Source of the DNA: an uncultured bacterium
GTDB lineage: Bacteria > Oederibacteriota > Oederibacteriia > Oederibacteriales > Oederibacteriaceae
Direction: 5' to 3'
DNA: 64,000 bases
Assembly: GCA_965112635.1 (NCBI GenBank)
Contig: OZ218778.1
Location: forward strand, 2,812,007 to 2,876,006
Shown here: in pieces, positions 1-64,000 of the stretch
How the letters are laid out: each line of letters starts with the position of its first letter
Position numbering within the stretch: the stretch's first letter is position 1
Notes under the pieces: model-generated
Told to the model about the DNA's origin: nothing
Seen by the model: only the letters and a program-made list of their open reading frames with translations
Databases searched by the model: none
Made by a program: the position numbers and the translations under genes

Positions 1-1
1 T

Positions 2-235
2 CTCCAAAGTCTGCCCGCTCCAGTCTCCCAGCACCAGGATAAAATCGGGCTTTTGCCCGGCCATCTGCTTGAGGCAGGGCTTGAGCCCCAGCCACTGCCC
101 TGTGGGCGTCAGGGGCGTATAGGCGATGACCCCGAATTTGAACAGCAGGCTGTCCGTATCCTGCGCCCGGCCGATGGTTCCGGAAACCAGGACAACCGCA
201 ACTAACAATAAAATCACTGCAAGCAATCTATTCAT
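2..235 (-). CDS. Secreted metallophosphoesterase-like protein, 5' part (runs off the window edge)
   Basis: Manual translation MNRLLAVILLLVAVVLVSGTIGRAQDTDSLLFKFGVIA...KPDFILVLGDW: signal peptide plus a PDFxxxxGD motif typical of calcineurin-like phosphoesterases; purine-rich RBS upstream. Confidence 0.5.
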   Translation of the reverse strand, partial: MNRLLAVILLLVAVVLVSGTIGRAQDTDSLLFKFGVIAYTPLTPTGQWLGLKPCLKQMAGQKPDFILVLGDWSGQTLE

Positions 236-262
236 ATTCTCTCCCCTGCCGATTATCCTTAA

Positions 263-1030
263 TTATCTTTCTTGCTTTTTCACCAGATGCGGGATTTGTT
301 TCCAGTCAAACCCCAGCAGCTGGGCCGCAGTCCTGTCCACTTCCACAGGATCAAACCCGGCCACGAGCTTATTGACTGGAGGGTCGCATTGCCGTCCGCC
401 CATATGATATTCCTGCAGGCCGATGGTCGCGTCCAAAACCGTCAGATCCGGGGTGCGGTAACGGTTCAGCTCAATGATGGACTCGTGCATGCGGCTGTGA
501 AAAGCTGATTTTTTCCAGTGCCCGCCCTGCTGGTAATACTTGGGCGGGGCAAAGCCCATCATGTTCTTGAGCGTGCCGGTGATCTTGGCAAAGCTGTGGG
601 CCTTGAGCACAGGCACGGAAATGACAAAATGGCTTAGGGCTATTTCCGGCAGATGGAACTCAGGGAACACCTTGCAAGACTTGTTCTTGCACAGCAGGGT
701 TTTGGCGTGGTTTAAATCCACCAGGGGAACTTGCAGCCTCTGGGAAAGCTCGGTGTAACCCAGCACCTTGAAAGACTGGTCGGTCTCATGCTGGGCTGCG
801 CCGCACCCCTCGGCAATCACTACTTCGGCTTTGGAGCAGGCCCGTATGTATTTAACAATAGCCTCGCAGCACTGCACCGGCGTGGTCACCGGCGGCGCAA
901 TGGCCTCTACCAGGTTGGGTTTGATGAGGATGGCCTTTTGCCTGGCCAGCACCTCAGCGCCGCCTATCCCATCCAGCGCTTCCTTGACGGACTTTTCGTA
1001 AGAGACGAATTCTACGATTTGCATAGCCAT
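263..1030 (-). CDS. DUF362 family Fe-S-associated protein
   Basis: ILIKPNL, IAEG, VPVLKAH, LKNMMG, DPVEVD motifs characteristic of DUF362. Confidence 0.85.
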   Translation of the reverse strand: MAMQIVEFVSYEKSVKEALDGIGGAEVLARQKAILIKPNLVEAIAPPVTTPVQCCEAIVKYIRACSKAEVVIAEGCGAAQHETDQSFKVLGYTELSQRLQVPLVDLNHAKTLLCKNKSCKVFPEFHLPEIALSHFVISVPVLKAHSFAKITGTLKNMMGFAPPKYYQQGGHWKKSAFHSRMHESIIELNRYRTPDLTVLDATIGLQEYHMGGRQCDPPVNKLVAGFDPVEVDRTAAQLLGFDWKQIPHLVKKQER

Positions 1031-1222
1031 ACCTATCTATTTTCGACCTAAATGGGCTAAAGTCAAATTCTAAATCGGTGAGTAGAAAGCATTGATAGTG
1101 GTGCTAAAATTGACGCTGGGCGGCTATTTCAGGCATACAGAAAATTAAAAAAGCTCCCTTGAGTTAATTCTGTTCCGGAAGAATTTACGTGACCACTACA
1201 TACATTAAAAATTGAAATAAAT

Positions 1223-1735
1223 TTAATGACAAAAAAGTGGTGATATAATAATTCCTAGAGTCATGCCAATAAACAACCCTGCTAATAAACCACCCTGCTT
1301 TGAGTCATTTGGTGATAACGATGCACCTAGTATGCATCCAATACCACCCCCAACAATGCCAACACCAACAGAACATAAGGATTTAACGATTAATTTATCC
1401 GTATCATTTGTTTGAGATGTTTGGGTTAACGTACTTGTAGATTGGTCGGGAATATTGTTCTGAGCTAGAACAAGTACACCCACATAATCATTTTTATTTT
1501 GGTTCAAATTCGACTTGTCAAATAGCCCTGCCTTACCCTTTTCTATCCAGATATCATCACAGAGGGCATGACTACCATCATCCGATTTATTCACAACCCC
1601 CTTTTCAATTATTCTCTGATTACTGGCAAGAGGTAAACCAGAATTCAATGCCAACGCCGAACCAGCTGGCAGTACAACTATTAATAATGACAACACTATT
1701 GATGTCTCTTTTGTAATTCGGTTAATAAATTTCAC
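1223..1735 (-). CDS. Hypothetical exported/membrane protein with C-terminal Gly-rich TM hairpin (AT-rich island)
   Basis: 170 aa ORF; N-terminal signal-like segment and C-terminal GxxxG-rich hydrophobic helices; low GC. Confidence 0.6.
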   Translation of the reverse strand: MKFINRITKETSIVLSLLIVVLPAGSALALNSGLPLASNQRIIEKGVVNKSDDGSHALCDDIWIEKGKAGLFDKSNLNQNKNDYVGVLVLAQNNIPDQSTSTLTQTSQTNDTDKLIVKSLCSVGVGIVGGGIGCILGASLSPNDSKQGGLLAGLFIGMTLGIIISPLFCH

Positions 1736-2148
1736 TTTTCCTCCACCAACCTAAAATCATTGTCAACTACCCCCTCATTTATCCTATTAATTAGACTTGT
1801 CGTATGAGTTACTACCTCTAGTCCATCACTGCCCTTCATAATAGTTTTTATCTTTACCGGCATCCATTTCCCCTTGATTTTTTCAATCTCCTCCACCTGT
1901 AGATCAACTACAATGTCTCCCTTACGGTTTAAAAACTTGGCATCCGTGATGAACCCTTTCTCAACATTTACAGTCCAAATCATAGGTGGCATCATCTCTG
2001 TTTCTTTTTTTGGCAATGTCTTGACAACACATATATTTTCTTCCGGTTTGCTGGTTTTATGGTCTATCTCAATATCGTAACCTTTCATCAATTCTTTCAG
2101 GCTTGTTCCCATATCCATATTGCCCTTGATCTGGTTCATCATGCTCAC
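1732..2148 (-). CDS. LolA-like / outer-membrane lipoprotein-sorting fold protein, probably 5'-truncated
   Basis: KIKGKWMPVKI...INEGVVDNDF resembles the C-terminus of lipoprotein-sorting proteins; no signal peptide at the called start. Confidence 0.45.
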   Translation of the reverse strand: MSMMNQIKGNMDMGTSLKELMKGYDIEIDHKTSKPEENICVVKTLPKKETEMMPPMIWTVNVEKGFITDAKFLNRKGDIVVDLQVEEIEKIKGKWMPVKIKTIMKGSDGLEVVTHTTSLINRINEGVVDNDFRLVEEK

Positions 2149-2435
2149 ATCTGCCTTATGATGATGTGTAGTGTGTAACCAAATTCTTTCTGGAATAACA
2201 GAGGTCTAAGGCAAAGGATACCGCCTACTAAGGAGCTGGTCAATGCCAGCCAAGGAGGCGGAAACAACTACCCAAGCAGAGAATACATCCTTTCCAAGGG
2301 CATCTGGAACACAAGCCAAGGAAGTATTTTTTCCAGGCCTTAGTCCTATCAATCTAAGGCAAGCTTTTCTCCAATTTTATCAGCCTCCTCATTCACATCC
2401 AACCCGCGCACCAAGCCCTGGCTGGCCCAGGAATA

Positions 2436-3401
2436 TCAGCCCTGGCCGGAATTGCTCGTTTTCGGCTGATAGTACACATCGCTGGTCGTGCCTTTTCGTT
2501 CTATCCTGGCCTGGTCCACCAGACCCTTCAATAACCGCTGGCAGGTCCTTTGCCTGAGGCTGAACCTGGCCGTGAGGTCATCCACCGTCGCCCTGCCTTT
2601 TTCCTCTATATAGAGCGCCACCTGCTCGCTCATTTTAGAGATGACCCTTTGCCTTGTTTTCCTGGGATGACCGGCCTGGTTTTGGCCCTGAGCCGGCCCA
2701 ACTGCCCCGCTCCCGGGTTTAACAGCCTCTCCGGCCTGGCTCCCCGTACCGGACCCTTTCTGATCGTCCTCTCTCCCCAAATCCCCGGTATCCAGCATGG
2801 AAAGGACGAATAAAGCCAGCAAACGGTCTTTCCAGGGAATGGCCAGGGCTTTTTTGATGGCCTGCGCCTCTGTAGCCGCGGCCTGCGCACCAATGCTTTT
2901 GGCGTGAGCTAGGAACCGCTGGCTCAGCCATTGCAAAGGCGCCAGGATCAGGCAAAACTTGATGGTCAGATCAAGGAAAATAATGTTGTTGAAATCTTTG
3001 TCCCCCAAATAGAATCCGAGTGAATAAGCGCCCAGGATATGCAGGGTGAGCCAGAACAGGACCCAGAAGAACAAGGCATTGATGGAGATTAGCTCCTGCC
3101 AGCCAGGACTGGGCGTTTCCAGGCCCGCGCCAAACCGCGCCCAGGCCCTGAACTCCCGCCAAAGGACATAGAGGCACAGGAGGGTGATATAAATGACGAA
3201 TAAATGGCCAATTTGGGAGAAGTCATTAATGACGTTGATATCATTCCCAAAAGACCTAAAAAAACCAGGGCAATGGGTAAATAGAAAGCCAGTCAGGCGC
3301 ATAGAGCGGACTCTAAGAAGAATAAGGGCCAGATGCAGGCTGCCGCTCACCCAGACCAGCCTGGCCAGGGTGCTTTGGGGGAATTTGATGAGTTTAAACA
3401 T
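2436..3401 (-). CDS. Multi-pass membrane protein with C-terminal winged-helix DNA-binding domain (copy A)
   Basis: About 4 hydrophobic segments, a low-complexity linker, then VALYIEEKGRATVDDLTARFSLRQRTCQRLLKGLVDQARIERKG (wHTH pattern). Start moved to ATG 3401, 7 nt downstream of TATAAT. Confidence 0.7.
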   Translation of the reverse strand: MFKLIKFPQSTLARLVWVSGSLHLALILLRVRSMRLTGFLFTHCPGFFRSFGNDINVINDFSQIGHLFVIYITLLCLYVLWREFRAWARFGAGLETPSPGWQELISINALFFWVLFWLTLHILGAYSLGFYLGDKDFNNIIFLDLTIKFCLILAPLQWLSQRFLAHAKSIGAQAAATEAQAIKKALAIPWKDRLLALFVLSMLDTGDLGREDDQKGSGTGSQAGEAVKPGSGAVGPAQGQNQAGHPRKTRQRVISKMSEQVALYIEEKGRATVDDLTARFSLRQRTCQRLLKGLVDQARIERKGTTSDVYYQPKTSNSGQG

Positions 3402-3408
3402 GGGAGGC

Positions 3409-3417
3409 ATTATACCA
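3409..3417 (-). promoter_or_regulatory. Extended -10 promoter (TGGTATAAT), leaderless start
   Basis: TGnTATAAT located 7 nt before ATG at 3401, with no RBS between them. Confidence 0.6.
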
Positions 3418-3426
3418 AAGGCTCCG

Positions 3427-3581
3427 TCTTGCGCCAATAAGGCAGCCTTGCCTTATCTCGCGCCAATTAAGGAGCGCAGGCAGGACGTTTTAACTATTAC
3501 AGCTATTAAACAAATATAATATCCCTCTGGGCCATCTTACGCCAATAAGCCATCCACCCTGCATCCCCATCTTACGCCAAT
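3427..3581. repeat. Four direct 12-bp boxes TCTYRCGCCAAT upstream of wHTH copy A
   Basis: Copies at 3427, 3456, 3535 and 3570. Confidence 0.75.
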
Positions 3582-3601
3582 GAACTTACCTTGCGGCTGT
3601 T

Positions 3602-4111
3602 TTACCACTTGTCGTAATGGATGATCTCGCTCAGGGGCTTGCGGTTCAAGGTCCCGGTGTCCAGGGAATAGCCCAGCGGGGTCATGGCCAAAATCTGGAT
3701 GCCTGCTGGCACTCCCAGGGTTTCCCTGGCCTTTTCTTCATTGAGCGCTCCCACCCAGCAGGTCCCCAGACCTTCGTTATAAGCGGCCAGGACCAGGTGG
3801 GTCATGGCAATACCCAGGTCAACCATGGCTTCATTAAGCCCGTCCTTGCGCACCCAAGCCTTGGACTGGTCCACGCATCCTACGATAATTACCGGCGCCG
3901 TATAAAACCAAATATTCGGATATGCCTCTTTTAATTTGGTCTTGACCTTTTCGTCCTTGACCACGATAAAATGCCAAGGTTGCCTGTTGGCTGCCGAGGG
4001 GGCTATCCGGACAGCTTCCAATATCCTTTGCAGGGCCTCTTCAGGCACGCTCCGGGTCAGGTCATATTTCCTGACGCTTCTTCTTTCTTGAATGACTTTG
4101 GTAAAATCCAT
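3602..4111 (-). CDS. Nitroreductase family protein
   Basis: RRSVRKY, APSAANRQPWHF, EGLGTCWVG motifs. Confidence 0.9.
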   Translation of the reverse strand: MDFTKVIQERRSVRKYDLTRSVPEEALQRILEAVRIAPSAANRQPWHFIVVKDEKVKTKLKEAYPNIWFYTAPVIIVGCVDQSKAWVRKDGLNEAMVDLGIAMTHLVLAAYNEGLGTCWVGALNEEKARETLGVPAGIQILAMTPLGYSLDTGTLNRKPLSEIIHYDKW

Positions 4112-4157
4112 AATAACCTCCTTGCCCGCCGTAGTTTTAACGAAGGCGGGCTATTAA

Positions 4158-4670
4158 CTACCACTTATTATAATGGACGATCTCGCTCAACGCCTTACGA
4201 CCCGTAACTCTTGGCTTTTCCAGGGAATATCCCAGCGGGGTCATGGCATAGACCCGGACCGGGCCGGGGATCCCCAGTATCTTTTTCACTTTGACCTCAT
4301 CGAACATCCCTATCCAGCAGGTCCCCAGGCCCTCATTGTGGGCCGCCAGGATGAGGTGGGTCATGGCGATGGACAGGTCGCCCAGGCTGTAGTCGAGCCC
4401 GTCCGGCCTGACCCAGGCCTTGGTGGGGTCGCAGCAGGCCACGATGACCACCGGCGCCGCGTGGTCCCAATCCTGCAGATAAACCTCTTCTATCCTCTGT
4501 ATGACCTTGGGGTCTTTGAGTACAACAAAATGCCAGGGCTGGAAATTGCAGGCCGAGGGCGCCGATCGTGCGGCGTCCAGTATCCGTTCCAGGACATCTG
4601 CCGGGACGGGCTTGCTGGTGTCGTATTTCCTGACGCTCCGCCTTTCCTTGATGACCTTGGTAAAGTCCAT
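4158..4670 (-). CDS. Nitroreductase family protein (tandem paralog)
   Basis: RRSVRKY, APSACNFQPWHF, EGLGTCWIG; very similar to 3602..4111. Confidence 0.9.
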   Translation of the reverse strand: MDFTKVIKERRSVRKYDTSKPVPADVLERILDAARSAPSACNFQPWHFVVLKDPKVIQRIEEVYLQDWDHAAPVVIVACCDPTKAWVRPDGLDYSLGDLSIAMTHLILAAHNEGLGTCWIGMFDEVKVKKILGIPGPVRVYAMTPLGYSLEKPRVTGRKALSEIVHYNKW

Positions 4671-4683
4671 GACTACCTCCCCT

Positions 4684-5394
4684 TTATGCTTTAACCGACT
4701 TCACAATGCTTTCATCCGTGGTGGAGACAACCTTATAGCCCGGCTCCACGACCAGGAATCTTTTCTCGTCCCAGCGGCCCTCCACCATATCGCGTAAAAG
4801 TTTTGGGTCGCCTTGGAGAAAATCACATTTCCAGCCCAGCTCTCCAGCGCATTTCTTAGTATACTCCCGGTGGCTGGAGGTGTCCCCGAATCCCAGGTCC
4901 ACATAAGCGGCATTGTTATAATTCTTGAACCAGGCCTGCTCAGTTTCCATCAGGTATTTGGCGTTTTCTTCCCCGTATTTCTCCACATATTCCTGGTATT
5001 TATTCTCCTGCCGCTCTTTGCCCGGCTGGGTGCCTGTTTCTATCCATCCCGGGCTGTACCAGTAAGTGCCGGGATGCTGGTCAAAATATTCCCGGTAACG
5101 CTCACAGGAACCGAGGAAAAAGGTCACGCAGTCATGCGCCCTGACCAGCACGAGTTTATTGGTCTTGGCCTGGAGCCCCTCCACGCCCCGGCTGCACAGG
5201 CCATAGCCTACCAGCACGGCATCGCAGGGCCTGGCCTCATCGCAGGCTTTCTGCAGGGTCTTCAGCAACAGCCCCGGTGTGTTATGCAGTCCCTGCTCTA
5301 AAAAATTAAAAGTGAACTCATGGGGCGACAGGGAGGCGAAGTAGCAGAATTCCCGCCACAGGACCTGGCAGGCAATGACATGGAATTTTCTCAT
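4684..5394 (-). CDS. DUF1638 domain protein
   Basis: GLHNTP, VGYGLCSRG, HDCVTFFLGS, GTYWYSPGW motifs. Confidence 0.8.
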   Translation of the reverse strand: MRKFHVIACQVLWREFCYFASLSPHEFTFNFLEQGLHNTPGLLLKTLQKACDEARPCDAVLVGYGLCSRGVEGLQAKTNKLVLVRAHDCVTFFLGSCERYREYFDQHPGTYWYSPGWIETGTQPGKERQENKYQEYVEKYGEENAKYLMETEQAWFKNYNNAAYVDLGFGDTSSHREYTKKCAGELGWKCDFLQGDPKLLRDMVEGRWDEKRFLVVEPGYKVVSTTDESIVKSVKA

Positions 5395-5407
5395 GGGATA
5401 ACCTCTT

Positions 5408-8400
5408 TTAAAAGGTCACGACTTCGGTGTCCCTGACCATTTGCTTCAGTTCTTTTTGCCAATTTTCCCCACCGGCTTTGCGGGCCAGTTCCACCGCGAT
5501 ATGCCGCGGACGGATGCCCAGCCCGGAATTACGGCTCAGACCCTGGATGCAAGAGGGGCAGTTGGTCAGCATCATGGCGCCCCCCGGCCTTTTTTCCATG
5601 GCGCTGCGGATGGCATCGGCTTTTTGGCCCAGCATCTTGTGGGATATATCCGGCCGGCTCAGCGCCAGGGTGCCCGCCTCCGAGCAGCAATGAGGCACGG
5701 CTTCCAGTTTGCACTCACAGCGCCGTCCCATAATCTCTATGGCCTTGGAATTGAACGAATCGTGGCACGGTTTGTGGTATAGATAATTGCCTCCCCCATC
5801 CACCCTGAGCCCGTATTCCAGGGCCAGTTGGCTGGCGTCCTTGACCCCGCATTCGAAGATCTCGTCCGCGGCCATTCCTTTCAGGGCCTCCATGCAGGTC
5901 CCGCAGCTCACGGCGACGCTGTCAAAGTTGAGGTAGCGGAACATCTCCCGGATTTGGCTGAAGATGATGGTGTCGTCCAAAACTTTGGAGCCCTGCTCGG
6001 CCCTCCTGGCGTTGACGCCAAGCGGAAAGCCGCAGCACAAAAACGGCGGCGGTAGGACCACCTTGATGCCGGCCTTGAGCAGGATATAGAGCGTGGCCTT
6101 GGAAATGTCCGAGTAGAGCCGCTCCGACCCGCATCCCGGAAAATAGAACACCGTAGCGGAAGTTTCCCGTTCCGGCGAGATGAGCAGGGACTGGTAGGAC
6201 TGGCACTCGGGCAGGAACTTGTACAGCGTCTGGGGCGCGGGCCGCTGGATGGCCGTCCTCACGACCGACAAAGGCCAAATGGCCTTAAAACTCATTAAAT
6301 TAGGGACAAAACGCAGCGCTTTGGAGGCCGCCCCCTGTGCCAGGCTACCCCACCGCAGGATGAACTTGCGGAACATGGCGTTGTAAAATTTGGACCGGCT
6401 GGTGAGATAGCTCAGGGTCATCCGGGTCAGCAAGCTGCTGTGCTTGAACTTGCGCGTCTTGAGGATCTCCCGTTCCAGGATGGAGACCTCGCCCGTGTCG
6501 ATGTCCACCGGGCAGGGGGCCAGGCACTTGTGGCAGATGGTGCAGTGGTCGGCGATCTCCTCCAGATATTTGAGGTTCTCGTATTTGGTGGAATGGAACC
6601 TCTGCGCGTCATAAAGCAGGGCCTCGATCAGGGAGGCGATGGCCAGGTTCTTGTTGCGCGGATGAAAGAACATCCCCTGCCTGGCGTAGAACACGCAGCA
6701 GTTGGCCTTGCACCGGCCGCAGCGCACGCACTTGGATATCTTGTCCGCCAGTATCTCCAGGGACCCGTTCTGGATGATGCGGGCCTCCAGCTCCAGCAAA
6801 TTGAATGAGGGCGTGAACACCCGGTCCGGGACCTCCAGGTCCGAGAGCTTACCCGGGTTCATCAGGCCCTGCGGGTCGACCTCCTTGCGGTATTGGTTGA
6901 GCTCCAAAAGCCGCTCCGGCTCCAGATGCTTGAGCTTGGTCACGCCGATGCCGTGCTCGCCGCTCACCACCCCGCCCAGCTCCACGGCCTTAGCCATGAT
7001 GACATCCGCCGTGTCCGCGGCCCGGTGCATCATCTCCCTGTCGTTGGACAGCACCGGAATGTTGACGTGCACGTTGCCGTCCCCGGCGTGCATGTGGGTG
7101 GCGATCACGATGATGCGGTTACGCTCCTCTTTGAACACGCGGTCCATGCCCTGGTGGATGGCTCCGTAGCCCGCGAACAGTTCTTTGAGGGCCGACACCA
7201 GCTCCTTCAAGTACACGCTCTCCCTGAGCTGGCGTTTGCCGGCTTTACCCAGGCTTTCCATCGTCCGCAGGCACAGCTCCGCGGCCGGCCCCAGCTTGGC
7301 GCTGAGCGCTCCGTCCTCCTGCTGGCCGACGGACTGCTCCAAATACTCCTGGAGCCTTTTGATGGTCTGCTGGTGGCTGTATTGCTCCTCATCAATATTG
7401 AACTGCTCGATATACCGGCTGAATTCCGCCAAGACGGTCAGGGGCAGGACGATGTCCTCGTTGAGCTTGAAAGCGTTGGTGCGCCTGGAAATGGCCTCCA
7501 GTTTTTTGCGGTCCTGCCAGAAAAGCTCGGCCTCGGCCTCATCTTTGGCGCTAAAAAGATAGGTGTTCTTGTGGGGTTCCAGCAGGGCCGTTAAACGCTG
7601 CCTGCCCCGCTCCAGCTGCTCCGGCGTATGGCTGACCATGTCCAGGAGGACCACGGCGTTGGGCCGGCCCCCCCGGGCTGATTTGACCTTATAATCAATG
7701 GCCTGGATGTACTCCTCGTCAAAATGCTCCACGGAAAGCAGGGCTTCCTCGCCCTTGTTGATGAACTCCCGGGACAGGTCCAGGTTGACCTGGCTGGCCT
7801 CGTCCGGCGTGCCGAAAAATTCCAGGCAAAAGGTCGCCCTGGCCTCATAGGCCGGGTAAAGGACGAACCGGGCCGAGGTGATGACCCCATCCGTGCCTTC
7901 TTTTTGCAGGCCCGGCAAACCTTTCAGGGATTTGTTGGTGATGTCTTTCCATAGCCCGTTCTTGCGTATCTCATTGCCTCTGAGGACCACGGTAAAGGCG
8001 AGCTGGCCCGTGGCACGGTCCCAGACCTCGAACTTGACCTCGTCCGCCGGCAATATCTTCCTGAGGGGGTGGTTAACCCTCTCCACCCGCCACTCCTTGC
8101 CCCCGGGCATGGAGATGTTGTAGGACAGCACGTTGTCGATGGCCGTGCCCCAGAGCACCGCGGACTTGCCGCCGCTGTTCTCGGACAGGTTGCCGCCCAG
8201 GGTGCAGGCCCAGGCGCTGGTCGGGTCCGTGGCAAAGACCAGCTTGTTCTGGCTGGCCAGGTGCATGGCGTTCTCGGTGATGACCCCGGCCTCCCCTTCC
8301 AGGACCTGGACGTTCCTGGAACGGCCCTGCTCGTCCGTCATGACCGTCATCCGGATGCCCCGGATCTGGTTGAGCTTTTCCGTATTGACCATCACGCAGT

Positions 8401-9019
8401 CCGGCATGACCGGCACATTGCCTCCGGTAAGCCCCGTGCCCGCTCCCCGCGGGATGGCCGAGAGCCCCAGTTTGCCCAGAGCCACCAGGAGCGGCCCGAC
8501 CTGTTCTTCTTTGGAGGGGGTCACCACGGCCAGGGGAAGGTATAACCTCCAGTCCGTGGCATCCGTGGCGTGGCTGACCAGGGTAAAGGGGTCAAAGAGC
8601 ACGTTCTCCGGCCCGATGATGGAGCCCAGGACGCCCTTGAGCCTGCGGCGTTTGCGTTCCTGGCTGGAGAACTCCTTGGCCAGGTCCTCCAGGTAGGCGC
8701 GGCAGCGGGAGATGATGTACATGACGTCGGAGTTGCTGGCCGAGTTCTTTTCGATGATGTCGAGGTCTTTGGTGGCCGCGTCCCGGAGGGTCTTGAGCCT
8801 CTTGGGCGAGTCCGCGAGCTCCTGGGCCAAAAAGGGGTTGCGCCGCAGGATGAACATGTCTCCCATGAACCGCAGGAGCAGTTTGGCCGACCGGCCGGTC
8901 ACCCTCTGGCTGCGCAGGCGCTCCAGGGCGTCCCAGACCCTGAAGTCGAACAGGATCTTGACGATCTGGGAGTCGTCCGCCGAAGTGTAGTTGTATGGTA
9001 TTTCCCTGAACTTGTTCAT
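5408..9019 (-). CDS. FAD-linked oxidase / 4Fe-4S / Cys-rich domain fusion oxidoreductase (GlcD-GlcF-like, DUF3683 type)
   Basis: REIPYNYTS N-terminus, PRGAGTGLTGG, HMHAGDGNVH, SGEHGIG, CVRCGRC and CTICHKC ferredoxin motifs, CCG-type domains. Confidence 0.85.
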   Translation of the reverse strand: MNKFREIPYNYTSADDSQIVKILFDFRVWDALERLRSQRVTGRSAKLLLRFMGDMFILRRNPFLAQELADSPKRLKTLRDAATKDLDIIEKNSASNSDVMYIISRCRAYLEDLAKEFSSQERKRRRLKGVLGSIIGPENVLFDPFTLVSHATDATDWRLYLPLAVVTPSKEEQVGPLLVALGKLGLSAIPRGAGTGLTGGNVPVMPDCVMVNTEKLNQIRGIRMTVMTDEQGRSRNVQVLEGEAGVITENAMHLASQNKLVFATDPTSAWACTLGGNLSENSGGKSAVLWGTAIDNVLSYNISMPGGKEWRVERVNHPLRKILPADEVKFEVWDRATGQLAFTVVLRGNEIRKNGLWKDITNKSLKGLPGLQKEGTDGVITSARFVLYPAYEARATFCLEFFGTPDEASQVNLDLSREFINKGEEALLSVEHFDEEYIQAIDYKVKSARGGRPNAVVLLDMVSHTPEQLERGRQRLTALLEPHKNTYLFSAKDEAEAELFWQDRKKLEAISRRTNAFKLNEDIVLPLTVLAEFSRYIEQFNIDEEQYSHQQTIKRLQEYLEQSVGQQEDGALSAKLGPAAELCLRTMESLGKAGKRQLRESVYLKELVSALKELFAGYGAIHQGMDRVFKEERNRIIVIATHMHAGDGNVHVNIPVLSNDREMMHRAADTADVIMAKAVELGGVVSGEHGIGVTKLKHLEPERLLELNQYRKEVDPQGLMNPGKLSDLEVPDRVFTPSFNLLELEARIIQNGSLEILADKISKCVRCGRCKANCCVFYARQGMFFHPRNKNLAIASLIEALLYDAQRFHSTKYENLKYLEEIADHCTICHKCLAPCPVDIDTGEVSILEREILKTRKFKHSSLLTRMTLSYLTSRSKFYNAMFRKFILRWGSLAQGAASKALRFVPNLMSFKAIWPLSVVRTAIQRPAPQTLYKFLPECQSYQSLLISPERETSATVFYFPGCGSERLYSDISKATLYILLKAGIKVVLPPPFLCCGFPLGVNARRAEQGSKVLDDTIIFSQIREMFRYLNFDSVAVSCGTCMEALKGMAADEIFECGVKDASQLALEYGLRVDGGGNYLYHKPCHDSFNSKAIEIMGRRCECKLEAVPHCCSEAGTLALSRPDISHKMLGQKADAIRSAMEKRPGGAMMLTNCPSCIQGLSRNSGLGIRPRHIAVELARKAGGENWQKELKQMVRDTEVVTF

Positions 9020-9047
9020 TGTCTTTTTCCGTTCCGGTGAAAAGAGG

Positions 9048-9701
9048 TCAGCCCATCAACACGGCGTAAGCCGAGGAAATGACGGGCAAAAAGAACGTTC
9101 CAAAAATGCTGCTGTGGTCAAAAATGGGCAGCAGAAGGAACAAGATAAGGAACATCCCCCACTGCTCCACCCTCATCAGGCGAAGGACCATGGTCTGGGG
9201 CAGCAGGCTGTACAGGATCTTGGAGCCGTCCAGCGGCGGAATGGGCACCAGGTTGAAAAAACCCAGAACAAGGTTGAGCTGGACGCTGGCGATGCTGATC
9301 TCGCGGAAAAGCACCCATGCGGTCAAGCCCGTGTTGCTGTTCTGTTCGACCCACCCCTGGGTGAGCAAAAGGACTTTGAAAACCCCCGCGCAGACAAGGG
9401 CCAGTAGAAAATTAGCCCCGGGCCCGGCCGCGGATACCAGGATGGTATCCCTGCGGAAGTTCTTGAGCTTGGTGAAATTCACGGGCACCGGCTTGGCCCA
9501 GCCGATCATCTGGGTCAAAACCAGGACAATGGTCCCCAAAAGGTCCAGGTGGGCAAAAGGGTTGAGGGTCAGCCTCCCCGCCATATAGGCCGTGTCGTCG
9601 CCCCTCCAGTAGGCCATCATGCCGTGGGCGTACTCGTGGATGGTGATAGCCATCAAAAAGGAGATGGCCAGGGGGGTGTACATGAGTATGTATTCTCGCA
9701 T
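9048..9701 (-). CDS. Site-2 protease (M50) family protein
   Basis: HEYAH zinc motif and FNLVPIPPLDGSK. Confidence 0.9.
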   Translation of the reverse strand: MREYILMYTPLAISFLMAITIHEYAHGMMAYWRGDDTAYMAGRLTLNPFAHLDLLGTIVLVLTQMIGWAKPVPVNFTKLKNFRRDTILVSAAGPGANFLLALVCAGVFKVLLLTQGWVEQNSNTGLTAWVLFREISIASVQLNLVLGFFNLVPIPPLDGSKILYSLLPQTMVLRLMRVEQWGMFLILFLLLPIFDHSSIFGTFFLPVISSAYAVLMG

Positions 9702-9821
9702 GACGGATTCCTTTGCTTGCGGCCTGAAGCCGCTAAAAATTGCTTAATTATAGCACAGACAGGCCCGTCCGCTTAACGGGAAGGCCCCATCCGGCGGCAG
9801 GCCCTTACCCTTTCCAGGAGC

Positions 9822-9953
9822 GGCGGGCCGAAGGCCTCGCCATCCTATCCATTGCTCTTTGTCGCTTTGATCCTTTCCAATAGAGGCGGGCCGAAGGCCT
9901 CGCCATCCTATCCATTGCTCTTTGTCGCTTTGATCCTTTCCAATAGAGGCGGG
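9822..9953. repeat. Exact 63-bp tandem duplication covering the 3' end of the M48 peptidase gene
   Basis: Units 9822-9884 and 9885-9947 are identical, followed by a partial third GGCGGG. Confidence 0.9.
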
Positions 9954-11155
9954 TGGTTGTAGTGCACGAAAACGTAAAAAGGGTGCGGGGTCAGGTTGGA
10001 CAGATTGTCCCGTGAAAGTTTTTTCAGGCATTCCACCAAAACCTCAGCCGGCGGCGCGGTCTGGGCCGCGAACTTGTCCGCTTCGAACTCGTTATGCCGG
10101 GAAAGCATGTTGATGAAAAGCGAGAGGATGAGTTCCAGCGGGGCGTATAGGAGGCCGAAAAAAATGAACCCGGCGTAGAGCGGCACCTTGTCCATGTAAA
10201 AGGCGGCGTATAGGCCCGCCTGGCTGAGGAAAAGGGAGAGCAGGAAGAACACAACCCCGCTGTTGAGGATGCTGATGGCCATGTTCAGCAGAATATGCTT
10301 TTTCTTATAATGACCGATTTCGTGCGCCAGCACGGAAACCATTTCCTGGGCCGTGTGCTTGGCGATCAGGGTGTCAAAGAGCGCGATCCGTTTGTGCCTG
10401 CCAAACCCGGAAAAAAAGGCATTGCCCTTACTGCTGCGTTTGGAGCCATCCATGACAAAGACATTTTCCAGGGAGAATTTCACAGACTGCGCATAGTTGA
10501 AAATCCCCGTTCGCAGTTCCCCCTCCGGAAGCGGGGCAAACTTGTTAAAGAGCGGCATGATCCAGGTCGGGAAAATATAGTGGATGAACAGCAGGAACAG
10601 GCTGGCCGCGGCCCAGGCCCAGAGCCAGGCCAGGGAGCCCGCGTAAAGGAAAAAGGCCAGGATGCCGGCCAAAAGAGGCCCGCCCAGCACAATGGTCAGC
10701 CCGATGCTTTTGACCAGGTCCAGGACAAAGGTGGCCGGCGTGGTCTTGTTGAACCCGAACCGTTCTTCAATGACAAAGGTATCGTGGATATCGAAGGGTA
10801 AGGACAAAAGCATATTGAGGAACAGGAGGACGCCGATATAGACCAAGCCGCTCACGATGACCCCGCAGCCCAGCCTCCCCACCCAATGGTCCAAATAATT
10901 GAAACCACCCAAAAACCAGAACAGCAACAGCACCAGGAGGTCAAAAGTGCCGCTCACTTGCCCCCAGCGGGTGCGCGTCCGGGTGTATTCCTGGGACTTA
11001 CGGTAAGCTTCGTCGTCATACAGGCCCTTGAGCTCCTCAGGCACCTCAGCCCGCAGGGATTTCAGGTTCAAAAGGTCGGCGATGAGCTCCAGTCCGTAAC
11101 TCAGGACCAGGGTGGTTAAAATGATGATGCTGTATATGTTCATAACTGCGTTCAC
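9908..11155 (-). CDS. M48 family (Ste24-type) zinc metalloprotease
   Basis: DGSKRSSKGNAFF, HEIGH, EFEAD, HPPLLERI motifs; multiple TM segments. Confidence 0.9.
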   Translation of the reverse strand: MNAVMNIYSIIILTTLVLSYGLELIADLLNLKSLRAEVPEELKGLYDDEAYRKSQEYTRTRTRWGQVSGTFDLLVLLLFWFLGGFNYLDHWVGRLGCGVIVSGLVYIGVLLFLNMLLSLPFDIHDTFVIEERFGFNKTTPATFVLDLVKSIGLTIVLGGPLLAGILAFFLYAGSLAWLWAWAAASLFLLFIHYIFPTWIMPLFNKFAPLPEGELRTGIFNYAQSVKFSLENVFVMDGSKRSSKGNAFFSGFGRHKRIALFDTLIAKHTAQEMVSVLAHEIGHYKKKHILLNMAISILNSGVVFFLLSLFLSQAGLYAAFYMDKVPLYAGFIFFGLLYAPLELILSLFINMLSRHNEFEADKFAAQTAPPAEVLVECLKKLSRDNLSNLTPHPFYVFVHYNHPPLLERIKATKSNG

Positions 11156-11178
11156 CTCGGCAGACAGGGTAGCCCTGA

Positions 11179-11478
11179 CTAATGGGCCAATCTAAGACTC
11201 AGGTCAAAAAGGGTTTTTACCAGAAAATCCCTGAGAAAATACAGGATCAGCAGGGCGAACACCGGCGACAGGTCCAGGCCGCCCATCGGCGGGATGATCT
11301 TCCTGAAAGGCCACAGGACCGGACGGCACAACTGGTCCAGCATCCTGCTGACCGGGTTCCAGGGGTCCACCCCGACCCAGGACAGCAGGACATAAGCAAT
11401 AATGACCCAGCAATAAAGCCCCATCACCGCGTCAAGAAGCTTGGCCAGGGCCACGATAAGGTTACTGACTACGAACAT
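11179..11478 (-). CDS. yggT: YggT family membrane protein
   Basis: LSWVGVDPWNP...RKIIPPMGGLDLSP. Confidence 0.85.
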   Translation of the reverse strand: MFVVSNLIVALAKLLDAVMGLYCWVIIAYVLLSWVGVDPWNPVSRMLDQLCRPVLWPFRKIIPPMGGLDLSPVFALLILYFLRDFLVKTLFDLSLRLAH

Positions 11479-11502
11479 AGTTCCTTATAGCCTCCTTATA
11501 AT

Positions 11503-11542
11503 AAAATCCCCCTCTTCTGAAAAACCAGGAGAGGGGGATTTT
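11503..11542. terminator. Intrinsic terminator-like hairpin
   Basis: AAAATCCCCCTCTTCTG-loop-CAGGAGAGGGGGATTTT. Confidence 0.6.
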
Positions 11543-11553
11543 GGTTTGCTTGA

Positions 11554-11943
11554 CTATTTACCTTGGTCTTCAGTGGCGGCTTTGGCGGCCTTGCCCATCT
11601 TTCCGTGCTTCATGTCTTTCATGGGCATCATTCCTTTATCTCCCATGGGCCCCATTTCACCTGGATTTTTGCAGACCCCGTCCTTGCAGTTCTCATCCAT
11701 ACAGCCGCAACCGTTCTTGTCCCACCCGTGGTGCCACCCTGGATGCATCGGCCCCGCGACCAGGACCAAAATGCCCAGGCTCAGGATGATGCCGGCCACA
11801 ACCCATAAAAGCACCGCCACGGCCGTGCCAAAAGTCTTAAGCGGTCCGCCCTCGACCTTGCGGTTCGCGAACAGGACGAAATAACTCACCGTCAAAAGCA
11901 TCATGGTGGGAATGAGCGCCACCAAACCGACCATATGTCCCAT
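11554..11943 (-). CDS. Small 2-TM membrane protein with Met/Cys/Lys-rich tail
   Basis: GGAGG RBS, two hydrophobic helices, low-complexity M/K/G tail. Confidence 0.7.
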   Translation of the reverse strand: MGHMVGLVALIPTMMLLTVSYFVLFANRKVEGGPLKTFGTAVAVLLWVVAGIILSLGILVLVAGPMHPGWHHGWDKNGCGCMDENCKDGVCKNPGEMGPMGDKGMMPMKDMKHGKMGKAAKAATEDQGK

Positions 11944-12060
11944 ATCTGTTACCTCCCTAGCCCTTTGGGGTTCAGCCCATCAGGGCAAAATTGCAACACT
12001 TAAGGATATTTTACTACTTTTTAGGCAACTCTTCCCTATTTTTTAGGTAAGCAAGGAGGG

Positions 12061-14265
12061 TTATTTTAATACGATGAACTTCTTCGGCCCTATCTTGGTG
12101 GAACCCTGGTAGGTGTAGGTGGAGTTGTATTTCATGCTGACCATGTACAGATAAACACCGGATACGAAATTCCTGACATCCAAAATGCTCGCCTGCGGAC
12201 CTCCCTGCTTTTGCTCCTCTATAGTTGCTACCAGCTCCGCGGCTTCGTTATAAACCCGTATCTTCACAGTCCCCGGTCCTAGCATCAGGTAAACAATAGT
12301 CGCAGAATCACCTGTTGCCGGCGAAGGGTAAATAAACGAGGTGCCTATTGTGGGCGGGGTGGTAATAAAAGTCGGCGTGTTAGTAAAAGTCAACGAGGGC
12401 GTGAAAGTCATGGACGGGGTCTGAGTCTGCGAAGGCGTGGAGGTCTGGGTCGAGGTATAGGTCTGCGTCCCTGTCATGGTCACCGTAGAGGTCATAGTGA
12501 CCGTAAAAGTCTGCGTGATGGTGGGGGTCTGGGTCGCTGTATTGGTCTGAGTGGCCGTGGCGGTCACCGTGGGAGTATTGGTCGCGGTGCCGGTCTGGGT
12601 CACGGTGCTGGTCTGGCTGGAGGTCAGGGTCTGGGAAGGGGTCAGCGTGATGGTGTAGGTGGCGGTCTGGGTAGTCGTGCTGGAGGCTGTCGGTGTCTGG
12701 CTGGAGGTCAAGGTCTGGGTCGATGTTCCTGTCGCTGAGGCGGTAGCCGAGGCGGTCCTGGTCGCCGTGTTAGTGCTTGTAGGCACAAAGGTGGCTGTCT
12801 GGCTAGGGGTCTGGGTGGATGTCGGCGTGGAAACCGAGGCCACCACATTGATGACCGCATAGTTAAAGGCGTAAAGCCTGGTGCCGTCGTCTGGCTGGAG
12901 TTTTTCCGTGGCTTTAAGCATCAAAATATAGGTCCCTACGGCGTTCATGGAAACCGTGGTGGAAAGGGCCGTGGGACTGCCCCAGGTCACCACTCCGCCA
13001 GTGGGGGTCACATAGCCGGGTGTGATGAAGCTGTAATCCGCGTAAGGATAAGGCGAAGTGCCGTACTGGCACCACTGCAGGGCCACGCCGTTGTTATAGG
13101 TGTCCGTGAGCGTGCCGTGCAAAGTGATCTGCTGGCCCACCGTGATGGTCTGGTTGGTGTCCGCGGTCACGGTCAGGGTGCCGGCTGTGCGCGGCCCGGC
13201 AGGGGCGGCGCTGGTCTGGATGATATCAAAGTTCGCCTGGGTCAGGGCATTGACGTCCGAAAGGTTGACGAACCTCGGATCAGGAGCATCCGAATAGAAC
13301 ATATTACTGCCGTTGTCCGCCACAATGGCCCCGTATTTTTTTAAGGCCAGAGCCACGGCCTGGGCAGCCGGGGACCATGCCCCGGGAATGGCAAAATTGG
13401 CCTTGAGCCTCAGGCGCTCTCCCATCCTCGGGTAATTTGAACCGGGCGGCTGGCTGCCCGCCTGGTGCTGGGCCGGGTAGACATAGGCTTTTTGCGAGGT
13501 ATGGACAGTGATGCGGATGGCGTGTTCCACCATGCCCCGCTGGCACTCGTCATAGCGGATGACCGCCGGGAAAATGGGCAGGCCGGCCGCGTCTCCCGAG
13601 GTCATGCCAGCGCAGCGCATCTGGTTGCTCGTCAGGTCCCAGGCCGCCCCGTTGGAGGCCGTCCAGGTGCCCGTGCAGTCCGTGGCTGACCTGACCATCT
13701 GCCAAGTCTCGAACAGGTGCATATTGAGGGGGTCTACGGTAATGGAGTGGTGGTCGCCGCTTAAGGTCCCTGACCACAGGCAGTTCGAGTCCGCGCCTAC
13801 GCCAAAGGGATTGGGCCAGGGTTCACACGGCTGGTCCGGCGGGACAGGATACGCGCCTGGCGTGCCGCCTCCTGCGCAGTTAAAACAGTCGCCCACGAAC
13901 CGGTCGGAATCGCCTGGATAAAGGTTGAAGGTCACGTTGACTGTGGGTTGGGTGGGAGGCACGAAAATGAAACACATGTCATCATTATTGTGCATGTTCC
14001 CGGCCATATTGGCCAGGACGGCTGCGGAATTGGCAGCGACCGCACGGTTGGAAATATCCTCATTCCAAGCGCTGTCGGTGGGAAAAACCTGCAAGGCCGC
14101 CGACACCTGGTCGGCGACGGGAGCGATATCGAACATGGCCGTGGTGGTCAGATTGACCATGGCCGGAAGGATGCGTCCCTCTTGGTTGATATTCAACGCC
14201 TGGGTAAAAGAGGTTATGGACAGGATAAAGCAAATGCTCAAAAAGAGCTTGGAAAAAAGTTTCAA
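12061..14265 (-). CDS. Secreted surface protein: uncharacterised N-terminal domain, PKD-like domain, Thr-rich stalk, C-terminal sorting-type Ig domain
   Basis: GGAGG then TTG at 14265 gives a signal peptide; about 160-aa TxTxT stalk; C-terminus IYPSPA...VKIRVYN...SGVYLY. Confidence 0.75.
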   Translation of the reverse strand: MKLFSKLFLSICFILSITSFTQALNINQEGRILPAMVNLTTTAMFDIAPVADQVSAALQVFPTDSAWNEDISNRAVAANSAAVLANMAGNMHNNDDMCFIFVPPTQPTVNVTFNLYPGDSDRFVGDCFNCAGGGTPGAYPVPPDQPCEPWPNPFGVGADSNCLWSGTLSGDHHSITVDPLNMHLFETWQMVRSATDCTGTWTASNGAAWDLTSNQMRCAGMTSGDAAGLPIFPAVIRYDECQRGMVEHAIRITVHTSQKAYVYPAQHQAGSQPPGSNYPRMGERLRLKANFAIPGAWSPAAQAVALALKKYGAIVADNGSNMFYSDAPDPRFVNLSDVNALTQANFDIIQTSAAPAGPRTAGTLTVTADTNQTITVGQQITLHGTLTDTYNNGVALQWCQYGTSPYPYADYSFITPGYVTPTGGVVTWGSPTALSTTVSMNAVGTYILMLKATEKLQPDDGTRLYAFNYAVINVVASVSTPTSTQTPSQTATFVPTSTNTATRTASATASATGTSTQTLTSSQTPTASSTTTQTATYTITLTPSQTLTSSQTSTVTQTGTATNTPTVTATATQTNTATQTPTITQTFTVTMTSTVTMTGTQTYTSTQTSTPSQTQTPSMTFTPSLTFTNTPTFITTPPTIGTSFIYPSPATGDSATIVYLMLGPGTVKIRVYNEAAELVATIEEQKQGGPQASILDVRNFVSGVYLYMVSMKYNSTYTYQGSTKIGPKKFIVLK

Positions 14266-14327
14266 ACCTGTGCCTCCCTGTCCATTCACATGCCATATAA
14301 TAGACAAGTATTACTCCAAAAAGTTCC

Positions 14328-14837
14328 TTACCACTTCTCTTTATGCAGGATCTCGGACATGGCCTTGCGGTTCTTCGCGGCGCCGGTCTTGGTGGGATAA
14401 CCGAGGGTCAGCATCCCCACCATCACGATTTCTTTGGGGATAACGAGAAGCTCCTTGACCTTGTCCGAATCCACGTGGCCGACCCAGCAGGTCCCCAGCC
14501 CCAGCTCCACGGCCTGGAGCATCATGTGGGCCGTGGCCAGAGCTATGTCAATGGGGTAGCACTTTTCCCCGACCTTCATCACATGGCCGTCCGTCTCCGC
14601 GCAGCAGATGATGCTGACCGGGGCCTGGCCCACGAAAACCTGTCCGCCGGCCGCCTCGCCCAGCTTACGCCTCATGACCGCGTCCTGGACCACTACGAAC
14701 CGCCACTCCTGCTTGTTGCCCGCCGAGGGGGATAACCTCCCCGCCTCCAAAACCGCCTGGAGCTTGTCCGCTTCCACGGGTTTGTCCTGGAATTCCCTGA
14801 CGCTCTGTCTTTTCAAAATGGCTTCTTTGACGTTCAT
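14328..14837 (-). CDS. Nitroreductase family protein
   Basis: RQSVREF, SPSAGNKQEWRF, LGLGTCWVG. Confidence 0.9.
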   Translation of the reverse strand: MNVKEAILKRQSVREFQDKPVEADKLQAVLEAGRLSPSAGNKQEWRFVVVQDAVMRRKLGEAAGGQVFVGQAPVSIICCAETDGHVMKVGEKCYPIDIALATAHMMLQAVELGLGTCWVGHVDSDKVKELLVIPKEIVMVGMLTLGYPTKTGAAKNRKAMSEILHKEKW

Positions 14838-14859
14838 AACCGTTCTCCTTTCCTGGGGG

Positions 14860-15057
14860 TCAGTTCTTGCCTTGTTGGTCTCTTATGAAATTCGCTATGG
14901 ACCGGTCATAGGTCTTTTCGGCCTTGGGAGAAAAAAGGCATCCCGGCAGCTCACCCATCTCTTTGTGATAAACAATACATGAACAGCACTTTCCCCGGCG
15001 CTCGCAGCTGTAGGAACAGGCGCAGTTCCTTTGGTTAGCCGCCAATGAACATTCCAT
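14860..15057 (-). CDS. Small Cys-rich protein (DUF6485-like)
   Basis: CxCxxxCxRxGxCCxCxxYH...LPGC...EKTYDRS pattern; AGGAGG RBS. Confidence 0.7.
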   Translation of the reverse strand: MECSLAANQRNCACSYSCERRGKCCSCIVYHKEMGELPGCLFSPKAEKTYDRSIANFIRDQQGKN

Positions 15058-15118
15058 AACTTACCTCCTTGCGAAGTGGTCTTGAATTTTCTATAGTCAT
15101 ATATTATCTACAAAAGGG

Positions 15119-15523
15119 GTGCAAATGGAAACTATCGACGTGCAGTCCACCAGACGGCAGCAGGTCATCGACATCACCCGGCAGGTGCAGGGACTGATCA
15201 CAAAAAAAGGCCTTAAATCAGGGGCCTGCGTGGTCTACTGCCCCCACACCACGGCTGCCATCTCCTGCAACGAGAACGCCGACCCGGACGTGAAAAGCGA
15301 CATCATGAACTTCCTCAGCCAGACCATCCCCCAGGACAGCGGCTATGCCCACTCTGAAGGCAACTCCGACGCCCATATCAAAACAACCCTGACCGGCTTT
15401 TCCCAGACCTTTATCGTGGAGGACGGCGAGCTTCAGCTGGGAACCTGGCAGGGGGTCTTTTTTATGGAGTACGACGGACCGCGCCACCGCGAAGTTTGGG
15501 TCAAGTTCCTCGCTACCGCCTGA
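15119..15523 (+). CDS. yjbQ: YjbQ/UPF0047 family protein
   Basis: PHTTAAI.NENADPDV, HSEGNSDAHIK, LGTWQG.F.E.DGPR. Confidence 0.9.
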   Translation: MQMETIDVQSTRRQQVIDITRQVQGLITKKGLKSGACVVYCPHTTAAISCNENADPDVKSDIMNFLSQTIPQDSGYAHSEGNSDAHIKTTLTGFSQTFIVEDGELQLGTWQGVFFMEYDGPRHREVWVKFLATA

Positions 15524-15541
15524 TCTGGCCCCAGGTTTTTT

Positions 15542-16315
15542 TTAACGCTGTTTGTCCGCGAAATCGAGCAGCGGCCTGAGTCCGAACAGGGGCCCGCTGT
15601 GGGCGAAAGCAAGGATCTTGATCTTATCGGCCATGGGCTTAAGTTTGTAAGCCAGGGCTTTGATCGACTGCTTGCTCTGGGCCTGGTTCTCGCAGAAAAT
15701 GGCCTTGCTGGGAGTGACCTCGCCATCGCTGCTGGACCAGCAGCTGTCTCCCATGAACAAAACTCCGTTGGCAAAGAACACCATGCTCCCGGCGGTATGC
15801 CCCGGCACGCTGTGCACCTGCACGCTGACCTTCCCCACCCTGACCGGTTTGCCGTCCTTTAAGATATTCGTGACCTTAAAATTGGAAGGCTTTAAGAGCA
15901 TAAGGAATGAGAACAATTTGACGGGTTTTTGCAGGCCTTCGGCAATAGGCTTGTCCACCTCGGAGCAGTATATCTTGGCTTTGGGGAACAAAGGACAGGC
16001 GGCTGTATGGTCCCTGTCGCCGTGGGTCAGAAGCACTGCCTGGACATCCTCCGGTTTAAATCCTTTTGTTTGCAGGGCCGCCAGAATGGCTTTGCCTTGC
16101 GGGTCATTGCCCGCGTCGATCAGGGCGACCTTGTGTTTGCCGACATCGAACATAAAACAGCTCACGAAACCGTCCTTGATGGTCGTGGCAAACTGATTGA
16201 GCACCAAGCCGTCCGGGATGGGAGAATCCCCCATAAAGGTAACGAAAAAAATTGTCATTGGTAAAAGGATAAGGACCACTACTACCACAGCGATCCAGAT
16301 AATTACTTTGACCAT
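15542..16315 (-). CDS. MBL-fold metallo-hydrolase with N-terminal membrane anchor
   Basis: THGDRDH, PGHTAGS, MGD, AH motifs. Confidence 0.85.
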   Translation of the reverse strand: MVKVIIWIAVVVVVLILLPMTIFFVTFMGDSPIPDGLVLNQFATTIKDGFVSCFMFDVGKHKVALIDAGNDPQGKAILAALQTKGFKPEDVQAVLLTHGDRDHTAACPLFPKAKIYCSEVDKPIAEGLQKPVKLFSFLMLLKPSNFKVTNILKDGKPVRVGKVSVQVHSVPGHTAGSMVFFANGVLFMGDSCWSSSDGEVTPSKAIFCENQAQSKQSIKALAYKLKPMADKIKILAFAHSGPLFGLRPLLDFADKQR

Positions 16316-16406
16316 TGTTCTTTCCTCCTATTGTTGTTGAGGTTCAACCTACCCCTGGGTAGGAAATAGTTTACCTCTTAACCTCATAGTTTTGGCCTCT
16401 TTTTCG

Positions 16407-17534
16407 TTACAATTTGCTTTTAGTAGCCAGCACTGTATTGGCCATATCAGTAACGAATTTGGCCTTGAGCAGGCCTTCGTCCCATTCACCCTGAGCCGTG
16501 GAATCCCACACAATACCGCCGCCAATACCCATCTCTCCCTCTCCATTCTGGATTAGTAGGGTGCGGATGGGGATATTAAAACACATGTCCCGGCCAGGGG
16601 TAATGTAACCGATAGCGCCGGTATAGATCTTTCTCTCCTCCCCTTCTAGTTCCCTGATGATTTGCATGGCCCGCATCCTGGGCGCGCCGGTCACTGAGCC
16701 GGATGGGAACATGGCTCCGAACAGGCGGTAGAGCGGGATATCTTTTTCCACCCGGCCCGTGATGGTGGAGGTCATCTGGTAAAGGGTCTTGTACCCGGCC
16801 ACCTCAAAAAGCTTGGGCGCCCGGATCTGCGTACCTACCCTGCCCAAGTCGTTCCTCAAAAGGTCGGCGATCATCACGTTCTCCGCCCTGTTCTTTGCGT
16901 CAAATTTGAGGCGGAACCTGGCCAGAATATCGGCCAGCCAGTTTTGGCTGCGGGGCCAGGTTCCTTTCATAGGCTTGGTCAAGGCCCGTTGGCCTGTTTT
17001 TTTCAAAAATAACTCCGGGGACAGGGAAAGGATATGGAAATGCTCGGTCTCTATGGCGGCAGGATACGGCACAGGCTGTTCCCTCAATAGGGCAAGATAG
17101 AGAAACATAGGATCACCGCTAAAGCGGAACAAAAGCTTCAGGCAATAGGTGATCTGATAGACGTCACCGACCGCGATATAGTCATGGATCTTTTGGATAT
17201 TGGCTGCGTAACGCTCTTTCGAAATATTCAGGCGTAGATCAGAAAGCACCCCCCGGGGCAAAGCGGGATCCGGAACCGGCCACGCTTTTTGGGCCTCCTT
17301 ATAAATGCCCACCTGCAACAGAGGAAAATCATAGGTCTTGTCCTCAGACAGTTTTTCCTCAAAACAATAGCCTGCCTCATAGGAAAAAAATCCGGCCGCA
17401 TAATACCCGGCGGACAGGGCCTGCTCTATTTCCTGGAAACAATGAGCAAAAGCGGAAGGATGCCGGCAGGAAACAACGAATTGGGGATTTTGGAAAAAAA
17501 GAGGTTTGTTTTCAAAACCTATGAATACGTTCAT
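16407..17534 (-). CDS. pabB: Aminodeoxychorismate synthase component I
   Basis: GDVYQ, SPELFL, PMKGT, AENVMIADLLRNDLGRV, FPSGSVTGAP. Confidence 0.85.
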   Translation of the reverse strand: MNVFIGFENKPLFFQNPQFVVSCRHPSAFAHCFQEIEQALSAGYYAAGFFSYEAGYCFEEKLSEDKTYDFPLLQVGIYKEAQKAWPVPDPALPRGVLSDLRLNISKERYAANIQKIHDYIAVGDVYQITYCLKLLFRFSGDPMFLYLALLREQPVPYPAAIETEHFHILSLSPELFLKKTGQRALTKPMKGTWPRSQNWLADILARFRLKFDAKNRAENVMIADLLRNDLGRVGTQIRAPKLFEVAGYKTLYQMTSTITGRVEKDIPLYRLFGAMFPSGSVTGAPRMRAMQIIRELEGEERKIYTGAIGYITPGRDMCFNIPIRTLLIQNGEGEMGIGGGIVWDSTAQGEWDEGLLKAKFVTDMANTVLATKSKL

Positions 17535-17813
17535 GACCCTTCCCTCTGGTCTGGGTGCCCTTTTGATATTGCAGGGCTGCAGATCATGACCGTATCAGAT
17601 TCAATTACTATACAATAAACTTACCGGCTTCCCACGCACAATAATTGTTTGAAATTATGAAATAATCAACAAAAAATGGAACTTTTTGAAATATTTAATG
17701 TCTAATAAGTGTTAAATAATACAAGGGTGAGGTGTGCCTTTTTAATTTCTAACTTATTAAATTGTATCACCGATGATTCTAACCCATTGCACTCACCAAC
17801 GATGGCCAGGAAC

Positions 17814-17822
17814 TGGTATAAT
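17814..17822 (+). promoter_or_regulatory. Extended -10 promoter upstream of the structured leader
   Basis: TGGTATAAT about 25 nt before the RNA motif. Confidence 0.55.
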
Positions 17823-17845
17823 TAACAGAAATTTAACAAAATATC

Positions 17846-17985
17846 AAAGAACTAGCGAAAAGCCGATTGTGGATGTGAGTCCACGATGGGAGAGCTATCC
17901 GCCTGACACACCCTGAGCGGAATCTTCAAACAGGGCAGGAACTGTCAGACACAGGGGTATACCGAAAGGTTCTTTTTTATTTTTT
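17846..17985 (+). ncRNA. Structured cis-regulatory leader RNA, copy 1 (riboswitch candidate, c-di-GMP-I-like)
   Basis: Shares AAAGAACWAGCGAAAAGCCG-[GNRA hairpin]-GGGARAGCTA...YATACCGAAAKGTTCTTTTTT with the copy at 31935-32116 (-). Confidence 0.7.
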
Positions 17986-17997
17986 AGGAGGTGTCCC

Positions 17998-19988
17998 ATA
18001 AGAAGCTTTTGCAATGGAAGATCCATACTAGCTGTCCTGCTAGCTCTGGCTTCCATGCTTTTAGTCACTTCCATGCAAGCCACCTGCACTCGGTCGGTCT
18101 ATGTTTCTACCTTTGGCCAGCTGAATACGGCCATCCAAAACATCCAGAGTGGCGACTGTATCTACCTCAACCCGGGCGTCTACCATGTGACGGAGAACAG
18201 CCCGCTCAAGATAACCGGCGTCAATAATATTGTCCTCTCCAGCGCCACAGGCAACCCCGGCAGCGTGACCATCACGGGGGTCGGGTTTTGCGACGACGGT
18301 TCTGCCGGCGCCTGCTCACCCCATCAGGGTGAGCAGAACAACGATTGCCTGTGGATCGGGTGTTGCTCTGGCAGCTGCAACTCAATCACCATCACGGGTA
18401 TCACCTTTACCGAGGACTGCTATGGCATCAAGGTCACCCCGCCGACCAACGACATCGAAATTCTTAACTGCCGGTTCATCAATTTTGGATACCGCTGTAT
18501 TAAAGGAGTGGCCAGTGGTACTAATATTTTTGAAACGAACGGCCTGGTGCAAAACTGTTACTTTGAGGATAACAAGATCCCATCCTCCTGCTGGAATTCC
18601 GGCGGCGATTATATTGCCGGCATGGACATGATGTGGGACAACGGCTGGACCATTGAGGACAATACCTTTGTGAACATCAAAGGCTACGGGGGAGGCGCCC
18701 GGGCGGCTGTTTTTCTCTGGGTGGGATGTAAAAATTGTATTGTCCAAAGGAACAGGATGATCGGTTGCGACCGGGGTGTCGCGTTCGGCAACGCGAGCGG
18801 TTCTTTAAACGGCCAAAACCAGATCGCCCGCAACAACTACATCGTGGCCCCGGCCGATGACGCCATTGAGCTGGAGTCTGTGGACAGCTGCGGGGTTTAC
18901 AATAATAGTTGCTATCTGCTGGATACATCCATCCGGGGTATCTATTGCGTCGTGGACAATCCCCATGTGACCAATACCAACATCCAGAACAACATGCTGA
19001 ACAACCTGACCAGCAATCCTGCCTGGACTATCCAGACCACGGGCCTGACCTCGGGGACCGTGAATAACAATGACAAAACCGCCCCTTTATACGACTGGGT
19101 GGATCCCACCAACGGCAACCTGGATCTCACTTCTTTTGCGTCTGATGCCATCAGCCAGGGTATAAATTTGGCTGCAGTGACCCAGGATATTTACCAGCAG
19201 CCGCGGCCAAACCCGCCCTGTATCGGCGCCGACGAATATATCCCCCCACTCCGACCCAGACTTTTACCCCTTCTTCGACCTCGACCATTGGCCCGTCCGC
19301 TACCACTACATCGACCCCTTCGGTCACCCTGACCCCGTCTCTGAGCGGCACTTCCACTTCGACCACTACCATTACCCTGACCTCTTCGCAAACCGTCACC
19401 CCTTCCTTGACCGGAACCTCCACGCTGACCCTGACTTCTTCCCAGACGGCTACCATTACAGAGACCTCATCGCAAACTTCGACACCTAGTCAGACCCTAA
19501 CCTCCTCTCAGACCACCACCCCTACGGTGACCGGATCCCAGACCGTGACCTCTTCTCAAACTCTGACTTCCTCGCAGACGGCCACCATCACCAATACTCC
19601 TTACTTCACCCCGATCCCCTCCTCCACGCCGACCCCCAGCGGCCAACTGGCCATACTCCAGCACATCCCCTATCCTGACCCGTTGAAGCAGGGCAGCCTG
19701 GTCACGATATACCTTGAAATGTCAGATGTGCCCGACAGCATGTCCTTGACCCTGTATACGGTCTCAATGCGGGAGATCCGCAAGAGCACGACCGTCTCCC
19801 TCAATAGCTCCACGGGCTTGCAGGTCGTTTACGAGGGCGAAGTGGCTAACTATGCCTGCACGGTCGCCCTCGACCTGAAAGACGACCAGAACCAGGACCT
19901 GGCCAATGGACTTTACTATTACCAGATACAGGTGACCAAAGGCCCCAAGAAGGCCAAGGCCATAGGTAAATTAGTGGTCACCCGATAG
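17998..19988 (+). pseudogene. Secreted right-handed beta-helix protein with Thr-rich stalk and sorting CTD; ATA at the expected start and frameshift at C6 (19242-19247)
   Basis: AGGAGG-6nt-ATA opens a signal peptide in frame with ORF 18055..19332. One extra C at 19242-19247 would fuse it to the Thr-rich/CTD frame ending at 19988 (PYPDP...LANGLYYY). Architecture matches neighbour 20045..22090. Confidence 0.65.
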
Positions 19989-20044
19989 GCCGGCTTTGGG
20001 CGGCAACTGCCGCTGAGGCCTGCGCTCAGGAAGGAAGTCTTAAT

Positions 20045-22090
20045 TTGAACTTATCTCTGCGGATTCTCCTGTGCTTGGTTCTTTTTTCCACCCTTAGCCA
20101 CCTTCACGCCCAAACCTTTCCCCCTTTTGCCCCGGCCCTGCCGGCGCCGTTACCACCCATCATCAACGTAAACAACATTAACGCCCTATACAATGCGGTT
20201 AATACTGCGGCTTCTGGGACCACCATTTTAGTAGCCGACGGGATTTATAATCTAAATCCTAACTTGGGCGGCTTCATGGGTGCTCTGGATTTTAGAACAC
20301 CTAATGTCACACTGCGCGGCGCTTCCGGGAACCGTGAAAAATGCATTATCACTGGAACCACCATGACGGATACCTCCGCTGCCAACACCGGAATAGCCAT
20401 TAAGATAGAGGCCAACAATATAACCATCGCCAACGTTACCGTCTGCAATGTGTACTTTCATGACATTCAATTTCCGGACGCTGTATCTGCCAATAACGCC
20501 GATATCTACAACTGCTGGCTCAAGGACTCGGGCGAGATGCACATCAAAAGTTCCCAGGCCTGTACCGGCGTTTATTGCGACAACAATATCGTGGAGTGGA
20601 GCCGTCTCTCCTACACCACGACCGCCGCTACCACCCCTTATGGCAGTTGCTCGACATTCCCCTGCTATTACTATGACGCCATAGATGTCCATGCCGGCAA
20701 CAATTGGATCGTCAGGCACAACTGGTTCGTGGACGAATACCCGGTTCCGGGTGACTGGGCAAATATGGATGGCATGACCAATCCGGCTATTCTTTTTTGG
20801 AACGGCTGTGAGAATCCGCTCGTGGACAGCAATGTTTTCATCAACTGCAGTTCAGGGGTCGCCTTCGGGCTCAACCAAAATAGTGGCTGCTTTACCGGGG
20901 GCGGTTCCTACCGCACTACTGACGATTGCCATGGAGGGATCATCCGCAATAATTTCTTCTACCGTGACCCCGCCCTGACCGGGGACGTTGCCATTTATGT
21001 ATGCGGCGCCCCCAACGTTACTGTGGTGGGCAATACCATTATCCAGCCCGATGAGGGCACCACAGCCCATGGAGGCGACGATATGGAAACTAATTACAAC
21101 AACACTAAAAACGCTTATATTGTCAACAATCTGTGCTGTCTTACTCCCGTTGTCAACCGGAGTGGCTGTGCTAATTGCACGGAATTTAACAATATAACCG
21201 GAGCCACCCTCGGTTGGCTCGTCAATGGGGGTGCCAATATCACCATAACGGGAGATTGCCATCTGGTTGCCTCAGATACCCTGGCCATTGACCAGGGATT
21301 CCCCCTGGCGGGATGGGACGACTTTGATATTTTTGGGAATTCCCGGCCACAAACCTGCTCCTGTGCCTGTTATGATATCGGTGCGAATGAGTATATTTGC
21401 GGCACCAGCACCCCGACCTATACGCGCACAATGACCTATACGCCAACAATGACCTCCACGCCTGCCCCGACATCCACAGCCACATTGACGCCAGCACCAC
21501 CCACGCAAACGTCCACGATCACCCTGACGTCTTCACAAACATGTACGGTAAGCCAAACCTATACGGCTACAGAGACAGGGACGCCGGTCACCGGGACACC
21601 TACATCCACATCCACGGCCAGCGGTACGCCGACCTTTACATCGACAATCACCCCGACCCAACTCCCCTTCACGGCAACCCCTCTTTCCAGCAGCACTCCC
21701 ACAACGACCTTCACACCGACTTTTACACCAACAGCCTATATGAGCTTGAGTATTATCAAACTGCTGACCTACCCCAATCCGGTGAAGAACCAGAACAGCC
21801 TGAACTTTTATATCAATCTCAGTGACATTCCGGATCGGATCGACATCAAGGTTTATACGACAGCCGCGCGATTAATCAGGGTCATGAACTCGGCGCAGAC
21901 CAAGGCGCCCAACGGGGTTACTCTGGTAGAAGATATCTACAATGAGTGTACGTTTGCCTATTCCATTCCCTACGACCTTACAGATTGGGAAGGAAACTGG
22001 CTTGCTGACGGTATGTATTATTTCGTGGTCGAAGCCAGGAAGAGCGACACCACTGTGCGGGGCATTGGACGCTTTACCATACTGAAGTAG
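20045..22090 (+). CDS. Secreted right-handed beta-helix protein with Thr-rich stalk and sorting CTD
   Basis: Signal peptide; Asn/Cys-rich beta-helix repeats; DIGANEY; TPT stalk; TYPNP...IKVYT...LADGMYYF. Confidence 0.8.
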   Translation: MNLSLRILLCLVLFSTLSHLHAQTFPPFAPALPAPLPPIINVNNINALYNAVNTAASGTTILVADGIYNLNPNLGGFMGALDFRTPNVTLRGASGNREKCIITGTTMTDTSAANTGIAIKIEANNITIANVTVCNVYFHDIQFPDAVSANNADIYNCWLKDSGEMHIKSSQACTGVYCDNNIVEWSRLSYTTTAATTPYGSCSTFPCYYYDAIDVHAGNNWIVRHNWFVDEYPVPGDWANMDGMTNPAILFWNGCENPLVDSNVFINCSSGVAFGLNQNSGCFTGGGSYRTTDDCHGGIIRNNFFYRDPALTGDVAIYVCGAPNVTVVGNTIIQPDEGTTAHGGDDMETNYNNTKNAYIVNNLCCLTPVVNRSGCANCTEFNNITGATLGWLVNGGANITITGDCHLVASDTLAIDQGFPLAGWDDFDIFGNSRPQTCSCACYDIGANEYICGTSTPTYTRTMTYTPTMTSTPAPTSTATLTPAPPTQTSTITLTSSQTCTVSQTYTATETGTPVTGTPTSTSTASGTPTFTSTITPTQLPFTATPLSSSTPTTTFTPTFTPTAYMSLSIIKLLTYPNPVKNQNSLNFYINLSDIPDRIDIKVYTTAARLIRVMNSAQTKAPNGVTLVEDIYNECTFAYSIPYDLTDWEGNWLADGMYYFVVEARKSDTTVRGIGRFTILK

Positions 22091-22171
22091 CCAAACTATT
22101 CTCAAAAGTTTAATGGAAGAACTGGTCCATGCTTACATCTGTTTCTCGCAACCTAAAATCATAGAACTCCA

Positions 22172-23419
22172 TTACAAACCAATAAATTTGCCTGAAAAAG
22201 TTTCATGCTGAAGGAACGCTGTTTTTTCTACTTCGAAAACCCTTGCTAGTCGTTTCAGATAAATCGGATTTTCCAGGGTTTGTTTCTCCGGTGAATCCGT
22301 GATTTTGCCGACCGGCTTGCCTTGGCAGTGGGTCATCTTGATGACGACCTGGATGGGCTGCAGCCCCATGTCATTGGTCAGGTTGGTGCCGATACCGAAA
22401 GAGCAGTGTAACTTGTGATGGAATTTCTTGTAAATGCCAATTGCCCTGGGCACGTCCAACCCGTCGCTAAAGACCGCGGTCTTGGTTCTAGGATCAATGC
22501 CCAGCTTGCGGTAATGCCTGATGATCTTAGTAGCCCAGGAAAACGGGTCGCCGGAATCCTGCCTGAGCCCGTCAAACCGTCTGGCCAGTTCCCCGTCAAA
22601 ATCCCCCAGGAACGCATCCACCCCGATGACATCGGTCAGGGCGATCCCCAGCTTGCCCTGGTATTCCTGCAGCCAGGTCTTCAGGGCGAACTTCTGGCTC
22701 TGCCTGATCCCCACCAGGGCCTGGGGCGCTTCTAAAAATTCATGCGCCATGGTCCCCACCGGCCTCAGGCCATATCGCCAAGCCAGCAGGATATTGCTCG
22801 TGCCGCTGAAATTCCGGGGTAGTTCCTTGGCCAGGGTTTCCACGACGCAGGCCTGCCACGCCCGGCTGAACCTCCGGCGCGTGCCGAATTCGCTGAATTT
22901 GAAATCTTCGGCCTTGAGCGCCTGGATCATTTTGACCTTGTTGGCCAGTCTTTTCTCCCCCTCCCGCCAAAATCCTTTTTCCTTTTTTCGGCTCAGGGAC
23001 AACAGGTGTTCGTAATAACAGCGTATCACCGCGTCCAGCACAGGGACTTCGAACAAAATGGTGCGCAGCCAAGGGCCTTGGATCAATATCCCTAAGCCTC
23101 CGTCTTTGTCCTGGCTGATCCGGATATGCCGGCATTTGAGCTTGAACCCCCTGAGGAAAGCAAGGAAATCATCACGGAAAAAACCGAGGCTTTTGAGGTG
23201 GTTGATTTCGGCATCCGTGAGGGTCAGCCCGCAAAGCTTTTCGATCTCGCGGCGGACCGCTCCGACGATGGGAGAAAAATTCACGCCCGGTGTACGGCAG
23301 CGGAAAGCGAACCCCGCGTCCACTTCGGGGAAACGGCGGTAAACCACCTGCATCATGGTGAACTTATAAAGGTCCGTGTCCAGCAAGGAATCTTTGAGGG
23401 CGGGCAGAGCGGATTTCAT
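22172..23419 (-). CDS. pncB: Nicotinate phosphoribosyltransferase
   Basis: SLLDTDLYKFTM, EFGTRRR, GTMAHE, RQDSGDP, FSDGL, FGIGTNLTND. Start moved to ATG 23419, just after pncA. Confidence 0.92.
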   Translation of the reverse strand: MKSALPALKDSLLDTDLYKFTMMQVVYRRFPEVDAGFAFRCRTPGVNFSPIVGAVRREIEKLCGLTLTDAEINHLKSLGFFRDDFLAFLRGFKLKCRHIRISQDKDGGLGILIQGPWLRTILFEVPVLDAVIRCYYEHLLSLSRKKEKGFWREGEKRLANKVKMIQALKAEDFKFSEFGTRRRFSRAWQACVVETLAKELPRNFSGTSNILLAWRYGLRPVGTMAHEFLEAPQALVGIRQSQKFALKTWLQEYQGKLGIALTDVIGVDAFLGDFDGELARRFDGLRQDSGDPFSWATKIIRHYRKLGIDPRTKTAVFSDGLDVPRAIGIYKKFHHKLHCSFGIGTNLTNDMGLQPIQVVIKMTHCQGKPVGKITDSPEKQTLENPIYLKRLARVFEVEKTAFLQHETFSGKFIGL

Positions 23420-23420
23420 C

Positions 23421-24065
23421 TCAAGCCTGGCTGAGTTCTGAGGAACTCTGGACGATCCGGGCGCCCCCTGACCGCATCTCTTCGATTGCTTTTTGGGTCG
23501 TATCCGGGCTGATGCCGCGGCAGGCGGCCAGGTTGACAACAACGCTGAACCCGGCTTTTAAAAGCTGGAGGACGGTGTTCTTGACGCAATAGTCCGTGGC
23601 CAGCCCTCCCGCAAGAATGGCCTTGATCCCTTTGATCTTTAGGAATTCGATCACTCCGGTGGACTGGCGGTCCTTGAGGTCATGAAAACAGGCCCCGTAG
23701 GGGTGCATATGGTTTTCCACCCCTTTATAAACCATAAAATCATACTCCTCAGGGGCGGGCAGCCCGTCCAAAAGTTCATGGCCCCTGGTCCCCACTTCGC
23801 AGTGTCTATTCCAGCGGATATCGGAGTTGGGTAATCCCACCTGGGAATATTGGGGCTTGTCCGGCGTGGCCACCCAGACCGCGTTGGGGTTATGGCAGTC
23901 TTTGGAAGCCACCCTCAGGCTGGCCAAATGGGCTTGCCGGTTGAGCTCTTCTCCGATCTTTTCCCCTTCCGGTACCGGTAGTTCATCCGGGCAGAGCGGG
24001 GTAAAACCTTTTTGGCAGTCCACGTCAAAAGCTGCTGTGGTGCGCTTGTCGATTTTAATGGCCAT
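23421..24065 (-). CDS. pncA: Nicotinamidase
   Basis: DVDCQKGF, DCH, WNRHC, GLATDYCV; adjacent to pncB. Confidence 0.88.
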   Translation of the reverse strand: MAIKIDKRTTAAFDVDCQKGFTPLCPDELPVPEGEKIGEELNRQAHLASLRVASKDCHNPNAVWVATPDKPQYSQVGLPNSDIRWNRHCEVGTRGHELLDGLPAPEEYDFMVYKGVENHMHPYGACFHDLKDRQSTGVIEFLKIKGIKAILAGGLATDYCVKNTVLQLLKAGFSVVVNLAACRGISPDTTQKAIEEMRSGGARIVQSSSELSQA

Positions 24066-24140
24066 GGTGCTCCCTCAACTTCTTAAAATAAGGACATTCT
24101 CTAACATCGGGATAAATCTCGGGGAACTGCCGGTAAAGAA

Positions 24141-25208
24141 CTAATTATTGGGGAGGTTTTTTTTCTTTTCCAGTTGATCCTTGATAGCACTGATAACCGC
24201 GTTGGCTTGATGGGTAACCCTCGGTGGCAGCACTTCATGGGTCAAAGGCACCGGCATTTCAGGACCATCCTCGCTCATCACGAAAATGACCCCCAAAGAA
24301 CCCAGGATATTACCAAACTGATTTTTTACTGGGAAAACCCTGACTCGTAACCAGGAAAAAACAGCTTTGTCGCTTTTAATATTGAGGTCAAAGGGTTCCA
24401 CGGGAAGGTCCAAACCATCTCTCAAAGCCGGCAGCAGAGGTTCTAACACTTCCACATCCTTGATCTCACGATCCAAAATATCCCTGCGCTTGGTGCCGAA
24501 AACAGCCTCGGCATCCTTGTTGAAATATCGGACCCTGAAATTGCTGTCCATCATGACCAGGGCCACGGGTATGGCGCCCAGAACACTCTCAAAGAACTGC
24601 GACATGGCCTGCATGTCCTCCGAGGTCTTTTTGAGCTTGTTCGTCAAAGCGCCTTTGCTGGCCTCCAAGGTCTTGCGCCGCACGATTTCCACCTGGGTTT
24701 CCTGGACCAGGATGCTGGAATGCAGGCTGAGGATGAGGATAAAGGGCAGTTCCAGCAAGTCCTGGGGTTTGACATAATCAAACCCTTGGGGAGTATAGAT
24801 CTTGCAGGCCAAGTACACCCCGGCCACGACGACCGAAGTCAGGCAGGTGTACCAGAATTTTTGGGCCACCGCCGCGATGAAAATGGAAAGGAAAATGGCC
24901 GCCAGAAGAAAACTCTGCACCTGGTTCATCACCCAGAGGGACAGAAGGATAAAACTAAGGTCGAAAAGGAACATGATATAGCAGAATTTCAGGCCTTCGA
25001 AAAACCGGGACGGCAGCAGCGCCGTCACGATCTGGCTCCCGAGATAAACGACTGCCAGTACTGCCGCGACCCAGAGAATGGCCTGTCCCTCTTGCCAACG
25101 GATGAAAAAATCCACGGCCAGCCACAGCAGCACCACCCAGCGGATGGCGAAAAATCTGCTCTTTCTTTGGAGGTCTACGACTTCTCCTTCAGTTTTCTCC
25201 TCTGACAT
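24141..25208 (-). CDS. Membrane sensor protein with PAS domain and no evident output domain
   Basis: About 6 TM helices, coiled coil, PAS-like LGAIPVALVMMD...YFNKDAE.VFG. Confidence 0.65.
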   Translation of the reverse strand: MSEEKTEGEVVDLQRKSRFFAIRWVVLLWLAVDFFIRWQEGQAILWVAAVLAVVYLGSQIVTALLPSRFFEGLKFCYIMFLFDLSFILLSLWVMNQVQSFLLAAIFLSIFIAAVAQKFWYTCLTSVVVAGVYLACKIYTPQGFDYVKPQDLLELPFILILSLHSSILVQETQVEIVRRKTLEASKGALTNKLKKTSEDMQAMSQFFESVLGAIPVALVMMDSNFRVRYFNKDAEAVFGTKRRDILDREIKDVEVLEPLLPALRDGLDLPVEPFDLNIKSDKAVFSWLRVRVFPVKNQFGNILGSLGVIFVMSEDGPEMPVPLTHEVLPPRVTHQANAVISAIKDQLEKKKNLPNN

Positions 25209-25301
25209 TTCCGCTCTCCCTTTTCTCTAGGCCTGGAAATATTCAACCCAGTTAATAATAGGTGATTTATCAGGGTTTGTCACGCCTGGGGGTATCACCG
25301 G

Positions 25302-25970
25302 TCAAACGCGTCCCCCGAAGATCCCGCGGCCGATCCGGATTACATTGGCTCCCTCGGCCAAAGCCGCCTCAAAATCATCGGTCATTCCCATGGAGAGATA
25401 AGGAAGGGACAAGCCAAGATTCCGTTCGATTTTTTCTTTTAATTCGCGCATTTGCCGGAAATAAGGCCTGGCCGACTCAGGGTTTCCCGTCAAAGGAGCC
25501 ACGGTCATTAGCCCCGTAAAAGATAGGTATTTAAAGCCAAGGGCTTGGCGTAGCAACTCCTGGGCCTGGTCGGGCCTGACCCCGCTTTTGCTCTGCTCGC
25601 CGGCAATATTGATTTCCAAAAGACAAACGAGCTTTTTCCCCAGCACTTCGGCTTCCCTCTCCAGCATCTCGGCTAGCCTCAGGCTGTCCACGGACTCAAT
25701 CCAGTCAAAAAGTTTGACCGCCATTTTCACCTTATTGGTCTGCAAATGGCCGATCAAGTGCTTTTCCACGCTGGCCCCGGCCAGCAGATCGAACTTTTGC
25801 CTGGCCTCCTGGACCCTGTTTTCCCCGACCGCCGTGACTCCCGCCTCAAGGGCTTCTTTGATCCTCTCCGCGGGAACGGTCTTGGTCACAGCCACCAGCT
25901 TGACCTCCCGGATGGTGCCCTTTTTTATCTTTGCCTGGAGAACGGACAGGTTCTCTTTAATCTGGCTCAT
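25302..25970 (-). CDS. yggS: PLP homeostasis protein YggS
   Basis: LVAVTK, GENRVQE, HLIGHLQTNK, LSMGMTDD, IRIGR.IFG. Start moved to ATG 25970, overlapping the pgeF stop. Confidence 0.92.
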   Translation of the reverse strand: MSQIKENLSVLQAKIKKGTIREVKLVAVTKTVPAERIKEALEAGVTAVGENRVQEARQKFDLLAGASVEKHLIGHLQTNKVKMAVKLFDWIESVDSLRLAEMLEREAEVLGKKLVCLLEINIAGEQSKSGVRPDQAQELLRQALGFKYLSFTGLMTVAPLTGNPESARPYFRQMRELKEKIERNLGLSLPYLSMGMTDDFEAALAEGANVIRIGRGIFGGRV

Positions 25971-26770
25971 AACAGCCCCGCGTAAGCGATCATGCGGCCG
26001 GCCTTGCCCTGGTCCCGGCGGTGGGAAAAGAAAAGGTCTTTCCTGCAGCTCGTGCACAACCCCGTGCTGAAAATTCTTTCCTCTTTGACTGACATATCCC
26101 GGAGCTGCCATACGTTGGCCAGGATCAGGTCCAGCCGGGGATTAACGTAAGAGGGATGGGTGAACAAATTGTCCGCGTAGGGGAAATGCTTTTGGAAAAG
26201 GGCCACGACTTCCGGGCCGACCTGCAGACAGCATTTCCCGATGCAGGGACCCAAACCGACCAGGCAGTCGCTGAATTTGGTGAAAAAATGCTCTTTCATA
26301 GCCAGTAAAGCCTGCTGGCCAACCTGCGCCAGGGTACCCCGCCAGCCGGCGTGGACTTGGGCCAGGGCTTTGTGCACGGGGTCGTAGATAGTGATGGGCA
26401 AACAGTCGGCAATGGACACCGTGAGCAACACACCCCTTGTTTGGGTGATAAGCGCGTCCCCTGTGCCGGCGTTAATCGTTTCGCCCCGCACGGAAAGCAC
26501 TTTGCAGCCGTGGACCTGGTCCATCTTGACCAACCGCTCCGGCGGATACCCGATGGCCTTGGCTAGCCTTAGCCGGTTCTCTTCCACGGACTTTGTCTCT
26601 GCCGGGTTGTCGGAAACTTTAAAGGACAGGTTCAGGGAATCATAAGGAGCCTGGCTCACCCCTCCCACCCGCGTGGTATATCCATGGACCAGGCCGGGAA
26701 CCTGGGAAAGTTCGGGCAGGTTGACGAGCGTCAACCCGTTGGCCTGCTCCAGCTCAAAAGCCGTCAACAC
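25967..26770 (-). CDS. pgeF: PgeF/YfiH family purine nucleoside phosphorylase (peptidoglycan editing factor)
   Basis: TTRVGGVS, QVHG, ADCLP, HAGWRG, CTSC...FFSHRR. Confidence 0.9.
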   Translation of the reverse strand: MLTAFELEQANGLTLVNLPELSQVPGLVHGYTTRVGGVSQAPYDSLNLSFKVSDNPAETKSVEENRLRLAKAIGYPPERLVKMDQVHGCKVLSVRGETINAGTGDALITQTRGVLLTVSIADCLPITIYDPVHKALAQVHAGWRGTLAQVGQQALLAMKEHFFTKFSDCLVGLGPCIGKCCLQVGPEVVALFQKHFPYADNLFTHPSYVNPRLDLILANVWQLRDMSVKEERIFSTGLCTSCRKDLFFSHRRDQGKAGRMIAYAGLL

Positions 26771-26785
26771 CCAGCCTCCTTTTGG

Positions 26786-27889
26786 TCAGTGGCCGTCAGG
26801 ACAGGTGGAAGAGGGGGTGCATTGGGTTTTGGCCGGATGCCCAAAACCAGTGGACTGGATGACCCCCATCATGTTGATGATGGTGTTGATATCCCCGGTA
26901 TCGCTGGAATCGTGCTTGGCGTGCTTGCAATGGTCGTTGAGCTTGGCGTACACCCTTGCTTTTTCTTTTTCCAGCCATTCCTGCTGCTCCTGTGTGGCAG
27001 TTGTTATTTTGGCCTTGAGCCCTTCAATCTGGTCCGCGCGCTGCTGGTTCACGCTGTAACTATCCGCGATGGCCTGCTTGATGGTGTCATTGAGTTCCCG
27101 CTGGTGGGTCAAAAGGTCCATGTCCTCTTCCGTGATATCGGTGTCCGGCAGGATGTTCCATTTCTTCTCTTCCTCCTGGTCTATCCTGGCCGTCATTAAC
27201 CGGGAAAGGTCCTTGTAGGACTGGGGATTGTTCTTGTCCATTTTCTGGATCTCGTCCTTGATCCAGTCCCCGCTTCCCTTGTGCTGCTCAGGGATGAGGT
27301 CCTTGACCGCTCCGGCTACATCCTTTAGCTTCATCACCTTGGACCCCGCAGCGCCTACGATAAGTTCGCCTCCGGCCTCGCCTCCGGATTTAGCCGTATC
27401 CAGGGCGTCATAGGTCACATAGACCAGCCGGCAAAAGGCTTTGACCAGGTTCTTTTTGATGCCCTGGGACAACGCGTTCTGGAAATCCTTCATCTGGAGC
27501 CGCTTTTGGCGGTCTGTCTCCATGAGCGCCGAAAGGTAGGCTATCTCCTCGTTATATCCCCTGATGTCAATGCCGTTTTCCGCGTACTGCTGCGCGTCCC
27601 AACTCCGCTCGCCCACAGGTATCCTGTCATCTATGTCTGAATATTTTATCCACTCTTTCTCAAAAACCTCCTTGTCCACGCACTGGTCCTTGTCCAGGAT
27701 CGCAAAACCGCTCCCTGTAGAGTTTTCCGCTCCCTGGGTTTCATCCGGTTGGTAGGGCCCGTTGTCCAATTGTTCGTTGGTGACCTTAGCCGGGGACTGT
27801 CCGGGATTTGAATCCTCGATCTGCTGGGCCATAGCCGTCGTCCCTGCCCAAAACCCTACTGCCATAAAAACAAATAAAGTCCTTTTCAT
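26786..27889 (-). CDS. Hypothetical secreted acidic coiled-coil protein
   Basis: Signal peptide (AMA cleavage site), GGAGG RBS, heptad-rich C-terminal half. Confidence 0.65.
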   Translation of the reverse strand: MKRTLFVFMAVGFWAGTTAMAQQIEDSNPGQSPAKVTNEQLDNGPYQPDETQGAENSTGSGFAILDKDQCVDKEVFEKEWIKYSDIDDRIPVGERSWDAQQYAENGIDIRGYNEEIAYLSALMETDRQKRLQMKDFQNALSQGIKKNLVKAFCRLVYVTYDALDTAKSGGEAGGELIVGAAGSKVMKLKDVAGAVKDLIPEQHKGSGDWIKDEIQKMDKNNPQSYKDLSRLMTARIDQEEEKKWNILPDTDITEEDMDLLTHQRELNDTIKQAIADSYSVNQQRADQIEGLKAKITTATQEQQEWLEKEKARVYAKLNDHCKHAKHDSSDTGDINTIINMMGVIQSTGFGHPAKTQCTPSSTCPDGH

Positions 27890-28074
27890 AGGATCCTCCC
27901 TAAAAAAGAATAGTCATCTAAATCATTACCACAAAAACTGTTTTTCCTCCACCAGCCAGTATTACTGCTTTCCCTTCGGAAAAAACCCAGATTTGGCCTT
28001 CAATCGCCTTTGTTATGTACGTTTCCGCTCGAAGGCGATCGCGTCAAACAGTCCGTTTGACGGGACATTAAATT

Positions 28075-29391
28075 CTAAACCTTGAACATTGAACCTTTTT
28101 TACCCTTCATCTGCTTCATCATTTTTTGGGCCTCAAAAAACTGCTTGAGCAGGCGGTTGACCTCCTCGACGCTGGTGCCCGAACCAAGGGCGATGCGGCT
28201 GCGCCGCCTGCCGTTGATCTGGCTGGGATTGTTCCTTTCGAATGGCGTCATGGATAGGATCATGGCCTCGGTTTTTTTCATCTGTTTCTCGGCCTGCGCC
28301 TCGTCCACCTGGGGCATGGCCTGGCCCATTCCGGGTATCATAGATACCAGGTCCGACAAAGGCCCCATTTTTTTGATCATCCGGATCTGTTTCATGAAAT
28401 CGTCCAGGGTAAAAGCGTCCTTCCTGAACTTTTGTTCCAGATCCTCGATCTCCTGCTGCTGGACCGTTTCCTGGACTTTTTCCACCAGGGACAGGACATC
28501 TCCCCTGTTCAAAATGCGGCCCGCCAATCGGTCCGGATAAAAAGGTTCCAGGTTGTCCGCCTTTTCGCCCATTCCCGCGAACCAGATGGGCACTTGGCAG
28601 GTGGTGGTCACGGAAAGGGCGGCGCCGCCCTTGCTGTCGCCGTCCAGTTTGGTGAGGATGACGCCGTCGATGCCCACCTTTTCCTTGAAAACCTTGGCCT
28701 GGTTGACCGCGTCCTGCCCGGTCATGGCATCTAAGACCAAAATGACGTAGTGGGGCTTGAGTTTTTCCTTAGCCTCCACGAGCTCAGCCATCAGTGCTTC
28801 GTCCACATGCAGCCTGCCGGCAGTGTCCAGGATCAGGATTTCCGCGGCTTTTTTAGCGGCCTCTTCCCTGGCCAGGGCTGCCACCCCGACGGGCGTGCTG
28901 GCCAAACAGGGGGTAAAAGGGATGTCCATCTGCTTGCCCAAGATCTCCAGCTGGTCCTGGGCCGCGGGCCTTTGCAGGTCCATGGAAAGCAAAAGCACGG
29001 TCTTACCTTTTTTGTTCTTGTAGTAGTGGGCCAGCTTGGCGCAGGTCGTGGTCTTGCCGCTGCCCTGAAGACCGACCAGCATGAAAACGGTGGGAGGCTG
29101 GGAGGCCAGATAAATCTCGGCCTTATGCTTGCCGAGGAGTTCGACGATCTCGTCATGGACGATCTTGAGGAATTGCTGTCCGGGGGTCAGGCTGTCCCAG
29201 ACCGCCTGGCCTAGGGCTTTTTGCTTGACCCGTTCCACGAACTCCTTGACCACGGAGTAGTGGACGTCGGCTTCCAAAAGCGCCAGACGTACGTCCCTGA
29301 GGGCGTCCTTGATGTTCTTTTCGCTTATCTTGCCCTGGCCTGAAAGGTTTTTCAGAAGGCTCTGGAATCGCTGGCTCAGGACCTCGAACAT
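28075..29391 (-). CDS. ffh: Signal recognition particle protein
   Basis: ALLEADV, GLQGSGKTTT, DTAGR, TKLDGD, Met-rich M domain. Confidence 0.97.
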   Translation of the reverse strand: MFEVLSQRFQSLLKNLSGQGKISEKNIKDALRDVRLALLEADVHYSVVKEFVERVKQKALGQAVWDSLTPGQQFLKIVHDEIVELLGKHKAEIYLASQPPTVFMLVGLQGSGKTTTCAKLAHYYKNKKGKTVLLLSMDLQRPAAQDQLEILGKQMDIPFTPCLASTPVGVAALAREEAAKKAAEILILDTAGRLHVDEALMAELVEAKEKLKPHYVILVLDAMTGQDAVNQAKVFKEKVGIDGVILTKLDGDSKGGAALSVTTTCQVPIWFAGMGEKADNLEPFYPDRLAGRILNRGDVLSLVEKVQETVQQQEIEDLEQKFRKDAFTLDDFMKQIRMIKKMGPLSDLVSMIPGMGQAMPQVDEAQAEKQMKKTEAMILSMTPFERNNPSQINGRRRSRIALGSGTSVEEVNRLLKQFFEAQKMMKQMKGKKGSMFKV

Positions 29392-29394
29392 GGG

Positions 29395-30051
29395 CTACCT
29401 GCCCCAGGCCTGCTGGCCGCACTTCCTGAGGCCGTCGATGGTGCGCCGCATGTTCTTTTGGGTGAAAAGAAAATGGCCCACCACAAAAACGTTGGCCCCC
29501 GCTTCAGCGGTACATTGGGCTGTTTCATAATTAATGCCGCCGTCCACTTCGATATCCCCGGGATAGATGGCGCGCAGTTGTTTGATCTTGGGCAGGACGG
29601 CCTTGATGAATTTTTGGCCGCCAAACCCTGGTTCTACGGTCATGACCATGACCTGGTCCGCCAGGGGAAGCCATTTTTTTATGGCGGATAAAGGCGCCTT
29701 AGGTCGCAGGGAAAGCCCGGCCTTGGCTCCTGTGGCCTTGATGGCTCTTAAGGTGGCCCCGACAGAGGAGCAGGCCTCGGCGTGCACGATCATATGCGAC
29801 GCACCGGCCGCCCTGAAACGCCTGACATACCGGATGGGTTCCTGGATCATCAGGTGCACGTCCAGCGGCCTGACGGCGTATTTTTTGAGGGAAGCCAGCA
29901 CGGGCATGCCGATGGTAATGTTGGGCACGAACAGCCCGTCCATCACGTCCACATGGATGTAATCAGCCCCGGCTTTTTCCGCCCTCCATACTTCCTGTCC
30001 CAGGCGGCTGAAATCAGAGGCCAGGATAGACGCGGCGACTTTGATCTTCAA
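29395..30051 (-). CDS. rpe: Ribulose-phosphate 3-epimerase
   Basis: HVDVMDG.FVPNIT, DVHLM, MTVEPGFGGQ, VDGG. Confidence 0.95.
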   Translation of the reverse strand: MKIKVAASILASDFSRLGQEVWRAEKAGADYIHVDVMDGLFVPNITIGMPVLASLKKYAVRPLDVHLMIQEPIRYVRRFRAAGASHMIVHAEACSSVGATLRAIKATGAKAGLSLRPKAPLSAIKKWLPLADQVMVMTVEPGFGGQKFIKAVLPKIKQLRAIYPGDIEVDGGINYETAQCTAEAGANVFVVGHFLFTQKNMRRTIDGLRKCGQQAWGR

Positions 30052-30135
30052 GGATTCCTTCTTCTTTGGCAGAATTTAGAGCCACGAAGGCCCGGAGGCG
30101 GCTACGCCTCTTGGATGAGATTATATCAGGAAGGG

Positions 30136-31911
30136 TTAGAAATTTTTGCCGAATAGTTTGGTGATAAAAAAGTCCCTGTCGCCGCAGGTCTTTTCCACCT
30201 GCGGGTCTTCAAAAGCCTTGGCAATAAGCTCCCTTACATGTTCGGGATTTCTGGTATATTTTAGGATGTTTTCCTTGGCGATCTCCGGCTCATAAAGGGC
30301 CACATGCATGAGGTTGAGCCCCACGGTGAACTCGATGCTCTGGAACATGCAATAGCGCAGTAGAATACCCACCTTTCTTTTGGATAACCTGTAAGGCGGG
30401 GTCAGGCCGTTGGCCATGCTGAAAAAGAAATCCATGTAGTCCTTGACCGCCTCTTCCCTGCTGGCGCCGTCCGCCATATCCGAAGACACGGCCATGGTAA
30501 ATTTCTTTTCCGCCCCCGTCCATTTGACCTGGGTTTTCTTTTCTATCCTGCCGGCGTATTCGCCGATAAAAGTGCCCACGTTCATATTTCCGCGGTAGTC
30601 AAAAAGGTCGTCCTTGCTCAAGTACTGGCCGCAGGCCCTCAGAACCAATATCTCCACCGGGGTAAGAGAAATTTTAGGGCCCTTGAGGGGGGAATCCCCG
30701 CTGACAAAGGATATGACGAATCGGTCGTCAAAAAATTCCACGTAATTACGTACCGGTTCTATGAGAATGGGGGGCACGATGAAATTGCCGTAATCGTCCT
30801 TGGGAAAGACATTGATATGGATGGCGCCGATCTTTTCAATGGCTGCCACGAGGTGCATGGGCGTCACCAATCTGTCCTTGGGTGTTCCGTCAAAACCTTT
30901 CCACTGGTCCGCGACCAGGACACGGGACGCGCTATAAGGCATCTTGTTCTCGTTGGCTTCCGCGGCGCGGACTACAAAAGACGCCACCGTGTCGGCATCG
31001 ATCCTGATGGTGTCGATGACCTGGGGGTCGAATACAGTCGTGGCCTCTGAACCGGAGGCCAGTTTTTCCAGGTCTTCCAGGCAGCGCTTCACCTCTTTGA
31101 ACTTGGACTCAATGTTCTGGCCTGCTTTGACCAGCTCCTGGCCTGTGGCCTCCAGCTGGCTGCCCAAAGAAGAAACGGAATTGATGAGCGTCGGCAGTTT
31201 ATCCCCAAAGGCATTCCTAACTTTTAATTCGGCGGCAGAGGGGTCGCCAGCTTGGCCGGCCAGATCGCTGAACTTTTTGAGCATTTCCACATTGAATTTC
31301 AGCCCCCGCAAGAGCTGTTCATCCCGCACTGAGGCAAAGCCGGCCACAGGTCCGGCTTCCAGGCCAGCCAGTTGTTCTTTGAAAGCGGCGGCCATGGTTT
31401 CCAGCCGTTCTTTGACCTTTTCCTTCATCTGGCCCGCGCCCAAGGGAGCAGCGGGCTTGGGCCGGCGCCGGTTCTGCCGGGGGTCCAACCCAACGACCTC
31501 GCCCCGGGCAATGGCAAAGACGCGGTCTTCCATGTCCAGGATCGGGGCTGCCCAGGCGGGCCTTTTCTTCTTTTCCTCGCGGGCATTGACCAGTAATTCA
31601 TACATATTGGGCGACATGAGGTCGACCTCAAAAGATTTGCCGTTTTGGTTCACCTTAATCTTGGAGCCAAAGGCACCGGTGGACAGGAAGATCCATTGGG
31701 CATCGTTGAGATCAGGGAGTTTTTGGGTCAGAAGCCATTTTTGCAGTTGGGCGAAAGCAGCCCTGAGCTTGATGGCTTTGTTCTGGTCGTCGTCGGAATG
31801 TTTGGAGGGTGCGGCGTACACGGCCAGGGCGTCCTGCACCGTTTTGACCATCTCCGGGTCCGCGCCGGCTATCACTTCTTCAAAAGCGTTCAGTCCTTTT
31901 TTATCTAACAC
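30136..31911 (-). CDS. Hypothetical cytoplasmic protein with central coiled coil, downstream of leader RNA copy 2
   Basis: 591 aa ORF with host-like codon usage; GTG start after a purine-rich RBS; no family recognised. Confidence 0.75.
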   Translation of the reverse strand: MLDKKGLNAFEEVIAGADPEMVKTVQDALAVYAAPSKHSDDDQNKAIKLRAAFAQLQKWLLTQKLPDLNDAQWIFLSTGAFGSKIKVNQNGKSFEVDLMSPNMYELLVNAREEKKKRPAWAAPILDMEDRVFAIARGEVVGLDPRQNRRRPKPAAPLGAGQMKEKVKERLETMAAAFKEQLAGLEAGPVAGFASVRDEQLLRGLKFNVEMLKKFSDLAGQAGDPSAAELKVRNAFGDKLPTLINSVSSLGSQLEATGQELVKAGQNIESKFKEVKRCLEDLEKLASGSEATTVFDPQVIDTIRIDADTVASFVVRAAEANENKMPYSASRVLVADQWKGFDGTPKDRLVTPMHLVAAIEKIGAIHINVFPKDDYGNFIVPPILIEPVRNYVEFFDDRFVISFVSGDSPLKGPKISLTPVEILVLRACGQYLSKDDLFDYRGNMNVGTFIGEYAGRIEKKTQVKWTGAEKKFTMAVSSDMADGASREEAVKDYMDFFFSMANGLTPPYRLSKRKVGILLRYCMFQSIEFTVGLNLMHVALYEPEIAKENILKYTRNPEHVRELIAKAFEDPQVEKTCGDRDFFITKLFGKNF

Positions 31912-31934
31912 AGCTTTTCCTTCCTCACAGGGGT

Positions 31935-32116
31935 AAAAAATAAAAAAAGAACATTTCGGTATGCTCCTTGTTCCTTAAACGGCGTTGTTTTACCGGAGAC
32001 CTGAGAACTTCCCCGCAACCCGTTCTTTAAGCTGAAAAAGCTTTGTGGCTTTTTTCAGCAGGAGGTTAGCTTTCCCACCCAGACTTTCATCTGAGCCGGC
32101 TTTTCGCTTGTTCTTT
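31935..32116 (-). ncRNA. Structured cis-regulatory leader RNA, copy 2 (riboswitch candidate)
   Basis: Same conserved blocks as 17846-17985; hairpin GCTCAGA-TGAAAG-TCTGGGT; preceded by TAGACA-16-TAAAAT at 32197-32170. Confidence 0.7.
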
Positions 32117-32299
32117 CTATTTTCCCGGCCGATTCTAAAAATGATTGACCGGGTGTTTCAAATTTGAGTATTTTACAACAATGCTCGAACTTGTCTAGAT
32201 GTTTTTTAGGAAAAAACGAAAACTGGTACTATTTTTCAGAGGAACGGCTCAGCTCGTGATCCAGCTTGGAGTTAATGGACTGTGGATTAATCCGGGGTT

Positions 32300-33238
32300 T
32301 TAAAAATTTTTTTTAGCCATTCTAAGGACCTGTTCATAGGAGCGCACATTACCGCTGGCTCCCAAACCCATGACGCAATGGGCTCCGGTAGCGTTGCCCA
32401 TGACCAGGGATTTCTTCAGGTCCCACCTTTTTAATATCCCGGTCCAAAATCCGGCGTCCCAATTGTCTCCCGCACCCGTCGCGTCAACCGCCTTGACCAG
32501 GAAAACCGGCTCAAAGAACTTGGAACCGTTCTTGTCAACGGCAAAACAACCTTTGGAACCCATTTTCAGGATGACCGCTTTTTGGACGCCGTACTTCAAG
32601 GCCGCTTTGACGATATCCTTGGGCTGGCTGAGACCGAAGATTCTTTTGGCTTCCTCTAAACTGGGCATAAAATAATCCACGAATTTAAGACAAGGCGTCA
32701 GTCCCTTCCACTGGTTGCTGGGGTCCCAGCAGGTATCCAGCCCCGTGATCAATCCAAGTTTTTTGGCTCTTTTTAAAAGACGGGCCGTGGGAGCGCCGTC
32801 AAGGCGCGGCATCAGGAAAAATCCCGAAACATGGATGGCCCGGTACCCCTTGAGCACGCTGTCGGGGATATGCTTGTCGGTCAGCAAGGCGCTTGCGCCG
32901 ATGGTATGCAGAAAGCTCCGCTCGCCATCGCTGTGGACCGTCACCAGGGTCGCCGAGCTGTGGATCTGGGAAAAGCGCACCGTGTTCTTAGTGAACACGC
33001 CTTCTTCATTCAACCGCTTGAGCAGAAAATCGCCGAATCCATCGTTACCCACCCCGGTGACGATCCCGGCCTTCATCCCCAGCCGCGACAGACCGATAGA
33101 GGTGTTCACCGCGCAACCGCCGGAAAATAGCCCGATCTTCGCCACCAGCTGGAGCTGTCCCCGCTTAGGCAGCGTTTTGACCGGCTGGGCCAGCGAATCT
33201 GCCACCGCGTTGCCGACGCATAAAATATCCCTCGCCAT
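32300..33238 (-). CDS. PfkB family carbohydrate kinase
   Basis: GGCAVN, VGNDGFG, VDATGAGDNW. Confidence 0.9.
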   Translation of the reverse strand: MARDILCVGNAVADSLAQPVKTLPKRGQLQLVAKIGLFSGGCAVNTSIGLSRLGMKAGIVTGVGNDGFGDFLLKRLNEEGVFTKNTVRFSQIHSSATLVTVHSDGERSFLHTIGASALLTDKHIPDSVLKGYRAIHVSGFFLMPRLDGAPTARLLKRAKKLGLITGLDTCWDPSNQWKGLTPCLKFVDYFMPSLEEAKRIFGLSQPKDIVKAALKYGVQKAVILKMGSKGCFAVDKNGSKFFEPVFLVKAVDATGAGDNWDAGFWTGILKRWDLKKSLVMGNATGAHCVMGLGASGNVRSYEQVLRMAKKNF

Positions 33239-33250
33239 GGGTTCCCCTTT

Positions 33251-34838
<1,588 letters not shown>

Positions 34839-34848
34839 AACCTCCTGT

Positions 34849-35904
34849 TTAGCTGCTGATCCTGGCGGAGGCGGCGTGCAGCTGCCCGCAAGCGGCGTCG
34901 ATATCTCCGCCTTTCTCCGTCCTGATCATCGTGCGGATGCCTTTTTTCAACAAAAAATCTTGGAATATTTTAACAGATACTTCATCAGGTTTGATAAAAG
35001 ATTTCTTGCCAGACCGGTTGAAAGGGATAAGGTTGAATTTGCAGGGTATTCCCTGGACGAGTCCGGGGATCTTCTTGGCCTGGTCCAGGCTGTCGTTGAC
35101 CCCGGCTAGCAGAACATACTCAAAGGTCACCATTTTCCCTGTCAGGGAGTGGTAGGCCTGAAGGCTGCGGACCAGTTGTTTCAGGGGATAGCGCCGGTTG
35201 ATAGGCATCAAGGAAGAGCGCAGGCTATCCTCCGGCGCGTTCAAGGAAACCGCCAGGGACACCGGCCACTTTTCTCTAGCAATCTGCTCGATCTGCGGCG
35301 CCAGACCGCAGGTGGAAAGCGTGACCTTGCGGGAACTTTTATTCAGGCCGTCCTTGTCGTTCAAAAGGAAAACGGCCTTACGCACGTTCTCCAGGTTGTC
35401 CAGGGGTTCCCCCATGCCCATGATCACGATATTGGATATCTGCTGGCCCAGCACCTGTTCCATCTGGATGAGCTGGTCGATGATCTCTCCGCTAAAAAGG
35501 TCCCTTTTAAAACCCATGGCTCCTGTGGCGCAGAAACGGCAGGCTTGGCGGCAGCCCTCCTGAGTGGAGATGCAGGCGGTCATTCTTCCCTCAAAGGGCA
35601 GAGCCACCGATTCTACTTTGCCTCCCCTCCTGAGTTTAAAAAGGAATTTTTTGGTCCCGTCCAGGCGGGAGTTCTGCTGCCGGGCCAGGTCCAGCGAACT
35701 GATCTCGGCCCCGCCCTCAAGCTTTGACTGCAACTCCTTTTTGATGTTGGTCATGGCGCCGAAGTTTTGGGCCCTTTTTTTATACAACCACTCAAAGACC
35801 TGTTCCGCGGTATAGGGCTTGGCGCCAAAATGGGATAGCCAGAGGCTGAGCTCCGGCCGGGTGAGGTCTTTGATGAAGATTTTTTTAGAAGGAGGGGCGC
35901 TCAT
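34849..35904 (-). CDS. rlmN: 23S rRNA m2A2503 / tRNA m2A37 methyltransferase
   Basis: CISTQEGCRQACRFC, MGMGEPL, DIDAACGQL. Confidence 0.95.
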   Translation of the reverse strand: MSAPPSKKIFIKDLTRPELSLWLSHFGAKPYTAEQVFEWLYKKRAQNFGAMTNIKKELQSKLEGGAEISSLDLARQQNSRLDGTKKFLFKLRRGGKVESVALPFEGRMTACISTQEGCRQACRFCATGAMGFKRDLFSGEIIDQLIQMEQVLGQQISNIVIMGMGEPLDNLENVRKAVFLLNDKDGLNKSSRKVTLSTCGLAPQIEQIAREKWPVSLAVSLNAPEDSLRSSLMPINRRYPLKQLVRSLQAYHSLTGKMVTFEYVLLAGVNDSLDQAKKIPGLVQGIPCKFNLIPFNRSGKKSFIKPDEVSVKIFQDFLLKKGIRTMIRTEKGGDIDAACGQLHAASARISS

Positions 35905-35914
35905 CGGGATGGGT

Positions 35915-38900
35915 TCAGTACCCGCCGCCGTTGTTAGCCGGCGGCTTTGCTTCGCAGCGGATTCCCGACTCGCCGACCAGCTCCTGGACCTGACTGATAA
36001 GCTTCGGGGTCACTTTGACCCTGAGAGAGCTGTCGCCCTGAATGGTCACCGACCCGTGATGCTCAGTGATCATGTGCAGCTGCACGGAGGTCGTTCCCGG
36101 GTGGCCCTTGAGGGCCGTCTTGAGGTTGTTCAGGGTTTCGGTTCCCTCCAAACCGGGTGTGCGCAGTTGGATATGCAGGATGGAGGTCAGCCTCTCCCTG
36201 GCTTCGGTCAGGGGGAAAATTTCCCTGGCGGTGACCGTGGTCCTGTTGTTTCCCGTTGTGTCCAAGGTCCCCTTGATCATGACCATATTGTCCTTGGTCA
36301 AAAGTTTCTGGCATTTGCCGTAAACGTCGCTCCAGACCAAGACCTCAATGGTCCCATGCATGTCTTCCAGGGTCACCCGGGCGTAGATGTCGTTCTTCTT
36401 GGTCTGTCCGGTCTTGACCGCCAGGACGATGCCGCCGATGACCACCGGCTGTCGGTCTCCCGCCCGGTACTCCGGGTCGTTGATCTGGGTCGAGGTGATC
36501 GTGGAAAAAGAGTTCAAAATATCCTCGTATTTGCCCAGAGGATGTCCGGAGAGGAAAAACCCCAGCATCTCCTTTTCATAACCCAGGATCTCGTGTTCCG
36601 ACCACTCGGGGATATTGGGGAAATCCTGGAAAGATTTGGCGAACTTTTTCTCGGATTCAAAGGTGTCAAAGAAAGAGTTCTGCCCCGACTGCCGGTCCTT
36701 TTGCATGGCCTGCGACACGTCAAAGGCGTGGTCCAAAACTTTCATCATCTGCGAGCGTTTGGCTTTGAGACTGTCAAAGGCGCCGGCCTTGATCAGGCTT
36801 TCCACCACGCGCTTGTTGACGGCGCCCAGGTCCACGTGCTCGCAAAAATCATAGAACGAGTTGAACCGGCCCTTATGCGCCTCGCGGGCCTCGAGGATGG
36901 CCTCGAGGGCCGCTTCTCCCACATTCTTGACCGCGTTGAGGCCGAACCGGACCCTGTCCTTGACCACGGTGTAGCGAATGCCGCTTTCGTTGATGTCCGG
37001 CGCCAGGACGGGGATCTTCATCTTACGGCACTCCCCGATATACTGAAGGGTCTTGTCCTGGTCGCCCATCACGCTAGATAGAAGCGCGGCCATGAACTCC
37101 ACCGGGTAGTTCGCCTTGAGGTAGGCGGTCCGATAACCGAGCATGGCATAAGCGGCGCTGTGGCTCTTGTTGAACCCGTAGCCCGCGAACTTCTCCACCA
37201 GCTCGAAGATCTCCCCGGCCGTCTCCTGAGGCACCTTATTGGCTACGGACTTGCTGATGAAGTTCTGTCTCTGTCCTTCCATGATGGCGGTATCCTTTTT
37301 GCCCATGGCCTTCCTCAGGATGTCGGCCTGCCCCATGGTGTAGCCCGCCACCGCGTTGGCGATCTGCATGACCTGCTCCTGGTAGACCACGATCCCGAAG
37401 GTCTCCTTGAGGATAGACTCCATGACCGGCAGCATGTACTTGACCGGGACCTTGCCGTTCTTGCGGTTGATGTAATCGTCGATGAACTGCATGGGGCCGG
37501 GCCGGAACAAGGCGTTGACCGCGATGAGCTCGTAGATGTTCGCGCACTGGCAGCGTCTTAAGACGTCCTGCATGCCCGAACTTTCGAACTGGAACACCCC
37601 CAAAGACTGGGCCAGCTGGAGGAGATGGAAGGTCTTGGGGTCGTCCAGAGGGATGGTGGCCATGTCAATTTCCAACCCCTTCCCCTTTTTCACGTTCTGG
37701 AGCGTTTCTTCGATGATGGTGAGAACGGTTACGCCCAAAAGGTCGAACTTGAGCAACCCAACTTTCTCAAGGGAGTCCTTGTCATACTGCGTAATTTTCT
37801 CTTCTTTGTTGGCGTCCTTGAAAAGCGGAGTGTGCTTGGTCAGCCCGTCCCTGCCGATCACGACCCCGGCGGCGTGTTTGGAGGCATGCCGGCTCAACCC
37901 CTCCAGGGTCTTGGAGACCTCGATCAAGGCTTTGTAAGAGTCCTTGCTCTCCACCAGGGCCTTGAATTCCGGGGCTGTTTCCAGCGCTTTTTCAATAGTG
38001 ATGTCCAGTTCAAAAGGAACGGCCTTGGCCAGCTTATCGGCCTCAACCAGCGGGATATCCAGCACCCTGGCCACATCCCGGATAACGGCTTTGGCCTTTA
38101 AGGTCCCAAAGGTAATGACCTGGGCCACGTTCTGGGAGCCGTATTTCTGGGTGAGGTAAGTGACCAGCTCGCCCCTCCGGTAATCACAAAAATCAATGTC
38201 AATATCAGGCGGGCTGATCCTTTCGGGGTTCAGGAATCTCTCGAAAATGAGACCGTATTTCAGGGGGTCCAGGTTGGTGATATGGAGAAGGTAAGACACC
38301 AGGCTGCCGGCCGCCGATCCTCTGCCCGGCCCCACCATGATGCCCTGTTGTCGGGCAAAATGGATCATGTCCCAGACGATCAGGAAATACCCCGCGTAAC
38401 CCACCTTGTGGATGATCTTGAGCTCATGGTTCAGCCGGTCCCGGACTTCCTGCGTCGCCGCCGGGTAGCGTTCCTTGAGGCCCTCTTCGCAAAGGTGGGT
38501 CAAGTAATCATCGGCACTGGGATACTCGGTCGGCCAGGTGTAATGCGGCATATGGAGTTCTTTCTTCAGACCGAGCATCAAATTGCACTGGTCGGCGACG
38601 GCCTTGGTGTTCTTAACGGCTTCAGGATAGTCGGCGAAGGTATCGGCCATCTCTTCGCCTGACTTGAAATAGAATTGGTCGCCCTGGTACTTCATGTGGT
38701 TGGGGTCGCTCATCGTGGAACCCGTCTGGATGCACAGGAGTACTTCGTGGGCCCGGCTGTCAGCCTGGTAGGTGTAATGACAGTCGTTGGTGGCCACGGT
38801 CAGGATCCCCAGTTCTTTAGCTATCTTGGACATCCCCTGATTCACTTTTTTCTGCTCTTCGATTCCGTGGTCCTGGAGTTCCAGGCAAAAATTCTCTTTT

Positions 38901-39412
38901 CCCAGGATACCGATGTATTCCCTGGCGACCTCCAAAGCCTGGCCGTAGTCGTCCTTGATCAGGGCCGCGGAGACTTCGCCGTTGAGGCAGGCGGACAGCC
39001 CGATCAGGCCTTCGTGGTGCTTGCGCAAGAGTTCTTTGTCTATCCTTGGTTTGTAATAGAACCCCTCCAAATAACCCGCAGAAACGAGTTCCAAGAGGTT
39101 GTGGTAACCTAGTTCATTCTTTATCAGGAGGACCAGGTGGTGGTAGGTGACCTCGCTTTTTTTCAAAGGGTCGCCCTTGACCAGCCTGCTGCCGGGGGCC
39201 ACGTACACTTCGCAGCCGAGGATCGGTTTTATACCCGCCTTTTGGGCCTTTTCGTAGAACTCAATGGCCCCAAAAAGGTTGCCGTGGTCGGTCAAAGCCA
39301 GGGCGGACATTTTTAGTTCTTTGGCGCGCCTGACCAGGTCGTCAAGCCGGATGGCTCCGTCAAGCAAACTATACTGGCTGTGGGTATGGAGGTGAACAAA
39401 ATCCGAAGACAT
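35915..39412 (-). CDS. dnaE: DNA polymerase III alpha subunit
   Basis: HLHTHSQYSLLDG PHP domain, GPGRGSAAGS, PDIDIDF, FAGYGFNKSH, C-terminal OB fold. Confidence 0.98.
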   Translation of the reverse strand: MSSDFVHLHTHSQYSLLDGAIRLDDLVRRAKELKMSALALTDHGNLFGAIEFYEKAQKAGIKPILGCEVYVAPGSRLVKGDPLKKSEVTYHHLVLLIKNELGYHNLLELVSAGYLEGFYYKPRIDKELLRKHHEGLIGLSACLNGEVSAALIKDDYGQALEVAREYIGILGKENFCLELQDHGIEEQKKVNQGMSKIAKELGILTVATNDCHYTYQADSRAHEVLLCIQTGSTMSDPNHMKYQGDQFYFKSGEEMADTFADYPEAVKNTKAVADQCNLMLGLKKELHMPHYTWPTEYPSADDYLTHLCEEGLKERYPAATQEVRDRLNHELKIIHKVGYAGYFLIVWDMIHFARQQGIMVGPGRGSAAGSLVSYLLHITNLDPLKYGLIFERFLNPERISPPDIDIDFCDYRRGELVTYLTQKYGSQNVAQVITFGTLKAKAVIRDVARVLDIPLVEADKLAKAVPFELDITIEKALETAPEFKALVESKDSYKALIEVSKTLEGLSRHASKHAAGVVIGRDGLTKHTPLFKDANKEEKITQYDKDSLEKVGLLKFDLLGVTVLTIIEETLQNVKKGKGLEIDMATIPLDDPKTFHLLQLAQSLGVFQFESSGMQDVLRRCQCANIYELIAVNALFRPGPMQFIDDYINRKNGKVPVKYMLPVMESILKETFGIVVYQEQVMQIANAVAGYTMGQADILRKAMGKKDTAIMEGQRQNFISKSVANKVPQETAGEIFELVEKFAGYGFNKSHSAAYAMLGYRTAYLKANYPVEFMAALLSSVMGDQDKTLQYIGECRKMKIPVLAPDINESGIRYTVVKDRVRFGLNAVKNVGEAALEAILEAREAHKGRFNSFYDFCEHVDLGAVNKRVVESLIKAGAFDSLKAKRSQMMKVLDHAFDVSQAMQKDRQSGQNSFFDTFESEKKFAKSFQDFPNIPEWSEHEILGYEKEMLGFFLSGHPLGKYEDILNSFSTITSTQINDPEYRAGDRQPVVIGGIVLAVKTGQTKKNDIYARVTLEDMHGTIEVLVWSDVYGKCQKLLTKDNMVMIKGTLDTTGNNRTTVTAREIFPLTEARERLTSILHIQLRTPGLEGTETLNNLKTALKGHPGTTSVQLHMITEHHGSVTIQGDSSLRVKVTPKLISQVQELVGESGIRCEAKPPANNGGGY

Positions 39413-39517
39413 AGGATAGATTCCTTCATTTTCAAAAAGATAACGCTAGGCTATAGCGGGAAATCTTTCTAAATTATAACAAAGGACAAAAACTCATACC
39501 ACCCTGCGGATAAAAAA

Positions 39518-40480
39518 CTATTTCACCAAACTCGCACAATCGGGAGCGAAAAGCATGGTTCCCTTCTCGCCTGCGATCAGCACCTGGCCCTCGGTGGATA
39601 ACGCGACTCCTCCCAGCAAAAGAGAGACGGGACTTGGAACTTTTCCCCAGGTTTCTCCCTGGTCGCGGCTCAGGAGGATGTCTCCCGCCTCGCCAACCCC
39701 GAGCCCTGTTTTCCCGTCGCGGCTGAACCCTGCCCCGTAAAGGGAGTTATTCTCCGGGTTCTTGATCTTCTTCCAAGTCTGGCCGCCGTCTTTGGTCACC
39801 AGGATCAAACCTTCCGCCCCGAACGCCCATCCCTGGTCCTTATCTTTAAAGGTAAAGGCGAAGATGCTTTTCCCCGTATGGGTCTGCCGGTTGCTCCAGG
39901 TCACGCCGCCGTCGGTGGTGGTCAAAAACACCCCATCATCACCCGCGGCCCAGCCGTAAAGAGGGTCGATGAATTGGATGTCCCATAAAGGGGTCGTGAC
40001 GGTGCTGGGCTGGCTGACCCATTGACCGCCTCCGTCCGTGGTGGCCAGGACCAGGCCGTGTTGTCCAACCGCCCAGCCGAAATTCTCATCTAAAAAATAG
40101 GTGCAAAACAGGTTCTTTTTTATGCCGGTCTCCTGGGCTTTCCAAGTCTTTCCACCGTCCGAAGAATGCAGCAAAGTTCCCTGGGACCCGGCCACCCACC
40201 CCTGTTTTTCATCCACAAAACAAATGGAAAACAGATTAGCCTCGGTTCCGCTCTCCGCCCTGTTCCAGGAGCCCTGGCTCAGCTTGAAAATACCCCCTTT
40301 GCTTCCCACGGCAACGGCTTCAGGACTGCTCTTGTTTTGGCCCAGGAAGCACACCTGGTTCAGGTTCAGGGTGGTCGGCAAATACTGGGAGCTAAAAGGG
40401 TTCTGGCTGCTCAATAATGCGGTTGGAACTGGTAAAAAAATGGCTAAAAAAGCGATCAATAGGATCGGTTTGATCTTCAT
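39518..40480 (-). CDS. YCF48/BNR-repeat beta-propeller secreted protein
   Basis: Repeated S/TxDGGxTW Asp-boxes; signal peptide from ATG 40480. Confidence 0.85.
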   Translation of the reverse strand: MKIKPILLIAFLAIFLPVPTALLSSQNPFSSQYLPTTLNLNQVCFLGQNKSSPEAVAVGSKGGIFKLSQGSWNRAESGTEANLFSICFVDEKQGWVAGSQGTLLHSSDGGKTWKAQETGIKKNLFCTYFLDENFGWAVGQHGLVLATTDGGGQWVSQPSTVTTPLWDIQFIDPLYGWAAGDDGVFLTTTDGGVTWSNRQTHTGKSIFAFTFKDKDQGWAFGAEGLILVTKDGGQTWKKIKNPENNSLYGAGFSRDGKTGLGVGEAGDILLSRDQGETWGKVPSPVSLLLGGVALSTEGQVLIAGEKGTMLFAPDCASLVK

Positions 40481-40514
40481 CGTCACAGAGGCTTGGACAA
40501 ATTGGTCTGCAGGC

Positions 40515-41593
40515 TTACCACTTGGATTTCCAGGGCCCGTTATCCTCCTGGCCCTGCGTCTCTTGTTCCTTGGTACTGGGAACAGGAGGCGGGACCGGCG
40601 TGGGCTCCACGGTGGAACCAGTGCTCCCAAGATAAGGTACGAACGGGGTCGGTTTCAAAAGGATCTGGCTGATGGGTTGAGGGCTGGCCACGTTCTGGAA
40701 ACTGGCCGGCAGGAAGCCGTTGGCCAGGAAAGGAGGCGGAGCCAGGAGGGCCACCTGCGTTTCGTTGTCAGCAATGGGGTAGTAGACCACCCAGCCCAGC
40801 CCTTCTTTTTTCCGTCCATCGTAAATGCTCTGCTCGATCGAGACCGGTAAGGTCGTATCCCACCAGTTGTTCTTGGCCTCGATGGCGTGCAAGGAGCACA
40901 TGTTGCAGATATTGTATTCCTGATTGTCCTTAAAATTGTTGCCGGAAAATACTACGGTGTCAAAATCTTTCACGTAAACGCCGTAACGGTTCCTGGTGAT
41001 GAGATTGCCTTTGACCTCGCCTGACGAGGTCGAGAACCAAAACAGGATACCCGTGGAATTCTTGTCCAAAACGTTGTTCAGGATCATGGGGTTCGCGTCA
41101 TGCCCTATCTCGATCCCTCCCCCCCATAGATGTTGCAATGAGAGATCTCGGGCGAGCTTCCGTTGCAGATCACCTTGCCGTATAAAAGGTACGCGTAGCT
41201 CAGGATGCTCTGGTTGGGTGACGTAAAGAAAATGGAACCCCACTTGCGGTTCCCCGAGGCGGAGCTGAATGAAATGGGATTGTCGCTGGTCCCTTCGGCC
41301 TTCAGGGCGCCGTAAATCACGAGGTCCGTGCCGTTGGTCCCCACCATGGTCGTGTCATACCCCGTGCCGGGCATGAACCGGACATCGCATCCAGGCTCGA
41401 TGATCAGGGTGATGCCGCGCGGCACCGTCAGGGTCTGCTGCACCACGATGGGATTGTCTTCCGCACGCCAGACCGCATCCGTGGTGAGGGTGCCGCCGAC
41501 GACCGTCGGACCCACGGCATGCACAACGGGAAGCAAAAACAAAGTGAAAAAGAGAAAAGCGGAGAATATTTTAAGTCGACGCTGACAAACCAT
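40515..41593 (-). pseudogene. Secreted right-handed beta-helix protein split by a frameshift at a G7 run (41119-41125)
   Basis: ORF 41105..41593 (signal peptide, GITLIIEPG, LKAEGT..NPI.F) continues as GGGIEIGHDANP...NNWW in ORF 40515..41243 if the run were G8 or G5. Confidence 0.65.
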
Positions 41594-41816
41594 CCAGACA
41601 CCTTTGCTTAACTCAGGTTTTGACTGCTGTTTTACGGAACTACCAGCCTAAATCAACGAAATCTCTTTGGTGGAATTATAGCAAGCTATCTAAAAAGTGC
41701 AAAAAATTCTTTGTTTTTTCTTGACGGTTCCCCTGATGGACCGGCCCAACGACCGAACCGCCGCCGTTTTAGTTAGGATTAGACTTTCAAACCTTTCTTT
41801 GTTAAGATTTCTTCCC

Positions 41817-43292
41817 ATGCAATGGCTTCGCGGACACACCAAAACCATATTATGGATAGTGATCCTTGCGTTTCTGGTCACCGTCTTCCTCGTTTGGGGC
41901 ATGCAGAGGTCGGCCTTTCGGCAGCAGGACGAACGGACCTCCATCGCCGTGGTCAATGACGTAAGTATTTCAGTCAACGACTTTTATGAGCGCTGGAACA
42001 ATAAAGTCGCCGACCTGCGCATGGAACTAGGTTCTGCTTTCACGGAAGAAATGGCCGACAGTTTCAAATCCCGTGTCCTCAAATCCATGATTACCGACGA
42101 GATCCTTACCCAGGAGGCTAAAAAACAGGGAATTTTCGTAACCAGGGAAGAGATCAAAAACAGCATCATGGGTTCCTCCACTTTCAGGGACGAAAACGGC
42201 GGGTTCAACCAGGCCAGGTTCCAGCAGGCCCTCGAAGACCCTTCCGTGAACTGGCCGGCCATTGAGGCCAGCGAGGCGCACAGCCTTTTGCTGATGAAAC
42301 TCGCCAATTCCATCGGTGAAAGCGTGCGCATCACCGACGAGGAGGCCAAACAAAAATTCCTCCGCCTGCACCGTCAGGCCAAGCTGTTGCTGGCGGTTTT
42401 TGAGCCAAAAGCCTACGCCTCCAAAGTCAGGGTCTACGAACGGGAAATAGCGGAAGCCTACGCCAAGAACAGGTCAGACTATGAAAAGCCGGAATCGGTC
42501 AAGGTCAGCCATATCCTGGTGGAAGTGAAAGAAAACGCCACAACCGCCGAGGAAGCCAAGGCCAAGGACAAAATAGAGGGCCTTTTAAAGAAGATCAAAG
42601 CCGGGGCTAAATTCGCCGACCTGGCCAAAACAGAGTCCGACGACCCCGGTTCGGCCCAGCAGGGCGGTTCTTTGGGTGAGATCACCAGGGGGATGATGGT
42701 CCCGGAATTTGAAAAAGCCGCCTTTGCCCTGAAAAAAGGCGAACTGAGCCCCATCGTCAGAACAAAATTCGGATATCATATCATTCTATGCGAGGGACAC
42801 AAAGAAGCCCAAACCACTTCCCTGGCCAAGGTCAAAGACAAACTCAGGAACACCATCGTCGAGGCCAAAGCCATGGTCCTGGCAGGCCTCATGGCCGACT
42901 CATTCAGCAACGACTCCCCGCAGCCCAAGGACTGGGAGGCCCTGGCAAAAAAATACGGAGGCCGGGCCGTCAGGACAGGCTGGTGGAGAAAGGGCGACAC
43001 GCTACCCGATTTCGGCAAGGTCGACAACTTGGCGGGACGCGTTTTGAACCAGTTCAAAGATGAAAAAGGAAACCCGGTCTCCGAAGATAAAAGATTTTTC
43101 GTGGGGATCATCACCGACGAAAAAATGCCGGCTTTTGACGCTAAAGCTTATGACAAGGTAAGGGACGACGTATACGATCAGGCCCTGCGGGAGAAGCAGC
43201 AGCGTGTTTTTGATGCCTGGCAGGAAAACCTGGAGAACACCAGCAAGGTCGAGAACCATCTGAGCGACCTCCAGAAAAACCGCTCCCTCTAG
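41817..43292 (+). CDS. PpiD/SurA-type parvulin peptidyl-prolyl isomerase
   Basis: N-terminal anchor, SurA-N domain, SHILV...FADLAK.ES.DPGS...GGSLG...MVPEFE...GYHII. Start moved to ATG 41817. Confidence 0.88.
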   Translation: MQWLRGHTKTILWIVILAFLVTVFLVWGMQRSAFRQQDERTSIAVVNDVSISVNDFYERWNNKVADLRMELGSAFTEEMADSFKSRVLKSMITDEILTQEAKKQGIFVTREEIKNSIMGSSTFRDENGGFNQARFQQALEDPSVNWPAIEASEAHSLLLMKLANSIGESVRITDEEAKQKFLRLHRQAKLLLAVFEPKAYASKVRVYEREIAEAYAKNRSDYEKPESVKVSHILVEVKENATTAEEAKAKDKIEGLLKKIKAGAKFADLAKTESDDPGSAQQGGSLGEITRGMMVPEFEKAAFALKKGELSPIVRTKFGYHIILCEGHKEAQTTSLAKVKDKLRNTIVEAKAMVLAGLMADSFSNDSPQPKDWEALAKKYGGRAVRTGWWRKGDTLPDFGKVDNLAGRVLNQFKDEKGNPVSEDKRFFVGIITDEKMPAFDAKAYDKVRDDVYDQALREKQQRVFDAWQENLENTSKVENHLSDLQKNRSL

Positions 43293-43370
43293 ACGTAACC
43301 CTTTTTAAATACCCGGACGGCCCCGCTTATTACTACTGCCAGAATACCCTGCCGTTTGCGGCGGGGATGT

Positions 43371-43637
43371 TTATTTTCTGAAGAACAAAAACCCCAAAGC
43401 GATACCCAAAAAGCTGAAAAGGTTCAGCTTGATGCCCACGTTGAAACTGAAATTGAACACCCTGAGGTCTATGGGTGAAGGACCCCAGGCAATATGGTAA
43501 CCCTTGACAAAAATGTCATGCAAGGTGCCCTCGGTCACCAGCACCCCCAGAAGTTCGCCTAACAGACTGCCCAAAAGAACGCACAATAGCAGGAAACCCA
43601 GAAACCCGAAAAATCCCCTTCCGCCTTCGCTAGCCAA
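43371..43637 (-). CDS. DUF4321 family small membrane protein
   Basis: GSLLGELL...IDLRVFNFSF...KLNLFSFLG. Confidence 0.7.
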   Translation of the reverse strand: MASEGGRGFFGFLGFLLLCVLLGSLLGELLGVLVTEGTLHDIFVKGYHIAWGPSPIDLRVFNFSFNVGIKLNLFSFLGIALGFLFFRK

Positions 43638-43664
43638 ATGAACTCCCCCTTTCGATGCGATTTT

Positions 43665-44546
43665 CTAGAACCCTGTCGTCAATCTTCTGACCGTGACTTC
43701 GGCGGACACGGTGATGTCCACATCCTGCCGCTTCACATTTAAAATAGCATAATACAGGCCTTCTGGCACGTCCCTTCCCAAATTGTCTTTCCCGTCCCAA
43801 TAGATTTCATGCTCACCCGCTCCGGCAGGCACCGCACCCAGGTCCTGGACCAAATGACGGTCCTGGTCGTAAATCGTTATCGCGGCCTGTTCCGCGTAGG
43901 AGGTCAAAGCATAGCCGAGAGTTAGGCCCTTTTCCGAAACAAAAGACGTGTCAGCCTCGAACCACTCCACCTCCACAATGCGAGGGGTGGAAGTGACCGT
44001 GGGCGTGGAAGTGATGGACGGGGTTTCCGTGGCGGTCGGGCTGGAGGTAATTGTGTTTGTGGCTGTAGAGACCGCGGTAAAGGTCACTACGACAATGACT
44101 GTGGGGGTCGCTGAAAAAACCGGCAAAGCGGTGAAAACCGGAACAGCGGTCGGGACTAAAGTTGGCGCGGCCGTTACATTCACTGCCGCTAGCGTGGGTT
44201 TTGCCGTCGGAACCATAGTAGTTTCGGATAGCGGAGGGCTCACCAGGGGAGCGGATACCGTCAAACTGGGTCCCGCGTTGGCGCTGTGGGTCAGGGGAGT
44301 CTGGCCCAGCAGAGGTCCCGCCCCAAGGAAGCTCAAAACCCCCAGCATCAGGGCCGCTTGTTGGATTCTAAAACCGTTATTACTACTGGCAGAAAACCAC
44401 GGACGAAGTCCGTGGATGAATGCCAGCCCGAGCGTCGCCAAAAGGCGCGCAGGGCGAGCGAGGAGTAACAAACATAATGAATCCTCCTCTTTAAAACTGC
44501 GCACTTTAGTGCGCAGATGTTTATTTCCCGAACAGGATGTCTTCAA
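43665..44546 (-). CDS. Thr-rich exported protein with C-terminal FlgD-like Ig domain (start uncertain)
   Basis: TPT stalk; ITIYD...IYWDGKDNLGRDVPEGLYY. Confidence 0.65.
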   Translation of the reverse strand: MKTSCSGNKHLRTKVRSFKEEDSLCLLLLARPARLLATLGLAFIHGLRPWFSASSNNGFRIQQAALMLGVLSFLGAGPLLGQTPLTHSANAGPSLTVSAPLVSPPLSETTMVPTAKPTLAAVNVTAAPTLVPTAVPVFTALPVFSATPTVIVVVTFTAVSTATNTITSSPTATETPSITSTPTVTSTPRIVEVEWFEADTSFVSEKGLTLGYALTSYAEQAAITIYDQDRHLVQDLGAVPAGAGEHEIYWDGKDNLGRDVPEGLYYAILNVKRQDVDITVSAEVTVRRLTTGF

Positions 44547-46212
44547 TAGTGCCCCCCGCCGGGATCATGGGCATGACGTTTTCCAGCTTAGGGATTCTCA
44601 CTTCCAGGACAAAGGGTTTATCGTCCTTAAGCATCTCGTGGATGGCGTCATCGACCTCTTCGGGTTTGGTGACAGAGCGCGTGGAGATCCCATAGAGGGC
44701 CTTGATGCCGTTGGTGAAATCGGGATAGTCCCCGAACTCCGTGGAAGAATAGTTGCCGTTATAGAGGATCCTCTGCCATTGGTGGGGCATGCCCAGGGTC
44801 TTATTATTCAGGAGGCACACCTTGACCCCCAGGTTGTGGTCGCTCAGGACCCGCAGCTCATTGAGGTTCATCTCCAGGCTGCCGTCCCCGTCGATGTCGA
44901 TGACCAGGTCTTTGGGCCGGCCGAACTTGGCGCCCACGGCCGAAGGCAGCCCGAAACCCATGGTCCCGGCCCCGCCGGAAGTGATGAAAGAACGCGGCTT
45001 CTCGAACTGGTAGAACTGGGCCGCCCACATCTGGTGCTGGCCCACTCCGGTCGTCACCACGGCCTTGCCCTTGGTGATCTCGCTGAGGCGTTCGATGAAA
45101 TACTGGGGTTTGATCTCTTCCCCGCTCTTCTTGTACCCGAAGTCGTATTTCTTCTTCAGGCCCTCCACATGGGCGATCCATTCGGGCCGGTGGCATTTCT
45201 TGATCGTGTGGGTCAGGGCAATCAGGGCTTCTTTGACGTCGCCGGTGATGGGAATATCCGCCGTCTTCACTTTGTTGATCTCCGCCGGGTCGATGTCCAC
45301 GTGGATGATCTTGGCGTTCTTGATGAACTCTTTCGGATTGCCGGTCACCCGGTCGTCAAAGCGGGCGCCCAGCACGATCACCAGGTCCGCCTCATGGATG
45401 GCAAAGTTGGCGTAACCGGTCCCGTGCATCCCCAGCATCCCCATATAAAGCGGATGGGACGAGGGAACGCACCCTAAGGCCAGCAAGGTCAACCCTATCG
45501 GCAGCTGGGCTTTGTCCATGAATTTAAGAAGTTCTTCCGTGGCATTGGACTGGATAAGGCCCTGCCCGCCGTAAAGGAACGGTTTCTTGGCCTTTTCAAG
45601 GGCCTGGCAGGCGATCTCGATCTGCTTGAGATTGAGTTTGCGCACGGGATTGTAGCCCCGCAGCTGAAAGGTCTTGTCGTACTGCTCGATGTGCTTTTGC
45701 TGGGCGTCCTTGGTCAGGTCCACAAGGACCGGCCCGGGCCGGCCTGTGGAAGCGATGTAAAAGGCCTCGTGCAAGACCCTGGCGATGTCCGCGGTATCGG
45801 TCACCAGGTAGTTATGCTTGGTGATCTGCATGGTCACGTTCTGGATGGGGCATTCCTGGAAGGCGTCCAGGCCTATGAGGGGCGAGGAAACCTGCCCCGT
45901 GATGCCCACAATGCCTACGGAATCCATCTTGGCGTCAGCCAACGGCGTTACCAGGTTGGTCGAGCCCGGACCGGAAGTGGCCAGGCAAACCCCGACCTTT
46001 CCGGTGGCGCGGGCATATCCCTCGGCCTCGTGTCCGGCGCAGCGCTCGTCGCCGCTCAGGATAACCTTGAACTTGGTCTTGTTGAGGATGTCAAAAAGAG
46101 GGAGAACCGCCCCGCCCGGGTAACCGAAAATGTATTCGACGCCCAGTTCTTCCAGGGTATCCACAAAGATCTGCACTCCTGATCTGGGTGCCTTTAAATG
46201 GACGACGCTCAT
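44521..46212 (-). CDS. ilvB: Acetolactate synthase large subunit
   Basis: FGYPGGAVL, TSGPG.TN, GRPGPV, GMHG, GVGQHQMW, DGDGS. Confidence 0.95.
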   Translation of the reverse strand: MSVVHLKAPRSGVQIFVDTLEELGVEYIFGYPGGAVLPLFDILNKTKFKVILSGDERCAGHEAEGYARATGKVGVCLATSGPGSTNLVTPLADAKMDSVGIVGITGQVSSPLIGLDAFQECPIQNVTMQITKHNYLVTDTADIARVLHEAFYIASTGRPGPVLVDLTKDAQQKHIEQYDKTFQLRGYNPVRKLNLKQIEIACQALEKAKKPFLYGGQGLIQSNATEELLKFMDKAQLPIGLTLLALGCVPSSHPLYMGMLGMHGTGYANFAIHEADLVIVLGARFDDRVTGNPKEFIKNAKIIHVDIDPAEINKVKTADIPITGDVKEALIALTHTIKKCHRPEWIAHVEGLKKKYDFGYKKSGEEIKPQYFIERLSEITKGKAVVTTGVGQHQMWAAQFYQFEKPRSFITSGGAGTMGFGLPSAVGAKFGRPKDLVIDIDGDGSLEMNLNELRVLSDHNLGVKVCLLNNKTLGMPHQWQRILYNGNYSSTEFGDYPDFTNGIKALYGISTRSVTKPEEVDDAIHEMLKDDKPFVLEVRIPKLENVMPMIPAGGTIEDILFGK

Positions 46213-46228
46213 AAATCTCCTTGTAATT

Positions 46229-46258
46229 AAAAAAACACCCGCTAAGAACCGCGGGTTT
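46229..46258 (-). terminator. Terminator-like hairpin immediately upstream of the ilvB RBS (possible attenuator)
   Basis: Minus strand AAACCCGC-GGTTCTTA-GCGGGTGTTTTTTT. Confidence 0.5.
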
Positions 46259-46428
46259 GAGGACGCTTCAGAGAACTTGGAACCACTTCTTTCGATAAAT
46301 ATAACATAAAAAGAATTAACTCCAAAGCGTTTCTTTCCCGGGCTCGGCTCAAGAGGCCGTCAATAAAAAGGTATTTTTTTCTTTTACAAACAGCGGTTTA
46401 CCACTTAAGATATTAGCGGAGGTTTTAA

Positions 46429-47835
46429 ATGGCTAAAAACACGCTTTACAACAAAGTCTGGGACGCCCATGTCGTCGACAAGCTCCGGACCGGACAATAC
46501 CAGCTTTTGATCGGGCTCCACCTCATCCACGAGGTGACCAGCCCCCAGGCTTTTGACATGCTCAGGGAAAAAGGTTTAAAAGTGGCCTTTCCCCAAAGGA
46601 CTTTCGCGACCGCGGACCATATCATCCCGACCCATAACCAGACCAGGCCCTTCCAGGATGCCCAGGCCGAACAGATGATGTGCGCCATCGAGAAAAATAC
46701 CAAGGAATTTGGCGTCAATTTCTTCGGGTTTGACTCCAACCGCCAGGGCATTGTCCATATCATCGGCCCTGAGCTGGGTTTGACCCAGCCGGGCATGACC
46801 ATAGCCTGCGGCGACAGCCACACCAGCACGCACGGCGCTTTCGGGACCCTCGCTTTTGGCATCGGGACCACGCAGGTCAGGGATGTCCTGGCCACGCAAT
46901 GCCTGACCATGGACCCCCTCAAGGTCTGCCGCATCAATGTGCACGGCGCCCTGAGGCCCGGGGTCTATCCCAAGGACGTCATCCTTTATATCATCCAGAA
47001 GCTCGGCGTTTCCGGGGGTATCGGCCATGCCTACGAATACGGCGGCAAGGTGTTCGACAACATGACCATGGAAGGCCGGCTGACCGTCTGCAACATGAGC
47101 ATCGAGGGCGGCGCCAGGATCGGCTACGTCAACCCCGACCAGACGACTTTTGAATACCTCAAGGGCAAGGAGTTCGCGCCCAAGGCAGAGGCCTATACGC
47201 GGGCCCTGTCCTACTGGAAATCCGTTGCCTCGGACAAGGACGCCCAGTACGACCACCAGGTGGATTTTCACGGCGACGAGATCGAGCCCATGGTGACCTG
47301 GGGCATCAACCCCGGCCAGGCCGTGGGCGTGTCGGAAAAACTCCCGCACCTGGACCATATGCCTTCGGACCAAAAAAAATCCTCGGAGCTGGCCTACAAT
47401 CACATGCGGTTCAAGGCCGGCCAGCCGGTCAAGGATATCAAGATCGACGTGGCCTTTGTCGGCTCCTGCACCAACGGACGCATCTCGGACCTGCGGGAAG
47501 CGGCCCGGGTGGCCAAGGACCGCAAGGTGAAAACCGGGGTCAAGGCGTTCGTGGTGCCGGGCTCCCAGCAGGTCAAAAAACAGGCCGAGGCCGAAGGCCT
47601 GCACGAGATCTTCAAAAAGGCCGGTTTTGAGTGGCGCGAGGCCGGCTGTTCCATGTGCCTCGCCATGAACCCGGACAAACTGCACGGCGACCAGATCTCC
47701 GCCTCGTCCTCCAACCGGAACTTCATCGGACGGCAGGGCAGCGAAAAAGGCCGCACCCTTTTGATGAGCTCCGCCATGGTCGCGGCCGCGGCCATCGAGG
47801 GCCGGGTGACCGACGTGCGGGAACTTTTGAAATAG
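46429..47835 (+). CDS. leuC: 3-isopropylmalate dehydratase large subunit
   Basis: [39 protein letters not shown]. Confidence 0.97.
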
Positions 47836-47845
47836 GAAGGAAAAC

Positions 47846-48457
47846 ATGTCAGACGCCAAGATCGTGAAAGTACTGGGCAGGGCCGTCTCCGTGGAGGGCA
47901 ACGACATCGACACGGACAGGATCATTCCCGCCCGTTACCTCAAGGAGATCACTTTTACCAATATGGGCAGCTATCCCTTCTACGACGAGAGGTTCGAGTC
48001 CAACGGCAAGCTCAAGCCGCATCCTTTTAACGAGCCCCAGTTCGCCGGCTCCAGCATCCTTTTCGTCAACAAGAACTTCGGGTGCGGCTCCTCCCGGGAG
48101 CACGCCCCCCAGTCCCTGATGCGCTGGGGCATCAAAGCCGTCGTGGGAGAGTCTTTCGCGGAGATCTTCGCGGGCAATTGCGCCATGCTGGGCATCCCGA
48201 CCGTCACGGCGCCGGCTTCTGACCTCCACACCCTCATCCAGGCGGCCAAAAACCAGCCCAAGACCGCCTTTACCCTGGACCTCGAGGCCCTGGCCATCAG
48301 CGCCCCGTCGTTCCCGGCGGTCAAGGTAAGCATGCCGGAGACCATGCGCCAGTCGTTCCTCCACGGCACCTGGGACACCACTTCCCTGCTCCTGGACAAC
48401 ATGCCCAAGACCAAGCAGACCATGGCGCGCCTGCCCTACCTCAACGATTTCAAGTAG
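47846..48457 (+). CDS. leuD: 3-isopropylmalate dehydratase small subunit
   Basis: DIDTDRIIP, NFGCGSSREHA. Confidence 0.97.
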   Translation: MSDAKIVKVLGRAVSVEGNDIDTDRIIPARYLKEITFTNMGSYPFYDERFESNGKLKPHPFNEPQFAGSSILFVNKNFGCGSSREHAPQSLMRWGIKAVVGESFAEIFAGNCAMLGIPTVTAPASDLHTLIQAAKNQPKTAFTLDLEALAISAPSFPAVKVSMPETMRQSFLHGTWDTTSLLLDNMPKTKQTMARLPYLNDFK

Positions 48458-48461
48458 GGTT

Positions 48462-50523
48462 TCAGGTCAGGGGAAACCCCGGTTCGGCCCACCTTCCGTG
48501 TTCTTTGATCAAGGCGATTAGCTGCGCTTCTATCCCCTTCTCATCCAGGCCCTGGGCCACGCACTTTTGGCCCGCGTAGAGGTTGAGCTTGCCCGGCCCT
48601 GCCCCGACCACGCCAAAATCAGCGTCCGCCATTTCGCCCGGCCCGTTGACCACGCATCCCATCACGGCGATCTTGAGCCCGGCCAAATGGCTGACGCTTT
48701 TCCTGACGCGTTCCGCGGTGCCGATGATGTCATAGAGGGTCCTGCCGCAGGACGGGCAGGAGATGATCTCCACCCTGGAAGAACGCGCCCCTGAGCCTTG
48801 CAGGATGCTGTAGGTCATCGAGGCCCGGCAGGGCTCCTGGCCGTCAGCACTGGCCTCCACGCTGTCGCCTATCCCGTCGCATAACGGCGAACCCAGCGAA
48901 ATAGAGAGGCTGGTCAACAAATCGTGGCCGTCCATAGACTGGCCGGGACCATGCAGGTGGATCGCGGGGAATAAGTTCCGGTTGGCCATTTCTTTGTTCA
49001 GCCACCTGAGGCCGTGGATCAGGGAGGACCTGTCCGGCATCCTCAGGCTGACCCAGTAATTCCTGAATTCCATATCCTCGCAGATCCTGGCCTTGGCGAT
49101 GAGCTCGCCGGTGAATATCCTGTAGTCGTCGCTCTTACCGTCCCCGGCCTCGATCATGAGAAAAGAGTTCTTTTCTTTGGCGCTCGCGGCCAGCGCTTTC
49201 CATTCATTCAGGTTTCTCGGGTTAAAATTGATGAAAGAAACATGGCGCATGGCTTCCTCGGCCAGTCCCAGGTCGTTCCATATCCTGGCGCCCAAAACCG
49301 GCATTCCCTTTTTACCCTTCCTTCCCTGGATAAAAAGTTTTATGTTCTCCAGGTCTTGCTTGTCCAAGACCGGCACGCAAACGAGCTCCGCCAGTTGTTT
49401 GGCCGCGGCCCTGCCGGTATAGGTTTCGTCGACCAGCCTGAGCTCCTCGCTGGCCCTCAGGGAGCTGAAGACCCGGACTGTCTGGCTGCCGCCCAGCACG
49501 GTCTCCCCGATCTGGACCTCCGCGGACTTCCTCTTTTCATAGCCGAAGGGGTTCCGGGGTTCCCGTTCTCCGCTGAAATAGAAGGGGCCTTTGGTCCTGA
49601 ACTTCACCTGGTAGGGCCTGGCCAGGCTGAAAGCGACCGGGACCTCCTCCACAGGGTCTTCGGTCAGGGATACCCGGATGGTGTCGCCGATGCCGTCCTC
49701 CAGTAGAGTGCCGATGCCGATATAGGATTTGATGCGGCCGTCCTCCCCGTATCCGGCCTCGGTCACGCCCAGATGAAAAGGATAGTTCATGTTGAGTTCG
49801 GCCATCCTCGCCGCCAGCAGGCGGTAACTCTCTATCATGATCCTGGGCCTGGAAGATTTCATGGAAAGCACGATGTCATAAAACCCGTTCTTCTCGCATA
49901 TCCTGACGAACTCCAGGGCTGATTCCACCATGCCCTCCGGCGTGTCGCCGAAGCGGTTCATGATCCTGTCGGAAAGCGAACCGTGGTTGGTCCCGATCCT
50001 CAGGCTTACCCCGTTCTCTTTGGCCTTAAGGACCAGCGGGGTAAAAACCTCCTCGATGCGGGCAAGCTCGGCATCGTATTCGGCGTCCGTGTAATCGCGC
50101 CTGGAAAAACGCTTGCTGTCCGAAAAATTGCCCGGGTTGATCCTGACCTTTTCGACGTGGTTGACCGCTTCCTGGGCTATCTCGGGGTTAAAATGGATAT
50201 CCGCGACCAGAGGCACCTTGATGCCCCTTTGCCTGAGGATCTCCTTGATATTCTTGAGGTTCTTGGCGTCCTGGAGGCGCGGCACGGTAAGCCGGACGAT
50301 CTCACAGCCGGCCATGACCAGCCGTTCTATTTGGACCACGGTCGATTCTGTGTCCGTGGTAGCGGTGGTGGTCATGGACTGGACGCGGATGGGATTGGCC
50401 CCGCCTATACCCACGCTTCCCCGCTTTGACTTCGCGCGTCCTCCGGCGTTTATACACAAAAGGATTGGCGCAATAGAACATATGGGGGTCTAGTTTGTTC
50501 GGGACTGTCGTTTCGGTGACCAT
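48462..50523 (-). CDS. ispG: HMBPP synthase IspG, long form with internal insert; apparent frameshift near the 5' end (50419-50422)
   Basis: IRVQSMT, PLVADIHF, RINPGN, HLGVTEAG, CPSCGR, MGCVVNGPGE. The typical N-terminus YC...YKRRRTREVK lies in a different frame (ORF 50302..50730). Confidence 0.9.
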
Positions 50524-50699
50524 ACAGCAATTGTAACCTGAAAAGCGGGGTTTGAAACCACGGTTTTCAAAAACACAGGCCGCGCCCGTCAATTTCCCGG
50601 TATTTTTAAAGAGTAAAAAATACTCTTCCTTTCTCCATTTTTTAGATATATCATCACATTTTAAGTTAGGCCTACAATATCCCTGAGGAGTTTGGGACA

Positions 50700-51605
50700 A
50701 TGAACGGACTTTACGAAAAAGTAAAATCATTTTTTTCGGAAAAACCTGAATGGCTTTGGTTCCTGCTCATCCTGGGACTGCTCTTTCTTTTATATCGTGC
50801 GGTCACCAAATGGATGGTAAAGACCCTGGCAGACAGGAAAATAGCCCACTCGCACAGCGTTATCGTCGTATGGCGTATCCTGTTCAGCCTCCTCGTGGCC
50901 CTGGTGATGCTGTCCATGGTCGGACAGCTGGGTAACTTTGGCATCTCCGCGGCGTTTTTAGGCATGCTGCTCGGCTGGGGTCTACAGGCCCCGGTCACGG
51001 GGTTGGCCGCCTGGCTCCTGGTCATCTGGCTCCAGCCTTTTAAGGTCGGCGACAGGGTGGTCCTCGCGGGCATCATAGGCGACGTCAGGCATATCGGTCT
51101 CATGTATATAACGCTGGAACAGGTCGGCGGGACCATCGGCGGCGAGGAAACATCAGGCCGCGCCATCCTCCTGCCCACCGCGGTTTTGTTCGGCCAGGTC
51201 ATTACCAACTACCGTTTGGATAAGGTATTTAGAGCCGAACATGTAGAAGAACAATTATTAAAGAAAAAAGAAGAATCAGATGGTTTCATCCTGGATGAGG
51301 TCCCTATCAGGATAACTTTTGAAACGGATTGGGACGCGGCCAAAAAGATCATGACCGAATGCGCAGCCGAGGTTACGCGGGATATCATCGCTAAAACCGG
51401 AAAAAAACCCTTTATCAGGGCGGAGTTCCTGGATTGGGGCATCATGATACGTCTCAGATACTGGACAAGGACCGAGGACAGGCAAATGATTTCCAGCAAT
51501 ATAGTTGAAAAGATCTTCAAGGCATTTCACGGTCGCAAAGATGTTGAATTTGCCTATCCGCATTCTGAAATCATCTACAGCCCCAAAGACCAGCCCAAAG
51601 CCTGA
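50700..51605 (+). CDS. Small-conductance mechanosensitive channel (MscS family)
   Basis: Three TM helices, PFKVGDRV...GDV..IGL, EFAYPH. Confidence 0.85.
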   Translation: MNGLYEKVKSFFSEKPEWLWFLLILGLLFLLYRAVTKWMVKTLADRKIAHSHSVIVVWRILFSLLVALVMLSMVGQLGNFGISAAFLGMLLGWGLQAPVTGLAAWLLVIWLQPFKVGDRVVLAGIIGDVRHIGLMYITLEQVGGTIGGEETSGRAILLPTAVLFGQVITNYRLDKVFRAEHVEEQLLKKKEESDGFILDEVPIRITFETDWDAAKKIMTECAAEVTRDIIAKTGKKPFIRAEFLDWGIMIRLRYWTRTEDRQMISSNIVEKIFKAFHGRKDVEFAYPHSEIIYSPKDQPKA

Positions 51606-51651
51606 CGAATCGGTTTGTTTAAATCAGTACGGAATTAGGATGAGTATCCTT

Positions 51652-52227
51652 TTACGCTTCCTGGACAATCTTGAATTTCATCAGGGTATCCTTGGCGATC
51701 ATCTGGGCTTTCAATAGGTATTGTGTGATGCTGGCGCATTTTTTGTGCAGCTGGTCCCTGAGTATCTGCTCTGCTTTTTTCCCGGTCTTATTTAGATAAA
51801 ATTCCCGAGCAATATGATAAAGAGGTCCCGGGTCCTGGGGATTTTTCATGAAATAATAGTAGCGGTTCATCCTGACCGCGAACAGGCCCCGGGAATGCTG
51901 GGCCAGGTCGTCGCTCTTGGCCATGAACTGGATGAGTTTGGCCAGATTTTCCTTGAGCCCTTCCTGCACTTCCTCGATGAGTTTTTCCACATCCTTGTTT
52001 TCTTTGAGGACCTTGTCCATCAGGGCCACGGAATAGATGAACATCAGGACGATCTCCATTTCGATGAACGATTTGGCGTCCCAGCCTATCTCGTCTATTT
52101 CCTTGAGCAGGTCGCCGATGTAGTTGGGCCTTTTATCGTCAAAATGGTTCAGCTGGATGACCGAAAAATACACTTTCCCGAATTCTTTGCTGGCGACCTC
52201 GATCACTGGAGCGCTAGAAAGGTCCAC
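51652..52227 (-). CDS. Hypothetical alpha-helical protein
   Basis: 191 aa ORF, GAGGAGG RBS, coupled to the upstream TPR gene. Confidence 0.65.
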   Translation of the reverse strand: MDLSSAPVIEVASKEFGKVYFSVIQLNHFDDKRPNYIGDLLKEIDEIGWDAKSFIEMEIVLMFIYSVALMDKVLKENKDVEKLIEEVQEGLKENLAKLIQFMAKSDDLAQHSRGLFAVRMNRYYYFMKNPQDPGPLYHIAREFYLNKTGKKAEQILRDQLHKKCASITQYLLKAQMIAKDTLMKFKIVQEA

Positions 52228-52708
52228 TCCCCCTCCTCAAAATACTGTTCTTTTTGGCGGTATAAAAAGAACCCAGGCCAAGCTCAAGGGCCTTATCACA
52301 ATACTGGATGGCCTGCTTAAATTCCCCTTGTTCCACAGCCAGGGATATTCCCCTTTCAATATACCTAATTTTATCCTTATATTTCAGAATTTCCTGGTTA
52401 AATTGCTCCTGGGCCTCTGCAATATATTGGGAAGCTTTGTGGACTGCCCCGGAACAGGCATCAAGATCTTTGTTGCAGTAGGAACATTCCGCTAACAGGT
52501 CATAAATAAAGAACTTTACTCCATTGGGAATGGAATGATTCCTAAGGAGATAATTTTCCAGGTATTTTTGCGCCTGCTCCCATCCGGCCAGCTTGGCCTG
52601 TTCATATCCCGCCAGCGCATCTGCCAGCATATCGCCCGGATCCTTATAATTCGGCGCCCGTCTTTCTCCCATTTTCTCCCTTTTTGGTCTTGGAAAATCT
52701 AAATCCAC
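52214..52708 (-). CDS. TPR-like protein
   Basis: GEFKQAIQYCDKALEL TPR pattern. Confidence 0.65.
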   Translation of the reverse strand: MDLDFPRPKREKMGERRAPNYKDPGDMLADALAGYEQAKLAGWEQAQKYLENYLLRNHSIPNGVKFFIYDLLAECSYCNKDLDACSGAVHKASQYIAEAQEQFNQEILKYKDKIRYIERGISLAVEQGEFKQAIQYCDKALELGLGSFYTAKKNSILRRGSGPF

Positions 52709-52840
52709 TCCCTAATTTACAGTAAGTATACCTCACCCTATTCCGCTCTCCTACTCCAATGGATCGCCATTGCAGTATCGGTCAATGACGCCTTGTATGA
52801 CAATATTAAGCCAGTATTCCTCAGTGCGGGCGCTGGGATC

Positions 52841-53215
52841 ATTGTCCGAAAAGGTGCAATCGCTCTTTCTCCTTTTCCTGCATGCGGATTAATTGCACAT
52901 CCAAAACGCCCTGCTTTTGATCCAAATCATGGGGTCAGTCATCAAAATTGTCCTAATGTGTGCAATCGTATTTTCCCCTGACTGTGCCAGTAGATTAATT
53001 GCACACTGGCTTGGTGCCATTTTTGACCCAAATGATGGAATAGGACGCGCAAATTGTCCTAATAGGTGCAATCGCATTTTTCCCTTATCCCGCATAAATA
53101 TTAATTGCACACTCTTTGATTGCTATTCGTGTCCCAAATAACGGATTGACCGCCCCATGTGTCTCAAAAGGTGCATTCTCAATTTTCCCACGTGTTACCA
53201 ACGAATTAATTGCAC
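52841..53215. repeat. Four-unit phased repeat array (period 106/106/105 bp) upstream of wHTH copy B
   Basis: GTGCAAT at 52854, 52960, 53066 and 53171 (GTGCATT); ATTAATTGCAC at 52888, 52994, 53100 and 53205; ATTGTCC at 52841, 52947 and 53053. Confidence 0.9.
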
Positions 53216-53238
53216 ATTCCATTTGACCTAAGAATCAG

Positions 53239-53244
53239 TATAAT
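53239..53244 (+). promoter_or_regulatory. -10 box TATAAT, leaderless start
   Basis: TATAAT 7 nt before ATG 53252, with no RBS. Confidence 0.55.
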
Positions 53245-53251
53245 CCCTGCT

Positions 53252-54235
53252 ATGAAAACAGCCGCTAAAGTTCTCACCGTCCTGATATGGCTCTTTGGCC
53301 TGCTTTTACTGGGCCAAACCCTTCTCAGGATATGGTTGGTTAGGAATATGGGCGCTTGGGATTCGTTCAATGCTTTGACCCATTCTTCTCCGGCCAGGCT
53401 TGGCCTGTCTCCCTGGCCCGCCTATGCCTACTTTTTAGTCCTTGTTCTCTGCGTGGTCAGGGACGAATGGCCCCATTGGCGCCAGACCCTGTCCCCTGTT
53501 TTGCCGGCTCCGGAACCCTCCACGCCGCCGACCCCTCCCCAATACGGAATATTCTCGCGGGACAGCCAGGGAAGGGCCGGGCTGGACTTCTTTATCTCAG
53601 CCAGGGCCCTTATTTTCTGGTCCGCCCTTTATCTATGCCTGGTCCTTTTTGTCCATCCGAATTTCGTCTATATGTGCCTCTACCACCGCACCCCTTATGC
53701 CTATCTAGGCATGATGATCTATGACTGCCTAAGCCTCTCCCTGCTCGTGCTGTTCCTGCGGGTCATGCTTTGGTGGTTCAGGTCGGGTAAAGCCTACGGC
53801 CTGCTCCGCTGGACAGCCCGCGTTCTGGAACTGGCTTTCTGCCGCCCTTTCGCGTTCTTTTCCTGGCCTTTGAGGAAACTGGGCAGGCTCATTAATGAAA
53901 ATGATGAGCCGCTATATATCGTTCAGCCTCCAAAGCCTAAGTCCCTGCCTTCCCGGCAGACCGTGACCGTGGACCCGCGGGAAAAGCCTTTTGACCCTTA
54001 TAGGGGATTTTCCGATCTGGAAAGACTGATCATGCGGACCGCAGAGCAAAAAGGCGTCATCCGGGCCTCGGATTTCAAGGACAGCGGCTGGCACCGCAAC
54101 ACCATAAGCAGGTCCCTGAGGAAACTGGAAAAGGATGGCGATCTCTTTCAGGAAACCGGAGGCACCAAAGGCGCCTCCTACTCCATAGCGATTTATGTGT
54201 TTAATAAGGAGAAGAAACCCACCAATGCTGGTTAG
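53252..54235 (+). CDS. Multi-pass membrane protein with C-terminal winged-helix domain (copy B)
   Basis: About 4 TM segments, Pro-rich linkers, then LERLIMRTAEQKGVIRASDF...RNTISRSLRKLEKDG...KGASY. Same architecture as copy A, with a shared IS..AL.FW..L motif. Confidence 0.7.
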   Translation: MKTAAKVLTVLIWLFGLLLLGQTLLRIWLVRNMGAWDSFNALTHSSPARLGLSPWPAYAYFLVLVLCVVRDEWPHWRQTLSPVLPAPEPSTPPTPPQYGIFSRDSQGRAGLDFFISARALIFWSALYLCLVLFVHPNFVYMCLYHRTPYAYLGMMIYDCLSLSLLVLFLRVMLWWFRSGKAYGLLRWTARVLELAFCRPFAFFSWPLRKLGRLINENDEPLYIVQPPKPKSLPSRQTVTVDPREKPFDPYRGFSDLERLIMRTAEQKGVIRASDFKDSGWHRNTISRSLRKLEKDGDLFQETGGTKGASYSIAIYVFNKEKKPTNAG

Positions 54236-54390
54236 TTGGCATTTCCGGGAAGTTAGTTTGAGGCGCTATCCAAGCCCTTGTCCAAGGGCTTGGGGGTGGT
54301 AAACTTGGGAGAAAAGAAGGTTTGGGGGTAGGTTTTCATCGGTCATACTCCTATCAAAATGCGGGATAGGTTTCAAGAACCATCAAAGAA

Positions 54391-54478
54391 AGACCTGACC
54401 CCGAATCCTCCCAAAATACCATCACAATATATCAATATCAACCTTGTTTTTCAAGTTTCAAGACTTGACCCCGTTTTG
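54391..54478. repeat. Orphan copy of the HUH-element upstream end, plus an extra AGACCTGACCCC box
   Basis: 54419-54478 is nearly identical to 62435-62492 and contains TTCAAGTTTCAAGACTTGACCCC (54450-54472); variant box at 54391-54402. Confidence 0.9.
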
Positions 54479-54625
54479 ACCAGCCAGCTGCCGGTGAGGG
54501 ACTGGCACGAGTTCATCGGCGAACCCACTCTTGCCGATGCTGTCATGGATAGATTGCTGCATCTATCTTACAAATTTGAGCTTAAAGGAGGTTCCATGCG
54601 GAAAAAACAAAAAGATATTTCTTAG
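54479..54625 (+). pseudogene. istB: IS21-family helper ATPase IstB, C-terminal remnant
   Basis: TSQLPVRDWHEFIGEPTLADAVMDRLLH...ELKGGSMRK; begins exactly at the repeat end. Confidence 0.85.
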
Positions 54626-54641
54626 GAATGACTAAAGAGGT

Positions 54642-55205
54642 ATGATTCAGATTGAGCTTTATGCCAGTACTCCAGAGTGGTCGCCATCACCGGAACAGGT
54701 GGTCGCCTTCAAACGGAATCACTGGTCGCTTTCAGCGGAATTTCCAGAGGCAGTTCCTGCTCTGATTAAGCTTCTTAAAGACCCTGATAGTAGTGTCCGT
54801 AAGGGTGCAGTGAATGCTCTTGCAAGCATAGTACCTGCAGCCAAGGAAGTGGTACCCGCTCTGACCGAGGCTCTTAAAGACCCAAATGAGGAAGTCCGCA
54901 GTGATGCTGTGAATGCTCTTGGCAAGATAGGTCGTTCAGCTATGAAATCAGTTTCTTCGTTAATTAAAACACTAAAGGACTCCAATGATGAGGTCCGTAG
55001 AAATTCAGCGGGAGCCCTTGGAGAGATAGGTTCTCAAACTCAAAATGCTATTACTGCTCTCACTGTAGCAGCCTGTAAGGATCCAAACAAAGACGTTCGT
55101 ACCAGTGCATCATATGCGCTTGTGCAAATATTAGGTCAGGATAAAGCAGACAAGGCAATTGAAAAGTATAAGAAACAGCATCTTTATGAACTGCCAGGGG
55201 AATAA
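54642..55205 (+). CDS. HEAT-repeat (PBS lyase-like) protein
   Basis: Four repeats of AVPALxxxLKDxxxxVRxxAxxAL. Confidence 0.85.
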   Translation: MIQIELYASTPEWSPSPEQVVAFKRNHWSLSAEFPEAVPALIKLLKDPDSSVRKGAVNALASIVPAAKEVVPALTEALKDPNEEVRSDAVNALGKIGRSAMKSVSSLIKTLKDSNDEVRRNSAGALGEIGSQTQNAITALTVAACKDPNKDVRTSASYALVQILGQDKADKAIEKYKKQHLYELPGE

Positions 55206-55245
55206 TTAGGGAGATTATTGAATGGCCAAACTCAATGGGGGTTAA

Positions 55246-55842
55246 GTGAAAATAGCTGTGATTGGATGGGGTTCGTTAATCTGGTGTCCTGGAGAACTAA
55301 GAATCTCGTCCCGTTGGCATAAAGATGGTCCTCTATTACCCATAGAATTTACAAGGGTTTCTACGGATGGTAGGCTGACACTTGTGATTACTCCGGGTGT
55401 TAAAAAAATTCAAACTCTCTGGGCATTGAGTGAGTTTGGAAATTTTAATGATGTCAGGGGAAACCTTCAAAAGCGTGAGGAAACTATAGCAGAAAATATT
55501 AATTTTGCTTTCTTAAATCAAAACTATTCCGATTTGATACAGCTAGATATTAAAAATTGGCTACAAGATAATAAAAAAACATATTCTCTTGTGGCTGCAG
55601 TATGGACAAATCTTCCTCCTAAAAAACCTAAAAATCTAAATAATAATAAATTTCCAATGACTGAAAGTGATGCTATTAAATACGTCAGTGAATTACAAAA
55701 AGATAACGATAGTGTTAGGCAGCAGATTAAAAGATATGTTAGGAATACCCCTGAGCAGATTGAAACGGCAATTCGCAGGAGGTTTCGTGAGAATTTTGGA
55801 TGGGAAAATAATAAATTAAGCCCATCCTTTTTTGAACAATAA
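55246..55842 (+). CDS. Gamma-glutamylcyclotransferase/ChaC-like fold protein
   Basis: N-terminal IGWGSLIW motif and IEFTRVS.DGRLTLV. Confidence 0.55.
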   Translation: MKIAVIGWGSLIWCPGELRISSRWHKDGPLLPIEFTRVSTDGRLTLVITPGVKKIQTLWALSEFGNFNDVRGNLQKREETIAENINFAFLNQNYSDLIQLDIKNWLQDNKKTYSLVAAVWTNLPPKKPKNLNNNKFPMTESDAIKYVSELQKDNDSVRQQIKRYVRNTPEQIETAIRRRFRENFGWENNKLSPSFFEQ

Positions 55843-55846
55843 AATG

Positions 55847-57281
55847 GATTATGTCAAGTTTTCGGGTGTAAGTTGTTAAGTCCACGGGTAGTAGGTTAAG
55901 CAACATTTAGCAAGCCTTCCTGAACCAGATCACCTCCTTGAGATTTCCAGAGTTTTCTTTTAGACCAATTATCTTCCTGAGTGGTAGAAACAGACCAGAC
56001 GATCTTAGCGACCTCCAATTCGGAGTGCATGGTGCCGGCAGCACGGGTGCGCCGTTTGATCTCGGCGATAAAGCGTTCGATGAGATTGCTGGAGCGGAGA
56101 GTGCGCCAGACATGCTGGGGTTCGTTCATGAAGGTGGTGAGGTTGTCGAACCTATCGAGAGCCATAGCCGTAGCTCTAGGATAGAGTTTCATCCAGCGAG
56201 CTTGGAGGCGGCCAAAGGCCTGGAGAGCCAGTTTGCGGGAATCGGCCCAATAGATAGCTTTGAAATCGTTAAGGAAGGCACCCCAGTCACGGCGAGGCAT
56301 AATGGCTCTGAGGTTTCGGATCTTGTGGACCAGGCAGAGCTGGTGAGGGACAGCCAGGAGGTTTTTGACGGCCTGCTCAATGGCCTTGTGTTCATCGGAG
56401 ATGACGAGCCTGAGGGTGTTGCGGTTAAGGCCTCTTTTGAGGAGGTCATTGATAAAAGCCTGCCAGGAGTCCAAGGACTCTCTATCGCCGAGAAGGAAAC
56501 CCAGGACATGGCGATTGCCAAAGGAATCCATGCCTAGGGCGAGCAATAGAGCTTGTTTGGAGGTAAAACCAGGTCTTCTGACAGGCAGGTAGGCGGCGTC
56601 CAGGAGCAGGTAGGTGATGTTGGGAGGAATGGGACGATTCATCCACTGACGGATGGCTGGCTCCAAGGCGTTGGTGAGAGTGGAGACGGTGGAGTGAGAG
56701 AGCTTTGTGCCCAAAGCGGCATTTATCTCAGCGGCGGTAGAGCGAGTGGCAGCGCCTTTGAGCCAGAAGCGGATGGCGAGGAAGGAAGCCAGGCCTTTTC
56801 CAGCTTGTTTGAGGGCGGTAAGCAAGGGCGAGTGAAGGGACCCCTGGCGTAGAGCTGGTTTGTGCAGAAAAAGTCTGCCAAAAAAGCCGGGGACAGAGGT
56901 GGATTTAAAACCGTTTCTTTTAGGGCTGTTTTCAAGGCGTTCATAAGGCTGACGGCCCAAAAACTCGTCCCTTTCAGCCTCCAGTTGAATATCTAAAGCC
57001 TGGGCAATGATGGCATTGACCTCCTGGCCAATTACTTCCAGAGCGACACCGGGCTGAGCGATCTTCCTGACTTTTTCTCTGATTTTCTGGTTCGTATAAA
57101 TCTCAATTCTTTGGGATAATGACTTCACGGGTGTAGACCTCCTTTTAGTTTGGGTTTGGTGACCTAGACAATCACCTAGTCTACGCCCGTGGACTTATTT
57201 TTGGGGCCGCAAGGTTAGATTGCTGCAATCTAACCTTGCCTTTCCCCTCGTTGAAGTTACACCCAGGAATGGTACACAACC
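55847..57281 (-). mobile_element. IS256-family insertion sequence
   Basis: Imperfect 28-bp terminal IRs sharing GGGTGTAA (55847-55874 and 57254-57281); no target-site duplication visible. Confidence 0.8.
55896..57128 (-). CDS. IS256-family (Mutator) transposase
   Basis: RNG, LDA.Y, L..RGL...LVISDEH, QLCLVHKIRN, RSSNLIER...EIKRR. Confidence 0.92.
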   Translation of the reverse strand: MKSLSQRIEIYTNQKIREKVRKIAQPGVALEVIGQEVNAIIAQALDIQLEAERDEFLGRQPYERLENSPKRNGFKSTSVPGFFGRLFLHKPALRQGSLHSPLLTALKQAGKGLASFLAIRFWLKGAATRSTAAEINAALGTKLSHSTVSTLTNALEPAIRQWMNRPIPPNITYLLLDAAYLPVRRPGFTSKQALLLALGMDSFGNRHVLGFLLGDRESLDSWQAFINDLLKRGLNRNTLRLVISDEHKAIEQAVKNLLAVPHQLCLVHKIRNLRAIMPRRDWGAFLNDFKAIYWADSRKLALQAFGRLQARWMKLYPRATAMALDRFDNLTTFMNEPQHVWRTLRSSNLIERFIAEIKRRTRAAGTMHSELEVAKIVWSVSTTQEDNWSKRKLWKSQGGDLVQEGLLNVA

Positions 57282-57737
57282 TTATATAAGGGGCAGAGGT
57301 TGGAAGATTTTTGTGAGGCACCGATAGATGGTTTTATAGATGATGGTATTGAATTTTTGCATACTAGCTGTTCAAGAGGAGGTGCCCCAACCCTATGTTT
57401 TGATGGTGAAAAAAGAAGAACAGATGGAAAATGCTGGAGGGTGGTAGGAAAAAATAATATTGAAAAGGCTAAAAAATATTTGATAGACAGAGAATACAAC
57501 ATTAAAAAGGATCTAAAGGTTACTCTTTCAAATAAGAAATCAGTGACGGCGTGGTGTGGTAACACTTCACCAGATTTAAAAGGGAAAATTGCCCATGAGA
57601 TAGCGGTCCTGGCATTAGAAAGTGAGAAACGAGCCTGTCCCGGAAGAGGTGGTGTGTCCTATATTAAAAAATCTAAAGAAATAGGTGTTTCTACCCCAAT
57701 GATGAATGATATACTAAAAGAAATTAGTAAAATCTAG
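57282..57737 (+). pseudogene. Second GGCT-like gene, 5'-truncated at the IS256 end
   Basis: IEFLHTSCSRGGAPTL aligns with IEFTRVS of 55246..55842; the N-terminal GSL motif is missing; the open frame begins next to the IS end. Confidence 0.45.
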
Positions 57738-57754
57738 AATTAAGGGGGTAAATT

Positions 57755-57988
57755 ATGGCTACTTTAGTTTGTTCGCAATGTGGAAAAACAAAAGGTTTTT
57801 TTGGACAGTTTTGGCAATGTACTTCTGAAAAATGCTTTTTAGTATTTTGTCCAAAATGTGCGGGTACAACAGGTTTAAAAAGTATATTTGCGGCTGCTGC
57901 GTCAGGCCAAGGAGGAAACATAGATAAAGGCTTTGTCCATCCTACGGCTGCATGTCCTAAATGTAATTCTCCAATAAAATGTATTTAA
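57755..57988 (+). CDS. Small Cys-rich RING-like zinc-finger protein
   Basis: CxxC-x12-Cx4C-x4-CPKC-x31-CPKC; AAGGGGG RBS. Confidence 0.65.
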   Translation: MATLVCSQCGKTKGFFGQFWQCTSEKCFLVFCPKCAGTTGLKSIFAAAASGQGGNIDKGFVHPTAACPKCNSPIKCI

Positions 57989-58030
57989 AAAAGAGACAAA
58001 AACATCAGCCACACACGCATAAGTAAATAA

Positions 58031-58348
58031 CACTGTACCGCTTACCAAATAACCCTGTACGGCTAAGTAATAAAAATCAAGGGAAAATTGTAACTAAAAT
58101 TATAAAACCTATTGATTTATAAGGAGTTATACAAATCAATATTTTTTTATCCTCGCTCGCCTAAACAAGGAACATCGACCTTCTAAACAAGGCTATTTGC
58201 CCTAATAAAAATTTAATAAGGCGCTACTAAAAATAATAACCCTCGCACGGCTAAACAAGAGTCCTCGCCCTTCTAAACAAGTCAACTCGCTCGCCTAAAC
58301 AAGGGTCTTCATCCCGCTAAACAAGGTTCCTCGACCTTCTAATCAAGG
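58031..58348 (+). repeat. Iteron-like direct repeats with 22-bp period (core CTAAACAAG)
   Basis: Cores at 58161, 58183, 58251, 58273, 58295, 58317 and 58339 (CTAATCAAG), plus a degenerate pair at 58041/58063. Confidence 0.85.
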
Positions 58349-58530
58349 TGCAATTATTTCAGCCTTATTTTATAAGGATTTTTTAACCATTTTTTCCAAG
58401 TAATAAGACCTTTATAATAGGATCTTGTAATTAGTACCACTTAAATAGTATCTTTCAATTGTCTCAAAAAGAAGGAAGTTTAATAACCGCTAGGGGAAAA
58501 CACTAATAACAAATGATTCTAAAGGAGTTA

Positions 58531-58558
58531 CAGTCCGGTAATATATCTTATGTTAACT
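58531..58558 (+). other. dif-like XerC/XerD recombination site
   Basis: CAGTCCGGTAA-TATATC-TTATGTTAACT: 11-6-11 layout; the right arm is 10/11 identical to the XerD arm TTATGTTAAAT. Confidence 0.75.
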
Positions 58559-58813
58559 AAGCGTTGATTTTAAAAGAGTTACAGTATTTCAGACCTTCTT
58601 TCGGTTTTTTATTCCCCTAGAGCGACTGACTAAAAATCTCTTGCTCTACCACAGACCTAATAAAAATTATGCTTAATTACCAATACTTTCTACGCCATAC
58701 TAATTTTAACTGATACCAACTGTCTAAAACTTATTTTAATTTTTTTTCCCTATTCAAAAAGGTTTTATGTATAATTATGAAAAATCTCTGAAGAAAATCC
58801 GAAGGAACTCCAA

Positions 58814-59470
58814 ATGAACAAATCAACGATTTTCCCTGATTTAGGAAAGCATAAAATAACTAGATTAGTTTTATCAGGGTGTGTTGCAAAGGGTAAAAAT
58901 GAAATACACAAATATTGGAATAAAAACTACAGGATTAAAAACCAAAATATTATTAACTTTGAAGGCAATTATCAAATATTAAATAAGCAGTATTTTAGAA
59001 GGCTCTGTTTTTATTCCTGTTGTAAGAAACATGTTCAATTTATTATAGATATTTCCAATTTACCATTATCTGAAATGCCAAGGAGTGGACAGTTATCAGA
59101 TAAAATATTTCTTGATTTTTGTAAATGGAGTCTTACTAATAATAATATCTGTAAAGCGTATTTTTCCCTTGATGTAATTTTTAAATTTCCCTATTCTCGG
59201 AAAATGGACCTTCCCTTTGATCCATTTCCGAAAACCGGTTCATTCCTCACGGGGATGAGATTTGGTTTTGATAAAAAAGATTTTATAAATGATATGACAA
59301 TTGAAAAAGTTGAAAAAAATATTTGTGTGGTTATAAAAACAAAACCTTTTCTTGGATTGGATCCAAATAAGTTTAATAACTTATTTTTTAGCGAAATTAT
59401 TAATACTTCCACAAATATAGTTCATTCAATGATTTATAAGGAGAAAAGGAAAAATGGTATTAACTTATGA
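58814..59470 (+). CDS. Hypothetical protein (very AT-rich)
   Basis: 218 aa ORF preceded by TATAAT and GAAGGA. Confidence 0.55.
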   Translation: MNKSTIFPDLGKHKITRLVLSGCVAKGKNEIHKYWNKNYRIKNQNIINFEGNYQILNKQYFRRLCFYSCCKKHVQFIIDISNLPLSEMPRSGQLSDKIFLDFCKWSLTNNNICKAYFSLDVIFKFPYSRKMDLPFDPFPKTGSFLTGMRFGFDKKDFINDMTIEKVEKNICVVIKTKPFLGLDPNKFNNLFFSEIINTSTNIVHSMIYKEKRKNGINL

Positions 59471-59696
59471 TTTGCCAAAATCAGATTTAATAAGGTTCGA
59501 GCAGGATGTTTCTCACACCAAAAATTTCTTAGGGTCTCAAATAATTCAGGCCTATGATTCAAATAAACACTGTTCAAGATGGGTTCCAGGGTTTTTAAAA
59601 ACCAAATCTCATATCACACCAGCTTTTCCGTCCCCCAGGAAAACAAATAACTGGATACTTGCTCATACAAGGGTAAAATTTGGGGTCAAGTCTTGA
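59454..59696 (+). pseudogene. Hypothetical ORF ending inside the HUH-element repeat (probably truncated)
   Basis: AAGGA RBS; last codons and stop are supplied by GGGGTCAAGTCTTGA. Confidence 0.4.
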
Positions 59697-60011
59697 AACT
59701 TGAATCATCCCGCCTTCTCCGCTTCCTTTAGCTTCTTACTTACTAGGCTATAGTGCACTCCCAGGTGCCTTGCTATCTCCACCTGCCGGTGCCCTTCCTT
59801 CACGGCCCTCAATATCTCCTCCCCGCTCCCTTCCTTCACCATCTCCCTTAGCTCCTTTCTCCCGGGTTTCCGGTGCCCCCTCGGATGCTCTGGCTCCTCT
59901 TCCTGCTCTTTCCTTATCTTCAATCCCTTGATGAACTGTTCGCTCCCAAAATAGATCTGCCCCGCCAGTCTTTCCCACGGACTTTCCTTCTGTCCTATCC
60001 CCTCCAGCACA
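59682..60011 (-). pseudogene. Duplicated 3' end of the HUH transposase with its 23-bp terminal repeat
   Basis: 59715-60011 matches 61604-61900; last codons differ (KAG vs KVR); repeat at 59682-59704. Confidence 0.9.
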
Positions 60012-60035
60012 CAGGAATTTGGGGTCAAGTCTTGA

Positions 60036-61581
60036 CGGGCTGTTGCCCAAATGCTGTTGAAGAAAAGTCATGAGGCGATATACTTCTTTTACAGGAGGTG
60101 ATGCCCCATGATGGGAATCGAGAAAGCACCGCAAGGGAAGCTGTTCTATGTGAATATTAACATGGAAGGCCGCGTACGAGCCAACCACCCGCTTCGAAGA
60201 GTAGCATCCCTAGTTGATTTTGACTTTGTCTACAGAGCCGTCAAGGGTAAGTATGGTAACAACGGTAACGAATCGGTTCCCCCGCCTCTCATCCTGAAAC
60301 TCATGCTTTTACTGGTATTTTACAATGTCCGCTCGGAGCGGGAATTGATGGAAACCTTGCCTGAAAGGCTGGATTGGCTGTGGTTTCTGGGATACGACCT
60401 GGAAACGGAGATACCTGATCACAGTGTGCTCTCGAAAGCCCGTAAGCGCTGGGGAGAAGAGGTTTTTAGGGAGTTTTTTGAAAGGATCGTTTTTCAATGT
60501 GTAGAAGCCAAGTTGGTAGATGGGCGGAAAATATTCATGGATTCAAGCCTGGTGGAAGCGGATGCCTCCTGCAATTCGGTGGTGGACACCCGGTCATTGA
60601 AGGGTCAATTGAGGCTTAAATACCTTGAGCTGGAAAGGCGTCTGGAAGAAGCGCCTCAAGAGAGGCGGGTTGGTTTGGAGAGACAGAGGGTAAATCAGCG
60701 CTATATATCCACGACTGATCCGGATGCGTCGTTGGTACGCCGAGTAGGTGGGAGCAAGCCTCGGTATCAGGTCCATCGAGCCGTGGATGGGGCGCATGAA
60801 ATTATCACGGCGACCGAGGTGACACCAGGCGAAGTGAACGAGGCCCATCGGATGGAAGCGTTGGTAGATCAGCACCACCAGAACACAGAGAGGCAAGCCC
60901 AAACAGTAGTGGCGGATGGAAAGTATGGGACGGTAGAGAATTTTCTAGCCTGCTTGGACCGAGGAGTGGAGGCTCATATGCCCGACCTGGGAAAAACGAA
61001 TCCAGGAAAGACATCCCGGAAGCCGATATTTCCTGCATCGGAGTTCCATTACGACCCAGTCAGCGATAGATACGAATGTCCAGCCGGGAACCATCTCAAG
61101 CCCAGATCCGTTCACGAAGCGAAACAGAGCACAGATTATGCGGCGTCTAAACATGATTGCATGGCTTGTGGGTTGAGAGATCAATGTACGGAGAGCAATA
61201 GTGGGAGGACCGTAAATAGGCATTTCCGACAGGAAGAATTGGATAGCATGAGACAAGTCAGCCGATCCTGGATAGCGCAGAGAGACATTCGAATAAGACA
61301 ACATTTGATGGAGCGCAGTTTTGCCAGGGCGCAACGATATGGTTTCGCCCGAATGCGATGGCGAAGGCTTTGGAGGGCTCGGATTCAGGAGTATTTGACG
61401 GCGGCAATTCAGAATATCGAGATACTGGTAAAGCGAGGAAGAGGACCGAGGGCGCAAGCGGTGGTTTTGGAGGTTTCTGGAAGGTTGTTAAGGCTATTTA
61501 AGGACTCGCCTGTCTCTCATTGCTGGCTAACACCTTCTTTTTGCTAAAAGTCGGCAGAGAGATCGTTTGGGCAACAGCCCG
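60036..61581 (+). mobile_element. IS1182-family insertion sequence
   Basis: Perfect 16-bp IRs CGGGCTGTTGCCCAAA / TTTGGGCAACAGCCCG; 4-bp TSD TTGA (60032-60035 and 61582-61585). Confidence 0.92.
60108..61547 (+). CDS. IS1182-family transposase
   Basis: NHPLR, SERELM, PDHSVLS, MDSS...ADAS, TTDPDA, ADGKYG, CPAG zinc-ribbon insertion, ERSFA. Confidence 0.92.
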   Translation: MMGIEKAPQGKLFYVNINMEGRVRANHPLRRVASLVDFDFVYRAVKGKYGNNGNESVPPPLILKLMLLLVFYNVRSERELMETLPERLDWLWFLGYDLETEIPDHSVLSKARKRWGEEVFREFFERIVFQCVEAKLVDGRKIFMDSSLVEADASCNSVVDTRSLKGQLRLKYLELERRLEEAPQERRVGLERQRVNQRYISTTDPDASLVRRVGGSKPRYQVHRAVDGAHEIITATEVTPGEVNEAHRMEALVDQHHQNTERQAQTVVADGKYGTVENFLACLDRGVEAHMPDLGKTNPGKTSRKPIFPASEFHYDPVSDRYECPAGNHLKPRSVHEAKQSTDYAASKHDCMACGLRDQCTESNSGRTVNRHFRQEELDSMRQVSRSWIAQRDIRIRQHLMERSFARAQRYGFARMRWRRLWRARIQEYLTAAIQNIEILVKRGRGPRAQAVVLEVSGRLLRLFKDSPVSHCWLTPSFC

Positions 61582-61593
61582 TTGAAACTTGAA

Positions 61594-62430
61594 TCATCTC
61601 ACTTTCTCCGCTTCCTTTAGCTTCTTACTTACTAGGCTATAGTGCACTCCCAGGTGCCTTGCTATCTCCACCTGCCGGTGCCCTTCCTTCACGGCCCTCA
61701 ATATCTCCTCCCCGCTCCCTTCCTTCACCATCTCCCTTAGCTCCTTTCTCCCGGGTTTCCGGTGCCCCCTCGGATGCTCTGGCTCCTCTTCCTGCTCTTT
61801 CCTTATCTTCAATCCCTTGATGAACTGTTCGCTCCCAAAATAGATCTGCCCCGCCAGTCTTTCCCACGGACTTTCCTTCTGTCCTATCCCCTCCAGCACA
61901 TATTCCTTATATTTCCCCACCGCCTTTGTTTTGTTCTCCCCAAACTGACCCAAGACCCAGGCTGTATCTAACCACGCTAGTTTATGCCTGTATCCAACCG
62001 TTCCCCCATAACTGCTCCACCGAAAATCCCCTGGCCTCTCCACCATTTTCGCCCTCACCGGATTTAAGACCACATACCGGCACAGTTCAAGGGCGTGGCT
62101 CCCTTTCTCCACAACAATCGCCTTGAACCGGCCCTGGAACACATGTCCCACTCTTTTAAAGTTCCGGTTGAACCACTGCGTGTAAACGCTGTTGAGATGC
62201 CTCATCCCGTGGCTCAGGTTGGGTTCCAGGGTTTCAATGATGAGGTGATAGTGGTTGTCCATCAGGCAATAGGCATGGCATCTCCAGGTAAAACGCAATA
62301 GCGTCTGGCCCAATATCTCCAGGAACTTCTTGCGGCTCTCCCGGTCAAGGTATACTTTTTGCCGTCCGTTTCCCCGTCCCGTTATATGGTAAACGGCTCC
62401 TTGATATTGCAGTCTCAGCGCCCTGGCCAT
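61594..62430 (-). CDS. Y1 HUH transposase (RAYT/IS200-like) with C-terminal HTH
   Basis: MARALR...YHITGRGN, AYCLMDNHYHL (HUH), FQGRFK, RYVVLNPVRA (catalytic Tyr), WSSY, C-terminal QVEIARHLGVHYSLVS. Confidence 0.9.
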   Translation of the reverse strand: MARALRLQYQGAVYHITGRGNGRQKVYLDRESRKKFLEILGQTLLRFTWRCHAYCLMDNHYHLIIETLEPNLSHGMRHLNSVYTQWFNRNFKRVGHVFQGRFKAIVVEKGSHALELCRYVVLNPVRAKMVERPGDFRWSSYGGTVGYRHKLAWLDTAWVLGQFGENKTKAVGKYKEYVLEGIGQKESPWERLAGQIYFGSEQFIKGLKIRKEQEEEPEHPRGHRKPGRKELREMVKEGSGEEILRAVKEGHRQVEIARHLGVHYSLVSKKLKEAEKVR

Positions 62431-62451
62431 AGTGCCATCAATATATCAAAA

Positions 62452-62709
62452 TCAACCTTGTTTTTCAAGTTTCAAGACTTGACCCCGTTTTGCCCGCATC
62501 GCGATTCCAAGAGTATCGTCATAAACTCCGAATTTTGAAGTTGAAGTGGTTGCATCATAATGAGTATAAGGGAGTGCGACATAAAGGCTATTCGTAATAC
62601 CAGATATATCAAATGTAGTCGCAGTGATAGTGACTGGGGTGGTGTAGGCATGACCCACCCTGTTTAAAACGAAAAATACCAAGGCGACACCGATCAACCA
62701 ACGACGCAA
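62452..62709 (-). pseudogene. Secreted protein truncated at the HUH-element end
   Basis: Signal peptide and Thr-rich start; the last 12 residues (KRGQVLKLEKQG) are encoded by the repeat end. Confidence 0.5.
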
Positions 62710-62725
62710 ATTTCAATTCTCTTTT

Positions 62726-63502
62726 TTATAAGGATTTGAAATGTTCAAAGATTTTGATCGTCTCTAAATATCTAGAGCGTTCCTTTTTTTTGTCCTCAAT
62801 AAACTTCTTTCTTTTTTCTTGTGGAAGCTCCCCTGGAAATTGCCTACTGTGCACAAAATAAACCGTATCGGCAAAATCTCTTAATACCTGCTCATTGTTA
62901 TTGGGAAATCTCTTGCGTAACCATTCAACATATATTGGACTTAACTCCGATGTTTCTACTTTTTTTACCGTTGAAACATTTTTATACCTGTCCTTGAGTC
63001 CTGCCTGAGCCATATCCAGCCATTCAATCGCACAATACAAGCGAACCCTTTCCTTGTGGCTAAATCTTTCAAAGAATTCTTCCGTTAGGGTTTCAAGTTT
63101 CTCTGCGGTTCCTTTATAGATAGGGCCGGTATTATTTCGATGATGAGCTTGCTCAATATTAATCCAATGATATTTAAGCGTTTCTCCCAGATCAGTTAAC
63201 AACCTAATATTCTCTTTGCTCAGATTAAGACCGCTTTGAATCAAAATGAACCTAATATTTTCTGCCACTTCATCATCTTTCCCAACAGCCATAAATTGAA
63301 TATAAAAGAGCGGGTGATGACCCTGACCACTGTGAAAAAGCGACACCCAGGATTTTTTATCATTTTCCTCTCCAGGATCAGCCCCCCTGATATCTTCAGG
63401 CGTTGGTTTGGGCTGCGGGGCATCAGCAAACACCTGAGAGAGTTTTATAAAAATCGGCAGCAAAAATACGATTATTCCTAAAACCAGTATTTTCTTTTTC
63501 AT
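62726..63502 (-). CDS. Hypothetical exported protein
   Basis: MKKK plus hydrophobic signal, AAGGGGG RBS, low GC. Confidence 0.7.
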   Translation of the reverse strand: MKKKILVLGIIVFLLPIFIKLSQVFADAPQPKPTPEDIRGADPGEENDKKSWVSLFHSGQGHHPLFYIQFMAVGKDDEVAENIRFILIQSGLNLSKENIRLLTDLGETLKYHWINIEQAHHRNNTGPIYKGTAEKLETLTEEFFERFSHKERVRLYCAIEWLDMAQAGLKDRYKNVSTVKKVETSELSPIYVEWLRKRFPNNNEQVLRDFADTVYFVHSRQFPGELPQEKRKKFIEDKKKERSRYLETIKIFEHFKSL

Positions 63503-63645
63503 TATGTTCTTTCCCCCTTTTTTTAAATCTTTTTACCTAAACTCATTATCAACATTTTGATTGATGTTTACATTTGTCATGACCGTATGGCTGTGGGCTT
63601 TGCCTACGGCTGTCTGGCTGTCGGTTTCATACTCATTCCGGGGTC

Positions 63646-64000
63646 ACCTATGAAAAAGGTAGTCAAGCGTACGCACTCCTCCTGATACATTACCGGCCAT
63701 AAGGGCCTTTCGTCAAAGGACGAAGACGCCAGTCACCTATGGATGCTCTAAGGCATAGTATAGCTTTGGTAGCCGGTGGCACAATCAAGTCTCTCGGAGT
63801 TAGCCGAACTTAATTCAGCTATTCCATGACCCCTGGGTGCTCGCCGACCTCTTCCCGTCCTAAAGCTACAAGCTTAAAGGTTTCCTTACGTCTGAGCATA
63901 TACCAAATGACTTCCAAAAGCTTTCGCGCCACAGCAACCCTTCCCGTGTTGGCTCCATGCTTGAGTCTAACCCGTTCAAATAAGTCCTTGTGGAATTTGG
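63646..64000 (-). mobile_element. IS110-family element, downstream end (IS1111-like layout with a long downstream non-coding end)
   Basis: About 170 nt of non-coding sequence after the transposase stop, ending ...CTTGACTACCTTTTTCATAG|GTGACCCC. Confidence 0.6.
63819..63998 (-). CDS. IS110-family transposase C-terminus (partial; not in the ORF track)
   Basis: Manual translation KFHKDLFERVRLKHGANTGRVAVARKLLEVIWYMLRRKETF...: AVARKL..IW.ML signature. Confidence 0.8.
   Translation of the reverse strand, partial: KFHKDLFERVRLKHGANTGRVAVARKLLEVIWYMLRRKETFKLVALGREEVGEHPGVME

What the first reader, a model, noticed from the sequence alone, without database searches (positions are those of the whole stretch)
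17846..17985. One structured leader RNA occurs twice (17846+ and 32116-): candidate new riboswitch or c-di-GMP-I variant
Seen in sequence: two unrelated 5' UTRs share AAAGAACWAGCGAAAAGCCG, then a hairpin, then GGGARAGCTAWCC.CCTG, a variable structured insert, and GGRGYATACCGAAAKGTTCTTTTTT(T)ATTTTTTA. The hairpin changes sequence but keeps pairing (ATTGTGGA/TCCACGAT vs GCTCAGA/TCTGGGT). Both loops are GNRA tetraloops closed by U-G (U-GUGA-G, U-GAAA-G). AAAGAAC pairs with GTTCTTT and runs into a U tract. Each copy sits between a sigma70-like promoter and an RBS. Established knowledge: c-di-GMP-I (GEMM) aptamers have a GNRA-capped P2, an AAAGC junction and a 3' UACCG/UGCCG. Here the diagnostic GGCAAA...GACGC is replaced by GCGAAAAGCCG...GGG. 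Inference: a variant nucleotide-second-messenger riboswitch controlling surface-protein genes and an unknown 591-aa protein.
Basis: partly seen in the sequence, partly recalled or inferred. Interest (0 to 1): 0.85.

Follow-up and report, generated by a model that had tools for sequence, protein, structure and literature searches.

The report
Divergent c-di-GMP-I riboswitch missed by Rfam
The repeated leader is a real structured RNA, present ten times in this genome, and it is a compact, lineage-specific offshoot of the known c-di-GMP class I riboswitch that the standard Rfam model fails to recognise.

Summary
Both copies are real: window 17844-17983 (+) and 31938-32118 (-). They belong to a set of 10 leaders in this genome. 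Helices covary: 91.6% of cells pair, 15 of 26 pairs change on both sides, and 0 of 500 shuffles reach this.

No copy reaches an Rfam gathering score. Homology to c-di-GMP-I (GEMM-I, RF01051) is still secure:
- One copy aligns full-length at 26.1 bits against a cut-off of 35.
- My model of the variant detects 12 of 26 canonical RF01051 loci from related genomes.
- One regulated gene family, a PorV/FadL-like protein, sits behind canonical GEMM-I in relatives.

The ligand-contact positions G20, A47 and C92 are kept in 14 of 14 variants. The P2 internal loop with C44 is collapsed to a single G.G. The C44-G83 interhelical pair is gone. The G21-C46 pair is flipped in 12 of 14, and A48 is G in 7 of 14.

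Most likely it senses c-di-GMP. The direction of switching is less sure: P1 runs straight into a U tract in 5 copies here, and the aptamer holds an SD-like run and start codon in 3.

Verdict: a new structural variant of a known class, of moderate interest.

The parts
17814..17822 (+). Copy B: extended -10 promoter element TGGTATAAT, about 24 nt before P1
   Evidence: Read. The consensus scan found no -35/-10 pair on this strand here.
17844..17983 (+). Copy B: whole riboswitch leader (aptamer plus U tract)
   Evidence: R1 hit at 101.5 bits, E 1.6e-23. R2 hit at 89.7 bits. No Rfam hit at E<=10.
17846..17852 (+). Copy B: P1 5' strand AAAGAAC. It pairs with 17969-17975. The apical P1 pairs are C17856-G17964 and G17857-C17963 (G14-C93 equivalent).
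   Evidence: (helices 1 and 2).
17858..17865 (+). Copy B: J1/2 AAAA, the G20 equivalent (G17862), the CC of the junction pairs (C17863-G17890, C17864-G17889), and G17865 of the G.G mismatch with G17888
   Evidence: (pair 22-52: CG 11, GC 2).
17866..17887 (+). Copy B: P2 hairpin, 9 pairs, with GNRA loop GUGA at 17875-17878
17891..17900 (+). Copy B: A47 equivalent (A17891), position 48 (G17892), and the P3 5' strand AGCU-AU-CC
   Evidence: (helix 4).
17901..17953 (+). Copy B: variable upper P3 (CUGACA/UGUCAG plus an inner hairpin) and the 3' ACACA internal loop
   Evidence: Length varies between copies.
17954..17964 (+). Copy B: P3 3' strand GGGGUAU, then A91 and C92 equivalents (A17961, C17962), then the CG of apical P1
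17969..17985 (+). Copy B: P1 3' strand GUUCUUU running directly into UUUAUUUUUU. This is the proposed ligand-gated terminator.
   Evidence: No separate short-loop terminator was found. The same arrangement occurs in 9 of 14 variants.
17986..19332 (+). Copy B: SD AGGAGG (17986-17991) and the first regulated gene. It is a secreted beta-helix paralogue, 425 aa from the ATG at 18055. The signal peptide is in frame only from ATA at 17998.
   Evidence: 53% identity to gene C, which carries Beta_helix and CBM_11.
19407..22090 (+). Two further same-strand ORFs behind copy B: 193 aa (Thr/Ser-rich plus a shared C-terminal domain) and 681 aa (a full paralogue with its own signal peptide)
   Evidence: (no Pfam family).
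32132..32161 (-). Copy D: sigma-70-like promoter TTGAAA-18-TAGAAT
   Evidence: 10 of 12 matches.
31938..32118 (-). Copy D: whole riboswitch leader with a roughly 96-nt branched P3 insert
   Evidence: R1 hit at 102.4 bits. R2 hit at 91.5 bits. No clan CL00126 hit at E<=10.
32097..32116 (-). Copy D: P1 5' strand AAAGAAC (32116-32110), apical CG (32106-32105), J1/2 AAAA, G20 equivalent (G32100), and CC-G (32099-32097)
32077..32096 (-). Copy D: P2 hairpin with GAAA loop at 32088-32085
32064..32076 (-). Copy D: G-GG (32076-32074), A47-A48-A49 equivalents (32073-32071), and P3 5' strand GCU-AA-CC
31957..31967 (-). Copy D: P3 3' strand GGAGCAU, A91 and C92 equivalents (31960, 31959), and the CG of apical P1
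31934..31952 (-). Copy D: P1 3' strand GUUCUUU plus UUUUAUUUUUU
   Evidence: No separate terminator hairpin was found.
30136..31911 (-). Copy D: regulated gene, 591 aa, GTG start, with no Pfam family. It is followed by ribulose-phosphate 3-epimerase and ffh.

Best explanation
The leader is a c-di-GMP class I (GEMM-I) riboswitch aptamer in a compact, lineage-specific form.

What is kept and what has changed. It keeps the three-helix junction: P1, a GNRA-capped P2 and P3. It keeps the nucleotides that contact c-di-GMP in the Vibrio Vc2 structure: G20, A47, C92 and the G14-C93 apex of P1. The P2 internal loop (A23-A25 / G42-C44) has been replaced by continuous helix with one G.G mismatch. The G21-C46 pair is flipped to C-G. 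The C44-G83 interhelical pair is lost, and in most copies so is the 11-nt tetraloop receptor.

How it most likely works (inferred). The RNA still binds c-di-GMP. Binding closes P1.
- In five copies of this genome, including both window copies, and in four copies in another family of the phylum, the 3' strand of P1 runs directly into 6-9 U. The ligand-locked P1 would then itself act as an intrinsic terminator stem, switching transcription OFF.
- In three other copies the start codon follows ACCG directly, and an SD-like AAGGGG lies in the P3 3' strand. Folding would then hide the ribosome site, switching translation OFF.

What it controls. The regulon is secreted beta-helix/CBM proteins with a shared C-terminal domain, a giant ORF, a PorV/FadL-like outer-membrane protein, two STAS proteins, and unknowns including the 591-aa protein.

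Shown: the structure, the homology and the gene context. Inferred: the ligand, the polarity, and P1 acting as terminator.
For: Structure:
- There are 10 copies in the genome.
- P1, P2, the junction pair and P3 covary: 91.6% of cells pair, 15 of 26 pairs show double changes, 0 of 500 shuffles reach this, and slid controls give 33-49%.
- The junction pair and lower P3 were not part of the model that made that alignment.
- RNAalifold on a plain MAFFT alignment found P2 and the CC/GG pairs unaided.

Homology:
- Copy J aligns over all 87 positions of RF01051 at 26.1 bits.
- Model R2 finds 12 of 26 canonical RF01051 loci of related genomes at E<=1, best 41.3 bits, at the same places.
- The junction pair is C-G in 12 of 14 variants and G-C in copies I and J, as in the canonical form.

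Pocket:
- G20, A47, A49, C92 and G14-C93 are kept in 14 of 14 variants.
- Their roles come from passages of PMC3764141, PMC4744006 and PMC11705072.

Same biology:
- Homologues of the gene behind copy H lie directly downstream of canonical RF01051 hits in 8 of 26 loci of relatives (orientation worked out). They are UPF0164/PorV-like.
- The genome gives 10 GGDEF matches and has no canonical c-di-GMP-I or -II over cut-off.

Expression platform:
- The U tract follows P1 immediately in 9 of 14 variants, while the P1 sequence itself differs (GAAC/GUUC against GAUA/UAUC).
- No separate terminator hairpin is present.
- In F, G and H a start codon follows ACCG.
Against: - No copy reaches any Rfam gathering score. 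Eight of the ten give no hit at all to the c-di-GMP-I clan, searched at E<=10 for seven of them and E<=1 for H and I.
- C44 is replaced by G in 14 of 14 variants, and the G83 position is A or C.
- In Vc2 the G83C, C44G/G83C and A62G mutants were made to disrupt the two long-range contacts. The authors state that the C44G/G83C swap did not recover ligand binding (PMC11705072 passages). PMC4744006 calls this pair universally conserved in GEMM.
- A48, listed as a key recognition nucleotide that forms a Hoogsteen pair with U90, is G in 7 of 14.
- P1 is AU-rich. It appears in the minimum-energy fold of only 4 of 10 leaders: A, E, D and G.
- Purine-rich stretches of P3 could pair locally with GUUCUUU in A, B and D (my reading). 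That would give the opposite polarity.
- The true start of the giant ORF behind copy G is uncertain.
- There are no binding, transcription or expression data.
Confidence: 0.7

Rival explanations
1. The RNA is GEMM-I-derived but has changed its ligand. The remodelled junction, with no C44-G83 pair and with G at position 48, would then sense another dinucleotide or nucleotide signal, for example 3',3'-cGAMP, pGpG or c-di-AMP.
For: - Rare variants of riboswitch classes often have new ligands (titles and abstracts listed).
- Position 48 is G in 7 of 14 variants and C44 is lost in 14 of 14.
- Vc2 does not tolerate the C44G/G83C swap.
- Copy F's only clan hit is to the orphan c-di-GMP-I-GGC family, at 17.9 bits.
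Against: - G20, A47 and C92 are unchanged in 14 of 14.
- The cGAMP-type change G20A (recalled, not from a call) is absent.
- Position 48 is A or G among otherwise near-identical leaders (D against A), so it behaves as neutral.
- Copy H's gene family is under canonical GEMM-I in relatives.
- The register supported by covariation puts A, not G, at position 47.
Confidence: 0.12
2. The ligand is the same but the polarity is opposite in the terminator-type copies. A local hairpin between a purine-rich 3' part of P3 and GUUCUUU would be the real terminator. Ligand-stabilised P1 would compete with it, so that c-di-GMP turns the genes ON.
For: - Local pairings exist in D (AAGGAACA/UGUUCUUU, 8 pairs), B (AGGAAC/GUUCUU) and A (AAAGGAU/GUUCUUU). 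This is my reading.
- P1 encloses 90-170 nt, which is unusual for a terminator.
- GEMM riboswitches of both polarities are known (PMC9262584 passages).
Against: - The local partner is not conserved in position or sequence. It is weak in E and C, and I could not find one in the copies from the other family.
- Such pairings are expected between purine-rich and U-rich stretches.
- The scan finds no terminator hairpin.
- Copies F and H look like OFF switches, since the SD-like run and start codon lie inside the aptamer.
Confidence: 0.2
3. It is not a ligand-sensing RNA. It would be a protein-bound leader, or a decayed relic of GEMM-I that now serves only as a constitutive attenuator.
For: There is no experimental evidence for binding. 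Two long-range contacts needed by Vc2 are missing. The distribution is narrow: 4 of 99 genomes of the phylum.
Against: - Ten copies in one genome keep every junction nucleotide invariant while the stems covary. That indicates selection on a pocket.
- The copies sit before unrelated genes.
- Three different expression-platform designs share one aptamer.
Confidence: 0.05
4. It is an entirely new riboswitch class, unrelated to GEMM-I, that resembles it only by convergence.
For: No Rfam family reaches its threshold.
Against: - There is a full-length alignment to RF01051.
- The variant model detects canonical GEMM-I loci and vice versa.
- Copies I and J are intermediate forms.
- A regulated gene family is shared with canonical GEMM-I.
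Confidence: 0.02

Closest known systems
c-di-GMP-I riboswitch (GEMM-I, Rfam RF01051; Vc2 of Vibrio cholerae, Cd1 of Clostridioides difficile)
   Same: - The order of elements is the same: P1, A-rich J1/2, G20, two junction pairs, GNRA-capped P2, A47-A49, P3 with a 3' bulge, then U-A-C92-C93-G94.
- G20, A47, A49, C92 and G14-C93 are kept in 14 of 14 variants.
- It lies in 5' leaders of surface and signalling genes.
- One gene family is shared with canonical copies in relatives.
- The two models detect each other's members.
   Different: - The score is below the gathering cut-off in 10 of 10 copies.
- The P2 internal loop A23-A25/G42-C44 is replaced by helix plus one G.G.
- C44 is G, and G83 is A or C, so the conserved interhelical Watson-Crick pair cannot form as in Vc2.
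- G21-C46 is flipped to C-G in 12 of 14.
- A48 is G in 7 of 14.
- A receptor-like CCUAAA...UAUGG is seen only in copy J.
- P1 abuts the U tract directly.
c-di-GMP-I-GGC variant (Rfam RF03167, orphan)
   Same: It belongs to the same clan (CL00126). It is the only clan hit for copy F, at 17.9 bits against a cut-off of 59.
   Different: The RF03167 consensus printed has G at the position after the GC junction pair (GCGA.AgCc). The register supported by covariation puts A there in all 14 variants. RF03167 keeps the AAA/GAC loop.
3',3'-cGAMP riboswitches (GEMM-Ib, e.g. Geobacter pilM)
   Same: The GEMM-I scaffold is shared. That family shows the scaffold can change ligand and polarity (PMC9262584 passages).
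   Different: The specificity change at position 20 (G to A; recalled, not from a call) is absent here. G is present in 14 of 14.
c-di-GMP-II riboswitch (Rfam RF01786)
   Same: It has the same presumed ligand and a similar kind of regulon.
   Different: It is an unrelated fold. The only match in this genome scores 25.8 bits against a cut-off of 53.5, and it lies elsewhere.

Membership tests
c-di-GMP-I (RF01051) | Score at or above the Rfam gathering cut-off of 35 bits | tested here: not met
   0 of 10 copies reach it. The best is J at 26.1 bits. F hits only RF03167, at 17.9 bits. The other eight give no clan hit, searched at E<=10 for A, E, C, G, B and D and at E<=1 for H and I.
c-di-GMP-I (RF01051) | Three-helix junction P1/P2/P3 in the canonical order, supported by covariation | tested here: met
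   26 pairs, 91.6% paired, 15 with double changes, 0 of 500 shuffles. One search gives the full-length alignment of copy J.
c-di-GMP-I (RF01051) | Ligand-contact nucleotides G20, A47 and C92 (Vc2 numbering; PMC4744006, PMC3764141) | tested here: met
   G, A and C in 14 of 14 variants in alignment A4. The register is fixed by the covarying junction pair.
c-di-GMP-I (RF01051) | Junction pairs G21-C46 and C22-G45, and G14-C93 at the apex of P1 | tested here: met
   All are paired. The 21-46 pair is C-G in 12 of 14 and G-C in I and J. The 22-45 pair is C-G or U-G. The 14-93 pair is G-C in 14 of 14.
c-di-GMP-I (RF01051) | P2 internal loop with conserved A23, A25, G42 and C44 | tested here: not met
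   It is replaced by one G opposite one G (or GA opposite G or GG in I, J and the copies of the other family). Six of six canonical relatives keep C44, and five of six keep A at position 23.
c-di-GMP-I (RF01051) | Interhelical Watson-Crick pair C44-G83, called 'universally conserved among GEMM' in PMC4744006 | tested here: not met
   Position 44 is G in 14 of 14. The nucleotide 5' of the P3 3' strand is A in the ten copies here and C in the four of the other family. A substitute contact cannot be tested because there is no variation.
c-di-GMP-I (RF01051) | GNRA tetraloop on P2 docking into a receptor in P3 | tested here: inconclusive
   The loop is GNRA in 14 of 14: GUAA 3, GAAA 8, GCGA 2, GUGA 1. 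A CCUAAA...UAUGG-like receptor is seen only in J. The other copies have a plain CCU/AGG or CU/AG helix at that height. That is compatible with GYRA-helix docking (PMC7913685, abstract start seen in the listing), but docking is not shown.
c-di-GMP-I (RF01051) | A48, which forms a Hoogsteen pair with U90 and is listed as a key recognition nucleotide | tested here: inconclusive
   A in 7 of 14 and G in 7 of 14. Its roles come from passages of PMC3764141 and PMC11705072.
c-di-GMP-I (RF01051) | Selective binding of c-di-GMP | not testable with these tools
   This needs in-line probing, ITC or equilibrium dialysis.
c-di-GMP-I-GGC (RF03167) | G at the position after the junction pair (consensus GCGA.AgCc) and a score of at least 59 bits | tested here: not met
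   17.9 bits for F only. Position 47 is A in 14 of 14 under the register supported by covariation.
cGAMP-sensing GEMM-Ib | A at position 20 (recalled from the literature, not from a call) | tested here: not met
   G in 14 of 14.
c-di-GMP-II (RF01786) | Score at or above 53.5 bits | tested here: not met
   No hit at either leader. The only match in the genome scores 25.8 bits and lies elsewhere.

The most novel reading that the evidence does not exclude
This compact GEMM-I fold holds P2 and P3 together with a different set of tertiary contacts: a G.G mismatch, a conserved ACA bulge and GYRA-helix docking. These would replace the C44-G83 pair and the 11-nt receptor. As a consequence, it either senses a ligand other than c-di-GMP, or it uses the ligand-locked P1 helix itself as the intrinsic terminator, with no separate expression platform.
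Probability: 0.2. Interest if true: 0.7.

Novelty: new variant of a known kind. Interest (0 to 1): 0.45.

Why it matters
- It shows a blind spot of the standard annotation. A genome with 10 GGDEF matches and ten c-di-GMP-type leaders is scored as having no c-di-GMP riboswitch at all.
- It is a natural test of which GEMM-I features are truly needed. The C44-G83 pair and the P2 internal loop are called universal, and Vc2 does not tolerate their loss, yet they are dispensed with here while the pocket nucleotides are kept.
- It ties a set of otherwise unannotatable secreted, giant and outer-membrane proteins, and the 591-aa protein, to second-messenger control in a poorly studied phylum.
- The direct fusion of P1 to a U tract would, if confirmed, be a minimal riboswitch design.

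Tried and rejected
- Rfam at gathering threshold on the whole window gave 0 matches. Rfam at E<=10 on each leader gave only noise.
- The classical terminator scan on both leaders gave 0 sites.
- An IUPAC pattern for the main type with a short P3 gave 10 stretches in genome contigs and 58 in metagenome contigs. None matched model R2, at E<=1 and E<=0.1 respectively. They are chance hits, many in one recurrent 85-nt stretch. Records of this genome or close kin may be left out of those collections. Long-P3 copies and the type found in the other family were not covered by the pattern.
- RNA evidence: no RNA holder was listed for window 17600-18400.
- Pfam found nothing for the genes behind copies A, E, B, D and F, for the first 4050 residues of the giant ORF behind G, or for the two ORFs after B. 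The protein atlas gave only unnamed clusters at 0.91 for the 591-aa protein, with recognition below the stated level, so it was not used.
- A mobile or repeat element was rejected. Identity is confined to junction nucleotides, the stems covary, and the flanks and downstream genes differ.
- A class unrelated to GEMM was rejected.
- Membership of c-di-GMP-I-GGC was rejected.
- I looked for a conserved antiterminator or a local terminator in copies A-E. I found only non-conserved purine/U-rich pairings. This is kept as a rival, not adopted.
- Literature searches listed no paper describing a GEMM-I subtype without C44/G83. That covers only the held open-access library. Supplementary alignments were not opened and might list such sequences. 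One example is the variant-riboswitch survey behind RF03167, which I recall but did not read. PMC11109978 was read by passages and held nothing relevant.

Full report
OBSERVATION

The two leaders are as described. Copy B lies at window 17844-17983 (+) and copy D at 31938-32118 (-). They share four blocks:
- a 5' block, AAAGAAC-NAG-CG-AAAAG-CC-G;
- a hairpin whose sequence differs but whose pairing is kept, capped by GUGA or GAAA;
- GGGARAGCUAWCC;
- after a variable insert, GGRGYAUACCGAAAKGUUCUUUUUU.

Rfam gives nothing at gathering threshold for the whole window and only noise at E<=10 for either leader.

MORE COPIES

A 12-mer from the 5' block occurs exactly 6 times in the 2.88 Mb genome. Four of these are leaders of the same kind and two are unrelated sequence. 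Motif scans found three more, two of them shorter and more divergent, with a different P1.

A covariance model from 7 copies (A2, R1) finds 10 places in the genome at E 1.9e-27 to 1.8e-8. Each lies upstream of a gene on the same strand.

The genome has no relative at family level. In the 99 genomes held for its phylum, the refined model R2 matches only this genome (10 copies) and three genomes of one genus in another family (1, 2 and 1 copies).

STRUCTURE

RNAalifold on the plain MAFFT alignment already gave P2 and two C-G pairs beneath it.

On the 13-sequence alignment A3 I counted a 26-pair structure: P1, apical P1, the junction pair, P2 and lower P3.
- 91.6% of cells pair, against 33-49% when the partners are slid.
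- 15 pairs change on both sides.
- 0 of 500 shuffles reach any of the five measures.

The junction pair and lower P3 were not in the model that produced A3, so those counts are not circular. P1 and P2 were in that model. The sequences are related, so the shuffle control overstates.

ViennaRNA puts P2 in the minimum-energy fold of 10 of 10 leaders. It puts the outer P1 in only 4 of 10: A, E, D and G.

WHAT IT IS

Copy J (genome 991762-991839) aligns over all 87 positions of RF01051 (c-di-GMP-I) at 26.1 bits against a cut-off of 35. That alignment gives the map below.

- Canonical: AAaG-GC-AAA-[P2 GNRA]-GAC-GC-AA-[AgCc-A-cgGguC ... Gac-AG-Ccg-gGc.U]-gCCgaa
- This family: AAAG-CC-G-[P2 GNRA]-G-GG-AR-[AGCU-AW-CC ... 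ACA-GG-RGC-A-U]-ACCGAA

The pair written GC/GC is C-G in 12 of 14 variants. It is G-C in copies I and J, as in the canonical form. This is a compensatory flip that fixes the register.

Canonical RF01051 riboswitches over the cut-off occur in 10 of 99 genomes of the phylum, and in none of this genome's leaders. R2 finds 12 of those 26 loci at E<=1 (best 41.3 bits), full-length and at the same places. Homology is therefore secure, even though eight of the ten copies give no clan hit. Copy F gives only 17.9 bits to the orphan c-di-GMP-I-GGC family.

COMPARISON WITH THE SOLVED APTAMER

These points come from passages read in PMC3764141, PMC4744006 and PMC11705072:
- G20, A47 and C92 contact the ligand.
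- G21-C46 and C22-G45 close P2.
- G14-C93 caps P1.
- A48 forms a Hoogsteen pair with U90.
- A25-G42 and C44 lie in a P2 internal loop.
- C44 pairs with the bulged G83 of P3. [quoted passage not shown]
- A GAAA tetraloop docks on a receptor in P3.
- The G83C, C44G/G83C and A62G mutants were designed to disrupt the two long-range contacts. For the C44G/G83C swap the authors state that ligand binding was not recovered.

In alignment A4, which holds 14 variants and 6 canonical relatives:
- G20, A47, A49, C92 and G14-C93 are kept in 14 of 14 variants.
- Position 44 is G in 14 of 14 variants, against C in 6 of 6 canonical relatives.
- The 3x3 internal loop has become helix with one G.G.
- The nucleotide at the G83 position is A (or C in the other family), within a conserved ACA bulge.
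- A48 is G in 7 of 14.
- P2 is capped by GNRA in 14 of 14: GUAA 3, GAAA 8, GCGA 2, GUGA 1.
- Only copy J has a receptor-like CCUAAA...UAUGG.

The other copies have CCU/AGG or CU/AG helices at the matching height. This would suit GYRA-helix docking (PMC7913685; I saw only the abstract start, in the listing). A replacement for C44-G83, for example the mismatch G with the C of ACA, is conceivable. It cannot be tested, because these positions do not vary.

LIGAND

I infer c-di-GMP, for four reasons:
- The pocket nucleotides are intact.
- Position 48 varies between A and G among otherwise near-identical leaders.
- The genome gives 10 GGDEF matches but has no canonical class I or II riboswitch over cut-off.
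- Of 14 query proteins, only the one behind copy H has homologues next to canonical GEMM-I in relatives. It has them directly downstream of the RF01051 hit in 8 of 26 loci (orientation checked). These are UPF0164/FadL/PorV-like outer-membrane proteins.

Against this, the lost tertiary contacts matter in Vc2, and nothing has been measured.

EXPRESSION PLATFORMS

I see three designs.

(i) Copies A-E, including both window copies, and all four copies of the other family. The P1 3' strand is followed at once by 6-9 U. The P1 sequence itself differs between lineages (GAAC/GUUC, GAUA/UAUC, A/U-only). No separate terminator hairpin is found. I propose that the ligand-locked P1 is the terminator stem, which gives an OFF switch.

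(ii) Copies F, G and H. AUG or GUG follows ACCG directly, and an SD-like AAGGGG lies in the P3 3' strand. That gives a translational OFF switch. For G the true start of the giant ORF is uncertain.

(iii) Copies I and J have about 125-137 nt of further leader, including a shared roughly 40-nt element. I did not resolve these.

The polarity of (i) is the weakest inference. Local purine/U-rich pairings in A, B and D could give the opposite logic.

REGULON

- B (425 aa) and C (940 aa, with Beta_helix and CBM_11) are paralogues.
- A (912 aa), E, C and the ORFs after B share a C-terminal domain behind Thr/Ser-rich linkers.
- G precedes an ORF open for 6052 codons with no Pfam hit in its first 4050 residues.
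- I and J precede STAS proteins.
- D (591 aa) and F (295 aa) have no family.
- In the other family the variant precedes GAF-PAS proteins.

The window context is ordinary. A chorismate-binding enzyme lies divergent from B. A pfkB kinase lies upstream of D, and rpe and ffh lie downstream.

VERDICT

This is a new structural variant of a known class. It is narrow in distribution: 4 of 99 genomes of the phylum, and pattern scans of the two large collections gave only chance hits. It is missed by Rfam. No RNA run was listed, and nothing here tests binding.

Noticed in passing
window 17986-18057: The gene behind copy B has a good SD (AGGAGG). A typical signal peptide is in frame only from ATA at 17998, 6 nt after the SD. 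The first ATG, GTG or TTG in that frame is at 18055, inside the signal peptide. Either ATA serves as a rare start codon, or the start has been damaged.
   Followed up: partly
window 18055-19988: Gene B (425 aa) matches residues 8-404 of the 940-aa paralogue C. The next ORF (19407-19988, 193 aa) matches C's Thr/Ser-rich linker and C-terminal domain. B looks like a C-type gene split in two.
   Followed up: partly
L026 1280-3663 (genome 212780-215163): The gene behind copy E is split into overlapping ORFs of 221 and 693 aa. Together they match the 912-aa gene behind copy A. This is probably a frameshift near residue 100.
   Followed up: partly
genome 2639993-2658151 (-), partly in L029: An ORF open for 6052 codons lies behind copy G. 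Its first 4050 residues have no Pfam family. One segment resembles gene A (47% identity over 212 aa).
   Followed up: partly
L031 about 800-900 and L032 about 860-960 (downstream of copies I and J): The two STAS-gene leaders share a conserved element of about 40 nt (UUUCUUUAAUUAC...CUGUUUCC..CCAAUUAGA) after the aptamer. In copy I the 5' strand of P1 can instead pair with this region. This may be a distinct expression platform.
   Followed up: no
L055, L056, L057, L060-L064 (relatives G043, G002, G059): Canonical c-di-GMP-I riboswitches in another family of the phylum repeatedly precede UPF0164/FadL/PorV-like outer-membrane protein genes. This suggests c-di-GMP control of a secretion or outer-membrane component across the phylum.
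   Followed up: partly
genome 1468706-1468774 (+) and 1326412-1326499 (-): There is a weak sub-threshold match to c-di-GMP-II (25.8 bits) and a second weak match to c-di-GMP-I (18.5 bits), both outside the ten copies. I did not examine them.
   Followed up: no
L025 1470-1640; L023: In the other family, the variant riboswitch with P1 plus U tract precedes GAF-PAS signalling proteins of about 375 aa.
   Followed up: partly

Follow-up and report, generated by a model that had tools for sequence, protein, structure and literature searches.

An element of the IS1111 family reportedly has a fixed target, the end of a DDE transposon. ISPpu9 and ISPpu10 of Pseudomonas putida are comparable IS110-family insertion sequences (IS), which are described as occupying a fixed position in REP sequences (PMC12288879). 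In related IS, co-purification and reprogramming of the guide RNA have been demonstrated (PMC11187229, PMC11208160), and IS1111 bridge RNAs are reported to be located in the right end (PMC11208160), as is the RNA considered here. The present locus lies at the end of the window, i.e., the whole stretch of 64,000 nucleotides that was analyzed. Positions 63640-64000 of its minus strand are the right-hand part of an IS of the IS1111 group in the IS110 family. The downstream non-coding end of this IS very probably encodes a guide RNA (bridge RNA or seekRNA) with a two-loop architecture, aimed at the terminal repeat of an HUH cassette. Like the IS1111-family element that targets a DDE transposon, it would thus home on the end of another mobile element, in this case HUH/Y1 cassettes. 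It is a fresh example of a mechanism described in 2024; the mechanism itself is not new. The parts of the element other than its RNA are as follows.

63819-63998, minus strand: C-terminal 59 codons and stop (TAG at 63821-63819) of an IS110-family transposase (list of open reading frames); the remainder lies beyond the contig end
63986-64000, minus strand: last 15 bases of the contig, unlike the other IS copies (alignment)
63661-63666, minus strand: TTGACT, a hexamer resembling a -35 box; circularization of the IS would place it 17 nt from a -10-like hexamer of the left end
63650-63659, minus strand: right-hand subterminal inverted repeat CCTTTTTCAT, which pairs with ATGAAAAAGG in the left end of the full copies
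63645-63646, minus strand: core dinucleotide TG at the right junction, TG being the core in this clade
63640-63644, minus strand: ACCCC, right half of the occupied target (string check and copy alignment)

Besides the window copy, which is cut by the contig end, four full copies of the IS occur elsewhere in the 2.88-Mb genome. The window transposase tail (56 residues, query positions 293-348) is 91% identical to the full-length copies of 348 amino acids (tblastn). In the full copies the IS110 domain pair is present (PF01548, E = 7.9e-24; PF02371, E = 5.7e-23), and they score 237 bits against NF033542, "IS110 family RNA-guided transposase" (cut-off 140). Of the C-terminal motif of the IS1111 group, GL-P----S(T)G, their GLVPSTYQSA retains the serine and has alanine instead of the glycine, which is seen in the relatives' consensus GLVPSVHSSG. 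The IS1111 group is marked by subterminal inverted repeats of 7-17 bp: those of the full copies, ATGAAAAAGGAA and TTCTTTTTTCAT, agree at 11 of 12 positions, and the window copy holds the right half only. A second, internal inverted repeat is formed by GGGTCTCAAGGACC in the left end and GGTCC..GAGACCC in the right end. From stop codon to right end, the downstream region of the full copies spans 185 alignment columns and contains the entire RNA-model match; the upstream non-coding region is shorter (127 columns, or approximately 127 nt), which is IS1111-like, with the longer, RNA-bearing region downstream of the transposase gene. Types A and B of the IS have identical RNA modules and left ends in combination with genes that are only 90% identical. 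The window variant equals type A at 124 of 125 positions of the gene tail, while its RNA module is only 69% identical. When 61 genomes from the same phylum were searched, identity reached only 25-36% in the best relatives, and a single-protein query for related loci found no relative. A search with alignment A1 yielded 80 related loci, on which the tests with relatives are based; these loci occur in metagenome-assembled genomes labelled Nitrospirota, Methylomirabilia, Chloroflexota, Gemmatimonadota and others.

The right end was set by alignment to the four other copies, all of which diverge past ...CATAGGTGA CCCC. These copies have common ends, and their flanks alone differ, in the order CAAGA-nn-TG, ATGTGATGAAAAAGG ... 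TTTTTTCATAGG-TG, ACCCC. Their left junctions read CAAGACT-TG, CAAGATG-TG (twice) and CAAGAGG-TG. All four carry TG at both junctions, which corresponds to the IS110 trait of a shared dinucleotide and no conventional target duplication. The original prediction had taken GT as the core, and had expected an upstream junction GAAGAGGT. Neither is upheld: the core is TG, as the left junction of the full copy c1 (...GACT-TG-ATG) contains no GT, and the base following TG differs between left end and right flank in four related loci (L033, L042, L028, L050). The other copies show CAAGA-nn-TG upstream, and the resemblance of CAAGAGG-TG to the expected junction is accidental. For the window copy, the upstream junction is unreadable because the contig ends at 64000. 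Among the relatives, ends were placed by an anchor rule; an inverted-repeat search in 12-mer windows failed for relatives of the Rhizobiales type. The 49 retained elements comprise 46 of the 80 loci and three own copies; the other 34 loci were dropped before the guide tests, since their ends were unplaceable by the rules (short contigs, runs of N, unrecognized ends). Left and right cores are equal in 49 of 49 retained elements, this equality being itself a condition of retention. A putative junction promoter across the joined right end, TG and left end was found in 13 of 40 distinct elements (at least 5/6 matches to TTGACA and at least 4/6 to TATAAT, at a spacing of 17 nt). In the window copy, only the -35 half of such a promoter is visible.

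Within the downstream end, the following parts of the RNA and its putative guides were recognized.

63697-63849, minus strand: region matched by covariance model R1, which comprises P1, target loop, P2, donor loop, P3 and P4, 101.7 bits, E = 3.5e-26
63837-63848, minus strand: 5' strand of P1, GTCGGCG.GCAC, within the coding tail (RNAalifold, pair counts, RNAfold)
63827-63833, minus strand: right-target guide, GGGGT followed by CA (complement of the core), antisense to TG-ACCCC (string check, relatives)
63801-63821, minus strand: P2, hairpin between the target guides, UAGCUGAAU-UAA-GUUCGGCUA (RNAfold, this copy and type A)
63785-63792, minus strand: left-target guide, AGACT followed by core TG and A, then a conserved TTG (by position, the core standing directly before A-T-T-G)
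63772-63782, minus strand: 3' strand of P1, GTGC.CACCGGC (RNAalifold, pair counts)
63760-63767, minus strand: positional homologue of the right-donor guide, AAAGCTAT, which predicts a left end beginning ATAGC...
63743-63756, minus strand: P3, hairpin of the donor loop, AUGC-CUUAGA-GCAU (RNAalifold, pair counts)
63732-63741, minus strand: left-donor guide, CATAGG followed by core TG and AC, together CATAGGTGAC, which repeats the right junction
63709-63724, minus strand: P4, hairpin UUCGUC-CUUU-GACGAA (RNAfold)

The original prediction of an IS1111-type bridge RNA or seekRNA in the downstream non-coding end is supported by the match to model R1, the covariation of the stems and the matches between guides and flanks. 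The strings it had quoted are all found on the minus strand where it had placed them (TTTTTCATAGGTGACCCC at 63657-63640, CATAGGTGAC at 63741-63732, GGAAGAGGT at 63855-63847 and GGGGTCA at 63833-63827). It was also correct that the RNA overlaps the coding tail, as P1 and the GGGGTCA guide extend over the last approximately ten transposase codons. In the 2.88-Mb genome, model R1 detects exactly the five IS copies at E < 1e-24, the next match having an E of 0.31. Across 91 sources it gives 37 matches at E ≤ 0.01, all on the plus strand except the window's own; the transposase-bearing loci had been oriented to plus. In alignment A4, compensatory changes on both sides occur in 18 of 18 stem pairs, and 94.9% of the cells are paired, compared with 72.2% in shuffled alignments and 30-43% with the partner slid, although these counts favor pairing because A4 was fitted to the structure of the model. 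P3 consists of four pairs, all with compensatory changes, and 99.3% of its cells are paired. The relatives carry a hairpin of varying sequence and length at the place of P2 and another one at the place of P4 (AGUCC...GAGACU). One RNAalifold pairing, GGUCA/UGAUU, was excluded from the model because it is a mere consequence of the guides being complementary around the core. Single-sequence folding of the window copy and of type A was no better than that of shuffled sequences (z = -0.84 and -0.21, respectively). With an E limit of 10, an Rfam scan covering 62000-64000 gave nothing on the element and two chance-level matches elsewhere (sR11, rli61). A scan of 63400-64000 found 0 promoters and 0 terminators, so that no dedicated RNA promoter or terminator can be named.

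The assignment of the guides follows from their correspondence with the flanks across relatives. GGGGTCA had been proposed as the guide for the right half-target TGACCCC. Indeed, in 47 elements the right-target guide matches the own right flank at 5.74 of 7 positions on average, versus 4.81 of 7 when the flanks come from other elements. Taken by itself, GGGGTCA is weak evidence, since TGACCCC occurs 815 times in the genome (both strands); it gains its weight from its conserved position in the relatives. The difference is larger for the left-target guide, with 4.67 of 7 positions for the own left flank and 2.15 of 7 for those of others (47 elements, 45 distinct). Diverse elements have target-loop guides that track their own flanks (L026, L028, L036, L037, L042). 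The internal copy of CATAGGTGAC had been noted as a repeat, and it exceeds chance with two copies in the 64-kb window against 0.08 expected (0 of 100 shuffles had two). Its reading as a donor-loop guide is sustained by the two bases that follow the core: of 47 elements, 30 have here the first two bases of their right flank and 0 the first two of their left end. The right-donor guide was compared in 39 elements with the antisense of the left end's first 8 nt; it fits the own end at 5.85 of 8 positions and those of others at 4.98 of 8. In 20,000 permutations, none reached the observed value for either target guide, for the bases after the core or for the right-donor guide, figures that overstate the significance because the relatives are not independent. 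UACUUCAU, the right-donor guide by position in types A and B, has only 4 of 8 positions complementary to the left end ATGTGATG, and 7 of 8 if the register is moved by 5 nt, which makes the assignment ambiguous in these types. As left-target guide, types A and B read AGATG-TG, and CAAGATG-TG is the site of two of their four copies. Eight of the 47 elements sit at sites that match at most three of five guide positions.

The left-target guide is the point at which the original prediction chose the wrong bases. It had assigned this role to GGAAGAGGT (63855-63847); the actual guide is AGACT-TG-A at 63792-63785, 3' of hairpin P2. GGAAGAGGT was rejected as it has no counterpart that tracks the target, reads GGAAAAGGC in types A and B, and lies at or overlaps the 5' strand of P1.

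The predicted target, AGACT-TG-ACCCC, is the outward-facing terminal repeat of one HUH (Y1, RAYT-like) cassette family, and it is present in the window in unoccupied form.

62475-62486, plus strand: AGACT-TG-ACCCC, a copy of the predicted target that is unoccupied; it belongs to the upstream one of the terminal repeats around the HUH gene at 61594-62430
61594-62430, minus strand: HUH/Y1 transposase gene, the cassette ends of which carry the target repeat (PF01797, E = 4.2e-11)
54461-54472 (plus strand), 59682-59693 (minus strand) and 60021-60032 (minus strand): further copies of the predicted target

The target census thereby agrees with the earlier proposal that the ...AAGACTTGACCCC repeat of HUH cassettes is what the RNA is programmed to target. 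AGANNTGACCCC has six matches in the window versus 0.18 expected, and AGAnnTGACCCC has 23 sites genome-wide. Exact AAGACTTGACCCC occurs at eight sites, six of which lie inside the TTCAAGTTTCAAGACTTGACCCC repeat of HUH family 1. Outward-facing ...AAGAnn(T/C)GACCCC is found on both sides of all five full HUH paralogues; one side of paralogue 2 reads CACGACCCC. Against NF047646 (REP-associated tyrosine transposase), the HUH gene at 61594-62430 scores 72.2 bits, which is below the cut-off of 80. The half-site TG-ACCCC is constant in the IS clade across several phyla. HUH homologues adjoin the IS in three of the 80 related loci (L032, L034, L056), only three of the 80 having enough flank. The right flank of the window copy, ACCCCGGAATG, is not obviously the family-1 repeat (ACCCCGTTTTG or ACCCCAAATT), and its own insertion into an HUH repeat is unseen because the left junction is absent from the assembly. 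REPs usually number more than 100 per genome, as stated in PMC2817692. Such dispersal is not found here: there are 23 AGAnnTGACCCC sites and five diverged HUH paralogues plus fragments, and no single-copy RAYT. The HUH cassettes behave more like a small mobile-unit family than like dispersed REPs.

In addition to the architecture, stem covariation, guide-flank correspondence across relatives and target census demonstrated here, the mechanism that we propose takes over from published systems that the RNA is transcribed, that the transposase binds it and that recombination proceeds in the following manner. The target loop would be closed by P1. On its 5' side, GGGGU-CA would base-pair to the right half-target TG-ACCCC in the top strand; its 3' side, AGACU-UG, is identical in sequence to the left half-target and would hence pair with the bottom strand, so that the two target guides would overlap at the core TG. 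The second loop, around P3, would read the element's own ends, with CAUAGG-UG on the 3' side matching the right end and a positional homologue of the left-end guide on the 5' side. The DEDD transposase may excise the IS as a circle in which right end, TG and left end are joined, with the predicted junction ...TTTTTCATAGG-TG-ATGTGATGAAAAAGG. Circularization would put the -35 box of the right end 17 nt from the -10 box of the left end, in the predicted arrangement TTGACT-N17-TGTGAT, and the circle could then recombine at TG with any DNA that reads AGACT-TG-ACCCC. Types A and B, with AGAUG-UG, sit in, or match, ...AGATG-TG-ACCCC termini of two other HUH families.

The position of the window copy at a contig end leaves room for other readings of the same bases. 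The first is that c1, at the contig start, and the window copy, at the contig end, are one IS that was split and partly mis-polished by the assembler. This would be a full-length IS with a type-A body and the variant RNA module, located in the 3' terminal repeat of HUH gene 1. The contig starts exactly at the right end of c1, with an HUH gene at contig positions 1380-2210, and ends within the window copy, the coding tail of which equals type A at all but one of the 125 positions. Moreover, the left flank of c1, CAAGACT-TG, fits the window guide AGACT at 5/5 positions and its own type-A guide AGATG at only 3/5, and a contig from run X1 links the window RNA module to type-A-like sequence past 63985. 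Yet, of the first 225 alignment columns of c1, which run from P1 to the right end, only 156 agree with the window copy, which is at odds with contig ends that simply overlap, and a site matching at most 3/5 guide positions is shared with the eight elements mentioned above. We consider this reading unlikely, but a serious possibility.

Doubtful as well is the reading of the window copy as a dead 3' relic, left by a deletion or by the insertion of another element, which would have no present role and a merely historical match to the HUH repeat. Only 59 codons are present in the assembly, bases 63986-64000 are unlike those of other copies, and a left end of the kind predicted by the donor loop of the window copy (TG-ATAGC...) occurs nowhere in the genome. 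A precedent is described in P. putida, where ISPpu9 has a 3' transposase fragment followed by a right end (PMC12288879). Against this reading, the contig simply ends at 64000, and in Logan contigs of three metagenome runs (X1, X2, X3) the sequence continues past 63985 as a normal, type-A-like transposase, with A instead of G at 63948; none of them has the last 15 bases of the assembly, although such contigs cannot show absence. Decay is not apparent either, as type A is matched at 124 of the 125 columns before the RNA module, the stems and guides of which are all intact.

The weakest alternative, target choice by protein only, with the short repeats as transposase-binding DNA sites or remnants of old insertions, is hardly credible: the subterminal and second internal inverted repeats do look like protein-binding sites and no RNA runs containing the stretch are listed, but three helices of one strand are kept by compensatory changes at all 18 pairs, which DNA-binding sites do not need, and one sense and one antisense guide overlapping at the core is the geometry described for the published RNAs (PMC11187229, PMC11208160).

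Under the guide-RNA reading, the differences between the copies raise the question of how targets are changed. The guide-RNA module might be exchanged separately, as a cassette by which one shared transposase is directed to different families of HUH cassettes. This speculative and rather improbable idea is suggested by the identical modules of types A and B next to their diverged genes, by the combination in the window copy of a type-A tail with a diverged module and a different left-target guide, and by the type-A copy c1, located at a site that fits the guide of the window variant and not its own. If the window module were a guide gene that stands free or recombines, type-A or type-B transposases could be directed by it in trans to the termini of HUH family 1. 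The clade would then parasitize HUH cassette ends as a specialist, and it would change its prey through the exchange or mutation of around five bases.

Irrespective of module exchange, the results leave the known mechanism unchanged and add a well-resolved clade of uncultured lineages to the bridge RNA and seekRNA systems. The rules of this clade are clear with regard to core, guides, junction promoter and a donor-guide extension that matches the product. The clade is a documented case of a mobile element that homes into the ends of a different one, the HUH/Y1 cassettes, and its guide variants, which match different cassette families in one genome, offer a natural example of retargeting by a few bases. 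It also illustrates that an RNA-guided IS is recognizable from raw sequence without tools, the present analysis correcting which bases are the guides.

Compared with the IS1111-family seekRNA elements ISEc11, ISPa11, ISKpn4 and ISPst6, as described by Siddiquee et al. 2024 (PMC11187229), the IS is alike in its DEDD transposase (330-350 amino acids), its subterminal inverted repeats and the long non-coding region downstream of the enzyme's gene. The order of the guides is also the same as given there, the complement of the top strand being 5' of the complement of the bottom strand, with overlap in the target. It differs from those elements in its C-terminal S-A (GLVPSTYQSA), for which the same account gives SG, TG or occasionally TA, in an upstream non-coding region that is also long (approximately 127 nt) and in an RNA that is predicted from sequence. 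Protein identity to the relatives retrieved here, none of them a named ISfinder element, is 40-54% (80-loci set) or less.

ISPpu9 and ISPpu10 share with the present IS a dinucleotide common to both junctions and, in the account of PMC12288879, an orphan 3' "tnp" fragment with a right end, and modules that can move or recombine separately. Unlike in the present IS, the bridge RNA of ISPpu9 is placed upstream of tnp; ssr9 is described as a different small RNA, dispensable for transposition (PMC12288879). The portion of that account dealing with ISPpu9 reports no junction promoter, whereas a -35/-10 pair is found in 13 of 40 elements of this clade. IS621 (Durrant et al. 2024, PMC11208160; Hiraizumi et al. 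2024, PMC11208158; PDB 8WT6) is alike in its two-loop RNA, by which both strands of target and donor are read around a core dinucleotide. The two transposases have related catalytic domains (phmmer E = 3.4e-14 over residues 172-325), the similarity covering the C-terminal half only. The core-adjacent bases of the IS match the recombination product, which resembles the "handshake" idea put forward for IS621. As described, IS621 has its RNA upstream, within the left end, and a guide order reversed relative to this IS; its core is CT and its subterminal repeats measure only 2-3 bp, while the core here is TG.

The contig carrying the window is 2,876,006 bp long, the window being its final 64 kb, and ends in the tail of an IS110-family transposase gene. 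With a full-length copy as tblastn query, four complete 348-aa transposase genes are found elsewhere in the genome. Two identical genes, in the copies c1 (contig 187-1230) and c1453k, represent type A, while those of c1090k and c2023k (type B) are each 94.8% identical to type A. The sole further match in the genome is the 56-residue tail of the window copy. The full protein comprises PF01548 and PF02371 domains and scores 237 bits on the NCBIfam model NF033542 ('IS110 family RNA-guided transposase'; cut-off 140). It also gives a weak, sub-threshold match to a TIGR-Tas endonuclease model (30.7 bits; cut-off 100). The C-terminal serine motif is S-A in the full copies (GLVPSTYQSA, e.g., contig 187-1230), compared to S-G in relatives and the published consensus.

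Alignment of the copies with their flanks (a slash marks the element boundary) gives left junctions CAAGACT-TG/ATGTGATGAAAAAGG for c1, CAAGATG-TG/... for c1090k and c1453k, and CAAGAGG-TG/... for c2023k, with right junctions reading ...TTTTTTCATAGG-TG/ACCCC. The elements therefore occupy CAAGA-nn-TG-ACCCC. The bases common to both junctions in this genome are TGA, yet in four related loci (L033, L042, L028 and L050) the first base is T or C in the right flank but A in the left end, which narrows the core to TG. The core GT of the original prediction is excluded, as the c1 left junction contains no GT, and the upstream junction it foresaw was wrong, as the four full copies read CAAGA-nn-TG there. 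A subterminal inverted repeat is present at the ends (ATGAAAAAGGAA versus TTCTTTTTTCAT, with agreement at 11 of 12 positions), and 185 alignment columns separate the stop codon from the right end. This repeat, the 3' region and the protein length are the IS1111-group layout as described in passages of PMC11187229 and PMC11208160.

When right end, TG and left end are joined, TTGACT and TGTGAT are spaced by 17 nt, and 13 out of 40 distinct elements match TTGACA at at least five and TATAAT at at least four of six positions at this spacing. This -35/-10 pair supports the end assignment and accounts for the A-T-nnn-A-T conserved at the left end. Within 63400-64000, no promoter or terminator was detectable, so the putative RNA probably arises by processing of the transposase transcript. 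Around 50 nt inside the left end, c1 (locus L001, contig 1-2730) and the relatives L016, L018 and L024 have GGGTCTCAA(A)GGACC in common. This conserved sequence is the inverse of GGTCC...GAGACCC in the right-end P4 region, forming a second, internal inverted repeat between the ends that may be a protein-binding site. Locus L049 has a right end seemingly duplicated in tandem (~2330-2420), and in L020 the element's own target (GTCAACAAAAGATTTGACCCC; ~2430-2500) recurs, unoccupied, some 60 nt downstream of the element.

Folding of the window copy and of type A predicts an identical first module in both. The features of the window copy, obtained from the open reading frame (first line) and the fold (other lines), are:

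63998-63819, minus strand: IS110-family transposase tail, last 59 codons and stop
63848-63837 paired with 63782-63772, minus strand: stem P1, enclosing an internal loop
63833-63827, minus strand: GGGGUCA, 5' side of the P1 loop
63821-63801, minus strand: distal hairpin P2
63792-63785, minus strand: AGACUUGA, 3' side of the P1 loop, followed by UUG
63767-63760, minus strand: AAAGCUAU, start of the second module
63756-63743, minus strand: hairpin P3 of the second module
63741-63732, minus strand: CAUAGGUGAC, second module, 3' of P3
63724-63709, minus strand: hairpin P4

GGGGU-CA is antisense to TG-ACCCC, AGACU-UG corresponds to the left half-target in sense orientation, and the core is where they overlap. 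In types A and B, the left-target guide position is occupied by AGAUG-UG, and two of their four full copies sit exactly at the matching CAAGATG-TG. All four strings quoted in the original prediction lie where it placed them, and its repeated 10-mer CATAGGTGAC occurs twice in the window versus 0.08 expected copies. The kind of RNA it proposed, a bridge-type RNA, and its target hold, but one guide had to be abandoned together with the core and the junction. That guide, GGAAGAGGT, is located immediately 5' of P1 with a two-base overlap, and reads GGAAAAGGC in types A and B without tracking the target.

RNAalifold predicts P1 and P3 from 16 sequences, with compensatory changes at 13 of 23 pairs. 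The covariance model derived from this alignment retrieves exactly the five copies from the whole genome (E 3e-25 to 2e-24; next match E 0.31) and gives 37 matches in 91 sources. In the covariance-model alignment, which is itself fitted to the model, 94.9% of the cells are paired compared to 72.2% after shuffling and 30-43% with slid partners, and 18 out of 18 pairs show changes on both sides. No Rfam family matches the RNA region, and the single-sequence folding energies of the window copy and type A are unremarkable.

A search for related loci with one protein as query found none. A second search, with an alignment of 27 homologues, yielded 332 candidate stretches, 300 of which encode relatives; the best 80 of these were kept (39-54% identical; from metagenome-assembled genomes of many phyla and Rhizobiales). 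The RNA layout of the window copy is also visible in relatives, with differing guide sequences. Ends were placed by a rule that puts the core 4 nt past the TTTCA in the right inverted repeat and 6 nt ahead of the TGAAA in its left counterpart, and additionally requires an internal copy of these 4 nt plus core upstream. Both ends with equal cores were obtained for 46 of the 80 loci as well as three own copies. Short contigs, runs of N or unrecognised ends removed the remaining 34 loci from the guide tests. The left-target guide was set by position only (the 7 nt before the core directly preceding A-T-T-G or a near variant), which gives a candidate in 47 elements. Left-target guides match their own left flank at 4.67 of 7 positions and those of other elements at 2.15 (45 distinct pairs), right-target guides (antisense of the right flank, 5' side) at 5.74 versus 4.81 of 7 (47 elements) and right-donor guides (5' side of the donor loop, compared with the antisense of the 8 nt that open the left end) at 5.85 versus 4.98 of 8 (39 elements), with 0 of 20,000 label permutations reaching the observed value in each test, figures that overstate significance, the elements being mutually related. 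In 30 of 47 elements, the dinucleotide that follows the core in the donor guide is the one with which the right flank begins, and in none of the 47 does it equal the first two bases of the left end. This is why the 10-mer is identical to the integrated right junction.

The target motif AGAnnTGACCCC occurs at 23 sites in the genome, six of them in the window (0.18 expected). The HUH (Y1 transposase) protein at 61594-62430 carries a PF01797 domain and reaches 72.2 bits with the NCBIfam model for REP-associated tyrosine transposases, under the cut-off of 80. Its gene family comprises five full paralogues (52-100% identical) and two fragments. All paralogues have outward-facing repeats on both sides ending AAGA-nn-(T/C)GACCCC, where nn is CT in both family-1 genes, TG in families 2 and 3 (one side variant) and CC in family 4. 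The guides of the window copy (AGACT-TG and GGGGT-CA) spell the family-1 terminus, bearing out the proposed HUH repeat as target, and six of eight exact AAGACTTGACCCC sites lie inside the family-1 repeat. Likewise, the guides of types A and B correspond to the family-2/3 terminus, and each of the three unoccupied AGATGTGACCCC sites adjoins a family-2/3 gene. As for the occupied sites, c1 is inserted in the 3' repeat of a family-1 gene, c1453k in the remnant of a repeat at one end of an IS5-like element, and c1090k and c2023k in solitary repeats of the same form. HUH homologues adjoin the element in 3 of 80 related loci, and several relatives have GTCAAGA-nn-TG left flanks.

A copy of this IS5-like element (DUF772 and DDE_Tnp_1; 479-aa ORF; 60035-61582, plus strand) interrupts the terminal repeat 3' of the HUH gene at 61594-62430, splitting that repeat into TTCAAGTTTCAA and GACTTGACCCC; the second copy, directly next to c1453k, spans contig 1453891-1455438. 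Partial HUH duplicates, each with its own terminal repeat and beside a full copy, occur at 59705-60028 (minus strand; residues 178-277) and contig 2270-2383 (residues 1-38); these cassettes look nested or partly re-duplicated. A further repeat family ending AAAGAAAGACCTGACCCC, to which the originally quoted AAAGACCTGACCCC belongs, is found at 54391-54402 and at contig 4429 and 2866397, with no HUH gene directly adjoining. Guides that read AGACC-TG would find a near-target in this family.

The contig stops at 64000, and its last 15 bases are unlike the other copies. Contigs from three public metagenome runs differ from the assembly at base 63948 and over 63986-64000, so that the contig end looks unreliable. 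As they continue past 63985 with type-A-like transposase sequence, the apparent truncation of the window copy may be a contig-end artefact. The contig start coincides exactly with the right end of c1, whose left flank fits the guide of the window copy at five of five positions and its own at three of five. The window copy and c1 may be a single element, may be neighbours, or may have unassembled DNA between them. From its guide, the left junction of the window copy is predicted to end ...AGACT-TG. No differences separate types A and B in the 127 columns ahead of the start codon or the 185 that follow the stop, but only 944 of 1044 positions are identical in the genes. Compared with type A, the window copy has 124 identities in the 125 positions leading up to P1, then only 156 in 225. 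Judged from these alignments, the variants are mosaics.

The order of the guides and their overlap at the core correspond to the arrangement of IS1111-family seekRNAs, in which, according to a passage of PMC11187229, the segment complementary to the top strand is positioned 5' of the one complementary to the bottom strand, with both overlapping in the target. By our analogy, the post-core bases of the donor guide resemble the product-matching 'handshake' bases that part of PMC11208158 describes for IS621. IS110-family elements are already known to home into REP sequences, as indicated by a passage of PMC12288879 and the reference list of PMC11208160. The element and its predicted RNA are another example of an already known kind of system.
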